A stretch of DNA of 62,754 bases, filler included, from Chrysochromulina tobinii (lineage: Eukaryota), in assembly GCA_001275005.1 (NCBI GenBank). It is 6 parts of 6 records of this genome, joined end to end, with 100 filler letters (N's around TTAATTAATTAA, not from the genome) between each part and the next. Parts side by side here need not be neighbours in the genome. Positions count along the whole stretch, not along the records: positions 49,878 to 56,672 come from JWZX01001186.1; 5 more parts are not named here. One strand, 5' to 3'. The translations under genes were made by a program, and so were the position numbers. The notes under the pieces are model-generated. The model was not told where the DNA came from and did no database searches. It saw only the letters and a list, made by a program, of their open reading frames with translations. Of the stretch, positions 1-62,754 are shown piece after piece (the stretch's first letter is position 1; each line of letters begins with the position of its first letter).

Positions 1-120
1 GCCGTCGTGCCAAAGCCGCTCGGCATGGCCGCAGGACGACAGCACGGGCTGAACGGCAAAGTACATGTACTTCCCCATGGGAAAAGTTTCCGAAAAACCC
101 TGAATCCCTCAGGGCGCCTT

Positions 121-149
121 TAAGGGGGTAGGTCTGACCTACCCCCTTA
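121..149. repeat. Perfect inverted repeat (14-bp stem, 1-nt loop)
   Basis: taagggggtaggtc-t-gacctaccccctta; followed by a (cagtt)5 microsatellite at ~182-206. Confidence 0.9.
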
Positions 150-420
150 CCCGTCTCTGTGGGGTCTTCATAATGAATACACAGTTCAGTTCAGTTCAGT
201 TCAGTTGTTTGTGGTTGTTCAATAAAGCACTATTCGGATACACTCTCCTTTGCCGGTCCATTTTCGATGTTTTATCGACCAGCCATGCCTGGCTAACTGT
301 TTTTGCCAATTGGTGTTTGCAACATGATGATGAAAACCTCCTTAGCTAGTAGAATCTGTTTGAAATTCTCTGAAACAAACAAACAAACCAGCAAGCAATA
401 CCACTGAAGGTCGCTGCTAC

Positions 421-1512
421 CTACGAAAAACTGTCCTCTGTGCGATCGCGATGCAGATATCGACTCTGCGGCCACCTCACACCGCCACCGGTGCTGTCCG
501 CGCTGCTCGCACTTCGGGCGACCACGGCTGCCGCGAGCTTCGCGGAGGAGAGGACGCCGGCGCCGAGCTTAGCTGCGTGCTCCTCAAGGTCCAGCGCCTG
601 AGCTGCCGGAGCCGCCACAGGCGCACCGGCGCGACTGTAAGTGGAGCTCGTGTGGCTCCGCAGGCTGTCGCCGCTGGTTCCGCAGGCCTCGCCGCCCGTC
701 GGTGCGGCCGCCTCCTCGGCTCTCGTTGCTGCGTGCTGCTGAGTCGCTCGATGGGCCTTTGGCGCCAACGCACCCACCGCTGGTACATCGGAGATCATAT
801 CGGAGATCGACGGCTGATCGCGCAGCGCCGAAGCGAGGTTGGCGGGCGGCGCCGACGGCGGCAGTGGCGCGATGCCTGCGGCGCGCAGCTGCGCGCGTAA
901 ACGGCCGAGCTCTTGATAGAGCATACTGCGCTCCGCCTCCCATTCGGAAGTGCGGCTCTGCAGGTGCTGCTTTCCCTCTCGCCACAAGTGCTCCATGCCG
1001 TCGCGCTCCTCTTGCGCCTTTGCCACCTGGGCCAGCATCTCCGCCTTCTCGGTCGCAGTGCGCGCGAGGAGCAGCCGTCGGCTCGCCCGTTCGCTCGCCA
1101 GCGCCTCCTCGAGATTCTGCGCGCGTGCGACCAGCTTAGCCCACGCCGCGTTATCGTCGGCGGGCGGCCCGGGCTCCCTGGAAGAGTGGTGGGTGCGGGC
1201 TCCCATTCGAGGATCAAAGGAGGCGCGTCGATTGAGTGCACCGCGCTGGTCGGGCGCAGAGCGCTGCGCGCCACCGCCCGCACTGGACTGGCCGCCAGCG
1301 GCGAAGCTCACTCGGCGATGCAGCGTATGGGCATCTGGCTGCTGGCCGCCGGGCGTCGCCGCAGCACCGGTTCGAGAGGATGAATTGTGGTGGCGGTGAC
1401 TGCTTCCGCTCGCCGGCCGTGATCCGTGCCCACCACTGCGGTGGTGATGCGGCCGGCGCTTTTGTCGGTGGCCACCGCCAGAGGCTGTGATTCCCGTGGA
1501 CGGCTCCGACAT
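421..1512 (-). CDS. Hypothetical coiled-coil protein (363 aa)
   Basis: ATG-initiated ORF with a central coiled-coil stretch (LVARAQNLEEALASER...LYQELGRLRAQL); no family recognised. Confidence 0.6.
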   Translation of the reverse strand: MSEPSTGITASGGGHRQKRRPHHHRSGGHGSRPASGSSHRHHNSSSRTGAAATPGGQQPDAHTLHRRVSFAAGGQSSAGGGAQRSAPDQRGALNRRASFDPRMGARTHHSSREPGPPADDNAAWAKLVARAQNLEEALASERASRRLLLARTATEKAEMLAQVAKAQEERDGMEHLWREGKQHLQSRTSEWEAERSMLYQELGRLRAQLRAAGIAPLPPSAPPANLASALRDQPSISDMISDVPAVGALAPKAHRATQQHAATRAEEAAAPTGGEACGTSGDSLRSHTSSTYSRAGAPVAAPAAQALDLEEHAAKLGAGVLSSAKLAAAVVARSASSADSTGGGVRWPQSRYLHRDRTEDSFS

Positions 1513-1728
1513 AGTCTAGTATAATTGGCCGTTCGCCCAACGTGTGAAGTGGCTGTGAATAATCTCCATACGCCTCCATAGCACACGAGAAGACCAACAC
1601 CTCACACCGGTTGTCGCGTGTGTCGTGTGAACGTTCACGCATTACGCATGTAACGAAGACCCATGAAAACTAGGGGACATCTAGGCGTCCTGTGGTCCGA
1701 ACAGGCGAAGCGAACGCCCTGAGAGACG

Positions 1729-3042
1729 ATGCTGTCGCCCACCATGCTTCGGCATGTTGTCCTGCGCATGCTCGCCTTGAGCCCACGATCGGCACCATTC
1801 ATGTCCGAGACCCCCCCACCGCCTGAGGAAAACCAACTACCTGCTCTGCCTGCCAGCACCGACGCACTCAAGTCCGAGACCCACCGGCTGGAGGTGGACG
1901 GTGCAGCTGCCACGCTGGATGAGCTGGGCCCCGTCGTGGTGACGGAGGCTGGTCAACTGCGCTACATTTCTAACTGGGCAGGGATGACAAAAGATGAGCA
2001 GGAGGCGACGCAGAGGATAATCGCGAAGCGAAATGCCCAGCGCCTCGCCAGACTTAGAGGCGGCGGCGCCGTGCAGACAACCTCCGTGGGCACTCACGTG
2101 TACGGCGGCTTCGAGTGCAGCTTCAGGCGCAAACCGGCGGCACCTGGCTACGAGGGTCGCCCACCTCTGATGCTCATCCACCCGCTCGGCATCGGGCTCG
2201 CGTCCTGGTTCTGGGACAATTATGTGGACGAGTGGACAGGCGCAGAACTCTTCGTGCCCGACCTGATAGGCTGCGGCGCTTCCGAGGTTTGGGATCCAGC
2301 GTCGCGTGGGTTGCACGTGCCCCTCGACTGGGAGCGCCAGATCCAGAGCCTGTGGCGTGAGCATGTGCGTCGACCGATGGTAGTCGTCAGCCAAGGGGGT
2401 ATCGCGCCTCTCGCAGTCACGCTCGCGAGCCGCCAGACGGACCTGTGGCAGGGCAAGCGCGCGGTGCGTGCTGTCGTGCTGATCTCGCCGCCCGAGCTCT
2501 CCGCGCTCGCGGACGGCCTCGGCGAGGCGGAGGTGACGCGCAACTTCCAGCTGCTCAGCATCACGCTCGGCAGGCCCTTTCTGTACCGGGCACTCAGTAG
2601 TCGCTTCTTCATCGACTTCTTCTCGCGCCAATTCCTCTTTGCCCCCGCAGAGGGCGCGAGCAAGGATGAGAGCAAGGAGCAGCTCTTCACGCGCTTCATC
2701 GACGCGTGCTGCGAGGAGACCGGTGCGTCGAAGCGCTGGCCCGTGCTCGCCTTTAACGCTGGGCTGGTCGGAGTTCGCGGATTGCGCGAGGAGCTGAGCT
2801 TGTTGGCGCAGCCGTCGCTCGTGCTGTGTGGGAACAATGGCAAGCCGCTCACCGACGGTGGGGCTGGCTATGAGTTGCTGCTGCCGCGCTGCCGCGTGCT
2901 CCGGCTGCCCGAGGCACGCAACGTACTCCCCTGGGAGGCTGCGCCCGCAACGTGTGCAGCCATTGCGGCCTTTTGCGAAGGCGGGGGCTCGTTTCGCGGT
3001 ATTAGGTGGCCACCCGACGGCAGCGATCCTTCTCGTTCATAA
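1729..3042 (+). CDS. Alpha/beta-hydrolase fold protein with a small extra N-terminal domain
   Basis: Motifs LMLIHPLGIG, FVPDLIGCGAS, AVVLISPP, LAQPSLVLCG, NVLPWEAAP; N-terminal module LDELGPVVVTEAGQLRYISNWAGMT. Confidence 0.8.
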   Translation: MLSPTMLRHVVLRMLALSPRSAPFMSETPPPPEENQLPALPASTDALKSETHRLEVDGAAATLDELGPVVVTEAGQLRYISNWAGMTKDEQEATQRIIAKRNAQRLARLRGGGAVQTTSVGTHVYGGFECSFRRKPAAPGYEGRPPLMLIHPLGIGLASWFWDNYVDEWTGAELFVPDLIGCGASEVWDPASRGLHVPLDWERQIQSLWREHVRRPMVVVSQGGIAPLAVTLASRQTDLWQGKRAVRAVVLISPPELSALADGLGEAEVTRNFQLLSITLGRPFLYRALSSRFFIDFFSRQFLFAPAEGASKDESKEQLFTRFIDACCEETGASKRWPVLAFNAGLVGVRGLREELSLLAQPSLVLCGNNGKPLTDGGAGYELLLPRCRVLRLPEARNVLPWEAAPATCAAIAAFCEGGGSFRGIRWPPDGSDPSRS

Positions 3043-3320
3043 TATCCCATGTGCGTTAGAGAGAGAATGAGACACGTACTGCCTGGGGGTGGGCGCCGCG
3101 CGGCGGTGCGCGCACACTCTCCGTGACACGACAACATGGCGATGGCCACGCTGAGACAGCCAGACAATCACACACAAGCACGAGAGCTACTGGTGCGGGC
3201 GCGGGGGGCGCAGCATCACTCGGCCACGCAGTCGGCGCCGTTGCGCACACGCGCTGGGTCAGTTGCCCGAACTCGCGAAGCTCAAATTAGGCATGCATAG
3301 TTTGTTGGGTGCGCGTCTCA

Positions 3321-3631
3321 TCACTGTGCATCGAGCTTCTCTTTCAACTTGGCGACCTCGGCCTCGAGCAGGGCAACGCGCTGCTGCAGCACAGTCTGCG
3401 AGTGGGTCGTCTCCTCGCCGAGCTTCTCGAGGTGGCCGCTTACTGACGCCGTCGACTCCCACAGCGATTGGTGCACCTTATAATAGCCGATGCTGAGGGC
3501 AGTGGTCGAGCCTAGGAGGAAAGCGCGCACGTGGTCGCGGATCTGCGAACACGCATGAGAAGCGACGTGCACGCGTGAAGAGATGAAGCAGACATCAGGC
3601 AAGAAATCACGCGGCGTCGCACCGCAGCCAT
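3321..3631 (-). CDS. Small single-TM/coiled-coil protein, 2 exons (3631-3623, 3542-3321; intron 3543-3622)
   Basis: ATG GCT GCG|GTGCG...TTCGCAG|ATC splices in frame to give MAAIRDHVRAFLLGSTTALSIGYYKVH...LEAEVAKLKEKLDAQ. Confidence 0.6.
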
Positions 3632-3802
3632 GGAAAACGCCGTAGCGAGCGTCACCTTCAAAGCGCGTCTCTGCCAAGTCTCTGCCACGCCGCCCTATGC
3701 ATGTGAACGGCGTCGAGTCGGTTGCGTCGCCGATCGCCGCCCTTCACCTCGTGGAGCGAGACTCGCGAAAAGCACAAGCAAGGGACGGGAAAAGAAAGGG
3801 TC

Positions 3803-4720
3803 ATGGTGCGCCTGGTTCCGCTCCCGCTGCTGCTGTTTTCGCCGACGAGTTCGTATCTTGCACCGGTGCGCTCGCGACCTTCCTCCGTGGTGCTCTCTGT
3901 GGTGGCCGACATTGCCGCTGACACTGCCGGCGTAGCCGCCATGGACGAGACTGCTTTGGAGTTGGACCTAGTGAGGCCAGTGCGAGGTTCTGATGGCCGC
4001 TTGCAACCGGTGCTGACCTTGCCGGGCGATACGCTGGAGACCACCAAGCTCATGATGTGGGTAACGGTGCTGAGCACCAGTCTTGCGACGGGCGTGGTCG
4101 CTCGGGCATTCGCCATCAACCTGGCCGGCGGCATGTTACCGATCTGGCCTCTGCTTGGCGTGGCGGCGGGATGGACGGTTGGCGAGCTGTTCAGCGGCGC
4201 CTTCCATTGGGCGACCGATAACTACGGCAGGCTGCAGACGCCCGTCGTCGGTTTTGCGTGCGCAGCCTTCCAGGGGCATCATCTGGCCCCATGGACGATC
4301 TCCCACCGCTCCGTGTACAACAACGTGTACAAGATTGGTGCTGCTACCATCCCTCTCATCCTGAGCGCGCTTTGGCTGCTGCCGCCTACGGGCGCGGCCT
4401 TCGTCGCGACTATGTTCTACAGCCAGCTCCTCGCGCAGGAGTTCCATAGGTGGACGCACACGCCGCCGCCACTGCTGGCGCCGTGGCAACGGCAGCTCCA
4501 GCAGGTCGGCATCGCTCTACCGCTCAAGGAGCACATCGCGCACCACAAGCCGCCCTTCGACAAGCACTACTGCATCCTGACGGGCGGGCTGAACGCCGTG
4601 CTCGACTCGCGGCCAGTGCTCTTCTGGAGGAGACTCGAGGCCCTCGTGTACCGTGCCAACGGGCAGGAGCCAAACTCCTGGAAGGACCCCCGTGTCAAGG
4701 AGCTCGCTCTGAGCTTGTAA
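3803..4720 (+). CDS. FAD4: FAD4/TMEM189(Kua)-family lipid desaturase, probably plastid-targeted
   Basis: His motifs SGAFHWATDNYG, FQGHH, QEFHRWTH, EHIAHHKPPFDKHYCI; signal peptide plus Ser-rich transit-like leader from ATG 3803. Confidence 0.85.
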   Translation: MVRLVPLPLLLFSPTSSYLAPVRSRPSSVVLSVVADIAADTAGVAAMDETALELDLVRPVRGSDGRLQPVLTLPGDTLETTKLMMWVTVLSTSLATGVVARAFAINLAGGMLPIWPLLGVAAGWTVGELFSGAFHWATDNYGRLQTPVVGFACAAFQGHHLAPWTISHRSVYNNVYKIGAATIPLILSALWLLPPTGAAFVATMFYSQLLAQEFHRWTHTPPPLLAPWQRQLQQVGIALPLKEHIAHHKPPFDKHYCILTGGLNAVLDSRPVLFWRRLEALVYRANGQEPNSWKDPRVKELALSL

Positions 4721-5015
4721 GTTCTTGACAGCTTCTTGAGCACTTGAGGTGTGGAGGAGGGCGCAGGAGAGAGAAAGAGTGTGCTCCAAATCTCAAACAG
4801 ATTTTTTTCTAGTACTGACAAAGTATCGCTCGGGCGCGCGTCAGCCAGTAGCTTGTTCCACTTCCAACGTTTTTTGTACGAGTTACAAATCTCTCGTCTC
4901 AGCCAGGCCATGGGCATGCACGCTCGCTCGTCCAGCGGCTCATGTCGCGCGCCATTGCGGCACACGCGTCGCGCCAGTTGGTCCTGTACAGTATCGAGCG
5001 GCCAAGCAGCCAGAG

Positions 5016-6714
5016 TCACGCGGCCGTCCTCGTCGACACCGATGAGACTCTCACCGCTGCGGCCGTCAGCGGTGCCGTCAGTGGTGCCTCGGGCGGAGTC
5101 GCGAGCAACACCGCCGACCTCGGCGACGCCGGAGGCCTGGCCATGAGGGTCGAGCCCTCTTGCAGCACAAGGAGGAGTTCACGTAGCTTGACGAGCCACT
5201 TGGGCGCCATGTTGGGCGCCACGCCAGGCACCACCTGCCCGCGGTACGCGCCCTCCTTCCATCCGTTGAGCGGCGCCATTTCCTCTCGCAGCCGCCGGTA
5301 GAAGCGGTGGAAGACGAACGTGTCGCCACTCACACGCTTGACACAGATGGCATGCCGCTGCGCCGTGCCAACAGCCACCCAAGCCTCGACGACGATGGGC
5401 GCGCCGATGGGCGCGCCGATGGGCGCCGGCGCCGGCGCGAGCGTCGCACTGTTGGACGTAGGGCTCGTCGACAGCGACCCGGTATCCAAACGAATGGAGA
5501 GGGCCCAGAGATCTGGATTCGTGATCGCAGGGAGTCCGATCCGCCCAACCGCTGCCCGAAGCGCCTCGAAGAGCAGCGGCACTGGGTGGGAGAGGCCTTC
5601 CCACCCGAGATGGCGCAGGGCTGTGCGCCCCGCTGACGGCGCCCCGCAGCTCGGCAGCTGCGGGCACAGATCACGCCGTCGCGGCCACTCGGAGCGGGGG
5701 GAGTTGAGCACGGGGATAGCGACACCACCCTCGTCTCCCCCACTCTCGTACACACCCCATCCCTCTCCCCAACCCATACCCCAGCCGAGCTCGTCGCCGA
5801 AAGAGAGCTCACCCTGAAGCGTTGGCAGGCGCTGACGCTTGCTGCACCGCGCGGCACTGCAGCCAGCTGAAGCAGGCCCTTTGGCGGCCGGAGCCGAGCG
5901 GTCAAGCGCGGCAGCGGCGGCGTCACTGGCAGTGCAGCTGAGGACGCGCTTGGCCCTCGTTGCGCTCGTGGCGCCTGCGGCCTTCGGCGAGCTCGTTGAG
6001 AAAAGCGAGCTCATGGACCTCTCAACGCTCGCCCGCTGCTCCTGCTGCCAACGGCATGCTATCTCGCGGACATCGGAAAAGCCTAGCCTCGCCTCACTCG
6101 AGAGCGCGAGCATCCGACAGAGCAAGCGGATGGCGTGCCACGAGAAGTGGTGTGGGAAAGCCATCTCGTTCGTCTTCGCGTACGACGCAAAGTAAGGGCA
6201 ACGCGCCGACCTGCGAGGACGAGCGTTCCAAAAGGCAGAGGCATGGCGTCAATCGCAAGCTACGGAATCGGGCACTCCTGCTCAGAATCTGGAGGTGACG
6301 TGGTTGGGAAGGGAGACATGGGCTTGGAACGTACGCTTCGGCGAAGGGTGCGTACCCAGCGAGCATGCAGAAGAAGAACACGCCGAGTGACCAGACGGCA
6401 ACCTTTTCGGGTGTCGAATCGGTCTCTGGTGGGCAGTACGGCAGAGACTTCTTCGCTGCCCCGTCGTGATCGGTGCCGGCCTCGGAACTGCCATGATCGG
6501 TGCGTAGGAGCACCTTGCCCACAATACTCACCCGAGACAAGCAGCAGTCACGGTCTGTTGCTGCTGCTGCTGCTGCTTGCTCAACGGCATCCAGCAGTTC
6601 AAGGAGGTAGCGCACGCATGTTTGCTCAGGAAGAGCGCCGCATTCGGCAACCATATCGGATATGTTGTCTACGGCAGCGGCGGAAGCGGCGGCAGCGAAC
6701 TGGGGCCTCTGCAT
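5016..6714 (-). CDS. Degenerate CAMK/CHK1-like kinase (C-lobe) with KA1-like C-terminus, 2 exons (intron 6211-6334)
   Basis: LPYCPPE and VWSLGVFFFCMLAGYAPF; a GT-AG intron joins APFAEA|SARCPYF in frame; C-terminal VKRVSGDTFVFHRFY. No HRD, DFG or Gly-loop seen. Confidence 0.65.
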
Positions 6715-6798
6715 CCGCCTCGGACGCTACTGGGTCCGTTCCTGGCATTCCGAAACTGAGAAAGGAGTTGAAGATTCTGAGAAACTAACGAGGTTGTT

Positions 6799-7250
6799 GC
6801 TCAACACGGACTTAATAGTCACACCACATGCTCAACACGGACTTAGCAAGTCCGTGTTGAGCTAAGTCCGTGTTGAGCATATGGTTTTTTTTCTCAACAC
6901 GGACTTAGCAAGTGTGACTATGAATTCACAGTTGCTAAGTCCGTGTTGAGCATATGTGTTTTTTTTCTCAACACGGACTTAGCAAGTGTGACTATGAATT
7001 CACACTTGCTAAGTCCGTGTTCAGCATATGTTTTTCGGTGCTCAACACGGACTTCTTGGTGTGATTGACGATCAAGTCCGTGTTGAGCATATGTTTTTTT
7101 CGGTGCTGAACACGGACTTCATAATTGTGAATCACACCCAAAACGAAAAACATTTGCTTAACACGGACTTGTCAAGTCCGTGTTGAGCATTTTCACAGGA
7201 TGGATTTGTGAATTTGTGCTCAACACGGACTTGCTAAGTCCGTGTTGAGC
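6799..7250. repeat. Array of 15 copies of GCTCAACACGGACTT (8 forward, 7 reverse) forming serial hairpins; probable transposon subterminal region
   Basis: Forward copies at 6799, 6830, 6892, 6966, 7040, 7105, 7156, 7218; reverse at 6848, 6864, 6937, 7011, 7074, 7174, 7236; a few single mismatches. Confidence 0.92.
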
Positions 7251-7425
7251 ACATGTTTTCGTTTTTTTGGAATCTTTGGGATCTCAGGAGTCGTTGCGCG
7301 CGTGTCGCGCCACTACGTCGTTGTCGCGCTCCGCTTGCGCTCCTCTTTGAATCCTTCTCTGCTCCGCCCGCCGCTGGTTCGGCCGTGCGCTTGCGTACGA
7401 CCGTCGCGCGTGGGCGACAGTTGCC

Positions 7426-8071
7426 ATGAGTCTCTTCGATGACTATCTCAACGGCTCCGATGATGACATTCATCCTTGGGATTCAGATTCGGAATTTGAA
7501 GGTGAAGATGAACATGGCGAGGACTTTCATGAGCGTGGACGGCCGCGTTCCAGTCTGCATGCTGATGCTGCTCCTGCTGCTGCGGATGGGTGCGCTTCCT
7601 CTGCAGCGCAACGACCTGGTTCAGAACCACAGGAAGTCAGCCCTCATGCACATCGTGGTGCTGAGCGTCTTCCTCGACACCGGAGTCGCTCCAAAGATTC
7701 GCGCAGTCCTCGCGTGCGTGAGATCGAGTGGGTGAAGGATGGTGTGCAGGAGGACCTCATCAACCAGGATTTCGATTGCTCGCTTCATCATTCCGAAGTG
7801 CAGAGGGAGTGGTCCAGCTTCATTCAAAGTGCTGTGAATGCTTCCAAGGAGACGCAATCGGCCCCTGTGGTCTCTGCCGCATCCGAGATTCCTCAGCGCA
7901 CAAAACCGTCGTGGGACCGTGTCGTGGGTCACGTGCCTACGATGTCAGAGTGCCACGAGCTGAAATTCATGGCAGAATTTGCCACTGTCGAAGATGTTGG
8001 CGAGGCGATGCGTGCAACGGGTCAGCGTCAGTGCACCTGCACCCTTCTGTGGGGGGGCGACAAAGTCAAAC
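7426..8071 (+). CDS. Unknown protein, 3'-truncated by the contig end; possibly TE-encoded
   Basis: ATG ORF with acidic N-terminus and a CxC near the break; starts ~175 bp after the repeat array; less GC-rich than neighbouring genes. Confidence 0.5.
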
Positions 8072-8171
8072 NNNNNNNNNNNNNNNNNNNNNNNNNNNNN
8101 NNNNNNNNNNNNNNNTTAATTAATTAANNNNNNNNNNNNNNNNNNNNNNNNNNNNNNNNNNNNNNNNNNNN
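8072..8171. other. Artificial contig-joining spacer
   Basis: 44 N + TTAATTAATTAA (six-frame stop) + 44 N. Confidence 0.98.
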
Positions 8172-8515
8172 GCGTGTGCGTAACCCACAGAGGCTGCTGC
8201 CTCGCACCGATGCCGGCGCGGCTGCGGCGTGCGCCGCAGGAGCTGCGCCCGCCGCCGACCCGCCCGGCTGCGTGTGTGTGCTGTGTGTTTGAGGTCGCGT
8301 AAAAGTTTCTAGGGTGGAACGCGCGCGTTTAGCGGTTCACAGACCGTAATCCAGGCAACCTGGTTGTTCCACCGAAGGCGATTAAAGCGGGTCCCCAGCC
8401 CTCGCCCCCTGGGCCCATATTACGAGGTCATGAGTGATGAGAAGCGTACCATTAACTATACTGTCTAGAGCGTAATCTTTGACCCCTGTGGTGCCGCATG
8501 TTCTTGTGTGGGCGC

Positions 8516-10918
8516 TCAGAAGCGATGCAGCTCCGCACGTCCTACCTCGTCGAGCGTGATCAATGTCGGGTTCCTCTGCACCGTTCGCCATCGTCTTCCA
8601 CGGTCACTTCGTCTTAGGCGCTCCAATGTGGCCACGCTGCAAGTGTCGCCCTCGTCCAATCCGTGCGCTGCCTGGTCGTCCTCGCGATCGTCGTCATCTT
8701 CAACGCCGATCCGCGCGTTTGCCGTGCGCTCAAGTGTCCGGTTCGTGACGAGCTTGCGCACCGCACTCGACTGCAGCAAGTCAGCGAGCTCACCATCGGT
8801 CGCCGTGGCAGCGAGTGCTGCTAGGGTCGAGGACGTCTCCTTTGCCAACACTTTGAGCTTCGCGAATCGCTCCGCCACCGCCATCTCGGGCGCCGCCGCA
8901 AAGGGAGTGGCAGCAGGCGACACTTTCATTGGCGACGCCGTGATGGGTCCGGCGCGGAGCGGAAAGGGTGCCTCTAGAACTGGAATGTGGATCGCCTTTG
9001 GCAGATGAATGGGCGATGCAGCACCTGTGGGGTGGTCTAGCAATGGCGCACAACCTTTGCTCTCGTCCACCTCAACCTCAGCTGTTTCGTCTCGCTCGTC
9101 GGACGCCTCATCATCGGCAGACCCGACCACATCGGCAAGGTCGTGCAGAGCGTTGGCAGCCGCCTTCTCCACCAGCTTCTCCACTGCCTTCTCCTCCGCC
9201 ACTCGATTCGCCACCGGATCCGCCACTCGGTCCGCTTCCGCCTCCTCGGAGATAGCCACCGATTGCCGCTGCTGGCCACCGATTGCCGCTGATGACCACC
9301 GGTTGCCTTGTATGGCACGGCGCTCATCTCCGCCACCGTCGTCATCATCCCACTGCACTCGGGTCGGCGCGTGAATCTTGGAGCTCCTCGAGGGCTCCTC
9401 AAGGTCTGCACACGTCTCGCTGGCAGCGGCTACCTTTTGGTAACGGCCGCCCTTTGCACCACCACTCAAGTGCCTGGGCGTGCATACCGAGCTAAACCAC
9501 GAAAGATGGCGCTCCACCTCCTCGTGCTTCATGCCGCCGCCAGAGGCATGGCTCAGGAGGAGGAGCATGCACACACGGCTCAGGATGAGCAGCATGCATG
9601 CACACAAGAGTACAATGAGCACCTGCAGCAGGATGGACGTCTCCAGCCGATCCCGATCTGACGGGCCATCAGTGCGAGGCTTGCCAACACCCTTGCCGGG
9701 GCCATGGGCCGGATCGTGGCTTGCTCCCAGAGTGGGGTGGTGCTCATGGTGAGGAGGAGGCAAGAACGCTCCCGGCGGAGCCAACGGAGGCCATGCATGT
9801 GGCGGGGGCGACAGTGGTTTCGGCGGGGGTGGCGGCGGGGGTGGTGGCGGCGGCGGCGATGGTAGTGGCGGCGGCGATGGTGGCGGCGGCAGGAGTGGTG
9901 TTGGCGGGGGGGCTGGAAATGGCGGCCGCATAGGATGCGGTTGTGAAGGCATGGGCGAGGGTGCCTTAGGCCGAGGCGGCGGCCGTGGAGGCGGCGGCGG
10001 AAGTGACGGCGGCGGCGGCAGCGGCGGCGACAGCGGCGGGGGCGGCGGCATCGCTCGGTGGCAAATTATAGACTGCTGGTCGATGCGGCGTGTCGCTGAT
10101 GAACCATCATCCATCCACGAATCGTAGATCCAGCATTCTACCGACGTGTAGAGGGACAGACCGACGCAATTACCACACGCGGCCAGGCACTCGGACATCA
10201 GCACCGGCTTAACCAGCGAGCCGACAATGGCCTTGCGTGCGCATGGGGCATCCGCATTCAACGCACATGATAGGTAGCCGTTAAATTGGTGGGCGAAGCC
10301 GGACGGGCAGGGGTTTGGCGGTGGCGGCCGCCCAGGAGGCGGTGGCGGCCTGAACGGCGTGTGTAGCGGCAGCGGCAGGCGTGGCGATGAGGGCACGGGC
10401 GGTGGGCGGAGCGGCGGCAGGCACGGAGGCGATGGTGGCGGCGGCGATGGGCACGGAGGCGGTGGTGGTGGCGGCGGAGGCATCTGCAGCTTGGATGGGT
10501 GTGGCGGTGGGTTGCGTGGAGGGAGTGTGGGCGTGTCTCCTGACCATGGCGCCTCGCACCACACCGGCGCACGACCGACGGCAGCATCGATGGCGCACTC
10601 CGTGCATGCCTTCTCCGAGCCATTGCACTCAGCCATCGCGGAGAACCAGCCGCGGCATCGATTGCAGTCGCGAGCGTGTACATAGTCCGGCCTCGAGCAG
10701 CACGTGCCTGCATCGGCACCGGTGAGAACGGGCCTAACAGCGAAGAAGCGCGATGTATCCACCGGCGCTTGTGCTGGGAGCGCTCGTGCTGCAAATGTCC
10801 GCGACGCTACAGCATCCATTTGTGTGACCTCGTGGCGGCGGGCGCATGAATAAGGACACCCACCGTTGCAACCCAAATTGAGACAAGACCGCACTCTCAT
10901 TAATTGGGTGAGACGCAT
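8516..10918 (-). CDS. Proline-rich single-pass membrane protein with small Cys-rich modules
   Basis: 800-aa ORF with poly-Pro tracts, Cys-rich segments and a hydrophobic TM (ILLQVLIVLLCACMLLIL); 5' end uncertain. Confidence 0.65.
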   Translation of the reverse strand: MRLTQLMRVRSCLNLGCNGGCPYSCARRHEVTQMDAVASRTFAARALPAQAPVDTSRFFAVRPVLTGADAGTCCSRPDYVHARDCNRCRGWFSAMAECNGSEKACTECAIDAAVGRAPVWCEAPWSGDTPTLPPRNPPPHPSKLQMPPPPPPPPPCPSPPPPSPPCLPPLRPPPVPSSPRLPLPLHTPFRPPPPPGRPPPPNPCPSGFAHQFNGYLSCALNADAPCARKAIVGSLVKPVLMSECLAACGNCVGLSLYTSVECWIYDSWMDDGSSATRRIDQQSIICHRAMPPPPPLSPPLPPPPSLPPPPPRPPPRPKAPSPMPSQPHPMRPPFPAPPPTPLLPPPPSPPPLPSPPPPPPPPPPPPKPLSPPPHAWPPLAPPGAFLPPPHHEHHPTLGASHDPAHGPGKGVGKPRTDGPSDRDRLETSILLQVLIVLLCACMLLILSRVCMLLLLSHASGGGMKHEEVERHLSWFSSVCTPRHLSGGAKGGRYQKVAAASETCADLEEPSRSSKIHAPTRVQWDDDDGGGDERRAIQGNRWSSAAIGGQQRQSVAISEEAEADRVADPVANRVAEEKAVEKLVEKAAANALHDLADVVGSADDEASDERDETAEVEVDESKGCAPLLDHPTGAASPIHLPKAIHIPVLEAPFPLRAGPITASPMKVSPAATPFAAAPEMAVAERFAKLKVLAKETSSTLAALAATATDGELADLLQSSAVRKLVTNRTLERTANARIGVEDDDDREDDQAAHGLDEGDTCSVATLERLRRSDRGRRWRTVQRNPTLITLDEVGRAELHRF

Positions 10919-10990
10919 GCTATTTGGTGGCGTTCATGCTTGTTCTTGTGAGTTTCGAAACGACACCACCCTAGCGCGCGCGCCTGGAGT

Positions 10991-11049
10991 GGGAGAGGGA
11001 TTCTTTCTGGATACACTCACTATCTCCACCATCTGTTTCAAATCCAGTG
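10991..11049 (+). repeat. ~60-bp dispersed repeat, copy 1
   Basis: 38 of the first 45 nt are identical to 13952-13996. Confidence 0.7.
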
Positions 11050-11189
11050 TGGAAAGCAGCGGCGGCCGCTCCGATGTACGAATCCCACGCCGGCCAAATC
11101 TGCGCCCTTGGTAGGTATTGGTAGTATTGGTAGGATGCTGGTAGCACAACACGCACACGCGGTGCCAGCTGTAAACAGTCCGTTTTCCT

Positions 11190-13498
11190 CTAAGCACGAG
11201 CGGCAGCAGCTATGCAGAAGTAGACAGCAGGAGCGGCAGCAGGAGCCCAGAAGTAGGAAGCAGGAGCGGCAGCAGGAGCGGCATCAGCAGGAGCGGCATC
11301 CAAGGGTTGAGGAACAAGTATGCCGGTACTCGTGGCATGTGCGCGCCCTCGAGCTTCCAGTGCTTCGCGTGTCTTCTGGATAATTTTGTCCTTCAGAAGC
11401 CGTTCAATCGCCTCAAGCTTGGACTCCAGGGCATCGAAACGAGCGGCCTTACGAGCGGCCTCCCTCTCTTGCGAGCTGCGCGGCTTGGACTCTGCCTTCA
11501 TCTCCGCCACGCGCAGCTCCAGGCCACTGTCCATGACGGCTAATTCTCGGTTTACTTCACGCCGATTCCTCGATCTCCAATTGGCGCTGTTGCCTACAGC
11601 ACCTTCCATGGCACGTTGAGAGGCACACGCTTGGGAGAGAAATAAACCATCCCCTACATGTAGATTTGCGGCGTGGGAGGCACCCACGAGACGACGGTGT
11701 GCATGGCGCGATTCAATTTCCTTTGCTAGCTGCTTTGCGTAGAGGGGGCGAAGACGGCCGCGAAACTCCCCACCCGCAGCAAAGACCCTAGTCTCCGCTT
11801 CGCGCACGAATGCGCGACGAATGGTCCACTTGATCTTCACCATGCGGAAGCGGGCCTTGAACTCGGGGTACCTGTCGATCGTTTCGATTAGCGCCCGAGC
11901 ATCGATCGTGTAGACGCACAAGTAGGTCGCGCTGAGGGCGGTCAGATCAAGCCACAGATCAGGTGGCAGCACAACATCATCACCCCACACGTCGAAGGCG
12001 CGCTTCATCCTGCCACCCCAAAACGCCCGCCCGCTTTGGACGATGTACATGAATCCAGGAGGGCAGAGCTCACGCGGCGGAAAGACGAGAGTCTTCAGGC
12101 AGACCACCAGGTCCATGATCAGTGCGTCAGGCACCGTCAACAGGTCGTTGAAGTACCAGACCATGCGCACCCATCGGGAGTTGATCAACGAAGAGACTTC
12201 GAGCTGCATCGAGGGCGTTAGTTTTGAGATGACCCTCTTCCACACCTCGCCGTCATCGAGCTTTCGTGCCTCGAAGAGGTACTCACGCAGTCGGTATTGA
12301 GTCTCCGGAGGAATGCGATCCTGCGCCATGAAGGTGTTGAGATTAGAGAGCTCCTCCATAAACCTCTGGTCCTCCGGACTGTTCCGCACCACTTCCGTCA
12401 TGACGCCGATCACATAGCCCCAGAGCGCGCAGGAGGTCATGATGATGGTTATGCAGACCCACTGTTCCGTGACGTTGAACTCCTCCGCAAAGACGTCACC
12501 GTAGCCAACTGACGAGGTCGTCATGCACGCATAGTACAGCGACCATGCGTACATTACGAACGGATCGGCACAATGGTAGCCCCCCTCGCACACGTCGTCG
12601 CGGCAATCTCCCGCCGTGCACAGCTGGCTGCTTTTGCAGGTGTCGACACCTGCTTCCACCAAGCTCCGGTTGTTGGTCTCCCACGCCCCGCAGTAGCCCT
12701 TTTGGATTGGCCATGATTTCAGCGGGTTGAAAGATGCCTGCAGCGCCCAGATGCATGCAATCCAGTGGCACGCGATGAGGTTCACGGCGACTATCTGGAA
12801 AAGGGAGAGTTGCGCGTAGTTGATGGCCATGCTCATTTCCCACTTCTTGAAGATTCGTGAGCCGCGAGCGAGACGGACGAGCTTTGCAAGGCGCAGCACG
12901 CGGACTATGCGCAGGACCATGAGGCCTTGCGTGTCCTCGCCCCCAACGATGTCGAAGAGGCTTGTGAGGATAGAGAACACGTCGAGGTAGAACCAGGAAC
13001 TACGCACGTAATGGAGAGCGATGGCTTTTGGATCGGTGATCCATGCGACACCTTTGGTGGGATGAACGCTCTTGTAAGCAGTTCGAAACTGAAAGAGGAC
13101 ATCTATGATGAAGATGATATCGACGGCACGATTGCAGAGGAAAAGCGTGTCACTCCATTGCTCGCTCGGACTGGGTGGCGCGAGGAAAGCTACATCATAA
13201 GGCGTGACGATCGCAGTGTAGATTAGGGCAATGCAGGGGACGAGATCCCAGTACTGTGCCCATGTGCCGCCCTTTTGTGGGTTCTGCGCGGCAAAACAAG
13301 GACGAATCGAAGTGAGGCACACATCTGACAGGCAGCAGTATAGCAGCAAAAACAAACGGAGAGCGCGCTTACAATGACCCACATAGCTTGCAAAATTTGG
13401 CTCGATGTCTTCGGTTTGGGCGCGTCTCGGAAGGAGTTTGTAAACCTCTGCACCTTCGTATCAGTCGGTTGTCTTGGCTCATCGTGCGACATGCCCAT
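11190..13498 (-). CDS. Voltage-gated K+ channel with cyclic-nucleotide-binding domain (KCNH/HCN-like), 2 exons (intron 13284-13372)
   Basis: S4 LRIVRVLRLAKLVRLAR; filter TTSSVGYGD; C-linker RLREYL; CNBD-like region; a GTAAG...CGCAG intron joins MWVI|NPQKGGTWAQYWD in frame. Confidence 0.9.
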
Positions 13499-13951
13499 CT
13501 TGAGTTCGAAGGCGCTTCACAAAACCAAAAGGACGGAACACTTTTTGACGAATTCGTGATGATGAATACTGAAGTTTAGGATGCATGCAGCAACTTTGCG
13601 TCCTCCCAAATCCAGAATCATGCAGAATTCCTCGGAGCTAGGAAGGTCCCACACACCAACCCAACGAAACGCTCGAGGGCCGAGCAGGGAGCGAAGGGGG
13701 CTCTCGCTCTGGTCCGTGCGATTTTCGTACCCAGGTGTTTAACAGGTGCCCCTCGAGCAGAGTGAGAGAGGGAGAGAGAAGAGCGCGATCGAGAGAAGAG
13801 TGTTCCTGAAAGCGAACCTAAACTCGACACACGGAGACACACTTCTCCCCCGTATGACGTAACACATGATATGACATTTTAACAACGATACACACGATCT
13901 TGCATGCCACCACCTGATTTTGAACTCAGTGCTGATTGACCCAAAAGGGTA

Positions 13952-14011
13952 GGGGGAGGTATTCTTTCTGGATTCACACACTATCCCCATCACCTGATTT
14001 TGAACTCAGTG
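13952..14011 (+). repeat. ~60-bp dispersed repeat, copy 2 (its 3' part also duplicated at ~13911-13931)
   Basis: Direct repeat of 10991-11049; cacctgattttgaactcagtg occurs twice locally. Confidence 0.7.
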
Positions 14012-14694
14012 AGCACCAGCGCGCGCCTTCTTAAGCCTTCATTTCGCCCATTCGCCGACTGCTTTTGAGCAGGCACGGTGAGGCGCTCAAATGAGCAGGA
14101 GGCGGCAAAGGTCGGGTTCGCAGGGGGCTGCCGCTTCTAAGTCGGCCGTGGGGTTCGTCGGCTCCAGGGACCGGGGACGTTGTCGCGGTCTGGATCCCCT
14201 GCGCGATTGATTTATCAATTGTGATTTATCTACATATCTAGCACCAGTACTTCTACATCCACGGCTCATCGAGGCGCGCCGGAGCGGCGCCGAGCGGATC
14301 AGCGGCGGACTCAGTCCTCGGCCCCGGATTCGGTCGTCGCGCGGGGTCGTGCGTGCGCGTGCGTTGGTGGGTTGGGATGGTTGTGAGGTGTTCATCTGTG
14401 ATCCACGTGTGCCCGTGTCCCACGTGTGTGTCCCGGCTCCCCTCGGAACGGTTTTCATACGTGTATTGAACACGTAACACTTCGCGCCTCCCACGTTGTG
14501 TCTCCACGGGACCTATTGCTGTGCGTCTTGCCGGGATGGCAATTTAACGTGAACGTGAACGTGAACACGTAACGGCTTTCGGCCTGTGGCCGACTTTCGG
14601 TGCCGCTTTCGGGACGCGGTCCCAAACGCAAGTCGCAAGGGAATTTGCACAAACCCATACAACACAGCCCTCTGCTCGACGGACCAGGTCTCGC

Positions 14695-15756
14695 ATGCCT
14701 GAAGCAGCACCAAGCACTGAAGGCCCGTCGGATGCACGCATCACGGGCACAGCAGCCGGTATGAAGCTGAGTCTCGACTTGAACTGCGGCGCCATGCTTG
14801 GCGAGGGTACAAGCGGCGCTGTATACGCGGTCGATTCTTTGTGCGACGGGCGGCAGTATGCACTGAAGGTGAAGAAAAAAGGAAGCGCAGGAGCCGCCGC
14901 GCTTGCCGAATGCCAACTGCACGCAGCACTGCCACAGTGCGAAGCCATCGTTCAGTACTGTTTTGCGTGGACGACGCCGTCCAACGTCTACGTCCTCATG
15001 GAGCGCATGGCTACTGAGCTGTGGCAGGCTGTGCTGCAGCCACCAACGAGCAGCGCCGCGCTCTCCGAGAGGCTTCAGTGGTCCAAGGACGTATTGAGCG
15101 CGGTCGCGTGCCTGCATAGCATCAAGGTGGCGCACCGAGATGTCAACCCTTGGAACCTCTTTGTGAGCTTCGGCCATACGGGCCGCCGTTGCAAGCTGGG
15201 CGACCTAGGGCTCGCGGCACGCCTGCCAAAGTCGGGGCGCTTTGCGGGGCGGCACGAGCCCGGGGCACCATCGCTTGACGAGAGTGCCATCGACAGCTTG
15301 TACAGCGCCCCTGAGCTTGGCGCCGATGCCGAGGCCGGCGGCTATAGTCTCCCTGCGGACGTGTTCTCGACTGGTGTGGTGTTGGTGGCGATCTGGCATT
15401 CTGCAGTCGTCTTTGACGCTTCGGAGGACGATGTCACCGACACGACGGAGGCCGTGCGCCGGTCGGGCGAATTGCCTTGGATTGTGCCCTGCCGGATCGC
15501 TCGACTCGTGCGCCGTCTTACCTCTCACTACCCAGAGCAAAGGCCCAGTGCTGGCGAGGCAGCGGCGGTGCTCATGGCGATGGCCTCGGCGCACGACGCT
15601 ATAGCCGCAGTCGCCGAGGAGGTAGATGCGCCAGCGGGGGCGTCAAGCGTGCGTCCGCCGCACCCACGGCCGTGGAAGCTGCCATGGCCGTCGTGGCGTC
15701 GGCGGCGCGGGACTGGTACGGCGAGGAGACCGGTGCAGCTTTCGGTCAAGGTTTAG
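14695..15756 (+). CDS. Ser/Thr protein kinase
   Basis: LGEGTSGAVY, YALK, HRDVNPWN, KLGDLG, YSAPE, DVFSTG, RPSA. Confidence 0.9.
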   Translation: MPEAAPSTEGPSDARITGTAAGMKLSLDLNCGAMLGEGTSGAVYAVDSLCDGRQYALKVKKKGSAGAAALAECQLHAALPQCEAIVQYCFAWTTPSNVYVLMERMATELWQAVLQPPTSSAALSERLQWSKDVLSAVACLHSIKVAHRDVNPWNLFVSFGHTGRRCKLGDLGLAARLPKSGRFAGRHEPGAPSLDESAIDSLYSAPELGADAEAGGYSLPADVFSTGVVLVAIWHSAVVFDASEDDVTDTTEAVRRSGELPWIVPCRIARLVRRLTSHYPEQRPSAGEAAAVLMAMASAHDAIAAVAEEVDAPAGASSVRPPHPRPWKLPWPSWRRRRGTGTARRPVQLSVKV

Positions 15757-15797
15757 TGTACAAACATGTACAAACATGTACAAACATGTACAAACAT
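15757..15797. repeat. Tandem (tgtacaaaca) x4 directly after the kinase stop
   Basis: Seen directly. Confidence 0.85.
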
Positions 15798-16158
15798 AGT
15801 CGTGCATACGTGGGCAAAAATACGCTTTCCGTCTTTCTAAAGTAGAAGCGCGACAATCGACCACCGACCCAAATGCGTATTTTGAGCACCGAGCACGAAT
15901 TTCACACTGTCGGATTCTGGTTCCAATCGGTCGTCGAGCGAATTTTTTTCCATGCTCTCGCGAGTCGGCCTTTGCGCTGCTCGTCGACCCATTTTTCACG
16001 TCAGCCGTCGCGCCTGGCGCGAAACCGAGCCGACCGAGGCACCATGCCCTGGGAGGCACGTCCCTTGCCCCATCGCCAGTGCATTCCTTCGAGCTCGCGA
16101 ATAGGCAGGATGATTCTAAACGCCCACGCTTGCCTGTGTGTTTCAGTTGTGAGTGCCG

Positions 16159-16509
16159 ATGAAGCTGTGCCTTCCCAAGGACCTCAAGGTCGGCGATCGC
16201 GTGCAGGCGCAAGGCCATGCAGCCTGCGGTCTGGACCCGTGCATCAACGAGGTTGGCGTATGCATGCGGTGCTTGTGGAAGGTGAAGGAGGCTTGCGACG
16301 CTGCCGTTCGCCGCACCGCGGTGCTGAACTCGCTCCTCAGCCACGTCGACCCAGGTCCGCGCGTCAAGGGCTTCGAGGGCATCGCGCCGCTCATGTGCCC
16401 GTGCTGCGTCGAGGACGTGACGGGCACAGAAGGTCCCGCCCTCGCAGGGAACGTACCTACCTCGCAGCTGCTGCCTCTGTGCCTCATGATGCGGACGATC
16501 TGTGTCTAG
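16159..16509 (+). CDS. Small Cys-rich hypothetical protein
   Basis: ATG ORF MKLCLPKDL... with CMRC and CPCC motifs and GC3-rich codons; no family recognised. Confidence 0.35.
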   Translation: MKLCLPKDLKVGDRVQAQGHAACGLDPCINEVGVCMRCLWKVKEACDAAVRRTAVLNSLLSHVDPGPRVKGFEGIAPLMCPCCVEDVTGTEGPALAGNVPTSQLLPLCLMMRTICV

Positions 16510-17548
16510 GTGGGCTGCGTCCCCTCCGTTGCGCGCACGCCTTTTCCCGTGATCAGGTCGTGTGTCAAAATTAGTGAATTGAATTTTAACACTCCGAGAC
16601 GCCATCAACTCGCTGCACAGACCTATCATACGCTCAGACCTATCATCGGCGATACCCATAGCAAAGCATCAGTCGCCGAGCCGCTTCTTGCGGTGGTTGT
16701 ACGGCGGTTGCCCTTCTCGAAGATCGGGTCGTCGAAGTGGTCGCCCGGGCCGCTGCCTTCGTCTCCTCTGCCGCCTTGGTCGCCGCCGCCTCCGCGCCGT
16801 CGCCGCCTCCGGCGCCGCTGCGAATGCTGAGATGCAGCTGGCGGGGCGACGGTGGAGACGACGGCGGCATCGAACCTGTGCACCGACGCGCCCGATGGCG
16901 CGCCCCCCTCGGGGAACGCAAAGATGCGCTCAACACCGTCGCGTTACGACGGTGTCGAGCACAGGTTAGCTTCCGTCGCCGCCGCCGCCGCCGCCACCGC
17001 ATTGCCGTGCGCGGTAAAGACCTGCAACCTGGTGGAAGGCAAGGGCAAGCTGGTTTGAGTTGGCGGGACACAAGGCATGAGAAGCATGGGCGTGGCTTCA
17101 AGTTCTATCAGCACATGCTGAAGGTGCGTCATGAATTGAAGGTAAGGTCCATCGCACCGGTGATTCGACTCCTCTACTGCATCCATTGTTCCAATCACGC
17201 ATCCCTGAGCTCAGTTTTGGTCGTACACGAGTGGCCATCCATGAGAATCTGGATGCGGTGCACTCGGGATATCCTATGTTCGCAGCCGGAGCAGCTGATC
17301 AGCCGCCAAATTCGTGCCAGGACGGTCCGGGACGAGCCAGCATGGGACCGGGACAGGCTCCATTCGGGTTTTTCGTTAGTGACGCTTTCCTCACTTTCTC
17401 TCTGACAGTGTGCGCGGGGCGCCTTAACCGCCTAATCTCTAATCATTTAATCGCTTTTAAAGCCGTTTTCCGTTGCTCTTGCAACATATCTAGAATATGC
17501 GATTCATGCAATGTTAAGTTTCGCTGTGTTTACCGAGGGGCCGGGTTT

Positions 17549-19009
17549 TTAGCTTGCAGCCAATGCAGGCTCCTCTTTCGGCTTGCGCGCCTTGGCACAG
17601 TGCTCCGGGTTGAGTTGCGCGAACGTCGAGCTCAAAAAGGAGCCGACGTGCGTCATGAAGGGGATCGCGCCCTCTACGGCGCGATTCACGCCCTTCCGGT
17701 CGTTCGTGACGAGCTGGCGGAGGGCACGCATGAGGACACGCTCGAAAGAGTGGACATTGTGGTTGGTCTTGCACGAGAGCTCGATGTACTTGATCGTGAT
17801 GCAAGGGCACGCCATGATACGCTCCCAGATCTCAGTCGGTGGCATACAGCCGGCGTCGAAATAGGGCGTGTTGAGCAGCGCATAGATGGCGTGGAGCAGC
17901 GCCGCCTCGCCCATATGGACGGACATGCCACGAATGGGATCGAGAGCCGCGTGCAGCTTCTCGACGAGCAGGTACTCTTGCTCGCTCATCCCGGTCTCCT
18001 GCGTGAAGCGCGAGACGCTACCGGCGACGCTGAAAAATGCGCTCATTTTGGCGGCAGCTTCGGTTGCCTTGTGCGTTTTGATCACGTCGTCGCAGAGCTT
18101 TCGAAGGACCGTGTCGACGCGCTGGCGGCGCATCTGGCTGAGGAGGAGGCCACTCGCGATTCCATGCTCGAGCAGCCGCCACACGGACCGCATGTCCACC
18201 TCGTCGTGCCGCCGGCCTCGGCTCCAACGGTCACACTTGTTACCTACGAGCATGATGATGATCGGGCACGGCTGCCTCCGCATCCGGTCAAACTTGACGC
18301 GCGTGAGGAGCTTCTCGCATAGACGTTCGGCGGCGTGAAGCGAGTGTGGATCGGCCAAATCGAGAACGACTACAAACCCGTGCATCCCCGACGGCACGCT
18401 CAGGGCGCTGGTCACACCCGCATCGTTGATCGCGGGGCGCATCGCATCCCGCCGCTGCTGCTCGAGCACCGACTCTGACAACGGGTGCCGCTTTGGCGGA
18501 TCGGGTAGTCGTGAGTTCGCAGGCGGGAGGTTGGCCAGCAGGTTCAGGTCGGCTGCCTCCAACGCGAGACGCTTGGTGTGCTCGTCGGCCATGGCAGCAG
18601 ACGGTGTTTTCCCCCACTGCTCCGTTGGATCTTCCATCTCGTCGTCCACGGCGCCCAAGGGGCCACCTAACGAGCTGCCCCGGCCTTCGGCTGCGCTTGC
18701 ATTCGTTCGGGCAACATCCTTCCAGAGATTCGCCAGGCACCGGTCGATGAGCACGTCTGGTCCGCTATCCCCGAGCTGATCCTCGATCTGCAGCAGCACC
18801 TGCCGCGATGCGCCCTTGGCAGAGGCGGCGGTGAAGGGCGCCGGCATGGTGATTGCCATAACGTGCCGCCCATCCAACTTATTGCCCATGAACTGCTCAT
18901 TGAGCGTTGGCATGTTGTCGAAGCGGTGCGAGACCATCCGCTTGATCAAAGATGACTTGCCCACCCCCGATTGGCCTAGTATCGCCACGCCGAAGACGTT
19001 TCTATCCAT
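17549..19009 (-). CDS. Ras-superfamily GTPase-like protein with two large insertions
   Basis: G1 GQSGVGKS, degenerate G3 IEDQLG, GFVVVLD, G4 GNKCD, G5 IELSCK. Confidence 0.8.
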   Translation of the reverse strand: MDRNVFGVAILGQSGVGKSSLIKRMVSHRFDNMPTLNEQFMGNKLDGRHVMAITMPAPFTAASAKGASRQVLLQIEDQLGDSGPDVLIDRCLANLWKDVARTNASAAEGRGSSLGGPLGAVDDEMEDPTEQWGKTPSAAMADEHTKRLALEAADLNLLANLPPANSRLPDPPKRHPLSESVLEQQRRDAMRPAINDAGVTSALSVPSGMHGFVVVLDLADPHSLHAAERLCEKLLTRVKFDRMRRQPCPIIIMLVGNKCDRWSRGRRHDEVDMRSVWRLLEHGIASGLLLSQMRRQRVDTVLRKLCDDVIKTHKATEAAAKMSAFFSVAGSVSRFTQETGMSEQEYLLVEKLHAALDPIRGMSVHMGEAALLHAIYALLNTPYFDAGCMPPTEIWERIMACPCITIKYIELSCKTNHNVHSFERVLMRALRQLVTNDRKGVNRAVEGAIPFMTHVGSFLSSTFAQLNPEHCAKARKPKEEPALAAS

Positions 19010-19160
19010 GATGCCCCGGCCCTTTCCCAAGCGACTTCGAGCGCGATCCTCGCTCGTCGTCCGAGAGCCCTGTTTTGGGCTTACTTGTTAACAGTGAAAC
19101 GAGACACAGAGAAGAACTGCAACCAAATCTCTTGGAATCTCAGGAGCTAAAGCGGTGAGA

Positions 19161-19260
19161 NNNNNNNNNNNNNNNNNNNNNNNNNNNNNNNNNNNNNNNN
19201 NNNNTTAATTAATTAANNNNNNNNNNNNNNNNNNNNNNNNNNNNNNNNNNNNNNNNNNNN
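19161..19260. other. Artificial contig-joining spacer
   Basis: 44 N + TTAATTAATTAA + 44 N. Confidence 0.98.
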
Positions 19261-19310
19261 CTCACGCCCTTGCAAACTCATCCGAAAGAGGCCTCCAGAC
19301 ACACGCGGTC

Positions 19311-20405
19311 ATGCCGCGCAGCCAATGCGGCGCGTGCCAGTTTACGGGCATGGCGAGCTGCGAGACGCCGTCGGAGGCGCATGGAGCAGCTGCAGGGTCA
19401 TCGCCCTCGTCTACGCAAGGCTGGTCCGTCGGCAGCGAGGCCACAGCAGCCATGACAACGGCTACTGCTGGTCCCGAGGCCGCTGCAGAGTACCGTTGGC
19501 ACATGCTGCTGGAGGAGATCGAGGAGCTGTCTACGAGGCTTTCGAAGGCGACGCTCCGCGCATCTTCCGCTCGTCTCGAGTCGCTCGCCGCCGCGTCTCG
19601 ATCGCCTGAGGCCAGTGATCACGTGCCAGCACTCGCAAGCGGCGCTGACGCCAGTCAGACAGAATCGGACGCGTGCTCCATCGGCTCCATGGGCGAGTGT
19701 AGCAACGGCGACGAAACGAGCAGCGAGGGCGGCGCCGGCGACATGCGCGACGAGATCAGCGACTGGGCGCTCGCGCGGATGGCCGCTTTAGACGATCGTC
19801 TGTTTGGCGGGGCACGTGACAACCCCTGGTGGAACGCATGGAACTGGGAGGCCTGGCCGGACGGCGAGGGTGGTGATGGCGGCGGCGCTGCCGACGGTGG
19901 CGCTTCCGACGGCGGCGATGGCGTAATCGTCGTGGCCGGCGGCGGCTACGTGCAGCACGACACCCTCGGGCTGGAAAGGCACGCGAGGCGCATGTACTGC
20001 GACTACCATGACCAGCGCGGCGGCTGCCCCAACGCATGCATGGCTGTGGACATGCTGCAGCAGCGCCGAATCAACGCAGTCGTCGAGGCCCAGCAGCGCG
20101 CGCGGCGGAGGAAGCCCAGCAGCGACCCAGATGGGCGCGAGGCACGGTACGCCATGTACCGCACGGTGATCAAGTGGCAGTGGTCCGACCCCTTGGGGGC
20201 AGGAAACCGGGTGCGGCTGCCGTGCTGCGTGTTACACCGTGTTCGGAAGCTCTTCCCAAACCCAGCCTGCACGGAGGGCGGCGAAGAGCCTTGCGATTAC
20301 CTCGACGGGTGTGAGCGTCGTGGTCACTATACGGGGTTTCGCACGGCGGATGAGTCACGTGCTGCGCGAGAGGGACGGTTTGACCAGATGGATCTTGGGG
20401 ATTAA
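19311..20405 (+). CDS. KolX-like accessory protein (P2X7 cytoplasmic ballast-like domain)
   Basis: ARYAMYR...LGAGNRVRLPCCVLHRVRKLFP...GHYTGF matches the remembered consensus RYxAYR...LGxxNRxxxPxCVxxxIRxxFP...GxYTGF. Confidence 0.82.
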   Translation: MPRSQCGACQFTGMASCETPSEAHGAAAGSSPSSTQGWSVGSEATAAMTTATAGPEAAAEYRWHMLLEEIEELSTRLSKATLRASSARLESLAAASRSPEASDHVPALASGADASQTESDACSIGSMGECSNGDETSSEGGAGDMRDEISDWALARMAALDDRLFGGARDNPWWNAWNWEAWPDGEGGDGGGAADGGASDGGDGVIVVAGGGYVQHDTLGLERHARRMYCDYHDQRGGCPNACMAVDMLQQRRINAVVEAQQRARRRKPSSDPDGREARYAMYRTVIKWQWSDPLGAGNRVRLPCCVLHRVRKLFPNPACTEGGEEPCDYLDGCERRGHYTGFRTADESRAAREGRFDQMDLGD

Positions 20406-20582
20406 TTGCATCATTCATTTTCTTCCTCCAAAAACTCTAATGAATGAGTAAAACATTTCTAAAGCACACGCGCAACGGTACTCTACTGCATTACGTTAGG
20501 AGATCCATGGGGATTGGCGGCTCGCACGTCGACGCCACCGCGCACCGTGTCTCAACGCCTCTCAAGTCTCATGTTGACTCCG

Positions 20583-23500
20583 TCACTCGCTGAAGTTGAC
20601 AGCACGACGACGGCGAACGACACGTTCCAAGCCCTCGTGGGCTTTGGTTGCGGATCCGGGGGCTTCTGGTTCCGTCTCTACATGCATCCCCCCCTCTGGC
20701 TCTGCAGGGCCAGCAGCCGCAACTCCGCCACGGTTTCCCGTGTCTGCACGTCGCCTCGAGGCGCGCGGAGGCCGAGCAGGCAGGGCAGCGGGCGGCTCGA
20801 CGCCGGCCATCAGGGCAGGCGCCACAGGAGGTAGAGCTTCCTGGGCATTGGCCAGCTCTACGGCAGCAGCTTGCTCAACCACTTCCGGAGGCTCGACGTC
20901 CGGTTGAGGCTGCTCAAGGGGCGTGTCTGCGTCTCCCTCTCCGCATGCACCACAGACGTCAAATCCGCCCTCCTCCATGCACTCGCGCGCCCTGCACGAG
21001 AAGACCTTCTGGCCAGCCTTGATATTCCACTGATCGCACATGTCGCACTTGAGCGTCTCGTTCAACGCGCTTCGGCACTCCCGCTGAGTTACCCAATCCC
21101 GGGTGAGCGCGTGACCGCGCGTGCAGCACGGCCCAGTCAGCTCGGGCTCGGGCGATGGCACCCGCGGCGCTACGTCTGGCTGCCGTCGTGGCTGCCGCGC
21201 CCTCAACGGTCGCCTCGGCGGCTCAGCTTGCTCCGCCTCTTGCCTCTTTTGCTGCGTCCAAGCTGCCGCTGCTGCCTTGAACGCCTCACGGCTCGTCAGA
21301 CGAGAGTCAGCTGCACGCTGGTGGTGCGGCATCTCCTCCTGCATGAAGCGCCGGTAGGGGTTGGTCGAGCGCGCCCTCTCCTGGTGCATGGGCAGCGCAT
21401 GGTGGCTGGCACGCTGGCGGCCACCCATCCGCTTGACCTGCGGTGGATCCACCATCACATAAAAGGAGGCGGTGCACCCATCGCAGCGGAGCCGACTGAT
21501 GCCATCGAGGAGCGCGACACTCGCCTGAACTCGACAGCCAGGGCAAACGAGGGAGTGATTGGCAGCTGGCTCCCTGCCAGACTTCACGGCGCTCTCGAGC
21601 TGTGCCGCCACCGCACTCGGCGCCAACGGCTCGGCAGCAGCTGGGCAGCCAGGCGGCTGCTGGGAGAGGAGCACATGATTGATTGAGCCACGGTCACCAA
21701 CCTGAGGGCCGACGACGGTCATCGTGCCCGAAGGCACCGGCACCTCCCGCAGAGCACTCGGCCTCTCGATGCGTGGCAGGAAGTCGGTGGGCAGCTGGGC
21801 TCGCTCCTCGGCGGTCAGCTGTGGCGTCGGCGCGTCGGTTGGCGGCTGGATGGGTGGCAGTTGGTCCACGACCGCGCGCAGGATGGGGCGGACGACGGGG
21901 ACGGCAAATCGTGTTGCCGGCCAGTTAGAGGAAGGGAGAATGGCAGTGCGGTCCACCAAAGCACGGTAGAGGCGGCTGTCAGCCTCCCTGCGCCAGAACG
22001 ACGTCTTCGGCGAGTAGTAAGGGCAGAGGCGGGGAGAGTCCTTCTGGGCGAGCCGCCGCATGCCCGTGCTGCGCGCACGCACAAAGAAGGCGGTGATCCG
22101 GCGGGTGAGGCGGTTCTCGTTCTTGTCGAGCTTGCCGCACAGCATGGGAATCAGCTGCCACCTTTTGAGGACGATGCGCTTGGACTGGTACATGTGCGAG
22201 AGGTTCGAGAGGGACTCCGAGTCCCACGTGTGCCCGTTATAGATGCACTTCGAGATCAGCTCCTTCATCTTTGGGTTATTGACGAAGCTCACGAAGATTG
22301 AGCGTGCGAGCTCATTCAGGGGCGCCTTGGGCTTGTAGTTTTCCTTCTTGCACTCCGCCTCGGCTGCGCAGTGGCTGTGGTCTTGGCGGTAGACGTGCCC
22401 GAGCAGGCCCTCCTGCCAGAGCTCCCACGCAGCCTCAGAGCACTGCTTGGGCAGCAGCGTCGATGAGAGGAGCAGGCTGGCGTATTCGCTCACGCGGCAG
22501 AAGTGGTGCCTAATGGTATCGCACAGGCCAGCGGCTGCGCCAAGCAGCTGGTCCCGAGCCTTAAGCTTGCTCGCATTCGCCTCGCGCACGCGCTGCTTCT
22601 GCGCCTCCGCCTCCGCCTTTGAAGCCTGCTTGTCCGCTCGTGCCTTGGCAGCCTTGGCTGCTGCCACCGCCACTGCACCCTGATTGGCCGCTGCTGCCGC
22701 TGCCTCCTCAGCCTCCTCGGCCGCCTCCGCTGCCGCCCGTGCCGCCTCTTCAGCCACCTCGGCCGCCGCCGCCGCCGCCGCATCAGCCTCCTCGATGGTC
22801 TCATTCAACACCATCCCCTCATCCTCCTCCGCGCCCAGCACGTTGGCCTCCGTCGCGACGACCTGATGCCCGGCCGTCGCCACCGGCCCCTTGGCGGCCG
22901 CCACCGTCACACGCTGCACCTCCGCCCATGCTGTGGCGACGCTCGGGTCGTTGCGCATCAGGATCTGCTGCTTCTCGGGGATGGACAGGTTGAGATCCGC
23001 ATCACCACTCATGGCTGCCTCGCCGCCGAGCGCCTCAATATCGGATGCCGGCAGCGGTGCCCTCCTATGCTGCGCTCGCAGCAAGGCAGCTCAGGCCCTT
23101 GTGCCGCCAGAAGCCCGACGGGAGCGCCTTCTTGGCAGTCTGGATCGTGTTGAGCGCCTTCTCGTCGCCCACCACACGCATCGTCTTCGTCTCCCTCTCC
23201 ACAAGCTTTCTGAAGGCATCAATGACCTTGACCTCGACATGATAGACGTCGTAGTGGTGCACGATTGTGGCGAGGTCCGCAGGCGCCACCGCCACCATTT
23301 GGTCGAGCGCACTACGCAGCTCAGCCACCGCGCTCGCCCACGGTCGCCGCGGCCCTGCCTCGGCGTTGTCGGCGCCGTTGCCAGCAACACAACCGTGAAG
23401 CTCCCGTGCTGCCCATGTTTGCATCTCCCCTGGAAGGCGAGTGAGCAGCTTCTGCACCTCCGGCTTCTCGAGAACGAGTTTGATGTCACCCGGCGCGCCG

Positions 23501-24419
23501 CGGCACTGGTCGGTGCAGAGGTCGCGCAGGGGGAGGCCGTACTCGTGAATGAGGGAGTAGAGGCCGCGTTTGAGCCCCTCCTTCTCGAGGCGCTGGGAGA
23601 CACCCCCAACGCCCGCCGACCTGTGCTTGTCGAGCACGGTGATGAGGAGCACGAAGCCCATCGCGTGCGACGTGAAGTTGCCGATGCCGGACCGCGCGTT
23701 GCGGTTCTGGCTGTGGAATCCGTCGTACGCCGCGCTGAGGTCGCCCGCGAGCAGAACCATCTCGACGACAAACGCGGTGTCCTCCTTGTCCATTTCCTCG
23801 AGCACCTTGGCAAGCGCCGGCTTGAGCATCGTGTCCACGTTGTTGTTGAGCTCACCCAGGTTGAGGTGCGCCACCCAGTCGCTCAGCCGCGCTGGCTCCG
23901 CACCACAGAGGTGGGCGGCAGCACGGGCGGAGATGTTGGCCCAATAATCGGCGGGCTGGGCACCTCCACGTCCGGTCTGCGCAGGCGGCGCTTGATGCTC
24001 TCGTGCCCATTTGTCATAGGCAGCCAGCCGCGACGGCGTGACCGAGGTGGTCTGCCCTGCGACAAACCGTCGCAGCGCCTCGGCGTCGGGCTTCCCGACG
24101 ATCCCCATGTCCTCTGCCAGCTCCTTGAGCTGTAGCTTGGGGCGCGACTGCCGGGCATAGGCGATGGCGCGCCGGAGGCGCGAGCGCACGTCGGCCGAGT
24201 CCGCGACGGCCGAGTCAGCGGCAGCGGCGAGGGTGGCAAGGGTGGGGCGGGGGGCGGCGGTTGCGACCGCGCCGGTTGCGACCGTGCCGGTTGCATGATC
24301 GTCAACATTATCGGCGGCGTCATCGTCATCAGCGTCTTCGTTGAGGGGAAATAGAGGCGGATGGCGGACGGCGACAACGGCAGGGGCGAGGGTGGCAAGG
24401 GCGGGGTGGGGGTCGCCGG
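20583..24419 (-). CDS. Kolobok-type DDE transposase, 5'-truncated, in two frames (24419-23065 and ~23084-20583) joined by a frameshift or intron
   Basis: Motifs in order: LLAGD..AYDG, RLEKEGLKRGL, LCTDQ, HYDVYH, IRHHF, LLGHV, HTWDSESLSN, SKR, DKNEN; N-terminal HTH-like segment; frame open to the contig end. Confidence 0.8.
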
Positions 24420-24519
24420 NNNNNNNNNNNNNNNNNNNNNNNNNNNNNNNNNNNNNNNNNNNNTTAATTAATTAANNNNNNNNNNNNNNNNNNNNNNNNN
24501 NNNNNNNNNNNNNNNNNNN
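24420..24519. other. Artificial contig-joining spacer
   Basis: 44 N + TTAATTAATTAA + 44 N. Confidence 0.98.
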
Positions 24520-24863
24520 CGCATGGACCCATCAGAAATCCCAGGGATTGACATACGAAAACAGGGAGTTTTCTGCCCAAATGAACCCCACCCCGGTTTA
24601 CCGCGCCCCGGGCACCGACCGGAGCGAAACTCCTGGGGCTGGGTCCGGTCCGCCTGGTTGTCCCCGAGCGTCCGCCTATCGACGCCGGCGCGACCCGCGC
24701 CGTGCGTTACGTTACGTACCATTTCCATAACGATTACGCGCGCTAACCCGTACCTTATGCGCGACGCTACGCCGAGAGCGCATTGCGAGAGCGCGGACGC
24801 AGAGCCCGCGCGGGCGGGGTGTGTTCCTGTCTGTGAGCCTACTGTGTACGGTACCCGGTAACA

Positions 24864-25841
24864 TCACGATCCGCCGCAAATGTCCTTCTCACCTTTGTCC
24901 CCCTTGTGTCCCCCAAAGGTGCCTTCCACCGGCGCGAGCACCAGGTTCTCACAACGCACCGAGAGCACGGCCCCACCCTCCTCGAGCTCCACGCCCAGCC
25001 GTCGCCCCTCGCCACCACCCGAGGGCGGGTCACGCGCGCTCAGCCTGCCATACTTGCCGTTGTGCTGCGCCGCCTTCGTCAAGCCGAAGATCGAGACGCG
25101 CGCGCCAGGGTGCCATCCAGGCTCGGCATCGGCATCGGCCGCCGACGCCGCCGACGGTCCCGCTGGCATAGGCGCCATGTTGGGCGCTCCGCGCGTCGCG
25201 CGGACAAAGTCGGCGATCTGCGGCGCGAGCGCGCGCCCAAAGGCCTCGTAGCCGCGCTGGGACAGGTGCAGCCCGTCGGGTTCCCACAGCCCATTCGTGC
25301 CGCTGTACGGCACGAGAGCGGACGCGTCGACGAAGTGCACCTGGTGGGCGGGTTGCTTCGCGGCCCAAGCCCGGATGGCCTCGTTTGCATCCAAACGCAC
25401 CCGGAAGGGAGGGCTGCGCGTCTCGAAATAGACCGCACCCTTACTCTCCGGGATGGTCATGGCCACCGAGCGCGCGCCGGCCTCGTGCGCATAAGCATGC
25501 AGCGTGGCGAGATTGGACACGGTCCTCTGCGTCGGCATGGGACCGTGGCCATAGTCGGCGAGGTCATTGGTGCCTCCAAGGATGAGCACCACGTCGTACC
25601 GATGACGGCGCAGCTGCGTGCGGTACCCTGGCCAGGACATCGGGACGACGTCAGTCACGTTCTGTTCATCCGCAGTGTCGAGCATCTGCTGCGTCGTGAA
25701 GCCCGAGAGGCCTATGTGGTCGCAGACGACGTCTGAGCCGAGGAGACTTTGGAGCAGCGGCGCCCACGGTGCGAAGGCATGCCCCATGTGGTGATAGCCC
25801 GCCGTGAGTGAATCGCCGAAGGCCAGGAGGCGCAGCTTCAT
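24864..25841 (-). CDS. SGNH/GDSL hydrolase with a short C-terminal SH3-like module
   Basis: AFGDSLTAG, GLSG, LGGTND, PDGLHLS; C-terminal GARVSIFGLTKAAQHNGKYG...VRCENL. Confidence 0.9.
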   Translation of the reverse strand: MKLRLLAFGDSLTAGYHHMGHAFAPWAPLLQSLLGSDVVCDHIGLSGFTTQQMLDTADEQNVTDVVPMSWPGYRTQLRRHRYDVVLILGGTNDLADYGHGPMPTQRTVSNLATLHAYAHEAGARSVAMTIPESKGAVYFETRSPPFRVRLDANEAIRAWAAKQPAHQVHFVDASALVPYSGTNGLWEPDGLHLSQRGYEAFGRALAPQIADFVRATRGAPNMAPMPAGPSAASAADADAEPGWHPGARVSIFGLTKAAQHNGKYGRLSARDPPSGGGEGRRLGVELEEGGAVLSVRCENLVLAPVEGTFGGHKGDKGEKDICGGS

Positions 25842-25975
25842 GGTCGCCTCACACGCAAAAACTTATAGCGTTCGGGTGTGAATTGCGAGGACCTCTGGTG
25901 AATTGGTTTGGATCAAGATTCTACTTGTCCCCCTGCCACCGGGACCTGTGGGCGGGCCGCGGAGCGTGTCAGGTG

Positions 25976-27242
25976 TCACCCCGCCGGTCGACTCGGCTCC
26001 GCGAAAAAGGAGGCGCTACTATTCTGCAGCTGCATGGGCAGCTTTGTTCGCTTATTAAAGCGCATCGAGAGCATGTTCGTCTTCTGGTCAAAATCCAGCG
26101 TGATCTCGCCCTCTCGAATCTGCTGCTGCACGCGCTTATCGAAGACGAAGGCGCCCTTGGGAAGCTCAATCTCGGCATCGCGAGCACAGCGGATCGCATC
26201 ATGAGGGAGGCCGTCGTGGAGGCGCGTCCACACGTAGGTCATGCCGGCCGCGCCTTTGATCCGGTGGATCACGATCGCGTTCGATTTCGGCTGCTGGTAC
26301 AGGCCACCGTTCCGAAAGCAGCCGAGATTTGTAGCTCGCGCGTTGATCCCGACAAAGGAGATGTTGAACCGATGAAGCTGTCGTAACCGCCAGAGCCAGT
26401 AGCCGAGCGCGACATCCTCGTTGCTCTCGCGCGTGCGCTGGAACCCACTCGCGTTCGCCGCGCTCGCGAAGGCGGCCACGTCGGCCGAGCTGCCGAGCGC
26501 CTGGACCAAAGGTCGAGAGAGCAACTGAAAGGCGCCGAGCGGGAACGGAAAGGGCGGCACCATGCCGCGCGCCGCGCAGCCCCGCGCCTTCCAAGGCCGT
26601 ACTGAGTCCTGCCACGACCAGCCGCACATGCGGAACGTGCTCGGGTTGTAGCCCGCGTGGGCCAGCGGCGCATAGCACAGGTGCGGCGTGTCGGCGGAGG
26701 CCCGCGCGAGATCGCGGAGCAGATTGGGCACGTGCACTGCGCACACGCTCACATGCGCGCGCGCAACGGCGTGCGTGAGAATAGGCTTCAGTAAAGGGCG
26801 TATGGGGCGGCGGCGGGGATACGGCTACGCTCTCATTGCGCGGACCGTAAGTGTCATCGTCAACCTTGACGGCGTGAGTCAGCCAGTGAATCGCACTCGA
26901 CGCTGCGCGCCACCATGCAAATACCTTTGACATGGTGAGCATGCGAGGCTCCTCGACATCGAGCCAGAGAACGTCAGTTGCGTCAAAAGATTTTCGCTCG
27001 CGCTTCGTTAGGCCACGTTCTCCCAGCGCGAAGCACACAAGCAGCTCTTCGCCCACGCCCGGATATCGCATCCATGAATTGCGTATGGCATTGCGCCGCT
27101 TTGTACCAGGCGCGCGTGGTCCGGATAGCACTCCGGCTAGCACACGCAGCGCAGAGGGCGGACTTTGCGTGGTCAGCGAGCTTGACGAGGACGCAACCGC
27201 TCCACAGGACAGGCAGCGGCAAGAGAAAGCGTCGATCGCCAT
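25976..27242 (-). CDS. GT31-family galactosyltransferase, 2 exons (intron 26737-26845)
   Basis: RRNAIRNSW, SKVFAWW, KVDDDTY|VHVPNL restored by a GT-AG intron, GAFQLLSRPLV, NEDVALGYWL; start codon uncertain. Confidence 0.85.
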
Positions 27243-27382
27243 CGAAACCGTGAAGTGCCACAAGAGCTGTGAACGCGTATCGCTTCCGAACCACGACACT
27301 ATGCAATCTTTACGGCCCTTAGTTCTGTTTACTTGACGACTTTGGCGTGTTTCACGTGTTTTGGCGAACTCGCGATCGCGAA

Positions 27383-29299
27383 ATGGGCGCAGGCTGCTCG
27401 TGTCGGCGAGAGCGACGCGATGTGGACAATGTGCGCAGGGTGGAGGAGAGGACCGTCGAGACCATCGAGAGGAAGGCGGGCTCTATGACGCTGGCGCGCG
27501 TCAACCAGTACCGTATGGAGCAGGTGCTGGGCAAGGGCTCCTTTGGCGCCGTGTACAGAGCGAGCGACATGGCGCGCAGGGATGCGGTTGCGGTCAAGGT
27601 CATGGACAAGGCGGAGCTACGCAAGAAGATGAAGCAGCTCGGCAATAAGCCTCAGGAGCTCATGCCACAGGGCACGATCGTCTCGAACTCGATCCTCAAG
27701 GAGATCGCCGTGATGAAGCGCGTGCGGCACGCACACTGCGCCTGTCTCTTCGAGGTGATCGACGACCCGCTGGGCGACCGCATCTTCCTCGTGATGGAGC
27801 TGCTCTTGGGTGGGCAGGTCATGGACGAGCCCAATCTGCCCGCAAATCAGACATTTTTGGAGGAGTGGATGGCGCGTTCAGTATTCCGCAATCTGCTGGA
27901 TGGGCTTCAGTACCTACACTGCAACGGGATCTTGCACCGCGACATCAAGCCCGAGAACATCGTGTACTCGGAGCGCCCCTCGTTTGGGCGCGGCCATTGG
28001 ATGGAGAACTTTGACCAGGTCGGCAGCGCCGTCGCGGGCTCCGTGGCGGGCGTGTTGCACGTGGGCACGAGTGTGAGCAAGGGACTGATTCATGTGACGG
28101 GAGACGTTCTAGAGGGCGTGGCGTCGACTGTGGCGCACGGCGCAAAGGACGCGTGGCGCGTCTCGTCAAAAGCCTTGCATCATTCGTTGTCGAGCAGCTC
28201 CCTTGGCGACCGTTACACTTTGGGCGACCCTTTGTCTAGTGACTCTCCCTCACCGATGCCGGCGACGCCACGATCGTCCATGACACGATCATTTAGGGGC
28301 GGCGCCATGAGCGGTGCAGTGGCGCCACGAGCCGGCGTGGCGGCCGCGACGGTGGTCGCCTCCATCAACGGACTGTCGACCGCCGTTGCCCACGCGACAG
28401 TACGTTTCGTCAACGCCGCGAGCGGGGCAATCCACGACGCCGTTGACGAAGTCCATCGCGAGGTGTCTTTCGCGGGCGAGGTTGCGGGAGATCTTGTCGA
28501 CGGTGTCGTGGGGAAGGGGCTGACCCACACTCACTGGGCCCCTCCCGCGAAGCTGCTCGACTTTGGCATCTCGCAGGTTTGCGTGCGTGCATGCGTCGAT
28601 AGCTTCGCCTCGGCCAAGGAGAAGACGACGCGCTTCCGGAGCAAACGGAGGGTGCTGCGCAGCAGCACCTCGTACTTCAACGACACGCTGGAAAAGGCGA
28701 CGGGCACGCCGCCCTACTTTGCCCCGGAGATGCTGGTGGGGAAACCTTTTCGAGGCCGGCCGGCGGACGTTTGGGCGGCCGGCGTCACCCTCGCGATGAT
28801 CACGGGAGGTCGCATGCCTTATTGGGCGGATAACGTCCCCGAGATTTGGCGCCAGATCGAGCGAGATGAGCCCGTCCTGGCCGAGCACCTGTCGCCGCCG
28901 CTGCGCGAGCTGCTGCTTCTGATGCTTCGGAAAGATCCTGCGGAGCGCCCGACGCTCGCGGCGCTGCAGGAGCACCCGTGGGTGACCGACAATGGCGCTC
29001 TGCCAGTTTCGGAACCACCGGCGACCTTCACGGTGGATGAGGCTGACGTGGCCACCGCCGTCCAACGTGCCTTCGTGGGGCTGACACTCTTCAAGTGTGC
29101 TTCCAAGTGGAAACGGCTGCCCGCGCGCAAGCGGGCGGCAAGGGAGGCCGCCAAGAGGCACGGGTTCGTAAGCCATGCCGATTGGGCCCCCGACAAGCCC
29201 TTTATCTGCCACGATCCGCCTTCCGCCGCTGCAGAAGCTCTCAGCCGAAGCTCTGTGCAGAAGAAACGAGGCGACCCACCGAATCTGCAGAAGGTGTGA
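27383..29299 (+). CDS. CaMKK/SAK1-like Ser/Thr kinase with N-terminal MGAGCSC and a long insert between HRD and DFG
   Basis: LGKGSFG, VAVK, KEIAVMK, LFEVIDDP, HRDIKPEN, KLLDFG, GTPPYFAPE, DVWAAGVTL, HPWV. Confidence 0.9.
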   Translation: MGAGCSCRRERRDVDNVRRVEERTVETIERKAGSMTLARVNQYRMEQVLGKGSFGAVYRASDMARRDAVAVKVMDKAELRKKMKQLGNKPQELMPQGTIVSNSILKEIAVMKRVRHAHCACLFEVIDDPLGDRIFLVMELLLGGQVMDEPNLPANQTFLEEWMARSVFRNLLDGLQYLHCNGILHRDIKPENIVYSERPSFGRGHWMENFDQVGSAVAGSVAGVLHVGTSVSKGLIHVTGDVLEGVASTVAHGAKDAWRVSSKALHHSLSSSSLGDRYTLGDPLSSDSPSPMPATPRSSMTRSFRGGAMSGAVAPRAGVAAATVVASINGLSTAVAHATVRFVNAASGAIHDAVDEVHREVSFAGEVAGDLVDGVVGKGLTHTHWAPPAKLLDFGISQVCVRACVDSFASAKEKTTRFRSKRRVLRSSTSYFNDTLEKATGTPPYFAPEMLVGKPFRGRPADVWAAGVTLAMITGGRMPYWADNVPEIWRQIERDEPVLAEHLSPPLRELLLLMLRKDPAERPTLAALQEHPWVTDNGALPVSEPPATFTVDEADVATAVQRAFVGLTLFKCASKWKRLPARKRAAREAAKRHGFVSHADWAPDKPFICHDPPSAAAEALSRSSVQKKRGDPPNLQKV

Positions 29300-29405
29300 A
29301 CGAGGCGACCCACCGAATCTGCAGAAGGTGTGAACGAGGCGACCCACCGAATCTGCAGAAGGTGTGAACGAGGCGACCCACCGATTCGATTCTGCAGAAG
29401 GTGTG
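29265..29405 (+). repeat. Tandem 34-bp repeat x4 overlapping the kinase stop codon
   Basis: Unit aacgaggcgacccaccgaatctgcagaaggtgtg at 29265, 29299, 29333, 29367 (last copy has a short insertion). Confidence 0.92.
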
Positions 29406-30006
29406 AGCTGTTTCAACTATCACTACTTACGAGTGACCGCGCTCGTGCATCGAGACTCGCGCGGCGCGCTGTATGTAGCGCCGCCTGTCAGGCCGTATGT
29501 AGCGCTGTATGTAGCGCTGTATGTAGCGCCGCTTGTCGGGCCTGCCCCGGACGGGACGTATATACTCGCCCGGCGCTGGGGCCAGCACGGCGCGGCCCTC
29601 GGCGCACCGTCCCAGTCAGACCCGCAGCCCGATGCCCGTTCCTCGGCGCGGACGTGAACACGTGATTTGTGGATCCGATGATCCATGATCGTCGATTGTG
29701 CGTTCCGCTCGCCGGCTCGGTTATGTCCCGGATAACTGTGCACTCGGACTCGCGCCGGTGCGCACTCTGACTCTCGGGTCTCGGCGCTGGTCCGACACGT
29801 CCGCGCTGACGGTCGTGAGCCATGCGGTACGAGCTCTGACGGCTGGCCGCACCGGCACAGCAGAGAGGGATGGCGCACAGTCTATTTTTAGCCAACCTAC
29901 ACGACCAATTGCCTACAACGCTACTACCCACCACCCCTGTACCCCAGTCGCGGCGCCCGTGTTCGTGTTGCAATTTCACAGCTACTCAAAGTTGAAGTTA
30001 ATTGAA

Positions 30007-30223
30007 GAGCTGTGAGTTCAATTGTGTGAGTTGCATTCTCATCAGAATCGGATTCTCACACATACGGCTCGTCGCAATAGTTGTAGCAGCTGTGAGTTTA
30101 AAACTCGCAGCTCGACAAGTTGTCGAGCTGCGAGCGTTTACACTCACAGCTGCTAAATGTTGCGACGAGCTGTGAGAATGCAACTCACAGCTGCTTGAAA
30201 AGTTGGAGCCTCTTTCACAGCTC
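30007..30223. mobile_element. Long imperfect palindrome (foldback/MITE-like)
   Basis: Perfect 15-bp stem 30104-30118/30120-30134; paired blocks 30084-30097/30142-30155, 30067-30077/30160-30170, 30025-30041/30173-30189, 30007-30015/30215-30223. Confidence 0.7.
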
Positions 30224-30538
30224 CTTACAAAATGTAGGAACACCCTTTACCCGCACAGAGTCCTCAACGCCGCCAGCGCGCGCATGCTCCGCGTCTCATA
30301 TGGGGTCATGTAAGGTGTGTGTATTCTGAGCGGGCAGTAACAGTGCCGTAGCACCGGCTGTCGCGTCTGTCGTGTTAACGTTCACAAACGGGACACACGG
30401 GACACATCCGTTACTGTTCGACTGTCTCGAGGTAATGTATTTTTGAACCGTCAGTAAGTTCAATAGGATGGAAGTTGAGAATTCGTCAACACATGAAGAG
30501 CCGCAGCCGCTCGCTCGCTCTCCCTCAAGGGACTCGGG

Positions 30539-31840
30539 ATGTTGCGGTGGCACTTCGTGCTCGTCCTTCTGCCGACATGCAGCGCCATCGTGTTTATGCC
30601 GCCTCCGAGTTCACGGGATGCATTCGCCAAGGTGCAACGGCGGGCGCCTCGTTCCGCCCAAGTGGTTGCACTTCAGCTTTCAAGGCCGGCTGAGGCTCCC
30701 GAATCTGCCAACTACCAAGTGCCTGAAGACGACTCGACCCGCATGGCTGTGTGGAATCGGCGCTTCCCAATCCAGTGGCGAGTCCTAAGTTTGCTGGTGC
30801 TTCAGAATTCGGTCACAACCTGTCTTGTCCGGCGAACGAGGCAACCGCACGCAGACGGGTCGATCCTGTATCTTGGCGGCGCGGCCGTGCTGGTGAGCGA
30901 GGTTCTCAAGCTGCTTGTTTGCTTGGTCGCGGTGGCGAGATCAGCCGGTGGCCTCAGAGGCCTTGCTCGCGAGCTGCGCTATACATTCAGCCGTGTCGGC
31001 GACACAGCACGCATGGGCGTGACCGCGCTCTCGTACGGGCTGCAAAACCAACTCTACTACGTGGCGCTGAGCCACATGTCGGCCACCTCGTACCAGCTGT
31101 GGTCGCAGACCAAGATCCTCTTCACCGCACTTTTCTTCGTCAACCTGCTCGGGCAGCAGCTCCGGCCGCGCCAGTGGCTTGCTCTCGGGCTCCTGGCTGC
31201 GGGTGTCGGTCTGGTTCAGCTCGCAGATGCAGCCGGCGCCGCGGCGGCGGGTGGCGCGGCGACGTCCGTTGCAGCAGCGAGTGGCTTGGCGATTGGGATC
31301 GCGGCGGTGCTGACCTCGAGCATTTTGAGCGGCTTCGCCAGCGTGTACCTCGAAAAGGCGCTCAAGCAAGCTCAGTGCGAGATAGATGCAGAGGGTTGCG
31401 ACGTCCAAGGGGCAAGGCGGGAGCCCATGTCGCTGTGGCTGCGCAATGTGCAACTGGGCGCCTTTGCGATCCCACAGGCGGCGCTGCTACTGCTCGCCTC
31501 GCCGTCCTCGCGAGCGGTGCTGCGCACCCACGGCGTGCTTGCCGGCTTCACTCCGGTCGTGTGGCTCGCCACAGCGCTAACCGCGATCGGAGGGCTTCTA
31601 GTGGCGACAGTCGTTAAGCATACGAACACCGTATTGAAGACGTACGCGACGGCGACGGCGATCTTGGTCACGTGCATCGCCACTGCGATCGCTACGCGCG
31701 CGCCGCCGTCGCCAGGCTTCGTACTTGGGCTCGGCACGGTGCTCTTCTCGATGGGCCTCTACAACGGCGTGAGCTGCAAGGCGGTCTTGCGGAAATGGCT
31801 CTCGCGACGGCGGAAAGATTCTGGAAGCAAAGCGACATGA
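30539..31840 (+). CDS. Nucleotide-sugar transporter (SLC35A; UDP-galactose/CMP-sialic acid type)
   Basis: LLVLQNS, AVLVSEVLK, YGLQNQL, YQLWSQTKILFTALF, SGFASVYLEK, SLWLRNVQL, GGLLVATVVKHTNTVLKTYA. Confidence 0.92.
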   Translation: MLRWHFVLVLLPTCSAIVFMPPPSSRDAFAKVQRRAPRSAQVVALQLSRPAEAPESANYQVPEDDSTRMAVWNRRFPIQWRVLSLLVLQNSVTTCLVRRTRQPHADGSILYLGGAAVLVSEVLKLLVCLVAVARSAGGLRGLARELRYTFSRVGDTARMGVTALSYGLQNQLYYVALSHMSATSYQLWSQTKILFTALFFVNLLGQQLRPRQWLALGLLAAGVGLVQLADAAGAAAAGGAATSVAAASGLAIGIAAVLTSSILSGFASVYLEKALKQAQCEIDAEGCDVQGARREPMSLWLRNVQLGAFAIPQAALLLLASPSSRAVLRTHGVLAGFTPVVWLATALTAIGGLLVATVVKHTNTVLKTYATATAILVTCIATAIATRAPPSPGFVLGLGTVLFSMGLYNGVSCKAVLRKWLSRRRKDSGSKAT

Positions 31841-32092
31841 GTTGTGTGCTTTGCCACAGAGTATGGATATGTTCGATTTCGCAATGAGGACTATTTTTGT
31901 ATTGTCGATTGTGCGCATGCAAATATCGAACTTCGTAGCCTTCATTATTCGATTATAGCTACTCATTACATGTAGCACGATCGTGCCTCAACCGAACGGT
32001 CGGCGAGACCACTCTAGGACGGTCAGTTGTGGCCATCTCAATTGTCGCAAGGCCTTCCGCTCACAAACAGCAAGGATCTACGCTTTGCATCC

Positions 32093-32937
32093 AAATGCCC
32101 ATCAAGATCCACGCTGCACATCCAAACGGTCAAGATGCGGTCTTCTTGTGTCGCCAGATTAGCTGTGCTAGCAACATTGTCATCTCCGCATCTTTTCTTG
32201 CTACACTCCTGCCCTTCCTTGCCTGGCTTCTTGCTTTCGCATATATCGTCCATCGAGCACAACGAACAACCACATCAGATACTACAGATACGACTGCGCC
32301 GACACCTTCGGCCGTGGACGATTCGATCGAATACGCGGATGGCGAGGGTGGCCCTGACGGGTCGTGCTCGGATCAGTCGTGGGTCGATGGGTCAGAGGCG
32401 AGTGATGCCGACGAGTTCGCACGTCCGGGTGAAACGTCGAGCAACAACAAAGCTAGCTCCAAGGAACGCAAGCGTGCTGACGTGAGGACGACACGGCGAC
32501 TCAGGTCCAAGGGAATCATGAAGGTGACGGTTGTAAATGCAAAGAGTTTGATGAAGGAAAAGGTGCCTGCAATCAGCGACAGCAAGTCGGCGCGCAAATG
32601 GTTCATGGGTGTGAAGGGCACGGAGTCGGAGACAGGTGCGGAGATGAAGGACATGGCCACAGTTGCGGCCGAGCTGGAGGCCAATAAGCCATGCGAGGAG
32701 CTCGACACGGCGCTTGACGTAGTAGACGAAGCTTTGATCGACGCGGTCCTCGTCGCGAGTGGGGAGGCCGTACGGCAGAGTCTCTACCTCGCTGAACGCA
32801 CCACCATCGCCCAGGATTTTCGCATCGACCCTCGTCACTCCTTCAACCAATCCGGAGGCGGAGGTGCGGCGCACCAGCATCGGATGGCCCAAATTCTGAA
32901 ATCCAATCGGATGGGCGCCGCGGTGGAGCTCGATTGA
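32093..32937 (+). CDS. Hypothetical protein
   Basis: ~280-aa ATG ORF with an N-terminal hydrophobic segment and acidic/basic blocks; no family recognised. Confidence 0.4.
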
Positions 32938-34587
32938 CGTCGTCTGCTACATGTATCACAGACGTTCTTACATGAAGAGATCAAGAGAACATGTGGTATA
33001 GTGGCCGGTCTGCGCCACGGTCGCGCCCGCTGTCGTGCCCTTGCTGTCCACGTGCGAACATCGCGTCCTGATCGCGAGACGCGTTTAATGAAGGGAATAA
33101 TAAGCCGTAATCCCGTTGTATTCCCGTATCTCGAACGCCAGCGTGATTACAGCGTGAGTGATACACGCAGCGACTAAAGTACTGTAGGTCAGTACATACC
33201 AACAGTGAATTCTGGTGCCCTATTCTGAAGTCGTCTGCGGTCTGGTGTACTGTACCGTACCGGGATGGACCGGGCACCTCGTAGTTGTAACCTAAAAACC
33301 TATGTACCAGTACGCCATGGTCCAAATATTGCCATGCTCATGGCCATGCTGTCGTCAAATCAGGAGAACGAACGTCACGCTCACGAGTGTAGAGAAGGTT
33401 CTTCAACCTGGTCGAAGAACTTGTCGCGGGGCCGGCGGGGCGCGCGCATCCCGTTACATCACGCGTCGTTACAGAACAGGGTTTTTTACCGGTACCGGTA
33501 CCGGTAAAGTCGTCTTCTTGGCTCCGCGTGGAGCGTGGACACAACATGGCGACGTGTGTGGCTGTGCGGCGGCTCGGAGTGGAGCGCCCATCAGTTCGCG
33601 GCCGCACGAGCACAAGTGGCACTCTTCATTATCGTCACGAGGTGAGCCGCGAGCGCTGCAGCCGTCCGCTGCTCGCCTGAGCCATGGCAGCCCACCCTTT
33701 GCCGTGCTGGCGCCCACTCCGGCCCTGAGCGCGAAGAACGAAAAAACATTGGTTAAGATCCGATGCAATGCGTGCGGACTTCAAAACGACATCGAATCGA
33801 GAGCGCTCTGGCCTGGCGCCTGCTGGGCGCTGCTGGTCGCCACGCTGTGACCTCTCTGCTTGCCCTGCTAAACTCGATGCGCACATGCCAAACTCCATGC
33901 GGCCGTCTTCTCATGGTCCCACCAACCTCCCTATGATGACTACCTTATTCCGAATGGTTACCATCCTGATGATAACCTTTGTAACGTGTTGTCCTATGAG
34001 GGAGTGCATTGGCCGATGTGCTTCGCGCCTTCGCCTTGTTGCGCAGCCACACAGAACGACCTCCCGCCGACCCGGGACCCGCCCCAGCCTTGGGCCACCA
34101 CCCCACCCAGACTCACAGAGCTCAAGTCTGTACGTGTGCGTGTGATGTTGCGCACCGCAGGAGAGAGACCGAATGGCAGTCGTCGATCTGAGCGGGCACA
34201 GCACATACCGACAGAGACGCTTCGGGGTACAGTACCAAGGTATTCTATTCTGTAGTCCTGTAATCGGTGTCCGATATGATTGGTTTGCGGACTCTTCTGA
34301 TACTTTCATCTGAGAATGAAACTCTCCCCCATCATTAACTCGACTCCACCCCAGAGCCCGGAATCGGCCGAAGCCTGAAGAAGCCTGCGCGGCAAGTGCA
34401 CTATGCAAGGATACTATGCTGCACGCGGCCGGCACGCGGCAGGGACCCCCCTTCCCGGGCCTTCCGCCGGCAGCCTGGCTCCGGCCGAGCCGCTCGGACG
34501 GGGGGGTTGGCACCAGGGGGAAAACAGTGCCCGGTGTGAACATACGAGCTGGGAACCTCGGTCGGGGGCTCGGAGGGCCCGAAAGAA

Positions 34588-37500
34588 ATGCAAATCCTGT
34601 TAGGAAACGTCGCTCGCGACTTGGCGTCCTGGCTGCCAGCGCTCCGCCTCAACGTGCCGGACCAACAGCTGAGTGCCCGCGAATCGCTGCAGAATCTCAC
34701 GTGCGCGATTACTTCGGTCGGTAACTTCAGTGCAGGCACCGTGGCAGCAAACCTCAGCCTCCTCATGACTGGCTTCGGTGCATCGTGCGACGGCGAATTG
34801 GTGCGTCACGGCATCCAAGGTGACACGACACGAAACGAGTCGATTTCAATCGATGTGCCTCGCTTCGAAGCCGTAATTGCGATAGCTGATCCTGTCCGAG
34901 CGTGGCTGCCAAGCTGCTACCTCGATGGTAGTGTAGCCGTCAGCACGGTACCAGAGAGGGCATTGAGCGGCAGCGCACTCTGTGATCGCATGGAGCTGCT
35001 CGTGAATGAGACGCTCACGCCGCTGCTCGTGTCTCTAGCTGGCGCGCTCCCTTCTACACCGCCTCCGTTGCCGCCCATGCCGCCTCCGTCGCCGCCCTCG
35101 CCATTGCGCTCGCCTGAGCCGGGCGGCGGATTGATCGACTGGACGAAGAGCCACGCGTTCGCCGTGGCCGCGTCCGTGCTCGACCAATACGGCGCCCCGT
35201 TTGTCGACCGGATAGTCGACCGACTGACCAATGGCACTGGCACCCTCCACATCCTCCTCAGCCTGGAGGCCGCCTTGCTGGACCCTTCCACGCTGGTTGC
35301 CCCCTTGGTCGGCGCGTCCAATGGCACGAGCCCCTTACTCAACGTGAGCGTACAGCTCCAGGCGCTGCACCTAGCTGGACTCGACTCCATCCTCTCTCTC
35401 AGCCTCAAGGCGCCCGATACGGCGCATCCGCAGAGCCTTCACGTGGGGATCGAGGCCCAGTCGCTGCGGCTCGGGGCGACCGTCTCGATTCTCGCGGCTC
35501 CCACCGGGGCCGTCGTATCGGGCGTCGGAGGTGGCGCCACCGACGCGATGGGGCTCTACGGCCCTGCACTCGAGGAGACATTTGAGATCACACTCGAGAT
35601 GGTGAACGCCTCGATGGACGTGTCCATGCTGTGGGGGCTCGATGCGGCGGGCATCGCATCCTTGCAGGCGGCGTATGCCGATGGCTCTGCGTCCTCCAGC
35701 TCGTCGGCCGCCCTCCTCGGCTGCATCCAGGCCGCGACTGTGGAGGTCAACCTGACGGCTATCCGAGCGGGCTTCGGGAGAGCGCCCGGCATAGGCATCG
35801 TGCGCGTGGCGGCGCCCGGAAGTGACGAGAAGCAGTTGGGAACGATGCTCAACCAGACGCAGCGCTGGCTCGAGGACGCCTTCGGACCGAACGTCGCTGC
35901 TGACCTCGCGATGGTCGCTCTCAACAACGCCGTCAAGCCGAGGCTCGAGCTCGCGCTGCAAGCTGCACTGCTGAACCAGAGTGCAGTGTGCGAGCTGCCG
36001 TCCCCCGCTGCGCCGCAGCCCGCCTTTAGCAAGAAGGAAGAGGTGAGTTATGCCGTCGGCGGTGCACTCTATGCACTGGTGGCGACGCTCGTTATGGCAC
36101 GCTTCCTGCAGCAGCGGCGAACGAAGCAGCGCGCCGCCGCCAACCGGCTCCTCGATGCCCTACACGCCGCCGACAACCGGCTGCTCGATGCGCTTCTCGA
36201 CGCCCAGAGCCCTCGACTTGAGCGCCGTGCTCAGCGAGCCGAACCGAGCCCGACGGCATATTACGAAGTCACACCTAGCGGGACCTCGTTGCCGCTGGTC
36301 GGGCATCGGTGCCAAGCCGAGGAGCCGGCCTGGGCGGCCCTCGCGGACCACTCGGACCTCGCGATTCGCCTGCTCGTTCCCTTGCTGCTTGCGATCCAGG
36401 CGGTGCTCAGCGCACAGCTCGCGCTCGGCTCGGTGTGGTCGTCGACAAAGCTCGTGCTCGGCCCCAGCCGGGAGCTGCCGCTGTACGAGTCGACGTTTTG
36501 GGACAATGTGAAGCAGTTTTGGGACAGCCAGGACGAGGCGACGGCGGTTTTGCTCGTTATGGCATCCGCGGTGCAGCCCGTCGTCAAGATCGGGATCATG
36601 AGCGCCGCGTGGTGGCTCCCTCTGCCCCCCTACCTCCGCAACCGCGCGATCACGATGCAGGAGCTCACGGCCAAGTACTCGATGGTGGCCGCCTACGTGA
36701 ACGCGTACCTCCTCATCGTCTTTTCCTTGAGCCTCAGGCTGCCGCCGTCCCCGCGGCGCTCCGAGGCGGCGATCGCCTTGGAACCGAACGCTGCGGAACC
36801 TATCGCTGAGATCGTGACGGACGTTCTTCCGGGCGAGGTGCTCTTCGTGTATGCTCAAATCATCGCCCAGGCGACGATCACACTCCTGCGCGTCCTGCAC
36901 GACCGTGCAGCCGCCTCCCAGCCCTCCTCAACCGCCGCCGCCGAGGCCGAGGCCGAGGCCGCCGCCAGAACGGCCAATCTCGCGGCCATCGACGTGGACT
37001 CATGGTTCCCCGCCGCCCGCACCCCGAGCACGAGCGCCGTCGTGAGCGGCAAGCCTCGCGCTCTTCGGATTCCATCATGCTCGACGGTCATCGGTGTGGC
37101 CTGCGGCGCCGTCGCGTCGGCCGCGTCGCTCTCGATGGTGGTCCACGGAGGGAAGCTGTATGGCGTCGAGCTCTCGTCGGTGAGCTTTGAGTACACCGGG
37201 CTCCTCGCGCCCTGGATCGATGCATCAGGACCCGAGTGGACGATGGGTGCCAACGGCAGCCTGACCAGCGCGTATGCGCTCGGGGAGCTCCCGAGTTTGG
37301 TGCGTGAGCGCGTCTTGAACGATGACGCCGTCCGCGACAACCTAGTCTTTTGGACCTGGGCACTGCCGATTGTGACGCCGGCGGCCACCATCGCCCTCTC
37401 CCTCATTCTCGCGCTTCTGTGGGGGCAAGCCGCCGCCGCGGGTGGGCGTCGGCGCGCACGGGCTGGCGGACGGACGCACCGACTGATCGGGCTCGTGCAC

Positions 37501-37767
37501 CGCGCGCTGCAGCTGCTCGCCCCGTGGTCGTTCCTCGAGGTGTATGCGCTGGGGGTGCTCGTGCTCGTGCCGGATGTGCGCACCGTCGCGCACTTTGTCT
37601 TCGACGAGAATCGATGCCCTGCGGCGATCTCGACTGATCTCGGGGAGAGCTGCCTCGAGATCGATGGCCACTTCACCGATGGCACGTGGGTGCTTGTGGG
37701 TACGGCCTTCCTGATCTTTTGCACTGTGCAGCTCGCCATCTTGAGGCTGGGACCGCAGGCGCAGTGA
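34588..37767 (+). CDS. Large membrane protein with two PqiA-like domains and a beta-rich N-terminal region
   Basis: TFWDNVKQFW...AVLLVMASAVQPVVK...LTAKYSMVAAYV and LLAPWSFLEVYALGVLV; 5' end may be incomplete. Confidence 0.75.
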   Translation: MQILLGNVARDLASWLPALRLNVPDQQLSARESLQNLTCAITSVGNFSAGTVAANLSLLMTGFGASCDGELVRHGIQGDTTRNESISIDVPRFEAVIAIADPVRAWLPSCYLDGSVAVSTVPERALSGSALCDRMELLVNETLTPLLVSLAGALPSTPPPLPPMPPPSPPSPLRSPEPGGGLIDWTKSHAFAVAASVLDQYGAPFVDRIVDRLTNGTGTLHILLSLEAALLDPSTLVAPLVGASNGTSPLLNVSVQLQALHLAGLDSILSLSLKAPDTAHPQSLHVGIEAQSLRLGATVSILAAPTGAVVSGVGGGATDAMGLYGPALEETFEITLEMVNASMDVSMLWGLDAAGIASLQAAYADGSASSSSSAALLGCIQAATVEVNLTAIRAGFGRAPGIGIVRVAAPGSDEKQLGTMLNQTQRWLEDAFGPNVAADLAMVALNNAVKPRLELALQAALLNQSAVCELPSPAAPQPAFSKKEEVSYAVGGALYALVATLVMARFLQQRRTKQRAAANRLLDALHAADNRLLDALLDAQSPRLERRAQRAEPSPTAYYEVTPSGTSLPLVGHRCQAEEPAWAALADHSDLAIRLLVPLLLAIQAVLSAQLALGSVWSSTKLVLGPSRELPLYESTFWDNVKQFWDSQDEATAVLLVMASAVQPVVKIGIMSAAWWLPLPPYLRNRAITMQELTAKYSMVAAYVNAYLLIVFSLSLRLPPSPRRSEAAIALEPNAAEPIAEIVTDVLPGEVLFVYAQIIAQATITLLRVLHDRAAASQPSSTAAAEAEAEAAARTANLAAIDVDSWFPAARTPSTSAVVSGKPRALRIPSCSTVIGVACGAVASAASLSMVVHGGKLYGVELSSVSFEYTGLLAPWIDASGPEWTMGANGSLTSAYALGELPSLVRERVLNDDAVRDNLVFWTWALPIVTPAATIALSLILALLWGQAAAAGGRRRARAGGRTHRLIGLVHRALQLLAPWSFLEVYALGVLVLVPDVRTVAHFVFDENRCPAAISTDLGESCLEIDGHFTDGTWVLVGTAFLIFCTVQLAILRLGPQAQ

Positions 37768-38057
37768 GTGAGGCTGAGGGCATGAAGTCGGGCCGCCGCG
37801 GGTCTCGAGCACACCGTCTGACATGGCACATGGCACAGTCTGTATGCGGACATGGTCAATCACGAAAGGGGCCTCAGGGCACGTACCGTATGTTCTCTAC
37901 AAACAGGAATCTTCGGTACGGTACATGTATGCGTCGGTCCCATTGTCAACTCTTTCTACTCAGCGGTGTGCTGGGGGAGCGCGTTGTCCCGAGCGTTTTT
38001 GTGACGGCGAACGCAAGGCGTCTCTCTTCACTTTGCCAAGTTGCGGCATTGGCCGAG

Positions 38058-41000
38058 ATGCACCCGGAAGCAGCCAGCAGCAATCTAGCAGTGCAATTCC
38101 TCTCGAGCTTCATGGGCTCGGTGCCAACCCTCGCCTGGCGGCCGCCGCCGCCGCCGCCGCCGGAGAAGGTCGCGCTCGTCTTCGCGCGCGCCATTCAACG
38201 TAATTGGCCGGGCATCGTCATCCTCGGGCTTCTTTTTGGCGCCATCCTGTGGCAAATTGGCGAGCGCAAGGCGGCGAAGAAGCCGTCCAAGGGCAAGGAC
38301 AGCGGCCCAGCCGTCCCCGAACCCAAGAAGGAGAAGGACTTTGTCGACCCGTCGTTACCGATCCTGCTGCACGCCTACTCGGGCTACGCCTACCTCATCA
38401 TGCGTGGCTACTTCCTAGACTTCCTGCAGATCCTCGTCGGCACCCTTTTCTTCTGGCGCATGTTTGGAATGACCGGCGGCAAGCCGACGTCGCCGCCGCT
38501 CGCGGCCAAGGCGGGACCGCCCTTCAACTCAGGCTGGGTGATCTTCTACACACGTAGGCTCTACAGCCGCATCCAAGACTGCTGGAACCGGCCGATCGCC
38601 GGAGAGGCGGCGACATCGCTGGACGTGATCATCCGGCAAAAGCAGAGCAGCGGCGATGCGGCACCGCTCGTGCCCACGGGTGAGAAGCGCCGCTGCCTCA
38701 ACCTGGGCTCGTACAACTACCTGGGCTTTGGCGGCCTGGACGAGACTTGCACGCCAGCCGTCATCGAGGCGCTGCGCACGTACGGCGTTTCGGCGTGCTC
38801 GTCGCGGCTCGAGGCGGGCCATGTGCCGGTGCACTCGGAGCTCGAGTCGACTGTCGCGCGCTTCCTGGGCAAGGAGAGCGCCCTGGTCATCGGGATGGGC
38901 TTCGCGACGAACTCGACGATCATCCCTGTGCTCGTCGATCCGGAGGGCAACGGCAAGGGTGTGCTGTTGCTCTCGGACACTCTCAACCACTCGTCGATCG
39001 TCGAGGGGGTGCGCGGCTCGGGCGCCAAGGTCGTGCCGTTCGCGCACAACAACATGCACCACCTCGAGGCCATTCTGCGCCGCGCGACTGACGACGGGCA
39101 GGCCTCGGGAGTCCCGTGGCGCAAGATCATCATCCTCGTCGAGGGGATCTACTCAATGGAGGGCCAGTTCTCGAGGTTGCGCGAGATTGTGGCGCTCAAG
39201 AAAAAGTACCGCGCGTACTTGTACCTCGACGAGGCGCACTCGATCGGGGCCGTTGGGCCGGGTGGACGTGGAATCACTGACCTCTTCGGCATACCGACGG
39301 CGGATGTGGACATCATGATGGGCACGTTTACCAAGTCGTTTGGCTCGATTGGCGGCTACCTCGCAGCCGACGCGCACGTGATCTCGGCGCTGCGCCGCCA
39401 CTCGGCCTCGTCGCTGTACGCGGCGGCCATGTCGCCGCCCGCCGCTCAGCAGGTACTCTCCGCGCTCAAGATGATCATGGGGGAGGATCCAGCCTCGGGC
39501 GACCGAGGCACGAAACGGATGGCGCAGCTCGTGCGCAACTCGAACAAGTTCCGCGAGGGACTCATTCGGATGGGCGGGCGCGTGCTCGGCGACCGCGACT
39601 CGCCCGTGATCCCGATGATGCTCTACCATCCCGAGAAGATTTACAACTTCTCACAGGCGTGCTTGCGGCGTCACCTCGCGGTCGTCGTCGTGGGCTACCC
39701 GGCCACACCGTTGCTGCTCTCGCGTGTGCGCTTCTGCATCGCCGCATCGCACACCGAGGCGGAGCTCGATGAGGCGCTCGTCAAGATCGAGGCGGCCGCG
39801 AAGGAGGTGGGCGTGCTCTACGACAAGGGCACCGAGACGGCGCTCTCGCCGGATCCCGACGCCGTCGCCAAGGCCCATATGGCTCAGCTTAAGGCCGCGC
39901 CGCTCGACGATGGGCTGGCTACTGCGTGGACGCCCGAGCCGCTCGTGCCGCCTTCGCCCCCGGGGCGAGAGGAGCCCGAGGCGGCGTACCAGCTCGCTCT
40001 CCAGACGGCGCTCACGGTAGCCAAAGGCAAGCCGGCGCTCGAGCTGCGCACGACCGACTTTCTGCGCATGACCAGTGCGGAGGCGACACGTGCCGCGGCG
40101 GAGGCCGCGCTGCGCAAGTACGGCTGCGGCACGTGCGGCCCGCGCGGCTTTTACGGCACGCTCGACGTGCACCTTGAGCTCGAGAGCGCGCTCGCGTCCT
40201 TTCTGCAGACCGAGGCGGCGATCATATACTCGTATGGCATCGCGACGCCCTCGTCCGTCATCCCTGCTTTCGTGCGCGCGGGGGACGTACTGTTCGCTGA
40301 TGAGGCGATCCATTTCACCACCGCAGTGGGTGTGAAGCTCGCGCGCGGCGCGCCGCGATACTTTGCGCACAACGACATGGTGCAGCTCGAGGCGATGCTC
40401 GCCGCGCAGGCGCAGGCGGACCGAGCGCTACCAGCCGCGAAACGTCCGCGGCGCTTCCTGCTGGCCGAGGGGCTGTACGCCAACGGCGGCGGCTTGTGTA
40501 ACCTCCCCGAGCTGCTCCGGCTACGTGACGCCTTCGGCTGCTACCTGATCGTCGACGAGACTCTCTCGATCGGCGCCCTGGGCCCCACGGGCCGCGGCGT
40601 GGCGGAACATTTTGGGCGCGCCCCATGCGAGATCGACATCATCGTCGGGTCGATGGAGCACGCAATTGGCTCTGTCGGGGGCTTCTGCGCGGGCTCGACG
40701 ATGATCGTCTCGCACCAGCGCCTCTCGGGCACGGGCTACTGCTTCTCGGCGTCGCTGCCCGCCTTCGCCACGTGCGCCGCGCTTGCGGCCCTAAAGCTGA
40801 TAGACGACGAGCCGCAGCGCTTGGCCCAGCTGCGCGAGGCGACTGCAGTCCTCGGGAGCACGCTCACGACCCATCTAGGAGGGCTCAAGCACGTCACCAT
40901 CGATGCGCATGAGGCGTCGCCGCTCGCGCACGTGGGCCTCTCGGCGGGCGCTCGCCAGGTGCTCTCCGTCCGACAGCAAGAGCAGCTGCTGCGCGCGGCG

Positions 41001-52160: not shown

Positions 52161-52985
52161 ATGTTGGCGTTCGCTGCGGCTGTTGCGACGGTGCTGGCGA
52201 TGCTCCTCGGACTTGTCTTCCTCCTGGCACGCCGTGCTGCCAACGGCGCGATCGCGCCGCCACGTACGCTCACTCAGCATACAATATATGCGGCCAACCT
52301 GACCTTCCCGGAGAAGCTGGGTGCCGCCTCGAAGCGGGCGGGCCAAGTGGCCGCTCGCTTCCTGGCGAAGCGGAATATAGCCGATTTGCACTTTCTCATT
52401 TCGGAGAAAGAGATCAACGAGCTGGTGTGGCTGCTACGCGCGAACGGCATCCGCGTGCTCCACGACATGGATGTGGCGGCCCTCGTCGAGATTCACCTCG
52501 AGGTCCACAAGGATACACGCGCAGCGATGATGATGGCACGTGCGAAGCGCAACTTGGCGGGAATTGGCGCACACGACGCCGACCTCGAGTACCCGATGAG
52601 CATCGCTCCGGATGTCGTGGCAAAAACCATGGCAACCTACATCGCTGCGGAGGCGGACCAAGAGATGACGCCGGGAACTGAGCAGCCGGCAGCAGACTAT
52701 CCAGATGGTGTCGCTGCATCCCCCAAGGAGCAGAGCAGCTGGAGTTCGACAAAGAGTCCGCCAATCGACCATGCTCCCTTAAAGAATCCGCCAGAGGGGG
52801 CGCCAATTGCAGAGGGTCAGCTGGTGACGCACAAGCCTCGGACCATGTCCGAAGCTGCTGACCGACGCAAGCTCTTGGTCGGAGTGGACCCTGAGGGCAA
52901 GCCAAGCTACGTGCCTGGCTGGGCCGTGAAGCACGCGGCCGCCCGGGCTCGTGGCATCTCTTCCGGGGTAGTAGGCACGGGGTGA
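52161..52985 (+). CDS. Hypothetical protein with N-terminal signal/anchor
   Basis: MLAFAAAVATVLAMLLGLVFLLARR; divergent from the preceding ORF. Confidence 0.5.
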   Translation: MLAFAAAVATVLAMLLGLVFLLARRAANGAIAPPRTLTQHTIYAANLTFPEKLGAASKRAGQVAARFLAKRNIADLHFLISEKEINELVWLLRANGIRVLHDMDVAALVEIHLEVHKDTRAAMMMARAKRNLAGIGAHDADLEYPMSIAPDVVAKTMATYIAAEADQEMTPGTEQPAADYPDGVAASPKEQSSWSSTKSPPIDHAPLKNPPEGAPIAEGQLVTHKPRTMSEAADRRKLLVGVDPEGKPSYVPGWAVKHAAARARGISSGVVGTG

Positions 52986-53668
52986 GCCTCTGACGACGGA
53001 AGCGCGAGTCGGCAGCGGCGTAAGATTGAGTGCTGTGGCGCACTGTGCACAGAGCCAGTGAACCCCCCCATTGATGTGTGGGCCGATCAAGTGGCGCGCG
53101 AATTGGGGGGGAAGGGGGGACGTGGATATGGAATGTGTTGACGTTGGGACGGAACGGGGGGATGGGATGGGCGCTGTGTTCCGGATGTGAAACCCGTGGT
53201 TCTTTCGCTATGAGAGTATGAGAGCACCATGTGTCTATGTAGTACATGTATGTTGTCTTTTTGTGTCGCAGCAGACTGAGACTCGCTCGCACGCAACACG
53301 AAGCTCGATCGGCGACGCTGTGTGGCTCGTACGTTCATCTTCATTTCAGAATGGCATCCCAAATATGGGCCGTGGGTCGACGCCCAAATTAATCAACTTT
53401 GATCGACCTGGTAACCATTTTTGGCACTTTGGGATTGCACTTGACGAGCACAACAATTCTCTCGCACGTCTGGACTTTCCACAGCCGCGAGGACGATCAA
53501 CCGCGACGAATCCGCAAATGTGCAAAGCACCCAATCTTTGCCGACGCGTCACGTCTTTGCGCGTCCCCCTATGAGCCACTCTGCGCTGGTGCGCGCTGGC
53601 GCCGTTCCGCTGCCTGCCTGCCTGTGCAAGGCGCCGCGCCGCCGGCAGCGTCGGAGTCGGCCGCCACC

Positions 53669-56600
53669 ATGAGCGGCGTGAGCTTCCGCTACTCGGAGGC
53701 GGGCGTGCGCAAGGTGCGCCGCGTCCAGTTTGGCATCCTCGGTCCCGTGGAGCTGAAGGCGTCGTCGATGTGCAATATCGTCACTGACCGCACCTTTGAG
53801 AAAGGCAAGCCCATCCCTGGCGGGCTCATGGACCCGGCGCTCGGCGCCATCGACCTCCTCCTGAACTGCGCAAGCTGCGGCATGGACTCCTTTGAGTGCC
53901 CGGGTCACTTCGGGCACCTGGAGCTCACGAAGCCCATGTACCACGTCTCCTTCCTCATCACGACGCTCAAGGTGCTGCGCTGCGTTTGCTTCTCGTGCTC
54001 GGCCATCCTTGGCGACCAGCCAGCCGAAGACGGCAAGGCAAAGCTCGTGCTCGTCGAGGCGAATGCTAAGGTCGATGCGGCCGAGGTGAGACGAAACTCG
54101 AGATCACTCGAGATCGTGCCTCCCTGATTGGCCTATGATTGCCTCTGATTGCCTCCGATGACACGCTGATGGCCTCCCTCATCATCTCGCAGGCCGATCG
54201 GATCGCCGACCGCGCCGCGCAGCAGAAGCAGCTCGCCAAGGCCAACGCACAACTCGAATCGATCGCCAGAAAGCTCGCCGAACGCGACGAGCAGCTTGCC
54301 TCCACGCAGAGCTCGCTCGAGGACGCGCGTGCGGCGCTCGCGACCGAATCCGAGCGCGCGAAGAAGCTCGACTGATTGCCACTAATTGCCACTAATTGCC
54401 ACTAATTGCCACAGGTGCGGCGCTCGCGACCGAATCCGAGCGCGCGAAGAAGCTCGGCTGATTGCCACTAATTGCCACTAATTGCCACTAATTGCCACAG
54501 GTGCGGCGCTCGCGACCGAATCCGAGCGCGCGAAGAAGCTCGAGGCCGCCCTTGGGGCCACCAAGGAGCAGTCACGCCACCTACGCGAGCAACTGGACGC
54601 CGCCGCGGAGGCCGAGTCGAGACGGGAGGCAATGCATGCGGCACAGCTCGCGGAGCAACAAGACTTGCTGCATCGGATGAGTGCGCTGCGCTCCCCAACT
54701 GATGGCGACTGATGGCGACTGATGGCGACTGATGGCGACTGATGGCGACTGTTTGCCACTGATGGCCACGCATGGCCACTAATTGCCACTGATTGCCACC
54801 GATGGCCACCGATTGCCACGAATTGCCACTAATTGCCACTGATGGCCACTGATGGCCACCGATTGCCACTAATTGCTACAGGTGCGCGCCTCTCCCAGCT
54901 GAAGAGCGCCGAGACGAGCGCGCGCCTCTCGCTCATCGAGCAGCAGACCCTCCAGCGCGAGCAGCAGCATCAGCAGCAGCAGCTCCTACTCACCCAGAGA
55001 TCGTCGACGCAGACAGCTCCGCCGCCGCCGCCCACGATGGCGCGCGCCGTCCTGAGCGCCGAGGCGGACGAGGAGGAAGACGAGGACGAGGCCCAAGGCG
55101 GCGCCCACGACGGCGCGAGCGCGACGAGCCGCCAGATAGAGCAGCTGCAGCAGGCCGTCGACGCCGCCTCCTCTGCCCTGGCGCACCATGCGGCGGCGGC
55201 GCACCAGGCCACTGGCGCCCACGACGGCGGCGAGACGAGCGTGCGGCAGGCGGCGGTGGCGGCCCACCAGTACGAGGTGCTCGCGACGGCGCGCTCGACG
55301 CCGCCGCACCGCGTGCGCCGGCAGCTCCTCGATGCGCAGCTGGCGGAGCAGGTGCCTGCACTCGAGGCGGCCGTCCAGTCCCAAGCGGTCGAGCTGGCCG
55401 AGGCGCGCGCGCAGCTGGCGACACTCGCGGCGCAGGCCAAGCTGAGTGCGAAGAGCTCGGCGGACGAGATGCGCGCAAAGTCTCGTCAACTCGAGGAGGC
55501 GGAGCGGCGCTGGCGTAACCACCAGCACGACGGCGAGACGAAACTCAGATTGCTCGACGAGCAGGTGAGGGCCTCTGATGGCCTCTGATGATGGCGAGAC
55601 GAAACTCAGATTGCTCGAGGGGCAGGTGAGGGCCTCTGAGGGCCTCTGATGATGGCGAGACGAGACTCAGATTGCCGTTGATTGCAGGGGTGAGTCCAAG
55701 TCGGAGCTGCATGCCGAACGCCTCTGATTGCCACTGATTGCCACTGATTGCCACTGATGACCACTGATTGCCACTGATGACCACTGATTGCCGTTGATTG
55801 CAGGTGCGCCTCCTCTCGTCCAAGTCGGAGCTGCATGCGGCCCTCGCGGAGGTGTCGACGCGCCTCTCGGCCGCCCAGCTGGCCGAGTCGTCGATGCGCC
55901 ACCGGCTGGCTGAGGCCGAGGTCCAATTGATCGCCGCCGAAGCGCGCGAAGCCGAGCTCTGGGCGGCCTCGGACGCGCCGTCCTGGGCGGCCTCGGACGC
56001 GCCGTCCTGGGCGGCCTCGGACGCGCCGGAGCATGGGGCGGTCGAGCGCCGTCCTGAGCGTGGGCCCGGCGCCGCCGACGGGGGGATTTCGTCAGGCCAT
56101 GTCCTTCCTAATAAGGCAGGTCATGACCAGAGCGTCGTGATGGGCGCCAGGGAGGCCAAGGCGAGTGCCCACCACGACGCTCATGCTGGGCGCACCGGCC
56201 GCGCCGGCGGGCGCGGCGCTCGCCGTGCCAGCGGCGGCGCCGACGCCATCAGCAGCAGCGGCGGCGGCGGCGGCGGCGGCGGCGGCAGCGGCGCCCATCA
56301 CGGCGCGCGTGGCGTCGGGCTGAGCGTTGTGACGGGCAGCAGCGCCAACGTGCAGCAGCGGTTGACCGAGTCCCTGCTACTCAAGCAGCGCGATGAGATC
56401 ACGTCTCTTAAGAAGCGTCTCGCGGCCGTCGCGGTCGCGGAGCAGGTGAGCGGCGCGCGAGCGGAGCAGGAGACAGAGTTGCATGCTGATGGCCTCTGAT
56501 GACCCTTGATTGCCCCCCCCCATCAGGTGAGCGGCGCGCGAGCGGAGCAGGAGACGGAGTTGAATGCTGATGGCCTCTGATGATCCTTGATTGCCCCCCC

Positions 56601-56672
56601 CATCAGGTGAGCGGCGCGCGAGCGGAGCAGGAGACGGAGGTGGCGACCCTCTCCCGCCATCGCGCGCACTCG
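53669..56672 (+). CDS. Chimeric gene: RPB1 N-terminal (clamp, Zn-binding) fragment fused to a coiled-coil protein; exons 53669-54085, 54193-54328, 54501-54680, 54882-55564, 55804-56445, 56607-56672 (truncated)
   Basis: GCCGCCACCATG start; VRRVQFGILGP, GGLMDP, CASC..ECPGHFGHLEL, LRCVCFSC are RPB1 domain-1 motifs; five GT-AG introns all keep the frame (phases 0,1,1,0,0). Confidence 0.75.
54371..55800 (+). repeat. Intronic 10-bp tandem repeats (CTGATTGCCA / CTAATTGCCA / CTGATGGCGA variants)
   Basis: Tracts at ~54371-54412, 54457-54498, 54699-54879, 55723-55800; degenerate versions in introns 54086-54192 and 56446-56606. Confidence 0.92.
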
Positions 56673-56772
56673 NNNNNNNNNNNNNNNNNNNNNNNNNNNN
56701 NNNNNNNNNNNNNNNNTTAATTAATTAANNNNNNNNNNNNNNNNNNNNNNNNNNNNNNNNNNNNNNNNNNNN
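56673..56772. other. Artificial contig-joining spacer
   Basis: 44 N + TTAATTAATTAA + 44 N. Confidence 0.98.
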
Positions 56773-58202
56773 GGTGGGCCTGCTCTCAGCGCGTTGGACA
56801 GTCCTTCCCGAGAGGCGGCCGCCGCTGCGGCTGCCGCGGCCGCCGCCGACCGAGCAGCCTCTACTTCAGCCAGTGCCATGGCCTCCGCCTCCCTCCTCTC
56901 CTCTTGCAGCTCGGACAGGCGGAGCACGCCTCGCTCCAGAAGCTCGACCGGAAGGGCCAACTCTTGACCCGCATGGAGTGCAGCCTGAAGCGCCGCCTCG
57001 TCGTTGCTGTTCATTGCCGCATCTAGAGCCGTCTTCGCGTCTTCACGTCGCCGATGCTCCTCGGCTGCCTCGCGTTGCTGCGCCTCGCGCTGCTCTGCCT
57101 CGCGCCGCTGCACCTTGCGCCGCTGCACCTCACCTCTGTGGACGCGCGAGGGCACGCACAGCTTGGCGCTTGAGAACGGTCGACCACAAAATCACAAGGC
57201 AGTAGGAGACTCAATGGAGACCACGTGGTGCCCAGCACGGCGCCTAGGATTCGGTCGTTCTGCACCCGTCGCCGAATGTGAAGGAGGTGCGCAATCGCAA
57301 GGCGCTGTGTCGCCCCAGAGGGCGTGCGTTGCGACCTCTCGGCCGCATCCCATGGCAGCTCGCCGCGATTCGTTCGCCCTCGGCAGGCAATCAGTGGTCC
57401 GCGTGCGCCCAAGACGGCGCCTCACCGCCTCCGCTTCGAAATCGCTTGGCAATCATGCATCGGTCGGTCTTCATCCGCGCGGCGTACCGAGCCTCGCTCA
57501 GCAGGGCCACGACCTCGCTCTTGCCCTGCTCCCGTGCGATGTCGATGGCAGTCTCGCCCCACTTGTTTCGAAGAGTCACATCGGCGCCCCCTTTGAGAAG
57601 GCGCTTGGCGATCGCGAGGTCGCCGAAGTATGCCGCGAGATACAGAGCTGACCATCCGTCGTTCTGAAGACAGAAGGGAGGACACGATCGAAATGACTAC
57701 ATGGAAGCTGCCCCATGGCGTGTGCTTGGGAGAGGGCGCTCCAGACTTACGCGCGTGTCGTTGACGTTCGCCCCGGACGCGATGAGGAGTCGGACGCACC
57801 CTTCGTACCCGAACGCTGAGGCATACATCAGAGCTGTGTTTCCGTGGTCCTGGACGCACACACGAGCCATCCTCAAGGGCCAAAGGGGTGAGACGAATGG
57901 GCGAGCGACGCGGGGGTGCGGCGCGCGCGCCATTCGGCTGGTCGGCGGGGCGGCGGCAAAAGGCCAGCGCCGCCTGGGCTGTGGGGAGACGGCGCCGTGT
58001 CGGGCGGGCGCTGCCTCGGCGGCGAGGGCGACCGAAGCAACAGAGGCGGCGATGACGCGGGCGCCCACGCGAGGCACATGCGGCGGCGCACCCCAGGATT
58101 GCGCCAGTGGACGTTCGCTCCAAGGCCGATCAGCCGCCTGAGCTCCGCCTCGTTGCCGTCCTTTGCGGCCTGCCACAATTTCTTGTCCTTCGAGTCGCTC
58201 AT
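56773..58202 (-). CDS. Ankyrin-repeat protein; exons 58202-58092, 57849-57751, 57663-57488, 57135-56773 (3'-truncated)
   Basis: LWQAAKDGN, GNTALMYASAFG, GWSALYLAAYFG, GETAIDIA; GTGCG/GTAAG/GTACG donors and CAG acceptors keep the frame. Confidence 0.88.
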
Positions 58203-59298
58203 CGCGTCCGCCGCGCTTATCAGGCCTTCGCCCGCTCGGCCACCTGCGGATTCGGGGGGGGCACGCGCGCGGCTCCGCGGTGACGCTCGAGAGGCGGCGG
58301 CGCGCACTCCGTCGCGGTGCGCATGCAGCTCGCCCACACGCCCCTCGGAGCTCGGGTGGCGGCGGCAGCCGTGGCGCGAGGGCGCGTCGAGGACGCTCGA
58401 AGCGACCAAGGCGCGCAGTCGAGGCTGCCGCAACGCCTGGCTCCCGAGGCTCCAAGCAGCGTGGTATGGGCGTGCGAAGCAGCTGTGGCTCCCGGGGCCC
58501 CGAACGTGTGCAATGCAGGCCATCGGGCTCGACGAGGGCATAGGGCGCGCGAGTAGGAAGCGATCCCCGCAGTCAAAGAGGGCAGCGTCCCACTGGCTTC
58601 CCGAGGCCCCGAAGGCGCGCGAAGCATGTCGTGCAGACGCGCATGGAAATCGGCCCCCATCTCAGCTCGTCGTCAACCCCGCGCGCAGGGTGAGCGGACG
58701 GGAGCGCAGCGAAGGCCGGATGGAGCGATGAGTTGGGCATCGCATACCGCGGAACGCGTGTCAAAGGGAAGCAGGCCATCGGGCTCGACGAGGGCATCGG
58801 GCAATCCGCCCGCGCGCGAGGGATTGGCCGGTTCACGTCCTCTATTGCATGACCTTTTCGGGACGCCGTCTTCAAAAAGTGTGAAAGGGCTGTGAAAAGC
58901 CTCCTGGTGTGTTGTGGCGACCGAGGCACTCGGGTCGCTCTGCACGACCACCTCTGGAGAGAGTACGAGCCCACGGCCCAGATTGAGAGTGAGGGGCAGC
59001 GTGAGCTTCCTAGTCCAAACTGCCTCCTCTTCGAGGCTCGAGTAACTACGTAGTTAATCAGGCGAGGTCTTGGGTGCGATGTGCGACCATGTGCGCGACC
59101 GAGGAAAATGGCGGAGCCAGGCCAGGGCGGGATCGCGATGCGGCCAAGCATGAACGCGCCAGCACGTCTCCTCGGCGGCGGAATCGAGTCGCGGTGGACT
59201 GCTGTCGTGTCAGTGTAGCTGAACATTTCGTTGGGTCAAACAAACTACACCGATCTAATCTAATCTACCCATCTAAAAATCACGCCGCGCCGCTCGGT

Positions 59299-59483
59299 TT
59301 ACCCGCGTAGGGCTGCGCCCCCGCCTGCCACGCGTGTCCTTGAAGGCTTCGTTCGATACGATCGGGCAGAGCCCCGGCTTGCCATCTCGGTCCCAATGGC
59401 GGTAGTGGTAGCGCCCTCCTCCGCGTCCTCCCGAGCGTCCCTGATCGTCGCGAGGGCTCCTCGCTGCGATGACGGGCCAACTG

Positions 59484-59522
<39 letters not shown>

Positions 59523-62500
59523 GTTGGGAGGCGAGTTGCGAGCTATTTCCCACAGAGGGGGCTGGCGAGCTCGAGCTGCGCTGGCTCGGAGCAGCAGGTG
59601 GCGGCGAATGTGAATGTGAATGTGAGTGTGAATGTGAATGTGAATGTGAATGTGAATGTGAACGCTGGCTCGGAGCAGCAGGTGGCGGCGGGGCGTGTGC
59701 CGGCAGCTTGAGACGCAGCCGAGGTGCTTTGCTGCTGGTCCTGCTGCTGCTTCCTTGTGGTTCTTCATCGGCAGCGCCATCGCCCGATGGCGCAGCAACG
59801 GCGGCGTCAGCAGCCGGGGCGGTCAGAACATTGGCAGTCGCCAAGACGGCAGCCTTGGTCGTCACGAGACTCCCCACGACGGTCGTGGACATGCCGCTCC
59901 CTTTTCTGTGGGATCCTCGTTGAGGGTCCATCACCACACTGCTGCTGGTACTCCGATCCGTTGAGACTCCCCTGGGGGAGTCCTGGCTGAGGGGAGTACT
60001 CCCCTGACGTTGATCCATGGATACTCCCGAGCGGTGGGTGGCTCGCTCCCTATGCCGGTCCGAGAGGGGGGCATGCCGGTCCGAGAGGGGCGCCGCATGC
60101 CGGTCCGAGGGGGGGGGGGCATCCAATCGCTGGACGACGGCAGCCACGGCAACAAGAGGCGGGGCTCTTGTCAGCTTCGACGGCGCCATCGCGGCCAGTG
60201 GCATAGCGAGCAGCCTCGCCGAGGGGGAAGGCACAGCTGCCGTGGCGCTCGTGGCGGTCGTCGCGATCGTGGCGACGGGCGTCGATAACGGCGCGGCCAG
60301 CACGGTGGGGCTGGGTTTCGGCGGTTGCTTTGCTGATAGGGGCGGTCCTTTTGCTGATAGGGGCGGCTCCTTAGCTGAGAGCGGCGGTCCTTTTGCTGAT
60401 AGGGGCGGCTCCTTAGCTGAGAGCGGCGGTCCTTTTGCTGATAGGGGCGGCCCTTTTGCTGAGAGCGGCGGTCCTTTTGCTGAGAGGGGCGGCCCTTTTG
60501 CTGAGAGCGGCGGTCCTTTTGGCAAGCCACCGCCACCAGTGCCCTTGGCCGATTTCGCAGCCTCCTCCTCCATCTTCATCTTCATACGATGGTTCAACGC
60601 GGCAGCATCGCGACGCTCCTGTGGGAAGAGGGGAGGGCGAGCACGTGGTGAGCACTGGCATGCAAGGCGAGGTCCGTATTGGGGTACAGCATCGCGACGC
60701 TCCTTTTCCCGTTGCGCCTTCCTCAGCAACGCCGCCGCCGCCGCCGCGCCATCGTCCTCGCCACCGCCCTCGCCCTTGGCGGCGCTCTTCTTCGGATCCA
60801 GCTGCTTGAGGATCGCCGTCGCCGTGGACATGAGCCACGCGCTCCCGCCCTGTGTGAGGCCCATGAGCACGCCCATCGCGTTCGTCTGCGTCGTGAGCAG
60901 ATGCCGGCAGGTCGGGTCGCTCGCCACGTTGGAAAGGGTCGCAGCGGCATGCCCGTGCACCTCGCCCTTGTGCGTGTCCGACTGGAGAAGTGCAACCAGC
61001 AGCGGCATCGCGCCCGCGCGCGCCACGAGGCCATGAAGGGCTGGCTCCGAGGTCAGTCCCCACAACGCCATCGCTGCATGCTTGACCAAGATGGGCTCGC
61101 AGTCGGTGCTCAGCAGCTGCACGAGGAGCTCGACGCCGCCCGCCTTGGCGATGGCTTCCCGCGCGCCGTCCTTCTTGCCGCGGGATAGCTCTGCAAGGAC
61201 GGCCGCCGCACTCTCGCGTGCCTCGGGAGGTGCCGACGCACTCAGCAGCGCGACGAGCGGCGGCACGCTCCCCGCCTTGATGATGGCCGCCTTGTTGTCC
61301 GAGCCCGAGCCGAGCTGCCCGAGGGCATCGGCGGCATGGGTCGCGGCGGCCACGCTTGGGCTCGAGAGCAGCGCCACGAGCGGCTCGATGCTGCCCGCGT
61401 TGACGAGCGTCGGCTGGCACGCGGGGACGGTGGCGAGCAGCCAGAGCGCGCCCGCGGCGTGCGTCTGCGCGTCGACGCTCGCGCAGCTGAGCATTTGAAC
61501 GAGCGGCGACACCCCGCCCGCGGCCGCGAGGGACGATTTGCCGTTGGGCGTGCGCGCGAGGTCAAACAGGCATGCGGCCGCGTCGATCTGGAGCTGCGCG
61601 GGGTTGGTGCCATCTCCGAGCATCCGAACGAGGCTGGGAATGCCTCCCGCGTCGGCGACGGCCGTGCGCCCTGCTACGCCGCGCGCCGCGAGCGCCGCGA
61701 GGAGGTGCGCCGCGATGGCCAGTGCCGCCGGGTTGCGCAGCTCAAGGAGCTCGACGAGCGGCACGACTACGTTGGTGAGGTTCTCCTTGGGCGTCGCGAT
61801 GCACAGCAGCGCGCCCGCCGCGTGCGCGCGCGTGCGCGGCTGCTCGGCGCCACAGAGGAGCGTGAGCGGTCGGATGGCCTCCAGTCGAGAGAGAGCAAGT
61901 TGGTTCTCATGCGAGCCTCGAGCGAGGGTCTCGAGTGCGGCCGCGGCCCACTCCATTGTCTCGTCGGTGCCTTCGTCATCGAGCTCGATGAGGCGTACGA
62001 GGGGCGGAATGCCCCCGAGTCGAGCGATCGCGAGCTTGTTGTCCTCGTCCGAAGCGAGATGGTACAGCGCGTGCACCGCGCTCTCAACGACGAGGGGCGC
62101 CTGCCGAGAATACGAGGCCGACTCACGCTCGGCTAGGATGAGGGAGACGAGCGGCGCGATCCCGCCCTCCTCGGCAATCTCGATGCGAGTTGATATGTTG
62201 TCATCCGCGAGCGCGGCGATCGCCGCCGCCGCCCATCGGCGCGTCTCGACTGCATGGTCGACGGCATGCAAGTCCGGTGCCGCGCCCCGCGCACTGCGCC
62301 GCCCGCCGCCGCCACCTCGTGCCGTTTCGGCACCGACGTCGAGGCGTAGCATGGCGAGCAGAGGCGCGATCGCCCCTTCCTCCGCGATGGTCGCTTGCGT
62401 GTCCTTATTACGCCGGGCGATCTGCGAAAGGGCACGCGCGGCTAGCTCGGGTGGGCCCGTCGAGAGGGCGGATGTAACCACCGTCGAGAGGGCGGGCGTA

Positions 62501-62754
62501 GAGGATGACTCGACTTTGGAGGCCGATTTCGTAGCCTTGAGCGGAGGTGGAGGGGCAATGGGAGGTGCCGTGGGTAGCGAGGTCGGATCACCGACGACCA
62601 AGCGTGAAGACGGCGGCGCAGATGCAACCGCCGCGTCGCCGAGTCTTCCATCGCCCGCCCTGGCCACCGTCGCGCCGCCCACCTCCGCGGACGCGACGGG
62701 CAGAGGCTGCGGCGCCGCCCCCACGGGCGCCACCGCCGTCGCCAGCTGTGCCCG
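59299..62754 (-). CDS. Armadillo-repeat protein (Vac8/U-box-ARM-like) with low-complexity C-terminal tail; 5' end outside the window
   Basis: Many GGIxPLVxLL...AAxAL units; KGPPLSA-type heptapeptide repeats, (HS)n and poly-Ser tail; probable in-frame intron with acceptor at 60619. Confidence 0.9.

What the first reader, a model, noticed from the sequence alone, without database searches (positions are those of the whole stretch)
21255..21545. YABBY-like module (C2C2 finger + HMG-like domain) in the tail of a transposase
Seen: after the catalytic region come CPGC-x16-CDGC and then RARSTNPYRRFMQEEM...LTSREAFKAAAAAW. Established: plant YABBY factors pair a C2C2 finger with the domain R.PSAYN.FIKEEI...HREAF..AA.NW in this order. 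A further ZZ/DC1-like finger (GH...CDMC...FSC...FDVCGAC) lies at ~20941-21130. Inference: the element captured a YABBY-like DNA-binding unit, or such units have a transposon connection; I know of no description of this fusion.
Basis: partly seen in the sequence, partly recalled or inferred. Interest (0 to 1): 0.7.

Follow-up and report, generated by a model that had tools for sequence, protein, structure and literature searches.

The report
Algal transposase with YABBY-like DNA-binding tail
A family of cut-and-paste transposons from the alga Chrysochromulina and related metagenomes ends its transposase with a conserved zinc finger plus half an HMG box, laid out like plant YABBY leaf regulators, but the finger lacks the YABBY signature, so this is likely an independently built arm that probably helps the enzyme grip DNA.

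Summary
The motifs lie in the transposase of a Kolobok (Kol0-type) transposon. Full copies have AG-ended inverted repeats, TTAA on both sides and a convergent KolX-like gene. The window copy has a 1-bp frameshift upstream that other copies lack.

The module (C4 finger, SHHxPP linker, two-helix HMG-like box, then usually a ZZ/C1 finger) is family-wide. It aligns in 12 relatives at 28-47% identity, and its tree follows the catalytic core (Mantel rho 0.62, p 0.002), so it is old and not a recent capture.

The box is YABBY-type: Pfam YABBY hits 9 of 12, HMG helix III is absent, and the window scores 25 bits against a cut-off of 28.6. That is not diagnostic, since finger-less giant-virus-type proteins score 31-41 bits.

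The finger fails the YABBY test: spacing x16 instead of x20, no HC end, and no YABBY_N hit listed for 14 fingers. It resembles generic LSD1/zinc-ribbon fingers.

Verdict: an undescribed Kolobok architecture that probably works like YABBY (binding and bending DNA, perhaps in place of the usual THAP domain) but is not a YABBY member. Shared ancestry with YABBY is not excluded (about 15%).

The parts
21474..21545 (-). C4 zinc ribbon, C-x2-C-x16-C-x2-C (LSD1/FGT1/MJ0042-like, not YABBY_N)
21390..21425 (-). Conserved basic linker GGRQRASHHALP (family motif SHHxPP), specific to this transposase family
21258..21377 (-). Two-helix HMG-like (YABBY-type) box, no helix III
20943..21128 (-). ZZ/C1-like zinc finger
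21546..21800 (-). Conserved GPxVG beta/alpha segment just before the finger; no Pfam hit
20586..23090 (-). Transposase, C-terminal frame (H..HSHC..C finger 22350-22397; putative catalytic E in TWDSESLSN 22203-22229; tail module)
   Evidence: motif reading from PMC9587614 and recall
23068..24417 (-). Transposase, upstream frame (putative D in YDGFHS 23710-23727, D in CTDQC 23503-23517, DxxH 23239-23250); its N-terminus is lost in the assembly gap
23087..23089 (.). 1-bp insertion (frameshift) seen only in the window copy; real decay or assembly error not resolved
19263..20405 (+). Convergent KolX-like ORF (weak P2RX7_C hit), 43% identical to its counterpart in the second family
19261..19269 (+). 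Inner 9 bp of the terminal inverted repeat; the outer 8 bp and the TTAA fall in the gap
19161..19260 (.). Assembly gap bounding the element contig
24420..24519 (.). Assembly gap hiding about 1.4 kb of the element's other end

Best explanation
The stretch is a conserved C-terminal arm of a Kolobok transposase (zinc ribbon, basic linker, two-helix HMG-like box, then a ZZ/C1 finger) that likely binds and bends DNA at the transposon ends or the TTAA target, and was probably assembled from widespread parts independently of plant YABBY. Shown: the element type, the one-ORF fusion, family-wide conservation, inheritance with the core, dN/dS below 1, and no THAP hit. Predicted: the ribbon and two-helix folds. 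Inferred: that the box grips and bends DNA as YABBY and HMG boxes do, that it stands in for the THAP domain of animal Kolobok transposases, and that the ZZ finger contacts histone or protein N-termini to engage chromatin.
For: Element: TTAA|AG inverted repeats at both ends in L001 (6,603 bp) and L008 (5,736 bp), different flanks between copies, and a convergent KolX-like ORF in both. Fusion: stop-free 1,659-1,725 aa proteins carry core and tail. Of 34 held proteins with the core motif (redundant, some used to build the profile), all 26 that run on 224 or more residues carry at least the finger; the 7 without a hit end within 155 residues. Inheritance: core and module trees group the same pairs; Mantel rho 0.62, p 0.0022, n=10. 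Selection: dN/dS 0.27-0.56 for the finger (4 pairs) and 0.55-0.67 for the box (2 pairs), against 1.05 for the 60 codons after the box in L001 v L009. Fold: a 4-strand ribbon plus two helices, pLDDT 82. The top sequence-profile hits in the PDB are HMG boxes (Abf2, TFAM; E 0.02-0.08). ZZ: profile hits to the ZZ domains of HERC2 and p62, E 2e-4 to 1e-3; two listed entries (HERC2, p300) are H3-peptide chimeras. No THAP hit on P0015 or on its first 261 residues, whereas THAP is usual in Kolobok (PMC6004289, passages). Independence from YABBY.
Against: No DNA binding was tested. Box conservation is modest (mean identity 0.43 against 0.64 for the core); dN/dS rests on 26-114 codons per region, and in L012 v L015 the post-box stretch gave 0.47, no higher than the box. 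A weak HTH hit in an N-terminal segment of one relative (E 0.01, 1 of 3 segments tested) offers another candidate end-binding domain. Language-model neighbours of the module at ranks 2-5 were true plant YABBY clusters (scores 0.76-0.78, lead level only). Some family-2 copies are frameshifted between finger and box (P0003, L007/L008). Short fingers can drift beyond HMM detection, so independent origin is not proven.
Confidence: 0.58

Rival explanations
1. The finger plus box shares ancestry with YABBY as one unit: either an ancient algal YABBY-like gene was captured by the Kolobok ancestor, or YABBY arose from such a transposase tail.
For: Same order and same two-helix truncation as YABBY (PMC8074164). 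PF04690 is the commonest hit, 9 of 12, best E 5e-8, and fragment P0061 passes the cut-off at 31.8 bits. Atlas neighbours are YABBY clusters, the top one mostly haptophyte (0.87). PMC5941816 reports the origin of algal YABBYs as unresolved. PMC9587614 lists a Kolobok in Micromonas commoda, a genus that also has a YABBY-like gene (PMC8074164).
Against: Spacing is x16 with no His in 12 of 12. No YABBY_N hit is listed for 14 fingers at E up to 10 (one list cut at 25 of 36 rows). The linker is fixed and conserved here but variable in YABBY (PMC8074164). Searches with the module profile found only this transposase family and two finger-less proteins, though they are word-indexed and weak for distant kin.
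Confidence: 0.15
2. The box and basic linker serve mainly for dimerisation and nuclear import of the transposase, not for DNA contact.
For: In CRC the YABBY domain mediates dimerisation and nuclear localisation (PMC6019494, passages). The linker is basic and conserved. Two helices alone lack the third HMG arm.
Against: The aromatic and Asn positions at the start of helix I that align with HMG boxes are kept in most members. The same paper finds the YABBY domain to be the main DNA-binding part.
Confidence: 0.18
3. The tail is a passenger: a host fragment picked up by one element, or a separate gene merged by assembly, with no role in transposition.
For: The public gene model for this contig (P0109) splices the finger out. 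No RNA contig bridges core and tail.
Against: The ORF is continuous in several assemblies, the module sits inside the inverted repeats in two families, the trees are congruent, and dN/dS is below 1. RNA-library contigs from two studies read straight across the model's splice point.
Confidence: 0.06

Closest known systems
Kolobok superfamily, Kol0 lineage (type Kolobok-1_XT; transposase plus KolX; PMC9587614)
   Same: TTAA flanks, 5'-RR termini, DxxH followed by a zinc finger before the last E, and a second KolX-like gene.
   Different: No THAP hit. A long transposase (about 1,700 aa) with a C-terminal ribbon, half-HMG box and ZZ finger that appears in none of the lineage descriptions I read. 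The KolX hit is below the Pfam cut-off.
Plant YABBY transcription factors (PF24868 YABBY_N plus PF04690; FIL, CRC, INO)
   Same: C4 finger upstream of a box resembling HMG helices I-II without helix III; PF04690 is the best-matching family for most boxes.
   Different: Finger x16 without His versus x20 with HC; no YABBY_N hit; fixed 34-36 residue SHHxPP linker; embedded in a transposase instead of a 160-230 aa stand-alone protein.
Finger-less YABBY/HMG-like proteins of large DNA viruses (P0113, P0114, L017; ascovirus yabby-like ORFs in PMC8361023)
   Same: Two-helix box with an R-x-P-T-A-Y-N start; these are the only proteins outside the transposase family hit by the module profile.
   Different: No zinc finger, about 127 aa, and higher PF04690 scores (31-41 bits).
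piggyBac and PiggyMac C-terminal cysteine-rich domains (PMC8086355, abstract)
   Same: A TTAA-targeting transposase family (TTAA per PMC9587614) with a C-terminal zinc module that binds DNA (PB) or histone H3 (Pgm): a functional parallel.
   Different: A different superfamily and a different finger; no HMG-like box.

Membership tests
YABBY transcription factors | N-terminal finger C-X2-C-X20-C-X1-HC (PMC6791920); Pfam YABBY_N | tested here: not met
   x16 and no His in 12 of 12; no YABBY_N hit listed for 14 fingers or 12 modules
YABBY transcription factors | YABBY domain above the PF04690 cut-off (28.6 bits) | tested here: inconclusive
   Window 25.2 bits; 1 of 17 relatives passes; 0 of 6, where family 2 scores HMG_box instead
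YABBY transcription factors | Box equals HMG helices I-II, without helix III | tested here: met
   Two helices predicted; no helix III motif in the 23 proteins checked
YABBY transcription factors | Finger before box, in a small stand-alone protein with a variable linker | tested here: not met
   The order is met, but the module lies in a transposase ORF with a fixed, conserved linker
YABBY transcription factors | DNA binding and dimerisation through the box | not testable with these tools
   Needs biochemistry
Canonical HMG box (PF00505) | Three helices, score above 25.4 bits | tested here: not met
   Best 17.4 bits among the whole proteins scanned, profile positions 3-45 of 69 only
Kolobok superfamily | TTAA target duplication | tested here: met
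   TTAA on both sides of L001, L004 and L008; no empty site seen
Kolobok superfamily | Short inverted repeats with 5'-RR...YY-3' | tested here: met
   17-bp (L001) and 15-bp (L008) repeats starting AGGCC
Kolobok superfamily | DDE transposase with C/DxxH and a zinc finger before the last E | tested here: inconclusive
   Motifs present in the right order, but no Pfam hit on the core and the model of the core was low-confidence with no fold match
Kolobok Kol0 lineage | Second gene KolX with a P2X7 ballast-like domain | tested here: inconclusive
   Convergent ORF in both families; P2RX7_C is the top hit in 4 of 4 copies but at 15-16.5 bits, under the 23.5 cut-off
Kolobok (animal type) | THAP DNA-binding domain (PMC6004289) | tested here: not met
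   No THAP hit at E up to 10 on P0015 or its N-terminal 261 residues

The most novel reading that the evidence does not exclude
The finger-plus-half-HMG unit of these algal Kolobok transposases and the YABBY regulators of leaf shape descend from one ancestral module, so YABBY, like several other plant transcription factors, would have a transposase origin or an old exchange with transposons.
Probability: 0.15. Interest if true: 0.8.

Novelty: new variant of a known kind. Interest (0 to 1): 0.46.

Why it matters
It adds an undescribed Kolobok architecture in which the usual THAP domain is not detected and a three-part tail is conserved, giving a concrete, deletable candidate for how this poorly studied superfamily recognises its ends or TTAA targets. 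It also shows the YABBY layout (C4 finger plus half HMG box) outside plants. That is either a clear case of convergence or, less likely, a lead on the unresolved origin of YABBY. In practice, PF04690 hits in haptophyte or metagenome surveys can be transposase fragments and should not be counted as YABBY factors.

Tried and rejected
No whole genome is held for the window, so copy number and host genes with the module could not be checked. No second copy lies in the window.

Viral contigs: 124 pattern matches, none related to the transposase. The finger-less box gave one giant-virus MAG contig plus one weak hit.

Running the YABBY_N model directly on the loci was not possible. The second Atlas look-up did not complete. 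No plant YABBY sequence came from any tool, so no direct alignment or tree with YABBY was made.

An intron as explanation of the frame change at 23087 was rejected: other copies simply lack one base. KolX was not found in L012-L016, whose contigs end within about 1 kb of the ORF or inside it, so this is uninformative. RNA runs are contigs only: they cannot show strand, level, or a single core-to-tail transcript, and DNA carry-over is not excluded. Rows with small shares were not used for habitat.

Full report
Observation. The box's only Pfam hit is YABBY PF04690, 25.2 bits against a cut-off of 28.6.

The element. The region is a 5,159-bp contig between two assembly gaps. A named record on a contig of the same length, Ctob_016215 of Chrysochromulina tobinii, matches it (P0109), so the window is probably from that alga. 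A scan of metagenome contigs gave 16 related loci from 105 pattern matches. L001 holds a complete 6,603-bp copy and L008 a 5,736-bp copy of a second family (about 50% protein identity). Each has short inverted repeats starting AGGCC, TTAA on both sides, and a convergent second ORF. Right flanks differ between copies in both families. The second ORF's best hit is P2RX7_C in 4 of 4 copies tested, but at 15-16.5 bits, below cut-off. These features fit Kolobok, Kol0 type, as described in PMC9587614 (abstract, background and passages read). The DDE residues are read from motif order only: Pfam and the structure model did not confirm the core. The window copy has one extra base near 23087-23089 that L001-L005 and the DNA-run contigs lack. 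Intact members are 1,659-1,725 aa.

The module is family-wide. phmmer over 1.84 billion representatives gave 71 hits; I read 20 of them in full. Twelve modules at 28-47% identity to the window align with four invariant finger cysteines, a conserved SHHxPP linker and an invariant W. Seven of the 12 come from proteins that also hold the core; five are fragments. Among 34 held proteins with the core motif, all 26 that continue 224 or more residues have at least the finger (five of these, one family-2 allele, are frameshifted after it, and one ends early in the box). Seven without a hit end within 155 residues, and one is the spliced public model (the set is redundant and partly used to build the profile). 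For 10 proteins, core and module trees group the same pairs, Mantel rho 0.62, p 0.0022. dN/dS is 0.27-0.56 for the finger (4 pairs) and 0.55-0.67 for the box (2 pairs); the stretch after the box gave 1.05 in one pair but 0.47 in the other, and codon counts are small.

Is it YABBY? The box is YABBY-type: PF04690 matches 9 of 12 at E up to 1, best 5e-8. One of 17 whole proteins passes the cut-off. Two helices are predicted and no helix III motif was found in 23 proteins, matching the description of the YABBY domain (PMC8074164 and 10.1101/2022.11.22.517060, passages). But family 2 scores HMG_box instead, and finger-less 126-128 aa proteins, one on a giant-virus MAG contig, score 31-41 bits. Ascoviruses also have annotated yabby-like HMG proteins (PMC8361023, passages). 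The finger is not YABBY's: x16 with no His in 12 of 12, versus C-X2-C-X20-C-X1-HC (PMC6791920, one passage). No YABBY_N hit is listed for 14 fingers at E up to 10 (one list was cut at 25 of 36 rows), while LSD1, FGT1, Zn_ribbon_4 and DUF7351 recur below cut-off. Module-profile searches found 14 longer proteins, all from this family, and 5 short ones, 3 family fragments plus the 2 finger-less boxes; these word-indexed searches are weak for distant kin. On the other side, the Atlas neighbours were YABBY clusters: a mostly haptophyte PF04690 cluster at 0.87 and four plant clusters at 0.76-0.78, all lead level. [quoted passage not shown] I could not obtain a plant YABBY sequence to compare directly.

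Expression. In two RNA-library studies, contigs cover 21273-21496 and 21276-21472. They cross the point near 21436 where the public model splices the finger out, which argues against that model. No contig joins tail to core, and DNA carry-over is not excluded.

Mechanism. Most likely the arm helps the transposase hold DNA. YABBY and HMG boxes bind and bend DNA (PMC6019494, passages). Animal Kolobok transposases usually use THAP (PMC6004289, passages), which is not detected here. The last finger is ZZ/C1-like, with profile hits to HERC2 and p62 ZZ domains; it would suit contact with histone or protein N-termini, in parallel with piggyBac-family cysteine-rich tails (PMC8086355, abstract and outline only). 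All functional steps are inference. Rivals: shared ancestry with YABBY (0.15), dimerisation or nuclear import (0.18), passenger (0.06).

Novelty. Ten library searches (listings seen) showed no paper on this fusion or on a haptophyte Kolobok. The four supplements of PMC9587614 held as text had no match for YABBY, Emiliania, Chrysochromulina or Micromonas. PMC10030945 and 10.1101/2021.09.26.461848 (passages) added nothing. The library lacks most subscription journals and Repbase, and bioRxiv supplements were not seen. From recall only, full HMG boxes occur in Zisupton/KDZ-type transposases (one search found no paper), so a transposase with an HMG-like domain is not new in itself. Earlier scan notes (unchecked) agree that YABBY-type boxes are common outside plants, and none describes this fusion.

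Verdict: real, a new variant of a known transposon kind; it probably works like a YABBY DNA-binding unit but is not a member of the family. Interest 0.46.

Noticed in passing
L001 7948 onward and L009 5220 onward: Copies of two different families abut near-identical flanks that begin AG right after the TTAA, suggesting both inserted at the end of the same other repeat, perhaps another Kolobok.
   Followed up: no
window 19263-20405: The KolX-like ORF is covered by contigs in all six RNA runs laid, by long pieces in five of them, while the transposase is only patchily covered; contigs cannot rank expression.
   Followed up: partly
window 20522 to 23872: A contig in RNA run X15 joins these positions: an internally deleted derivative lacking the core and the tail.
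   Followed up: no
window 23998-24189 (-): A cro/HTH-like segment lies before the catalytic core; weak HTH_31 hit in 1 of 3 homologous segments.
   Followed up: partly
L012-L016: A third group of the family appears to have introns in the transposase and a left end TTAA|AGGCC (L012 6148); KolX was not seen on these contigs.
   Followed up: partly
L004 186-463: Short, high-depth RNA-library contigs with loose ends match the subterminal region, suggesting MITE-like relatives.
   Followed up: no
window 17549-19087 (-): Neighbouring 512-codon ORF is a Ras-family GTPase with long insertions (PF00071, E 7e-10).
   Followed up: no
L017 2989-3366: A giant-virus MAG contig encodes a small finger-less protein that passes the Pfam YABBY cut-off (36.4 bits).
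   Followed up: partly

What the first reader, a model, noticed from the sequence alone, without database searches (positions are those of the whole stretch)
53669..54328. First ~115 aa of RNA polymerase II RPB1 fused in-frame to an unrelated coiled-coil protein
Seen: RPB1 domain-1 motifs with intact Zn ligands (CASC..C.GH, then CFSC) stop at ~54015. The same exon then continues into a coiled coil, and no later RPB1 motif (e.g. NADFDGD) appears in the remaining 2.6 kb. Inference: either a chimeric gene that captured the RPB1 5' end (promoter, Kozak ATG, clamp fragment), possibly a clamp mimic, or a chimeric contig.
Basis: partly seen in the sequence, partly recalled or inferred. Interest (0 to 1): 0.72.

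Follow-up and report, generated by a model that had tools for sequence, protein, structure and literature searches.

The report
Young RPB1–coiled-coil chimeric duplicate gene
In a Chrysochromulina alga, a copied start of the RNA polymerase II gene is joined in frame to the copied back part of a likely centriole or flagellar coiled-coil gene; the join is transcribed and spliced, but the polymerase piece is likely decaying, so this is probably an ordinary young chimeric duplicate.

Summary
The fusion is real. The junction has its own contig in 3 of 3 DNA runs. It is also in 3 of 3 RNA runs, each with intron 1 spliced. Seven of 10 cluster proteins carry it.

Both parents exist elsewhere: an intact 1725-aa RPB1, 99.65% identical to Chrysochromulina parva, and a native MSP/ASH-like coiled-coil gene whose first ~700 codons are replaced. 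Flanks are unrelated over up to 10 kb and depths fit one extra locus, so this is a chimeric duplicate. A second, clearly pseudogenised RPB1 chimera likely shares its ancestry.

A clamp mimic is unlikely. The piece has 6 amino-acid changes against at least 2 silent ones (pN/pS ~0.9), five at strongly conserved sites. It lacks half of zinc site 2 and the Spt5-binding coiled coil. Most likely RPB1's 5' end works as a captured promoter and start codon for a headless coiled coil, with little selection on the RPB1 residues. New member of a known kind.

The parts
53348..53546 (+). Upstream flank shared (patchily) with the second, pseudogenised RPB1 chimera (locus B) but not with the intact RPB1 locus
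   Evidence: blastn of L005 upstream to window 53348-53668, 76% with indels; L002 upstream matches only from 53547
53547..53668 (+). 122 nt copied from directly upstream of RPB1 (5' UTR and likely core promoter; about half of the 230-nt gap between RPB1 and its divergent neighbour)
   Evidence: 95% identical to L002 upstream; intergenic length; RNA contigs cover from about 53610 while 52900-53523 has no RNA cover. Promoter role is inferred.
53669..54042 (+). RPB1 codons 1-124 (+2 nt), with E27V, V34M, N45K, R63L, S75F, N97I relative to intact RPB1
   Evidence: Pfam PF04997; graph fork after 54042; residues of C. parva RPB1 P0089; conservation in 28 homologs
54042..54053 (+). Junction: 12 nt matching the native coiled-coil exon just upstream of the resumed match, followed by an in-frame 27-nt deletion between 4-nt direct repeats; 1 nt shared with RPB1
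   Evidence: a 10-nt match inside the RPB1 piece is an alternative template
54050..54085 (+). Rest of exon 1, collinear with the native coiled-coil gene
   Evidence: native path enters the graph at 54050 in 3 of 3 DNA runs; L007, L008, L010
54086..54192 (+). Intron 1, GT-AG, spliced in RNA
   Evidence: joint 54083-54191 (cut +2) in X12 and X13; spliced contig in X17
54193..54328 (+). Exon 2 (coiled-coil-like); 6 differences from the culture-type native copy
54501..54680 (+). Exon 3 (predicted from GT-AG sites and frame)
54882..55564 (+). Exon 4 (predicted)
55804..56445 (+). Exon 5 (predicted)
56607..56672 (+). Start of exon 6 (predicted); frame open at the contig end
   Evidence: 708 codons, 0 stops; N-linker begins at 56673

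Best explanation
This is a real, transcribed and spliced chimeric duplicate gene in a Chrysochromulina parva-like alga, in which a copied RPB1 5' end likely serves only as promoter and start codon for a copied, headless coiled-coil gene, while its RPB1 residues likely drift without selection. Shown: the junction in DNA and spliced RNA; both intact parents at other loci; a third genomic neighbourhood; six amino-acid changes in the RPB1 piece. Inferred history: (1) a 5' part of RPB1 with 122 nt of upstream DNA was duplicated and began to decay; (2) it was copied again, giving locus B (RPB1 to about codon 891, with stops and frameshifts, fused to another spliced gene) and this locus; (3) here it was joined, likely by microhomology-type break repair, into an internal exon of a duplicate of the MSP/ASH-like coiled-coil gene, and the frame was kept. 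Inferred product: a protein of more than 708 residues with a poorly folded 124-residue leader and a coiled-coil tail that has lost its Ig-like head. Any effect would come from the tail, not from the RPB1 piece.
For: Junction contig 54013-54079 at depth 54.9/50.2/43.7 in X1/X2/X3; shared RPB1 piece 127/115/139; downstream coiled coil 98/73/76; unique upstream 41.2/47.6 in X2/X11. This fits 3 RPB1 5' ends and 2 coiled-coil copies. RNA junction contigs in X12, X13 and X17, with intron 1 spliced and no RNA cover over 52900-53523. 7 of 10 cluster members carry the junction, 17 contigs by the table. L001 and L011 are further assemblies of it. Intact RPB1 in L002, 1725 aa, no stop, 99.65% to C. parva P0089. 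Native gene in L008: 709 codons upstream of the resumed match, 0 stops. The upstream stretches (about 10 kb each) of the four loci are unrelated apart from short intron-type repeats and the promoter-proximal DNA. T53958 is in the window and L001 and in 0 of 6 RPB1-continuing loci that cover it. RPB1 piece: 6 replacement / 2 silent, pN/pS 0.94; L002 against L009 over codons 126-938: 0 / 6; Fisher p 0.0097. Among 28 homologs position 34 is V in 28, position 63 R or K in 28, position 27 E or D in 27. The recombinant clamp was built from three polypeptide parts, and Spt5 binds yeast Rpb1 residues 279-292 (PMC3094117, passages).
Against: Only contigs, no raw reads, were available. Most runs and assemblies may be one culture. 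Counts are small, and single silent differences may be hidden in collapsed contigs, so pN/pS is an upper estimate. A second control, L002 against L004 over codons 126-270, gave 7 replacement (one a stop) / 3 silent, because L004 shares decay with locus B or is a mosaic. All six zinc ligands and the reading frame are kept, and both junction events keep frame (about 1 in 9 by chance). That locus B carries the same five changes rests on a roughly 2:1 allele depth in 4 of 4 DNA runs, not on phased reads. Exons 3-6 are predicted and the 3' end is unseen. No protein evidence.
Confidence: 0.75

Rival explanations
1. Selected young gene: the RPB1 promoter gives a new expression pattern to the coiled-coil tail, and the tail has a job (for example a competitor of, or supplement to, the native centriolar protein).
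For: Frame open over 708 modelled codons. Differences among coiled-coil copies lean silent and the indels seen are in frame or intron-like (L007 against window 5 silent / 3 replacement over 1035 nt). In 3 of 3 RNA runs the junction contig passes 54050 unbroken, whereas DNA contigs break there for the native path; this is a weak hint that the fusion supplies most RNA at this exon.
Against: The silent excess may be inherited allelic variation: L010, with the native 5' end, matches the fused copy at 6 of 6 exon-2 sites. At about 1-3% silent divergence an open frame is not surprising. Assemblies are mosaics. Contigs show presence, not absence.
Confidence: 0.15
2. Clamp mimic or decoy: the RPB1 piece folds its zinc ribbon and binds Pol II partners or assembly factors, tethered by the coiled coil.
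For: Zinc site 1 ligands are intact; the gene is transcribed.
Against: pN/pS about 0.9 with changes at strongly conserved positions; the CWSC pair at 157/160 is missing; the Spt5-binding coiled coil and the other two clamp parts are missing (PMC3094117).
Confidence: 0.04
3. Heterozygous rearrangement (one allele of the coiled-coil locus fused by translocation or a large insertion) in a diploid or two-clone culture, not an extra locus.
For: One native and one fused copy at similar depth. Only about 10 kb upstream could be compared, and the DNA downstream of the gene was not seen.
Against: The intact RPB1 allele, the native 5' end and the unique flank all lie at the same depth of about 40-50, and two contig headers give coverage 43.5 and 41.3; a diploid should put RPB1 at twice that. 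C. tobin is reported as likely haploid (PMC4580454, passages). The fused copy differs from both culture-type parents, so it is unlikely to have arisen in this clone.
Confidence: 0.05
4. Assembly chimera.
For: Assemblies of this region are demonstrably mosaic: L002 carries the five derived residues inside an otherwise C. parva-identical RPB1, and L003 mixes in stops. The window's haplotype in exon 4 is also mixed.
Against: The junction 31-mers exist at unique-flank depth in DNA and in spliced RNA; the junction has 7 letters that are contiguous in neither parent; both parents have their own continuing paths.
Confidence: 0.01

Closest known systems
Chimeric gene duplicates (Katju 2012, PMC3449122; passages seen), e.g. 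Drosophila Sdic
   Same: Built from duplicated parts of two donor genes, both donors identified and intact; fits the review's route of secondary fusion of earlier partial duplicates.
   Different: Donors are not neighbours within the DNA seen; no sign of selection on the 5' donor; found in a haptophyte and with an essential housekeeping gene as donor.
RPB1 (Pol II largest subunit) of Chrysochromulina parva, P0089
   Same: Residues 1-124 identical but for six positions; zinc site 1 kept.
   Different: About 93% of the protein is absent, including NADFDGD (residue 467) and the CTD; cannot be a polymerase subunit.
Plant Pol IV/V largest subunits NRPD1/NRPE1 (PMC11194755; passages seen)
   Same: RPB1 duplicates whose C-terminal part likely came from a gene fusion.
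   Different: They keep the catalytic domains and metal A site and are ancient; here only the first 124 residues survive and they are decaying.
Native MSP/ASH-like Ig domain plus long coiled-coil protein of flagellated eukaryotes (L007/L008; relatives in Spongospora, Bigelowiella, Astrephomene)
   Same: Donor of everything after the junction; same frame and the same introns where compared.
   Different: The fused copy lacks the first ~700 residues, including the Ig-like head and a conserved motif near residue 313 that I recall as centlein-like (recalled, not tested).
Tinkering loci (bioRxiv 10.64898/2026.08.09.743762; abstract and outline seen)
   Same: Dispersed duplicated gene fragments that are re-transcribed and form composite proto-genes.
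   Different: No cluster of fragments or transposon was shown at this locus; the repeated element here is one donor (RPB1 5' end), not one receiving region.

Membership tests
Chimeric gene duplicate | Sequence derived from two or more donors, at least one genic, donors identifiable | tested here: met
   RPB1 donor L002 and coiled-coil donor L007/L008/L010
Chimeric gene duplicate | Donor genes remain intact in the same genome | tested here: met
   Both parental paths exist in the same DNA runs; L002 ORF 1725 aa; L008 5' part 709 codons without stop. L007 shows one TAG that L008 and L010 lack. The 3' end of the native gene was not seen.
Chimeric gene duplicate | Separate genomic locus | tested here: inconclusive
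   About 10 kb upstream unrelated among the four loci; downstream flank unseen; whole genome not held
Chimeric gene duplicate | Transcribed as one spliced RNA across the junction | tested here: met
   X12, X13, X17 contigs; 30 letters on the RPB1 side, contigs only
Chimeric gene duplicate | Translated and functional | not testable with these tools
   No proteomics or genetics
RPB1 / Pol II largest subunit | Catalytic NADFDGD, domains 2-7 and CTD | tested here: not met
   No such motif in the window; only PF04997 profile positions 2-110 of 312
RNA polymerase clamp (mimic) | Zinc site 1 ligands C67, C70, C77, H80 | tested here: met
   ligand assignment recalled from yeast Rpb1
RNA polymerase clamp (mimic) | Complete zinc site 2 and the Spt5-binding clamp coiled coil | tested here: not met
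   CWSC at 157/160 and everything after residue 124 absent; binding site at yeast 279-292 (PMC3094117)
RNA polymerase clamp (mimic) | Purifying selection on the piece | tested here: not met
   6 replacement / 2 silent, p 0.0097 against intact RPB1; small counts
MSP/ASH-domain coiled-coil protein (parent) | N-terminal MSP/ASH-like domain | tested here: inconclusive
   Parent scores below cut-off (E 0.025 and 0.062); 2 of 13 relatives scanned pass the MSP cut-off. Absent from the fusion.
Centlein-like proteins (parent) | Sequence homology to named centlein | not tested
   Motif conserved in 6 of 10 relatives examined; the likeness to centlein is recalled only, and no named centlein was returned

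The most novel reading that the evidence does not exclude
The RPB1 5' end acts in this alga as a repeatedly mobilised promoter-and-start cassette that spawns transcribed chimeric genes (this locus, locus B, a 42-bp shard, other decayed copies). This fusion is then a functional young gene whose headless coiled coil modulates centriole or flagellar assembly.
Probability: 0.12. Interest if true: 0.62.

Novelty: new member of a known kind. Interest (0 to 1): 0.34.

Why it matters
It is a well-resolved case of gene birth by chimeric duplication in a haptophyte, with both donors, the junction scar and spliced RNA in hand, and it appears young enough to study as a segregating variant. The practical lesson is firmer. 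Decayed RPB1 copies appear to outnumber the real gene at its 5' end, so short-read assemblies write five wrong residues into an otherwise intact RPB1 (L002 against C. parva). That can mislead marker-gene phylogenies and metatranscriptome counts. If the tail proved functional, it would be a young centriolar regulator driven by a captured housekeeping promoter.

Tried and rejected
The records behind L001, L002, L005, L007, L008 are not searchable, so flanks beyond about 10 kb stayed untested. Homolog search with exon 4 among proteins of 399-2000 aa: no hit at E 0.001 among 7990 candidates; weak evidence. No fused RPB1-coiled-coil protein of 245-2000 aa appeared among 31 hits; this says little because cluster representatives can hide it. 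Viral contigs: no relative of the fusion or of the two upstream ORFs, so no support for a viral or Polinton-like carrier. ESM Atlas: native exon 1 gave only unnamed clusters at 0.90-0.92 with recognition below threshold; the 487-aa upstream ORF scored 0.76, uninformative. Single-sequence AlphaFold of exon 1: pLDDT 29, uninformative, not used. My heptad score was inconclusive. My first reading, a heterozygous allele in a diploid, was dropped. The idea that the 7-nt filler is untemplated was dropped. L004 was rejected as an intact-RPB1 control beyond codon 125. RNA contig depths (derived allele 39.9 against 17.5 in X17; 29.7 against 8.1 in X13) cannot rank expression and were not used for that. 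Earlier scan notes: nothing in 3 look-ups. Paper searches found no report of this fusion (listings only; open-access library only; supplements not read).

Full report
Setting. The window is several contigs joined by N-linkers; the finding lies on a 6.8-kb contig, 49878-56672. No whole genome is held. The RPB1 of this organism is 99.65% identical to that of Chrysochromulina parva, so the host is C. parva or a very close relative.

Observation. From ATG 53669 the frame encodes RPB1 domain 1 (PF04997, E 1.6e-31; best solved matches are Pol II RPB1) and then unrelated sequence. No NADFDGD or CTD heptad occurs in the window. GT-AG introns give a six-exon model of 708 codons without a stop, open at the contig end. 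Only intron 1 is confirmed by RNA.

Is the junction real? Seventeen of 21 listed runs hold the stretch; I laid 7 of them, all kept as contigs. The graph forks after 54042. One fork continues as true RPB1; the other is the window's junction. A second path, the native 5' end of the coiled-coil gene, enters at 54050 in 3 of 3 DNA runs. Depths in X1/X2/X3: junction contig 54.9/50.2/43.7, shared RPB1 piece 127/115/139, downstream coiled coil 98/73/76. The unique upstream flank is 41.2 and 47.6 in X2 and X11. This fits three RPB1 5' ends and two coiled-coil copies, with the caveat that contig depth is not a copy number. In RNA the junction has a contig in X12, X13 and X17, and intron 1 is spliced in all three, while 52900-53523 has no RNA cover in X12 and X13. 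These contigs carry 30 letters on the RPB1 side, one short of the tool's bridging rule, because the graph forks there. Seven of 10 members of the protein cluster carry the junction, on 17 contigs by the table. Many of these may be one culture.

The loci. One metagenome scan returned 13 loci. L001 and L011 are the fusion. L002 holds a 1725-aa RPB1 without stops or introns. L005 and L006 are a second partial copy (locus B): RPB1 to about codon 891, with a 312-nt deletion, frameshifts, a stop at codon 240 in L006, and a 99-nt insert in L005 that L006 lacks, then running into another gene. L007, L008 and L010 are the native coiled-coil gene; in L008 709 codons precede the resumed match. Its first exon scores weakly for MSP and ASH domains. 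It has 57 relatives at E 0.001 or better, among them long proteins of Spongospora, Bigelowiella and Astrephomene; a centriole or flagellar role is inferred. The roughly 10 kb upstream of the fusion (myosin-like and other host-type ORFs, named by eye), of RPB1, of locus B and of the native gene are unrelated. The fusion shares 122 nt with RPB1's upstream DNA and a further ~200 nt only with locus B and with L009.

Junction scar. The 12 letters at 54042-54053 match the native exon just upstream of the resumed match. The simplest reading is a join with 1 nt of overlap, then an in-frame 27-nt deletion between 4-nt repeats. A 10-nt match inside the RPB1 piece is an alternative template. Both look like microhomology-type repair (inference).

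Selection. C. parva RPB1 and five other assembled proteins of its cluster have E27, V34, N45, R63, S75, N97 (6 of the 7 members with an N-terminus, the seventh being L002 itself). The fusion has V, M, K, L, F, I. Among 28 homologs V34 is invariant, position 63 is R or K in 28 and position 27 E or D in 27. The count is 6 replacement to 2 silent (pN/pS 0.94), against 0 to 6 for L002 against L009 over codons 126-938 (p 0.0097). A second control with L004 gave 7 to 3, but L004 shares locus B's stop. The derived allele lies at 73-90 against 46-50 for the conserved one in 4 of 4 DNA runs, so two of three copies carry it; I infer these are the fusion and locus B. That majority explains why L002 has five derived residues in an otherwise C. 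parva-identical protein. I97 is seen only with the junction, though some junction assemblies have N97.

Mechanism. A decaying duplicate of the RPB1 5' end likely supplies promoter, 5' UTR and ATG to a duplicated tail of the coiled-coil gene. The 124-residue leader is unlikely to act as a clamp. It lacks the CWSC pair at 157/160. A recombinant clamp was built from three polypeptide parts, and Spt5 binds yeast Rpb1 residues 279-292 (PMC3094117, passages). The fused copy differs from both culture-type parents, while L010 matches it at 6 of 6 exon-2 sites, so it likely predates this clone and is about as old as allelic variation in the species. C. tobin is reported as likely haploid (PMC4580454, passages), which fits the depths.

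Comparison and verdict. It meets the definition of a chimeric duplicate (PMC3449122, passages). It differs from NRPD1/NRPE1, which keep the catalytic core (PMC11194755, passages). Four searches of the open library found no report of this fusion (listings only). It is a new member of a known kind, real and expressed but probably near-neutral. The recurring reuse of the RPB1 5' end is the part most worth following.

Noticed in passing
L005:10274-12700 and L006:120-2500: A second RPB1 chimera (locus B): RPB1 to about codon 891 with frameshifts, a stop and a 312-nt deletion, then another intron-containing gene; L006 lacks the intron-like stretches of L005, as a spliced transcript would.
   Followed up: partly
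L002:10124-10497: The full-length RPB1 assembly carries the five derived residues of the decayed copies, i.e. it is likely a majority mosaic; a trap for RPB1 phylogenies from these assemblies.
   Followed up: yes
window 53905-53946: A 42-bp RPB1 piece also sits inside unrelated DNA at another locus (depth 37-41 in 3 DNA runs; entry side also in RNA run X17).
   Followed up: no
window 53532-53637: An RNA contig in X12 shares this 5' region with 6 differences and then runs into a different ATG-led sequence, suggesting a further gene with a related leader.
   Followed up: no
window 54329-54500, 55565-55803, 56446-56606; L010 exon 4; L005 inside RPB1: Introns look made by tandem duplication of the exon start (periods 86, 61, 81). 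L010 has an extra intron-like insert in exon 4, and locus B has one inside normally intronless RPB1: possible ongoing intron gain.
   Followed up: partly
window 50384-52129 (-) and 52161-52985 (+): Divergent pair of intronless orphan ORFs directly upstream, one with repeated cysteine motifs; no Pfam hit of note, no viral-contig relative. Could be a mobile element; not shown.
   Followed up: partly
L004 and L009: Other haplotypes with decayed RPB1 sequence: L009 has a frameshift at codon 62 with C67F and C77G; L004 shares Q240* and other changes with locus B. Decayed RPB1 duplicates seem wider spread than this fusion, or these are mosaics.
   Followed up: partly
P0050: A junction-bearing protein with all six ancestral RPB1 residues; either an older allele of the fusion or an assembly mosaic.
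   Followed up: no
L007:9366-9368: In-frame TAG in the native coiled-coil gene in one assembly, CAG in L008 and L010.
   Followed up: partly
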